From a virus (Duplodnaviria; Heunggongvirae; Uroviricota; Caudoviricetes), in the IMG/VR virus record IMGVR_UViG_2737471850_000003: DNA of 4,209 nucleotides; one strand, written 5' to 3'. Position numbers and translations under genes: made by a program. The notes beneath the pieces were generated by a model. That model was given only the letters and a program-made list of their open reading frames with translations. It was not told the origin of the DNA and did no database searches. How positions within the stretch are numbered: position 1 is the first letter of the stretch; each line of letters starts with the position of its first letter. Positions 1-4,209 of the stretch are shown here, in pieces.

Positions 1-363
1 TGATTCAGTAACGATGTTAAATTTGATCCCTACTGTTTCATAAAGAGATTTAAGCAATTCCTTCTGACTAGAACCTTTTTTTTGAATATCTAAAAAACCT
101 GCATATCTGAAGAGTTTCGCGTTCTTTTCACTTCTTGCAATGGCTTTTATTTTTCGTTGATATTGACTTTCGGATAGGTAACCTGCATTAAGTAGATAAA
201 GCGTTTCATCTAAGATAAATCGTCTATCCTCCACTGCAAATTGCTTAATCCATTTGCTGACATGTTCAGAGTTCATACCTTCAGCCGGAGGATATTTATA
301 ATCGCTCAACTTTTCAGCAATTTTATTGATTACTTTTTCACCAGATAAAATATTCGAGGACAT
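1..363 (-). CDS. Hypothetical protein, partial (start codon at 363, 3' end beyond the left window edge; at least 121 codons visible). AT-rich foreign gene of unknown function.
   Basis: Manual translation of the reverse complement gives an uninterrupted frame from ATG (complement of 361-363) to position 1: MSSNILSGEKVINKIAEKLSDYKYPPAEGMNSEHVSKWIKQFAVEDRRFILDETLYLLNAGYLSESQYQRKIKAIARSEKNAKLFRYAGFLDIQKKGSSQKELLKSLYETVGIKFNIVTES... An AGGA Shine-Dalgarno lies about 8 nt upstream of the ATG on the minus strand. Missing from the supplied ORF track because no stop codon falls inside the window. Lys-rich, AT-rich codon usage unlike the neighbouring phage genes. Confidence 0.5.
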   Translation of the reverse strand, partial: MSSNILSGEKVINKIAEKLSDYKYPPAEGMNSEHVSKWIKQFAVEDRRFILDETLYLLNAGYLSESQYQRKIKAIARSEKNAKLFRYAGFLDIQKKGSSQKELLKSLYETVGIKFNIVTES

Positions 364-393
364 AAAAATTCCTTTTCACAACACAGAATCTAA

Positions 394-421
394 AAAATAA
401 GAATACTTTTATTTATTTCAA
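394..421 (-). promoter_or_regulatory. Putative sigma70 promoter for the AT-rich minus-strand gene (-35 TTGAAA at 416-421, -10 TATTTT at 394-399, 16-nt spacer).
   Basis: Hexamers read on the minus strand; 5/6 match to TTGACA and 4/6 to TATAAT; located about 30-55 nt upstream of the ATG at 363. AT-rich context makes chance matches likely. Confidence 0.25.
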
Positions 422-479
422 GTATAGACCGTATATTCAACTACTTTTTTTTATAGTAGGGAGATACCGATCACAATTT

Positions 480-536
480 TTAGATATCTAATGTGATGGT
501 TTAATAACCAGCAGTCTTACGTGTTAATTCACGTAA
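480..536. repeat. Two palindromic elements in the divergent intergenic region: 12-bp perfect palindrome TTAGATATCTAA (480-491) and 7-bp inverted repeat TTACGTG-N6-CACGTAA (517-536).
   Basis: Direct reading of the sequence; both are perfect. Candidate operator or protein-binding sites. Not terminators: no T-run follows the hairpin on either strand. Confidence 0.3.
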
Positions 537-745
537 AAAAACTCATCAAACCTTCCTCTTTTCAGTTAATTCTTTTAAGAATAAACATCAGTAACTCGGG
601 CCGGGCTTAATGATACGGTTGGCGAATCACACTTGTTTCCCCATACGTCGAAACCGTGGGAGGATTTACGCGCAAAGAGCTCAATACGTGGAAGATTACC
701 CAGCAACCGAACCAGCATTTCACGCACGCAGTCTGGTTTACGTGA

Positions 746-1462
746 GTGCTCATGTCGCGGCGAGGTGTAGTGCTGGATGATCGAGGCGTCCTGCTGTGGT
801 GCCCGCTTACCGGGATCGACGTGAGAGCTGTCGAACAGGGGGATGATGCATGGCACAAATTACGGCTCGGCGTCATCACCGCTTCAGAAGTTCACAACGT
901 GATAGCAAAGCCCCGCTCAGGAAAGAAGTGGCCTGACATGAAAATGTCCTACTTCCACACCCTGCTGGCTGAGGTTTGCACCGGTGTGGCTCCGGAAGTT
1001 AATGCTAAGGCGCTGGCCTGGGGAAAACAGTACGAGAACGACGCCAGAACCCTGTTTGAATTCACTTCCGGCGTGAATGTTACTGAATCCCCGATCATCT
1101 ATCGCGACGAAAGTATGCGCACCGCCTGCTCTCCAGATGGTTTATGCAGTGACGGCAACGGCCTTGAACTGAAATGCCCGTTTACCTCCCGGGATTTCAT
1201 GAAATTCCGGCTCGGTGGTTTTGAGGCAATAAAATCGGCTTACATGGCCCAGGTGCAGTACAGCATGTGGGTGACGCGAAAAGATGCCTGGTACTTTGCC
1301 AACTATGACCCGCGCATGAAGCGTGAAGGCCTGCATTATGTCGTGATTGAGCGGGATGAAAAGTACATAGCGAGTTTTGACGAGATGGTGCCGGAGTTCA
1401 TCGAAAAAATGGACGAGGCACTGGCTGAAATTGGTTTTGTATTTGGGGAGCAATGGCGATGA
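746..1462 (+). CDS. exo: Lambda exonuclease (Red-alpha, Exo) homologue with a divergent or truncated N-terminus; possibly a pseudogene.
   Basis: From [48 protein letters not shown]... to the C-terminal ...[11 protein letters not shown] the translation matches phage lambda Exo as I recall it, nearly residue for residue. The first ~11 lambda codons are replaced by non-lambda sequence. The track start at 746 is a GTG directly after an in-frame TGA (743-745); the first ATG is at 752; no convincing Shine-Dalgarno precedes either. Confidence 0.85.
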
Positions 1463-1641
1463 CGCATCCTCACGATAATATCCGGGTAGGCGCGATCACT
1501 TTCGTCTACTCCATTACAAAGCGAGGCTGGGTATTTCCCGGCCTTTCTGTTATCAGAAATCCACTGAAAGCACAGCGGCTGGCTGAGAAGATAAATAATA
1601 AACGGGGGGCTGTATGCATAAAGCATCTCCCGTTGAGTTAA
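1453..1641 (+). CDS. Lambda exo-xis region small protein, orf60a-like.
   Basis: Position immediately downstream of exo and overlapping its stop, as in lambda. The second ATG at 1459 has a GGGGAG Shine-Dalgarno 8 nt upstream and gives exactly 60 aa, so 1459 is the likelier start. Identity is from gene order, size and recalled similarity, not a search. Confidence 0.6.
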
Positions 1642-1805
1642 GAACGAGTATCGAGATGGCACATAGCCTCGCTCAAATTGGAGTCAGGTTTGTGCCAATA
1701 CCAGTAGAAACAGACGAAGAATTTCATACGTTAGCCGCATCCCTTTCACAAAAGCTGGAAATGATGGTGGCGAAAGCAGAAGCAGATGAGAGAGACCAGG
1801 TATGA
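1614..1805 (+). CDS. Lambda exo-xis region small protein, orf63-like (63 aa).
   Basis: 63-aa ORF overlapping the end of the orf60a-like gene by 28 nt; G-rich Shine-Dalgarno (GGGGGG, 1604-1609) upstream of the ATG; size and position match lambda orf63. Confidence 0.6.
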   Translation: MHKASPVELRTSIEMAHSLAQIGVRFVPIPVETDEEFHTLAASLSQKLEMMVAKAEADERDQV

Positions 1806-1885
1806 CAACCACTGAATGCATTTTTCTGGCAGCGGGCTTCATATTCTGTGTGCTTATGCTTGCCGACATGGGACTTGTTCAATGA
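1802..1885 (+). CDS. Possible 27-aa hydrophobic micropeptide (MTTTECIFLAAGFIFCVLMLADMGLVQ), translationally coupled on both sides.
   Basis: ATG at 1802 overlaps the orf63 stop (ATGA, 1802-1805); its own stop TGA (1883-1885) overlaps the ATG at 1882 of the next ORF. Hydrophobic core suggests a single transmembrane helix. Not in the ORF track (too short). Could be a chance frame. Confidence 0.2.
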   Translation: MTTTECIFLAAGFIFCVLMLADMGLVQ

Positions 1886-2097
1886 CACCTCAGCAGGAAA
1901 ACGCCCTTCGCAGCATTGCCCGTCAGGCTAATTCTGAAATCAAAAAAGCCAGACAGCAGTTTCCGGATAAAAACGTCGATGACATTTGCCGTAGCGTACT
2001 GAAGAAGCACCGCGAAACGGTAACGCTGATGGGATTCACACCGACTCATTTAAGCCTGGCGATCGGCATGTTAAACGGCTTCTTTAAGGAGCGATGA
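1816..2097 (+). CDS. Exo-xis region protein, orf61-like (93 aa from ATG 1816; 71 aa from the alternative ATG at 1882).
   Basis: ORF in the expected position between the orf63-like and TraR-like genes. Neither candidate start has a strong Shine-Dalgarno; the 1882 start is favoured by its ATGA overlap with the upstream small ORF. Assignment to lambda orf61 is by position only. Confidence 0.45.
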   Translation: MHFSGSGLHILCAYACRHGTCSMTPQQENALRSIARQANSEIKKARQQFPDKNVDDICRSVLKKHRETVTLMGFTPTHLSLAIGMLNGFFKER

Positions 2098-2189
2098 ACA
2101 TGAAAAGCAAAATCATCAGGGAGCTACAGGCTCCTTTTTTATTATTCGCATTCACCCTCAAGCGTATTAACCAACAATTCAGGGATTAA
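2094..2189 (+). CDS. Possible 31-aa small ORF (MNMKSKIIRELQAPFLLFAFTLKRINQQFRD).
   Basis: ATG at 2094 overlaps the stop (2095-2097) of the preceding ORF in the ATGA arrangement; ends 7 nt before the TraR-like start. Not in the ORF track. Speculative. Confidence 0.15.
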   Translation: MNMKSKIIRELQAPFLLFAFTLKRINQQFRD

Positions 2190-2195
2190 TGGAAG

Positions 2196-2414
2196 ATGGC
2201 AGACATCATTGATTCAGCATCAGAAATCGAAGAATTACAGCGCAATACAGCAATAAAAATGCGTCGTCTGAACCACCAGGCTATATCTGCCACTCATTGT
2301 TGTAAGTGTGGCGATCCCATAGATGAACGAAGACGCCTGGCCGTTCAGGGTTGTCGGACTTGTGCAAGTTGCCAGGAGGAGATCGAACTTAAGAACAAAC
2401 AATGGGGATTGTGA
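2196..2414 (+). CDS. DksA/TraR-family C4-type zinc-finger protein (phage TraR-like; position corresponds to lambda orf73).
   Basis: 72-aa protein with a C-x2-C-x17-C-x2-C motif (Cys35, Cys38, Cys56, Cys59: CKCGDP ... CRTCASC) and an acidic N-terminal segment (DSASEIEELQ), as in F-plasmid TraR and phage TraR-like proteins. Confidence 0.75.
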   Translation: MADIIDSASEIEELQRNTAIKMRRLNHQAISATHCCKCGDPIDERRRLAVQGCRTCASCQEEIELKNKQWGL

Positions 2415-2461
2415 TGGCCTCAAAGCAGCAAATTTCAACATCGTCCAACTGAGGTGTAAAA

Positions 2462-2701
2462 ATGTTCAGAATCATTTTTCCTAACACCTGGTACGTCGAC
2501 CACCACGGCACTCCCTGCAAAATCCTGCGTTCTACCCACAACAAAGTTCACTACATCCGAAAAGGCAGAACATGTATCGCCAGCATGTTCCGCTTTAATC
2601 ATGACTTTGAACCTGTGAATAAAGCTGATGCAGATCGGATAGCAGAAGAGATCGAAACGGCAGAACACATTAAGAAGTTACGTGCCATACGCAGGAAATA
2701 G
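2462..2701 (+). CDS. Hypothetical 79-aa protein of unknown function, occupying the position of lambda ea22/ea8.5.
   Basis: Good Shine-Dalgarno (GAGGTG, 6 nt before the ATG at 2462). His/Cys-rich N-terminal half, basic C-terminus (KKLRAIRRK). I do not recognise a family. Confidence 0.5.
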   Translation: MFRIIFPNTWYVDHHGTPCKILRSTHNKVHYIRKGRTCIASMFRFNHDFEPVNKADADRIAEEIETAEHIKKLRAIRRK

Positions 2702-2830
2702 AAAAATTGATAAATTCAATACTGCATTTCTCAGCATTAAATTTATCTCTATGACCAGTCAAGAGATGTACCTGCCATGAGCTTAATATCATGTCAGATA
2801 TATCGGTCACAAACTCCCTCAGCAGCTAAG

Positions 2831-2836
2831 AGGAGG
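2831..2836 (+). promoter_or_regulatory. Shine-Dalgarno (AGGAGG) for xis.
   Basis: Canonical AGGAGG 4 nt upstream of the xis ATG at 2841, within the 139-bp AT-rich intergenic region 2702-2840. Confidence 0.5.
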
Positions 2837-2840
2837 ACAA

Positions 2841-3077
2841 ATGTCTCGACTAATCACTTTACAGGACTGGGCTAAAGAAGAATTTGGGGACTTAGCACCA
2901 AGTGAGCGAGTTCTGAAAAAATACGCGCAAGGGAAAATGATGGCCCCACCCGCTATAAAAGTTGGTCGCTACTGGATGATTGACCGAAATTCCCGTTTTG
3001 TAGGAACGCTGGCAGAACCGCAACTCCCAATAAACGCAAACCCAAAACTCCAACGGATAATCGCTGATGGCTGCTAG
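2841..3077 (+). CDS. xis: Excisionase (Xis-like recombination directionality factor).
   Basis: 78-aa protein immediately upstream of, and overlapping by 11 nt, the integrase gene; N-terminus (MSRLITLQDWA...) and the PP..K.GR segment parallel lambda Xis (MYLTLQEW...PPPVKDGRE). Not identical to lambda Xis. Confidence 0.8.
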   Translation: MSRLITLQDWAKEEFGDLAPSERVLKKYAQGKMMAPPAIKVGRYWMIDRNSRFVGTLAEPQLPINANPKLQRIIADGC

Positions 3078-4209
3078 ACCCCGATCTCACAAAATCTCTA
3101 TACCCAATTTATATTGCAAATTAGATAAGCGAACCGGAAAGGTATATTGGCAATACAAACATCCACTATCCGGTCGTTTTCATAGCTTAGGAACTGATGA
3201 GAATGAAGCAAAACAAGTTGCTACTGAAGCAAATACCATTATTGCTGAACAACGTACCAGACAAATATTAAGCGTCAATGAGCGTCTGGAAAGAATGAAA
3301 GGCAGGCGCTCAGACATTACGGTGACAGAATGGCTTGATAAATATATTTCTATCCAGGAGGACAGGCTGCAACATAATGAACTAAGACCCAACTCCTATC
3401 GGCAAAAAGGCAAACCCATTCGTCTTTTCCGTGAGCATTGTGGAATGCAACACCTCAAGGATATTACCGCACTTGATATTGCCGAAATAATTGATGCTGT
3501 AAAGGCTGAAGGTCATAACAGGATGGCGCAAGTCGTGAGAATGGTGTTGATCGACGTCTTCAAAGAAGCACAACACGCAGGACATGTTCCGCCAGGATTT
3601 AACCCAGCGCAGGCAACAAAACAACCGCGAAATCGAGTAAACCGCCAAAGATTGTCACTGCCCGAATGGCAGGCAATATTTGAAAGCGTAAGCAGACGGC
3701 AGCCCTATTTAAAATGCGGCATGCTACTTGCTCTTGTTACTGGACAACGTTTAGGCGATATCTGCAATTTGAAATTCTCTGATATATGGGACGACATGTT
3801 GCACATTACTCAGGAAAAAACCGGTTCAAAACTTGCTATTCCGCTTAACCTGAAATGCGATGCTCTGAATATTACCCTTCGTGAAGTTATATCTCAGTGC
3901 AGGGATGCTGTTGTTAGTAAATATCTGGTCCATTACCGTCACACTACCTCTCAAGCAAACAGAGGAGACCAGGTTTCTGCAAATACTCTGACAACGGCTT
4001 TTAAAAAGGCCAGGGAAAAATGTGGCATAAAATGGGAGCAAGGAACTGCGCCCACATTTCATGAGCAGCGATCTCTGTCAGAACGGTTATATCGGGAACA
4101 GGGTCTGGATACGCAAAAGTTGTTAGGCCATAAATCCAGAAAAATGACCGACCGATACAATGATGATCGTGGTAAAGACTGGGTTATCGTAGATATCAAA
4201 ACAGCATAG
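3067..4209 (+). CDS. int: Tyrosine site-specific recombinase, lambda Int family (prophage integrase).
   Basis: 380-aa ORF with lambda-Int-like N-terminal arm-binding region (RPRSHK..PNLY...RTGK) and conserved catalytic residues by alignment to lambda Int: Arg228 (TGQR, codon 3748-3750), Lys255 (KTGSKLAIP), His332/Arg335 (FHEQRSLSERLY), His355 (LLGHKS), Tyr364 (RYNDDRG, codon 4156-4158). Stop codon is the last three bases of the window. Confidence 0.95.
   Translation: MAARPRSHKISIPNLYCKLDKRTGKVYWQYKHPLSGRFHSLGTDENEAKQVATEANTIIAEQRTRQILSVNERLERMKGRRSDITVTEWLDKYISIQEDRLQHNELRPNSYRQKGKPIRLFREHCGMQHLKDITALDIAEIIDAVKAEGHNRMAQVVRMVLIDVFKEAQHAGHVPPGFNPAQATKQPRNRVNRQRLSLPEWQAIFESVSRRQPYLKCGMLLALVTGQRLGDICNLKFSDIWDDMLHITQEKTGSKLAIPLNLKCDALNITLREVISQCRDAVVSKYLVHYRHTTSQANRGDQVSANTLTTAFKKAREKCGIKWEQGTAPTFHEQRSLSERLYREQGLDTQKLLGHKSRKMTDRYNDDRGKDWVIVDIKTA

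Follow-up and report, generated by a model that had tools for sequence, protein, structure and literature searches.

An AT-rich prophage ORF identified as the start of the anti-phage gene DS-32A, its position beside a truncated exo after a deletion, and the NADAR pairing of its relatives

The window (the whole stretch of DNA analysed here, 4,209 nt) covers part of a lambdoid prophage integrated beside icd, with matches to Exc, Phage_integrase and then Iso_dh. The excisionase (positions 2841–3077) and the tyrosine integrase (3067–4209) are encoded on the plus strand, as is a chimeric, 5′-truncated lambda exo predicted in the ORF list to be a 236 aa protein (752–1462). The start of exo overlaps the 3′ remnant of an MT-A70 methyltransferase pseudogene (575–811, minus strand), which comprises the last 78 or so codons and the stop codon, 237 nt in all. 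The gene of this remnant is annotated as ‘MT-A70 family methyltransferase, internal stop’ in two intact relatives of the prophage, L001 and L002. The left end of the window carries another minus-strand ORF, assigned here to DS-32A, which begins with an ATG at 363–361 and leaves the window at the left edge after 121 of its 343 codons (1–363). The genes bet, gam and kil are missing from the window, according to the ORF list and a comparison with L001.

The GC content is 33.6% in the visible part of the ORF (1–363) and 27.5% in the intergenic region upstream of it (364–574, minus strand); it is 31.0% in positions 1–590, 52.7% in 575–811 and 52.1% in 812–1462. The initial annotation had described an AT-rich left end with an incomplete minus-strand gene and without bet, gam and kil, and in this it was correct, the GC content of 1–590 being 31.0% vs about 52% in the methylase remnant and exo. 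It had overlooked that exo is 5′-truncated and fused to foreign sequence and that positions 575–811 are an MT-A70 remnant. The Shine–Dalgarno sequence that it had proposed is present as AAGGAA at 374–369, 5 nt ahead of the ATG. Its candidate promoter fares less well; a sigma-70-like site (TTGAAA, 16 nt, TATTTT) does exist on the minus strand at 421–394, but a promoter scan gave two sites vs 2.0 ± 1.4 in shuffled sequences, which is chance level. Between the methylase stop codon and DS-32A there is a hairpin formed by a perfect 7-bp inverted repeat, TTACGTG N6 CACGTAA (517–523/530–536); it is a canonical terminator in neither direction and could be an operator. An imperfect 10-nt palindrome (565–586) spans the methylase stop codon. 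A PRPP riboswitch was considered and rejected; an Rfam search of window 1–1000 matched no RNA family and gave no riboswitch.

The 121-aa fragment alone matches the NCBIfam model NF053875 (DS32_1_antiphage) with an E-value of 2e-27 and 96.3 bits, as well as the Pfam family PF24390 (PRTase-CE) with an E-value of 3e-8; its NF053875 score lies below the cutoff solely because the protein is truncated. The full DS-32A of L001 scores 312.7 bits against this equivalog model (cutoff 250) and its DS-32B scores 257.5 bits against NF053876 (cutoff 240), so both pass; the same protein pair matches Pfam PRTase-CE and NADAR. In contig L003, the DNA of which is identical to the window, the product of the complete ORF shares 342 of 343 residues with WP_000097610.1, the sole change being F84L, which is also the one difference from the L001 protein. 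The partner gene, located beyond the window at L003 7980–8591, overlaps DS-32A by 11 nt, and its product is 202/203 identical to published DS-32B. A megablast search of 5,426 complete E. coli genomes matched window 1–811 in 18 genomes at 99.8–99.9% identity. In the complete genomes with a match, the 343 aa ORF is followed, again with an 11-nt overlap, by a 203 aa ‘NADAR family anti-phage protein’; the database annotation of the matched region reads ‘phosphoribosyltransferase-like (anti-phage) protein’ and ‘MT-A70 family methyltransferase’.

The full 4,209 nt are 100% identical in contigs L003, L004, L006, L007 and L008. L004 (GCA_000819325.1, contig JWYY01000010.1), the probable source contig of the window, begins 2 nt ahead of it and cuts DS-32A, so the ORF most likely breaks off at the left edge because the contig does. 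The sequence goes on to the left in L003 (411 kb), L006 and L007, all three of which encode an intact 343 aa DS-32A followed by a NADAR protein of 203 aa (L003) or 206 aa (L006 and L007). Since these three contigs match the window without a difference and include the whole gene, a different ORF to the left of the window is unlikely. Leftward extension, proposed in the initial annotation as a check, has supplied the complete gene and its neighbour. The ORF had been regarded there as belonging to no recognised family and as the most likely site of something undescribed; both statements have to be withdrawn, as the fragment alone is recognised by two family models and the full protein is published DS-32A. 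A match to a known phage-related protein is, moreover, one of the outcomes that the initial annotation itself had named as refuting its reading. The suggestion that compositionally foreign prophage cargo might include a defence gene was well founded, DS-32A being a validated anti-phage protein. As the gene is already in the NCBI annotation under its name and has been validated by experiment, the locus holds no new system.

DS-32 is a two-gene anti-phage system from the DefensePredictor study (DeWeirdt et al., bioRxiv 10.1101/2025.01.08.631726; Science 2026, PMC13092281). The cloned unit consists of WP_000097610.1 and WP_032260665.1 from an E. coli strain and has the code NADR (DefensePredictor supplementary tables); this allele provides defence when cloned alone, with its native promoter region, in MG1655. 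The −log10 EOP values are 3.70 for Bas26 (about 5000-fold protection), 1.60 for RB69, 0.88 for SECphi18, 0.62 for T5 and 0 for Bas67 (Table S7, PMC13092281), all of them obtained with the 342/343-identical published allele and not with the window copy. Bas26 is a T5-like phage of the Markadamsvirinae according to the BASEL paper (PMC8594841), and not a Seuratvirus with 7-deazaguanine DNA. The DefensePredictor authors proposed no mechanism; they noted that the NADAR protein is like the DarTG antitoxin and the PRTase unlike DarT, and suggested ‘TA partner swapping’.

Several observations bear on whether the copy in the window is functional. The draft contigs L004, L005 and L008, from three independent assemblies, break at window positions −2, 442 and −52, respectively, inside or just upstream of DS-32A; the breaks probably reflect low coverage of DNA with 27–34% GC, and an IS insertion may be their cause in some isolates. 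In strain 23CRST001 (NZ_AP045758.1 3638720–3639336), the match is confined to window 195–811 and DS-32A appears to be truncated after about 56 codons. It might be supposed that the prophage is decaying and non-inducible and that its DS-32 copy is disrupted or unexpressed, in short, inert debris. This would agree with the loss of immunity, replication and Red functions, with the contigs that break in or next to DS-32A and with the apparently truncated copy of 23CRST001. However, the same deleted prophage is found in L003, L006 and L007 with intact ORFs of 343 aa and 203/206 aa, F84L is the sole difference from the tested DS-32A allele, and contig breaks in DNA of 27–33% GC are, in all likelihood, common assembly artefacts. 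Such a loss of function is considered improbable.

The contact between DS-32A and exo has a simple origin. Window 1–811 is colinear with L001 12001–12811 and window 805–1616 with L001 20152–20963. In E. coli 65COLEC, window 1–811 is present at 99.9% and window 805–4209 at 100% identity, with the two halves 6,033 bp apart. The interval contains the rest of the MT-A70 pseudogene, P, O, a YdaT-domain gene in the position of cII, cro-like and cI-like repressor genes, a hypothetical gene, kil, gam, bet and the first eight or so codons of exo. The window prophage has lost about 6.03 kb, from the MT-A70 pseudogene to approximately codon 9 of exo, and the parental form is intact in 65COLEC. The junction (805–811) shows microhomology, GCTTACC on the methylase side and GCGTACC on the exo side. 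Together with the colinear halves, this microhomology indicates a simple deletion in a lambdoid prophage and not an insertion of cargo at bet/gam; DS-32A lies back-to-back with exo because the deletion has removed the genes between them. Related prophages bear defence-type cargo of other kinds; in L001, a SIR2-family protein is encoded between the cI-like repressor gene and kil (16574–18175), and strain CB7286 has a SNIPE-associated-domain protein in the slot described below.

The chimeric exo product begins with 19 new N-terminal residues derived from antisense methylase sequence, and Exo follows from about residue 10. Exactly this 236 aa product recurs in at least 14 public contigs; the junction is therefore real and no artefact of assembly, and the deleted prophage circulates as a clonal lineage. 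The junction is present in draft and SRA assemblies and in none of the 5,426 complete E. coli genomes; a search for the exact junction in species-representative genomes did not find it, nor was a record found for a variant of the chimeric exo starting at GTG-746.

Intact relatives share the gene order P, ren or MT-A70, cargo, a 33-aa ORF, ybcN and ninE; in L001 and L002, DS-32A lies downstream of P and the MT-A70 pseudogene, ahead of ybcN/ninE. In the same slot, the DLP12 prophage of K-12 carries emrE-ylcJ-ybcK-ybcL-ybcM and strain 64 carries emrE-ybcK-P22AR. The slot of strain CB7286, between ren and the nin genes, encodes a SNIPE-associated-domain protein (L013 8817–10319) and a P22AR-domain protein. 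DS-32 is thus AT-rich cargo of a variable slot located between the replication module and ybcN/ninE. The initial annotation had proposed a comparison with related prophages to see whether the cargo varies; it does, from DS-32 to emrE-ybcKLM, SNIPE-associated and emrE-ybcK-P22AR genes. Its placement of the cargo at the bet/gam position was mistaken; the home slot follows P and the methylase gene and precedes ybcN/ninE, and exo was brought into contact by the deletion. Taken jointly, the identity of window 1–363 as the start of DS-32A and the architecture, with an origin in the cargo slot and a deletion of about 6.03 kb, can be asserted with high confidence. In K-12 DLP12 (L012 13235–13824), a truncated P abuts a truncated exo, an independent deletion of a like kind. 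The findings suggest that lambdoid prophages of this sort recurrently lose the immunity/replication/Red block and keep the cargo slot. The locus exemplifies prophage decay with microhomology-mediated loss of immunity, replication and Red genes and retention of defence cargo.

The linked MT-A70 allele is found in 19 of the 5,426 complete E. coli genomes, indicating that DS-32 is rare; these are the same 19 genomes, 23CRST001 among them, that match the DS-32A part of the window. The carriers differ in their integration module, which is of the argU/intD type in L001 and of the icd type in L002. DNA and tblastn searches showed DS-32A to be absent from 50,697 deposited phage genomes, and it is known solely from prophages and islands. 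A functional link between the adjacent MT-A70 gene and stand-alone DS-32 was considered but found no support, as this gene is no longer intact and 54 stand-alone pairs have a mixed set of upstream neighbours.

A search with DS-32A yielded 164 homologues at E ≤ 1e-3; PF24390 is present in all 120 DS-32A homologues among the matches listed. In an alignment of 61 homologues with 28–76% identity, the residues W38, Q41, F42, Q94, G97, S99 and Q100 of the window fragment are invariant. Beyond the window, the invariant positions include D137 and D138, which lie in the PRPP-loop motif FVYIDDVSFSG, as well as N206, R241, R256 and E260. The block GLGFGGT..YRNCPNN.PLAFWWG, also invariant, contains the PNNxP signature noted in retron-associated PRTases (PMC12746101). 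DS-32A has the Rossmann-like core and the acidic PRPP-binding loop of the type I PRTase fold. The best 50–60 structure matches listed for it are housekeeping type I PRTases; a PDB sequence profile search gave one match at E of about 1, confined to the PRPP loop of PyrR, and no close solved structure.

DS-32B aligns to E. coli YbiA (2b3w) with an E-value of 2e-11. Its motif IVE123HSEKD128QFW131 fits the pattern E-x4-D-x2-W, and residues E44, E123, D128 and W131 correspond, with the same spacing, to E43, E125, D130 and W133 of a solved NADAR (PMC11543638); an Arg is found where the solved protein has K50. The conserved Glu equivalent to E125 places DS-32B in the YbiA (Glu) subfamily and not in the DarT1-linked Asp subfamily. 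Against the riboflavin-intermediate N-glycosidase model TIGR02464, DS-32B scores 70.6 bits, narrowly under the cutoff of 73.7.

The pairing with NADAR extends far beyond E. coli. Seven of seven distant homologues looked up singly have a NADAR gene directly downstream. Relatives were detected in 304 stretches of species-representative genomes, and 80 loci from many phyla were kept; ORFs were called in these loci and scanned with HMMs built for this work, and 79 loci had a PRTase-CE ORF. A NADAR-domain ORF lies directly downstream on the same strand in all 79. The NADAR protein stands alone in 56 loci, is fused to the N-terminus of a type I HsdS in 18 and is fused to a DUF1156 adenine methylase in five; it is thus joined to a subunit for DNA recognition (HsdS) or DNA methylation (HmaB) in 23 of the 79 loci. 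What lies upstream of the stand-alone pairs varies from locus to locus. The obligate pairing and the fusions are possibly a new observation; a search of the open-access literature found no description of the R-M- or Hma-embedded or fused forms.

The loci with an HsdS fusion (L015, L020, L038, L045, L047, L081, L097, L098 and others) have the PRTase-CE gene within a complete type I R-M operon of the order hsdM / PRTase-CE / NADAR::hsdS / hsdR, for example, at L038 3692–12139. hsdM is directly upstream of the PRTase-CE gene in 14 of the 18 loci, and genes of these operons overlap by 4 nt (L038, L097 and others). Pfam searches of two to three sampled loci confirmed HsdM_N/N6_Mtase, Methylase_S and HSDR_N/ResIII/T1R_D3. 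In the Hma-embedded loci (L050, L060, L061, L073 and L090), the order is HmaA helicase, PRTase-CE, NADAR::HmaB DUF1156 adenine methylase and HmaC ATPase (for example, L073 2386–12975). PADLOC models identify the DUF1156 methylase as HmaB (1,102 bits) and the flanking proteins as HmaA (1,583 bits) and HmaC (660 bits); the HmaC of L073 has an added Swt1-like HEPN domain. Enterobacter mori LMG 25706 (L022 6001–9671) encodes two tandem PRTase-CE paralogues, of which one is 76% and the other about 52% identical to DS-32A; two small unknown ORFs lie between them, and one common NADAR protein, 83% identical to DS-32B, follows downstream.

According to published data, NADARs hydrolyse ribosyl links to exocyclic amines, such as those in guanine-N2-ADP-ribose and 5-phosphoribosylamino-pyrimidines (PMC11543638). 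The mechanism preferred here, put forward tentatively and from sequence, is that DS-32A, with its type I PRTase fold and intact PRPP loop, would take PRPP as a 5-phosphoribosyl donor and add the 5-phosphoribosyl group to a nucleobase nitrogen, probably in DNA, which would be toxic to replication. DS-32B would act as the antidote by hydrolysing the N-glycosidic bond of the adduct, and infection would upset the balance between the two proteins, leading to abortive infection in the manner of a toxin–antitoxin system. This adduct mechanism is favoured because of the hydrolysis of exocyclic-amine links by NADARs, the gene order and overlap resembling those of DarT–NADAR pairs and the fusions to DNA-specific subunits. 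What speaks against modification of DNA is that, to our knowledge, PRTases use free bases and not polymers. In addition, metabolite pools are the target of both related defence PRTases studied so far (PMC12746101, PMC11961720); Retron-Eco11 lowers PRPP by about 50% (PMC12746101) and ShosT perturbs purine metabolism (PMC11961720).

The latter findings lend themselves to a metabolic explanation, in which DS-32A of the infected cell consumes PRPP or makes aberrant nucleotides and so starves phage replication. DS-32B would then be a second enzyme and not an antidote; for instance, it might cleave the nucleotide to base and ribose-5-phosphate, setting up a futile cycle that hydrolyses PRPP. The PRTase-like effector of Retron-Eco11 shares the PNNxP signature and its activation depletes PRPP (PMC12746101), and the 5-phosphoribosylamino-pyrimidine substrates of YbiA-type NADARs are small molecules. 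On the other hand, the reported fall in PRPP is modest, and depletion leaves the NADAR fusions to DNA-specificity and methylase subunits (23/79 loci) unexplained. Metabolic depletion is possible, though on the doubtful side.

The embedded forms invite two further readings, which, like the preceding ones, are not all mutually exclusive. The gene prrC lies within the type I R-M locus EcoprrI, and PRTase-CE/NADAR could, by analogy, serve as a second line of abortive infection, triggered by phage inhibition of a methylation-based defence complex. Through its attachment to HsdS or HmaB, the NADAR protein would signal the condition of that complex, and the stand-alone E. coli form would sense another cue. 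The hsdM/PRTase-CE/NADAR::hsdS/hsdR operons with their 4-nt overlaps fit such a guard, as do the hmaA/PRTase-CE/NADAR::hmaB/hmaC operons. In 56 of the 79 loci, DS-32 included, the pair nevertheless stands alone among heterogeneous neighbours, and published DS-32 worked when cloned alone in MG1655. A guard of this kind is unlikely and would apply mainly to the embedded forms. The preferred adduct mechanism can also be extended to these forms; PRTase-CE and NADAR might be the writer and eraser of an undescribed phosphoribosyl adduct on DNA bases, acting alone (DS-32) or plugged into methylation-based immunity, where the eraser fused to HsdS or to the Hma methylase would clear self DNA or guard the complex. 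This extended version is rather unlikely and is offered as speculation. The pattern of NADAR pairing and fusion offers a testable direction for the mechanism of DS-32 and points to DNA as the target; the remaining interest of the locus lies in this mechanism and in the R-M- and Hma-embedded relatives.

The closest known system is DS-32 itself, with the same two genes in the same order, an 11-nt overlap and proteins 342/343 and 202/203 identical; the window differs in holding the first 121 codons only, in F84L and in its setting, a deleted prophage at icd. Effectors of type III-A retrons, such as Retron-Eco11, have a type I PRTase core, a PRPP loop and the G...PNNxP signature in common with DS-32A, which matches the PADLOC model PRTase_III-A weakly (E = 7.5e-11). 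Unlike them, DS-32A is partnered by NADAR and is without RT, ncRNA, C-terminal winged-helix domain and C-terminal tail; there is no RT among the called genes of L003 or the other loci examined and no Rfam retron RNA in window 1–1000, and DS-32A ends at residue 343 without a wHTH, which sets it outside type III-A. In the DarT1–NADAR (DarTG1) and YarT–YbiA pairs, as in DS-32, a NADAR N-glycosidase directly follows, and is coupled to, a transferase of a nucleotide group, in both cases with a role in phage defence. The first gene of DS-32, however, encodes a PRTase fold with PRPP, not an ADP-ribosyltransferase with NAD+, so that its upstream gene is PRTase-CE and no DarT toxin or other ART, and DS-32B belongs to the YbiA (Glu) type rather than to the BC4488 (Asp) type. 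ShosTA is, like DS-32, a two-gene defence system with a PRTase-fold protein, there the toxic component, but its antitoxin, ShosA, is a DNA-binding protein and no NADAR; no ShosT entry is found among the best 50–60 structure matches listed for DS-32A. In genomic position, the counterpart is the ren–nin slot of DLP12 (emrE-ybcK-ybcL-ybcM), which likewise lies between P/ren and the 33-aa ORF with ybcN/ninE; DLP12 differs from the window prophage in its cargo and in deletion endpoints that are independent.

Follow-up and report, generated by a model that had tools for sequence, protein, structure and literature searches.

An exo remnant very probably orphaned by a single 6,033-bp deletion in an icd-integrated lambdoid prophage of Escherichia coli

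Exo of phage lambda (Red-alpha; PDB accession nos. 1AVQ, 3SM4 and 6M9K) is a close described relative of the exonuclease gene considered here. The two proteins share residues 10-226 at 98.6% identity, together with the YqaJ/PD-(D/E)XK domain. Lambda, in addition, possesses Exo residues 1-9, the start codon, the ribosome-binding site, the overlap with bet, pL, Bet and Gam, none of which accompany the gene at the present locus. A second relative, and the closest precedent, is exoD (b0539) of prophage DLP12 of E. coli K-12, likewise a 5'-truncated lambda-type exo located beside integration genes (xisD-intD). It abuts the opposite-strand genes peaD and renD (just right of P), and the block of immunity, replication and Red genes is missing there also, so that the topology of the central deletion is shared while the truncation of exo reaches deeper. 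The surviving last 87 codons of exoD are 98% identical to the exo described below. DLP12 differs in that only those 87 codons are left, in that the gene is annotated as a pseudogene, in its location at argU and in the additional loss of the spacer genes between exo and xis. The present exo, in contrast, has lost only nine codons, has kept its catalytic core whole, has had its frame fortuitously extended and is annotated as intact. The third is the icd prophage of E. coli 65COLEC and of ETEC TW11681, which carries a phage 21-type integrase module. It shares with the present locus flanks of approximately 100% identity, the icd site and the PRTase-CE/NADAR and exo-to-int gene sets; unlike that locus, it retains 6,033 bp that include a full-length exo.

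The DNA analysed (hereafter, the window) is a stretch of 4,209 nucleotides from a Caudoviricetes record (IMG/VR IMGVR_UViG_2737471850_000003). Its features are as follows:

1-363, minus strand: codons 1-121 of a PRTase-CE gene (Pfam PF24390, 3.1e-8), forming the left flank, outside the deletion
364-574, no strand: AT-rich spacer of 211 bp upstream of the PRTase-CE gene (examined by promoter scan)
575-811, minus strand: 3' remnant of an MT-A70 adenine methyltransferase gene, last 78 codons and stop (comparison with 65COLEC, Pfam)
743-808, plus strand: leader of foreign origin in the chimeric exo ORF, antisense to the MT-A70 remnant (sequence and ORF list)
808-811, no strand: deletion junction with the microhomology TACC (base-by-base comparison with 65COLEC)
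752-1462, plus strand: chimeric exo ORF, 236 aa as publicly annotated (Pfam YqaJ, PDB); the true exo part is 809-1462
1459-2701, plus strand: DUF1317, DUF1382, a 27-aa hydrophobic ORF, a 71-aa ORF, a TraR/DksA zinc-finger gene and DUF4222
2841-3077, plus strand: excisionase gene xis (65COLEC annotation; gene calls in L002-L004)
3067-4209, plus strand: tyrosine integrase gene int (65COLEC annotation; gene calls in L002-L004)

The small genes between exo and xis are all on the same strand as exo, and their assignment is based on gene calls and Pfam matches in loci L002-L007, which carry the same junction as the window (the carrier loci, described below), and on the RefSeq annotation of 65COLEC. 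The 27-codon ORF among them (1804-1887, plus strand; MTTTECIFLAAGFIFCVLMLADMGLVQ) is strongly hydrophobic, overlaps both the DUF1382 stop and the start of the next ORF, and is predicted as a gene in one of the public assemblies (L003). The window ends with the int stop codon. In the source genomes the next gene is icd, which lies 114 bp downstream in carriers L002-L004; in these carriers and in 65COLEC, xis-int adjoin this known bacterial attachment gene, as at the end of an integrated prophage. A scan of the whole window against Rfam identified no family.

The two parts of the window have different distributions among sequenced genomes. Searches covered 5,426 complete E. coli genomes and 50,697 phage records. 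Positions 805-4209 gave hundreds of matches in the complete genomes, and the right-hand matches in phages and E. coli all start at 805 or 808. No match among the complete genomes extended left of 805, and neither did any of the 261 window-matching records of the phage collection. When bases 1-830 were searched alone, 19 complete genomes matched positions 1-811 at 99.2-99.9% identity (18 of the 19 over the full 1-811), and in all of them the matching DNA lies under a phosphoribosyltransferase-like (anti-phage) gene and a gene annotated as 'MT-A70 family methyltransferase'. Both flanks were located in a single icd-integrated prophage of 65COLEC, in the same orientation and 6 kb apart. There, window 1-811 corresponds to positions 2674274-2675084 (one mismatch) and window 805-4209 to positions 2681111-2684515 (one mismatch, at junction base 807). 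Coordinates in the complete genomes 504239, 67-1, TW11681 and S1-NGR-02-A give the same flank spacing of 6.03 kb. The stretch absent from the window comprises 6,033 bp (positions 11086-17118 of the 65COLEC locus, L001), and in the carrier loci PRTase-CE is followed directly by exo. What sets the window apart from a nearly identical prophage is the loss of the genes for repressor, replication and recombination, which is the pattern of a central deletion.

Base-by-base comparison of the join showed that the left parent is followed through GCTTACC (805-811) and the right parent, which reads GCGTACC, from TACC (808). The site common to both parents is the 4-bp TACC, with six of seven bases agreeing overall (GCnTACC). 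Microhomology of at least 4 bp has a chance of about 0.016 at a random join, and a repeat search around the junction gave only short repeats at chance level. Bases 743-811 are very probably the scar of a single 6,033-bp deletion in an icd lambdoid prophage of one E. coli clonal lineage, which left the exo remnant orphaned. Illegitimate recombination or slippage would have joined two sites sharing TACC, one within the MT-A70 gene, which belongs to the rightward operon and is on the opposite strand, and the other at codon 9/10 of exo, a gene of the leftward operon. Two other origins were considered and rejected: an insertion of the 6 kb in the other genomes, since this stretch completes both interrupted genes and carries the essential early region of the phage, and an aberrant excision mediated by Int or att sites, since neither end point is near an attachment site. 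That the window represents a natural mosaic variant of a functional lambdoid phage, with a different exo N-terminus and its annealase encoded elsewhere, is extremely improbable. Lambdoid phages are highly mosaic and breaks in homology are common at gene boundaries, but the break here falls inside exo and not at a module boundary, the sequence upstream of it is the antisense of a truncated methylase gene, the repressor, O and P are missing from the locus, and none of the matching phage records reaches left of 805.

The deletion is not confined to one record. At least 14 contigs, from E. coli isolates that are almost identical, encode the 236-aa product; seven loci were retrieved, three from NCBI draft assemblies and four from independently assembled Logan read sets. 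The junction sequence is identical in all seven, and icd was found just downstream of int in all six loci long enough to span them; one carrier contig of 411 kb has 9 kb of prophage on its left and chromosome on its right. Between the carrier loci there are 0-2 SNPs across as much as 11.4 kb, and the window itself is free of substitutions. Because of these few SNPs, the carriers are recognised as separate isolates and not as one data set; they belong to one clone, in which the deletion is inherited and recent. Among the 5,426 complete genomes of E. coli and the 50,697 phage records, none contains the junction or has the N-terminus and upstream context of this exo, a comparison suggested by the first-pass annotation that leaves its reading standing, and a 30-nt sequence across the junction had no exact match in a species-representative genome collection in which E. 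coli is represented by one genome. This absence from complete genomes would also be expected of an assembly or scaffolding artefact that joined two parts of a normal prophage, and the contig ends of two draft assemblies (L003 and L004) are indeed nearby, in an AT-rich region. An artefact is nonetheless exceedingly unlikely to account for an identical junction on this number of contigs, the 411-kb one among them, which come from separate NCBI assemblies as well as from read sets assembled independently, in isolates that differ by a few SNPs.

According to the RefSeq annotation of 65COLEC, the genes missing from the window are, in order, the 5' part of MT-A70, replication protein P, an O-type replication protein, a YdaT-domain protein, a small HTH (cro-like) protein, a divergent XRE/cI-type repressor, a hypothetical ORF with a lipoprotein-like signal, a Kil-type division inhibitor, Gam, Bet and exo codons 1-9. 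In this undeleted prophage kil-gam-bet-exo is intact, the end of bet overlaps exo (ATGA) and AAGGTGG precedes exo. In the window, antisense MT-A70 sequence is found in the place of an upstream, overlapping bet, while gam, kil and the early leftward promoter/repressor region all fall within the missing interval. The first-pass annotation had read the locus as a defective prophage with a disrupted Red module and with no bet before exo. This reading is borne out by the 6,033 bp missing in comparison with the kil-gam-bet-exo prophage, the DNA upstream of exo being the 3' end of MT-A70 and the start of PRTase-CE, both on the other strand. The deletion took out the repressor and the replication functions together with the two divergent early promoter regions, and left nothing of the Red module but a headless exo. 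The remaining exo thereby lost its start codon, the AAGGTGG ribosome site, the ATGA overlap with bet, its promoter and its annealase partner, and the prophage would no longer be repressible, inducible or replicable.

The left side of the junction accounts for the unusual beginning of the exo ORF. Bases 575-811 are 99.9% identical to positions 10849-11085 of the 65COLEC locus and match only positions 126-171 of the 172 of the Pfam MT-A70 profile; the deletion took the 5' 60% of the gene and with it the DPPW motif (codons 10-13 when the gene is complete), and a full MT-A70 domain is therefore not present. The 'non-lambda N-terminus' remarked upon for exo is antisense sequence of this methylase, by chance stop-free for 21 codons. 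The start of lambda-like sequence, previously placed at around 795-808, was located at 808/809, corresponding to Exo residue 10. The estimate of about 11 differing codons did not hold: nine native codons are missing and are replaced by 21 (counted from GTG746) or 19 (counted from ATG752).

Two further observations concern the methylase sequence. The MT-A70 gene of the undeleted 65COLEC prophage (L001 10849-11433, minus strand) is interrupted by an in-frame TGA as its ninth codon, directly ahead of DPPW (MNKKYTLI*ADPPW), and because of this stop the methylase may already have been inactive when the deletion occurred. On the minus strand a reciprocal chimera also spans the junction (575-856), a 93-aa ORF beginning with a GTG at 856 and consisting of 15 antisense-exo codons followed by the last 78 codons of MT-A70.

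The exo frame follows a TGA (743-745), begins with a GTG (746-748) and is then open until the TGA at 1460-1462. Possible starts in this frame are GTG746, ATG752 and GTG770, all of which are in the foreign leader. The first-pass annotation was correct in identifying GTG746, directly after a TGA, as the first in-frame start, but it overlooked the in-frame ATG752, which is the publicly annotated one. In the ATG752 product the native residues MTPDIILQR are gone, with 19 foreign residues in their place (21 codons if counted from GTG746), and residues 20-236 correspond to residues 10-226 of lambda Exo. Alignment to PDB accession nos. 6M9K and 1AVQ (E about 1e-149) showed 215 of 218 aligned residues to be identical, the only differences in positions 10-226 being N to D, M to I and I to M at lambda positions 178, 196 and 201. 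The PDB match to lambda exonuclease (2.7e-149) covers chain residues 9-226. The Pfam match to YqaJ (PF09588, 7e-30) covers residues 34-177, the domain beginning only at lambda residue 24; this domain and the close identity to lambda Exo place the product in the lambda Exo/YqaJ family. The coding sequence is not the complete native one, codons 1-9 and the AAGGTGG site having been deleted, and the ATGA overlap of the exo end with the next gene downstream has been kept.

The residues of the PD-(D/E)XK triad, Asp109, Glu129 and Lys131 in lambda Exo, lie in segments identical to lambda, as do those of the 5'-phosphate pocket, so that catalytic and pocket residues are all retained (Arg28, Arg45, Leu78, Asp109, Glu129 and Lys131). 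Arg28, Arg45 and Leu78 have been named as essential residues of lambda Exo (PMC11611040). The catalytic core (residues 10-226) is intact. A single-sequence AlphaFold2 model of the chimera had a mean pLDDT of 33.6, too low for it to bear on the new N-terminus. The exact 236-aa ATG752 protein is found in NCBI as 'lambda exonuclease family protein', with its truncation unflagged, whereas a public look-up of the 238-aa GTG746 product returned no record. As the frame is open by chance for 21 codons of antisense methylase, gene callers report an apparently intact protein of 236 aa.

Signals for expression of this ORF are sparse. For approximately 4 kb upstream of exo all genes are on the other strand, and the spacer at 364-574 is the only possible place for a plus-strand exo promoter. 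A promoter scan of positions 300-1000 found one weak match on the plus strand (375-404, 9/12) and one match on the minus strand, that is, two against 1.5 expected in shuffled sequence, and a terminator scan of the same region found none. Duplex energies with the 16S tail are -2.2 kcal/mol for GTG746 and -2.3 kcal/mol for ATG752, no better than about half of the positions in the window, in agreement with the earlier remark that a good Shine-Dalgarno sequence is absent. That remark does not apply to GTG770, which has GAGGT (762-766) 4 nt upstream at -7.1 kcal/mol, within the top 7% of window positions; the native exo site of the undeleted prophage has -7.3 kcal/mol. The deletion of the native start and ribosome site, evident from the comparison with the undeleted prophage, also upholds the proposal that exo is a pseudogene or is read only from a fortuitous start. 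The gene is most likely a recently orphaned remnant that would be silent or expressed at trace level.

Were it made, the chimeric Exo could be active, judging from the conserved residues. It is quite unlikely, however, that it is translated from GTG770 or ATG752 on a transcript arising fortuitously or by read-through, and that it has been retained because the host profits from a stand-alone 5'-3' exonuclease, for instance one working with the annealase of another prophage. An open ORF without later mutations and with its core intact (residues 10-226, at the identity given above), the GAGGT upstream of GTG770 and the preserved ATGA overlap with the downstream gene are each compatible with such a role. 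Loss of the native N-terminus may be tolerable as well: lambda Exo tolerates N-terminal tags, a His-tagged form still binding Red-beta (PMC6393309), the conserved YqaJ domain starts only at lambda residue 24, and the Laribacter homologue (PDB accession no. 3SYY) aligns with lambda Exo only from lambda residue 18. Against this, the promoter signal is not above chance and no co-oriented gene lies upstream for approximately 4 kb, bet and gam are missing, and the carriers form a single clone in which the window shows no substitution, so that the ORF is unmutated because the deletion is young and not through selection. Very unlikely, too, is the further suggestion that the chimera, with 13-19 antisense-methylase residues joined to Exo 10-226, is a domesticated solo exonuclease, and that the deletion was favoured for disarming the prophage while sparing the nuclease and the PRTase-CE/NADAR defence candidates. 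A recently orphaned exo remnant is the reading retained here.

The PRTase-CE gene truncated by the left end of the window is complete in carrier L002, where it was identified by PADLOC as PRTase_III-A (1.5e-10). The region that continues window 1-363 in this carrier (L002 7980-9612, minus strand) contains PRTase-CE and then a NADAR gene (PADLOC candidate PDC-M42C, 1.4e-8), and on the basis of these matches the two are a candidate anti-phage pair. The pair is inserted between MT-A70 and ybcN/ninE, is preceded by an AT-rich region of its own and survives the deletion. Within that region, between the MT-A70 stop and the PRTase-CE start, is a perfect 7-bp palindrome (517-541, TTACGTG-TTAATT-CACGTAA) followed by a run of A. 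It was not terminator-like on either strand when scanned, and could be a protein-binding site.

The nin region of 65COLEC is 97.1% identical to that of carrier L002, and 65COLEC is a near-identical relative, not a proven parent. The 65COLEC prophage has defects of its own in other parts, its terminase and tail genes being partial (L001 1-4500). The lysis/Q region differs as well, that of the carriers containing porin, Bor and DUF1398 genes (L002 1-6300); the prophage family is mosaic. In ETEC 67-1, TW11681, 504239 and S1-NGR-02-A an IS3-family insertion interrupts this integrase gene, which is a different route to immobilising the same prophage.

The locus is a standard defective lambdoid prophage and a case of ordinary prophage decay: this instance is new, and the kind of event is well known. 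Its scientific weight is small, as one further example of such decay. For users of public databases, annotation as an ordinary 236-aa 'lambda exonuclease family protein' hides a truncated fusion without promoter or partner, and the junction provides a clean clonal marker for one E. coli lineage. For the biology of these prophages, one deletion at a microhomology suffices to take away the repressor and kil, the genes for replication and Red recombination and the two early promoters at once, and this joint loss would disarm the prophage safely, because loss of the repressor alone would be lethal to the cell.

Follow-up and report, generated by a model that had tools for sequence, protein, structure and literature searches.

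The only studied relative of the gene described here is RgdR (ECs1581 of Escherichia coli O157:H7 Sakai, c1493 of CFT073), a protein of 99 residues that comes from the PICI-like cryptic element OI-51 (Flockhart et al. 2012, PMC3378721). RgdR is a small modulator of transcription with global effects: it activates the LEE1 promoter independently of Ler, leading to increased type III secretion, and it also represses motility and raises Congo red binding (PMC3378721). Its binding to DNA is non-sequence-specific, a natural variant that does not bind is inactive, and the R20C change gave mixed results; orthologues of RgdR were defined by the authors as having more than 77% similarity over the full 99 residues (PMC3378721).

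A described locus for comparison is the region that precedes xis in phage lambda, where the order is orf73, ea22, ea8.5, orf55 and then xis. Ea22, Ea8.5 and Orf55 are expressed early from pL, and a part in modulating RNA polymerase or the choice between lysis and lysogeny has been suggested for them; in fold, Ea8.5 combines a homeodomain with a zinc finger, and Orf55 is similar to T7 Gp2 (PMC8614690). We focus here on a 79-residue ORF, ORF79, which in a lambdoid prophage sits in the slot that Ea22, Ea8.5 and Orf55 occupy in lambda, between orf73 and xis, and we compare it with RgdR and with the lambda arrangement.

The locus and its gene order

The window, by which we mean the whole stretch of 4,209 nucleotides that was analysed (IMG/VR record IMGVR_UViG_2737471850_000003), is the left-arm end of a lambdoid prophage. 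It carries, in order, exo (about 808–1462, + strand), a gene for a DUF1317 protein homologous to orf60a (1453–1641), a gene for a DUF1382 protein homologous to orf63 (1614–1805), an orf61-like gene that matches phrog_303 over its full length (1816–2097, + strand), a gene of the TraR/DksA zinc-finger type homologous to lambda orf73 (2196–2414, + strand; Pfam zf-dskA_traR, phrog_54), ORF79 (2462–2701, + strand), an excisionase gene of the phage-21 type (2841–3077, + strand; Pfam Exc) and an integrase gene with a lambda-type arm-binding domain (3067–4209, + strand; Pfam Arm-DNA-bind_1 and Phage_integrase). The TraR-like protein is 90% identical to that of lambda orf73, a gene that is unannotated in NC_001416. 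The original prediction had placed ea22 and ea8.5 between the TraR-like gene and xis of lambda; this comparison is correct, and lambda also has orf55 there. A tblastn search with ORF79 of lambda positions 27700–32100 gave no match at an E value of 1e-4 or better. Lambda orf55 (lambdap35) was considered as a diverged DUF4222 gene and rejected, having neither a DUF4222 nor any other Pfam match, and the xis-proximal YmfH of e14 was likewise rejected as a diverged DUF4222 protein.

ORF79 runs from an ATG at 2462 to the last nucleotide of its stop codon at 2701, as given in the ORF list, and encodes 79 residues. Its Shine-Dalgarno sequence, GAGGTG (2451–2456, + strand), read from the sequence, is a perfect 6-nt match to the anti-Shine-Dalgarno, with 5 nt between its end and the ATG, so that the strong ribosome-binding site first reported for this 79-residue frame is indeed present. 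The interval between the TraR-like gene and xis measures 426 nt and contains ORF79 as its sole supported ORF. No promoter-like site was found directly 5′ of ORF79, such sites being no commoner than in shuffled sequence, and an Rfam scan of the whole window gave no match. The product is a small basic protein (pI 9.9) with 4 His and 2 Cys in residues 1–40 and a tail, KKLRAIRRK (71–79), of net charge +6; the residue counts agree with the earlier description of a His/Cys-rich N-terminal half and a basic C-terminus.

A DUF4222 protein under purifying selection

ORF79 had been described as unassigned, which is not the case. It scores 69.8 bits against Pfam DUF4222 (PF13973; cutoff 27), with residues 3–53 matching profile positions 1–53 of 53, and it matches phrog_285 over its full length (residues 1–79, E = 8e-37). 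A protein identical to ORF79 in strain 65COLEC carries the RefSeq name 'DUF4222 domain-containing protein', and a distant relative, RgdR, has been characterised. A scan of ORF79 against NCBIfam gave no match. With a threshold of at least 90% DNA identity, ORF79 is present in 2,347 of the 5,426 complete E. coli genomes (43%) and in 41 phage records; the lambda-like coliphages 4A7, Lambda_4C10, 1W, 3W and PhiR47_2 carry it with 100% identity. Escherichia, Shigella, Salmonella, Citrobacter, Enterobacter, Klebsiella and Lelliottia all have prophages with a homolog, and ORF79 fits the DUF4222 pattern of a small single-domain protein of prophages and satellites of Enterobacteriaceae. ORF79 is an ordinary, very common and already annotated gene of a known family. 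An exhaustive search with a profile of the ORF79 subfamily recovered only 46 clusters.

DUF4222 paralogs in BP-4795 (ORF4), phiP27, YYZ-2008, Shigella phage 75/02 Stx and Klebsiella phage ST101-KPC2phi6.1 are 33–47% identical to ORF79 and share with it the domain, a size of about 80 residues and an MF… start; in BP-4795, phiP27, many Stx phages and the Klebsiella phage, they lie one to three genes upstream of xis/int. The database also includes a few apparent DUF4222 fusions (P0122, 167 residues; P0300, 171 residues; P0136, 165 residues), which join a TraR zinc finger to DUF4222, an MT-A70 N-terminus to a DUF4222 C-terminus, or PF24746 to DUF4222. These are probably artefacts of gene calling or assembly, or products of recombination junctions, rather than true domain fusions.

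The reading frame itself is conserved. The homologs used for comparison came from phage HK639 and from prophages of Citrobacter, Lelliottia, Enterobacter and Pseudocitrobacter, and they differ from ORF79 at most synonymous sites (dS 1.0–2.3). Against them, the ORF79 frame has dN/dS values of 0.08–0.20, whereas the +1, +2 and antisense frames over ORF79 give 1.2–2.4. ORF79 is under strong purifying selection, and the check for frame conservation that had been proposed with the original prediction gave a frame that is intact in the homologs. Furthermore, all homologs of ORF79 have an ATG-TTC start behind at least five unrelated upstream modules, and a Shine-Dalgarno-like motif lies 5–10 nt 5′ of their start whichever upstream module precedes it. 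A 77-residue antisense ORF (2435–2668) was rejected as a gene, with dN/dS above 1 and stop codons in some homologs.

Comparison with RgdR

RgdR, whose sequence was taken from the Sakai genome, scores 82 bits against Pfam DUF4222, and ORF79 is 30% identical to it over 47 residues (E = 3e-5). The homology search that had been suggested as a refuting check thus leads to a characterised protein and largely deflates the original finding, but at this low level of identity. In a 38-sequence alignment that covers both branches, D13, G16, G35, C38, F45 and F49 are invariant throughout DUF4222, Y11, I21, Y31 and R33 are kept at 90% or more, and the RgdR branch stands clearly apart from the ORF79 subfamily. 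Judged by sequence, ORF79 is not an RgdR orthologue; the two have the DUF4222 domain in common.

ORF79 shares with RgdR this domain and its invariant core residues, a small size, strong basicity and a location on a mobile element. The differences are several. First of all, RgdR has an N-terminal extension of about 16 residues, predicted to be disordered, that is absent from ORF79, and its RGD tripeptide (residues 20–22) aligns to P7-N8-T9 of ORF79. Second, ORF79 has a shorter linker and a different motif in the C-terminal helix. Third, RgdR overlaps the start of a DUF927 primase gene in its PICI-like element and lies 2.2 kb from int, in an island without a TraR-type gene; ORF79, on the other hand, is found in the lambdoid exo–xis region next to xis.

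Predicted structure

Structure prediction, proposed as a check along with the original prediction, gave a confident β-barrel followed by a helix, in the same architecture as that modelled for the RgdR branch. The AlphaFold2 model of ORF79, based on the 38-sequence alignment of both branches, has a pLDDT of 85.5 and forms a small barrel from strands at residues 10–12, 18–24, 28–33, 36–41 and 50–52 and a short helix at 42–48, after which comes a single long C-terminal helix (54–78). The DUF4222 domain (residues 3–53; 2468–2620, + strand) is thus predicted to be an SH3/Tudor-like five-stranded β-barrel, and the helix (2621–2695, + strand) has an acidic first half and a basic end in this model, with a charge split of −4/+6. 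The model of an RgdR-branch protein shows a disordered N-terminus and then the same order of elements as in ORF79, with a barrel pLDDT of about 92; both models have the SH3/Tudor-like barrel, the short helix, the last strand and the long C-terminal helix. Ea8.5 and Orf55 of lambda have folds that differ from that of ORF79 (per PMC8614690).

In the ORF79 subfamily, the helix motif E-x3-H-[IL]-K-K-L-R is kept even in distant representatives, with H69, L73 and R74 invariant, whereas the C-terminal helix of the RgdR branch has a different sequence. The last approximately five codons of ORF79, which encode the RRK tail, lie past a recombination junction, and other alleles end in …LRAQRAA or continue as …LRDMRSKSRG… (SfI). 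The basic C-terminus that was pointed out from the start is therefore real in this allele but is not a constant feature, its tail being replaced in other alleles. The nucleic-acid binding that had been attached to it is still plausible by analogy, since RgdR binds DNA non-specifically (PMC3378721), a property with which the pI of 9.9 of ORF79 is consistent.

Sequence searches of the PDB, with the single sequence and with the 38-sequence profile, gave nothing useful (sole hit 2ldk, E = 0.37), and Foldseek searches of the model against the PDB and BFVD gave weak, generic small-barrel hits only. Structure comparison names FeoA, DUF1653, CarD, NusG KOW and Mfd. Tudor/SH3-like domains that bind RNA polymerase include the C-terminal domain of UvrD/PcrA, the RNA polymerase-interacting domains of CarD and Mfd, and NusG KOW, and the ORF79 barrel as modelled has the five-stranded Tudor/SH3-like form of these domains. 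However, they are only 2–11% identical to ORF79 in structural alignments, with no homology at the profile level, and they belong to large proteins and lack the C-terminal helix of ORF79. The likeness seen in the model is one of fold only.

A separately exchangeable module

The stretch 2458–4209 of the window is 98.7% identical to positions 346–2097 of the classical int–xis record GenBank M61865, which hold the DUF4222–xis–int segment of phage 21; xis and int of the window are therefore of the phage-21 type, which inserts at icd, and in strain 65COLEC the same prophage adjoins icd. The DUF4222 ORF of phage 21 (M61865 350–589) is the same gene as ORF79, merely unannotated in the record; the two differ at 15 of 240 nt (94% DNA identity), and their proteins are 90% identical.

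BLAST comparison divides the phage relatives into three classes. First, many lambdoid and Stx phages match the TraR gene only, up to about 2391, at the 3′ end of orf73. Second, SfI, Turner and PhiR70_1 match the TraR and DUF4222 genes up to about 2691 and then have a different xis/int. Third, PhiR57_1 and phage 21 match DUF4222 and xis/int from 2458 onwards, with other genes upstream. A left mosaic junction zone lies at 2391–2461, as seen by BLAST and by comparing the upstream sequences, and a right junction falls within the last ORF79 codons at 2685–2691, where the alleles of SfI, Turner and PhiR70_1 diverge. From these three classes, ORF79 is thus a mosaic module that is exchanged separately. 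The idea of a variable accessory slot beside the integration module is supported both by the lambda order and by the mosaic BLAST patterns (PMC8614690). A survey of the slot, also suggested at the outset, found ORF79 homologs in the exo–xis region in 11 enterobacterial loci; a TraR-like gene lies upstream of the homolog in 10 of the 11, and between the homolog and xis/int, which are of several types, there are zero to five variable genes.

A functional pair of TraR and DUF4222 was considered on the basis of their adjacency in lambdoid loci and was rejected; the RgdR island has no TraR-type gene, and we thus treat the adjacency as conserved gene order. Prophage Sp8 of Sakai has a phage-21-type int/xis next to icd, with oppositely oriented replication genes directly after xis, and the whole exo–xis region including the DUF4222 gene is absent from it. 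The annotation of an 'icd pseudogene' at 537–700 in M61865 would make the 3′ end of ORF79 and the following spacer icd-derived attachment DNA, which BLAST rejects. The real icd fragment of M61865 lies at 2048–2369, downstream of int, and the feature annotated at 537–700 is misplaced; the icd coordinates fit when counted from the opposite end of the 2910-nt record.

Neighbouring elements and the state of this copy

The orf61-like gene of the window is one continuous frame of 93 residues from its first ATG (71 residues from MTPQQ… in RefSeq). In the lambda reference (extract L002 3013–3325, − strand), the same sequence is split into orf61 (61 residues) and an unannotated ORF of 60 residues, and on this comparison lambda orf61 appears to have suffered a frameshift. 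The space between orf61 and the TraR-like gene contains a 31-residue ORF (2094–2189, + strand), inside which a terminator-like GC hairpin (2118–2136) is followed by a T-run, TTTTATTATT; ribosome profiling of lambda reportedly detected a 31-residue peptide in this block (PMC8614690). Just 3′ of the ORF79 stop codon lies an AT-rich inverted repeat (2709–2747; GATAAATT…AATTTATC, about 16 pairs), which is part of the phage-21-type xis module and is kept in phage 21 and PhiR57_1. As an RNA fold or a terminator the repeat was rejected (z = −1.07, no T-run on the + strand), and it could be a protein-binding site. At the other end, positions 1–363 (− strand) encode the N-terminal part of a protein named 'phosphoribosyltransferase-like protein', which has a PRTase-CE domain (PF24390, 34 bits), and in the intact prophage a NADAR-family gene follows the PRTase-CE gene in the nin region. 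Cargo of the conflict-system or anti-defence kind is one possible reading; a PADLOC scan was without a hit.

The prophage in the window is a deletion remnant. Positions 1–811 and 805–4209 match the prophage of 65COLEC 6.0 kb apart, with a 7-nt overlap that defines a deletion junction at 805–811, and window positions 575–1462 are affected by it. Compared with 65COLEC, the missing DNA comprises the rest of an MT-A70 pseudogene, P, O, ydaT, cro/cI-like genes, kil, gam, bet and the N-terminus of exo. Because of the junction, the 238-residue 'exo' ORF (746–1462) has a foreign N-terminus. The junction was found in none of the complete E. coli genomes of the collection. The prophage has lost its immunity region and, if pL is placed in the repressor region by analogy with lambda, pL as well; as a result of this deletion of about 6 kb, ORF79 may be poorly expressed or silent in this window.

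A proposed role in transcription

We tentatively propose, as the likeliest of the functions considered, that ORF79 works like RgdR by modulating the transcription of the host or of the phage. With its family membership, an architecture that matches RgdR, its operon position and its mosaic behaviour established, we infer a regulatory activity, a partner and a contact with DNA along the following lines. ORF79 belongs to a leftward early operon and has no promoter-like site of its own; in intact relatives this would be the pL operon, with kil-gam-bet-exo between the repressor region and xis-int. The protein would act early after induction or infection. The partner onto which its barrel docks would be RNA polymerase or a nucleoid-associated protein, while the basic end of its helix would provide a weak, sequence-independent contact with DNA. 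Modulation of transcription would be of low specificity and dependent on the partner, and it would shift promoter use globally while the choice between lysis and lysogeny is being made. Such a role fits the surroundings of the gene, since RNA-polymerase-directed roles have been proposed for its neighbour, the TraR-like Orf73, and for lambda Orf55 (PMC8614690).

The LEE itself cannot be the target of ORF79, given how often the gene is found in strains and genera without it. The three phenotypes of RgdR, increased LEE expression and Congo red binding together with reduced motility, are what would be expected either from antagonism of H-NS or from a shift of RNA polymerase of the ppGpp/DksA/TraR kind. 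It is conceivable, though we consider it doubtful, that all DUF4222 proteins form one family of mobile-element Tudor-like factors that reprogram global transcription by docking on RNA polymerase or by counteracting a nucleoid silencer such as H-NS. A family so defined would span RgdR on PICIs, the ORF79 type in lambdoid exo–xis regions and the paralogs in Stx phages.

Alternative explanations

The main rival to a transcriptional role is that ORF79 is a host-takeover, anti-defence or exclusion factor that acts by other means, its small β-barrel binding, inhibiting or redirecting a specific protein of the host or of a competitor. We regard this as possible but rather unlikely. Many accessory proteins from early phage operons work in this manner, and SH3-like barrels are generic protein-binding modules; the conserved helix motif E-x3-H-[IL]KKLR suggests a specific interaction surface, and a hypervariable accessory slot that is exchanged as a module is consistent with such a function. 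ORF79, on the other hand, matches no PADLOC defence model and has no annotated homolog with a function of this kind, and its sole characterised relative acts on gene expression (PMC3378721).

It is much less probable that ORF79 assists Xis and Int in site-specific recombination by bending DNA or setting directionality, even though its place right before xis would then make sense, and in most phage records it lies within about 0–2 kb of xis/int; it is also a small basic protein with a relative that binds DNA non-specifically. The mosaic pattern argues against this. Nearly the same ORF79 allele (at least 95% amino acid identity) is found with unrelated xis/int, of the phage-21 type at icd and of the SfI type, and a specific role in recombination is unlikely because one allele would thus serve different integrases. 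Furthermore, prophages of Enterobacter and Citrobacter place up to five genes between the ORF79 homolog and xis, RgdR lies beside a primase gene and 2.2 kb away from int, and no such gene is present in lambda or in Sakai Sp8, which has the same type of int/xis.

Highly improbable, in turn, is the original idea of a zinc-finger-like protein in which a His/Cys metal-binding domain precedes a basic nucleic-acid-binding tail. The 4 His and 2 Cys among residues 1–40 gave rise to this reading, and within the close subfamily (at least 56% identity) C19, C38 and H26 do not vary at all, while H15 and H30 are nearly invariant. This conservation does not extend further. In distant members of the ORF79 subfamily, C19 is replaced by V, A or I and C38 by N, T, R or S, and H15 and H26 vary; the RgdR equivalents of the Cys/His residues are V, C, E and Y, with C19, H15 and H26 all replaced, and once the RgdR branch is added to make up the 38-sequence alignment, C38 alone among them stays invariant. 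There is no CxxC or HxxH motif in ORF79, whose only two Cys are 19 residues apart, and thus no knuckle of this type; neither Pfam nor the PDB gave a zinc-finger match, and the domain is confidently predicted as an ordinary β-barrel that needs no metal. A conserved metal site in ORF79 is therefore unlikely, given that its Cys and His residues are not conserved across the DUF4222 family. Finally, there is next to no chance that ORF79 is a chance ORF or a pseudogene without a protein product: although it is short, many chance ORFs of similar length occur in the window and the prophage is a remnant, this reading is already refuted, as far as sequence analysis reaches, by the low dN/dS confined to the ORF79 frame, by the start codon and Shine-Dalgarno motif kept across homologs, by the strong matches to the DUF4222 and phrog_285 profiles and by the presence of an intact gene in viable phages and thousands of genomes.

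Implications

The value of ORF79 as a discovery is small, as the gene is annotated as DUF4222 in thousands of genomes and the family has a published founding member. The ORF79 subfamily is nevertheless among the commonest uncharacterised prophage genes of E. coli, and its home, the exo–xis region, is known to bias the lysis-lysogeny decision and the induction of Stx prophages. If all DUF4222 proteins were indeed one family of transcription-reprogramming factors, ORF79 would be its early-operon version, acting beside the TraR-like Orf73 in the lysis-lysogeny decision. Furthermore, RgdR, the only relative of ORF79 that has been studied, controls a major virulence system, and a function for ORF79 could clarify the mechanism of RgdR.
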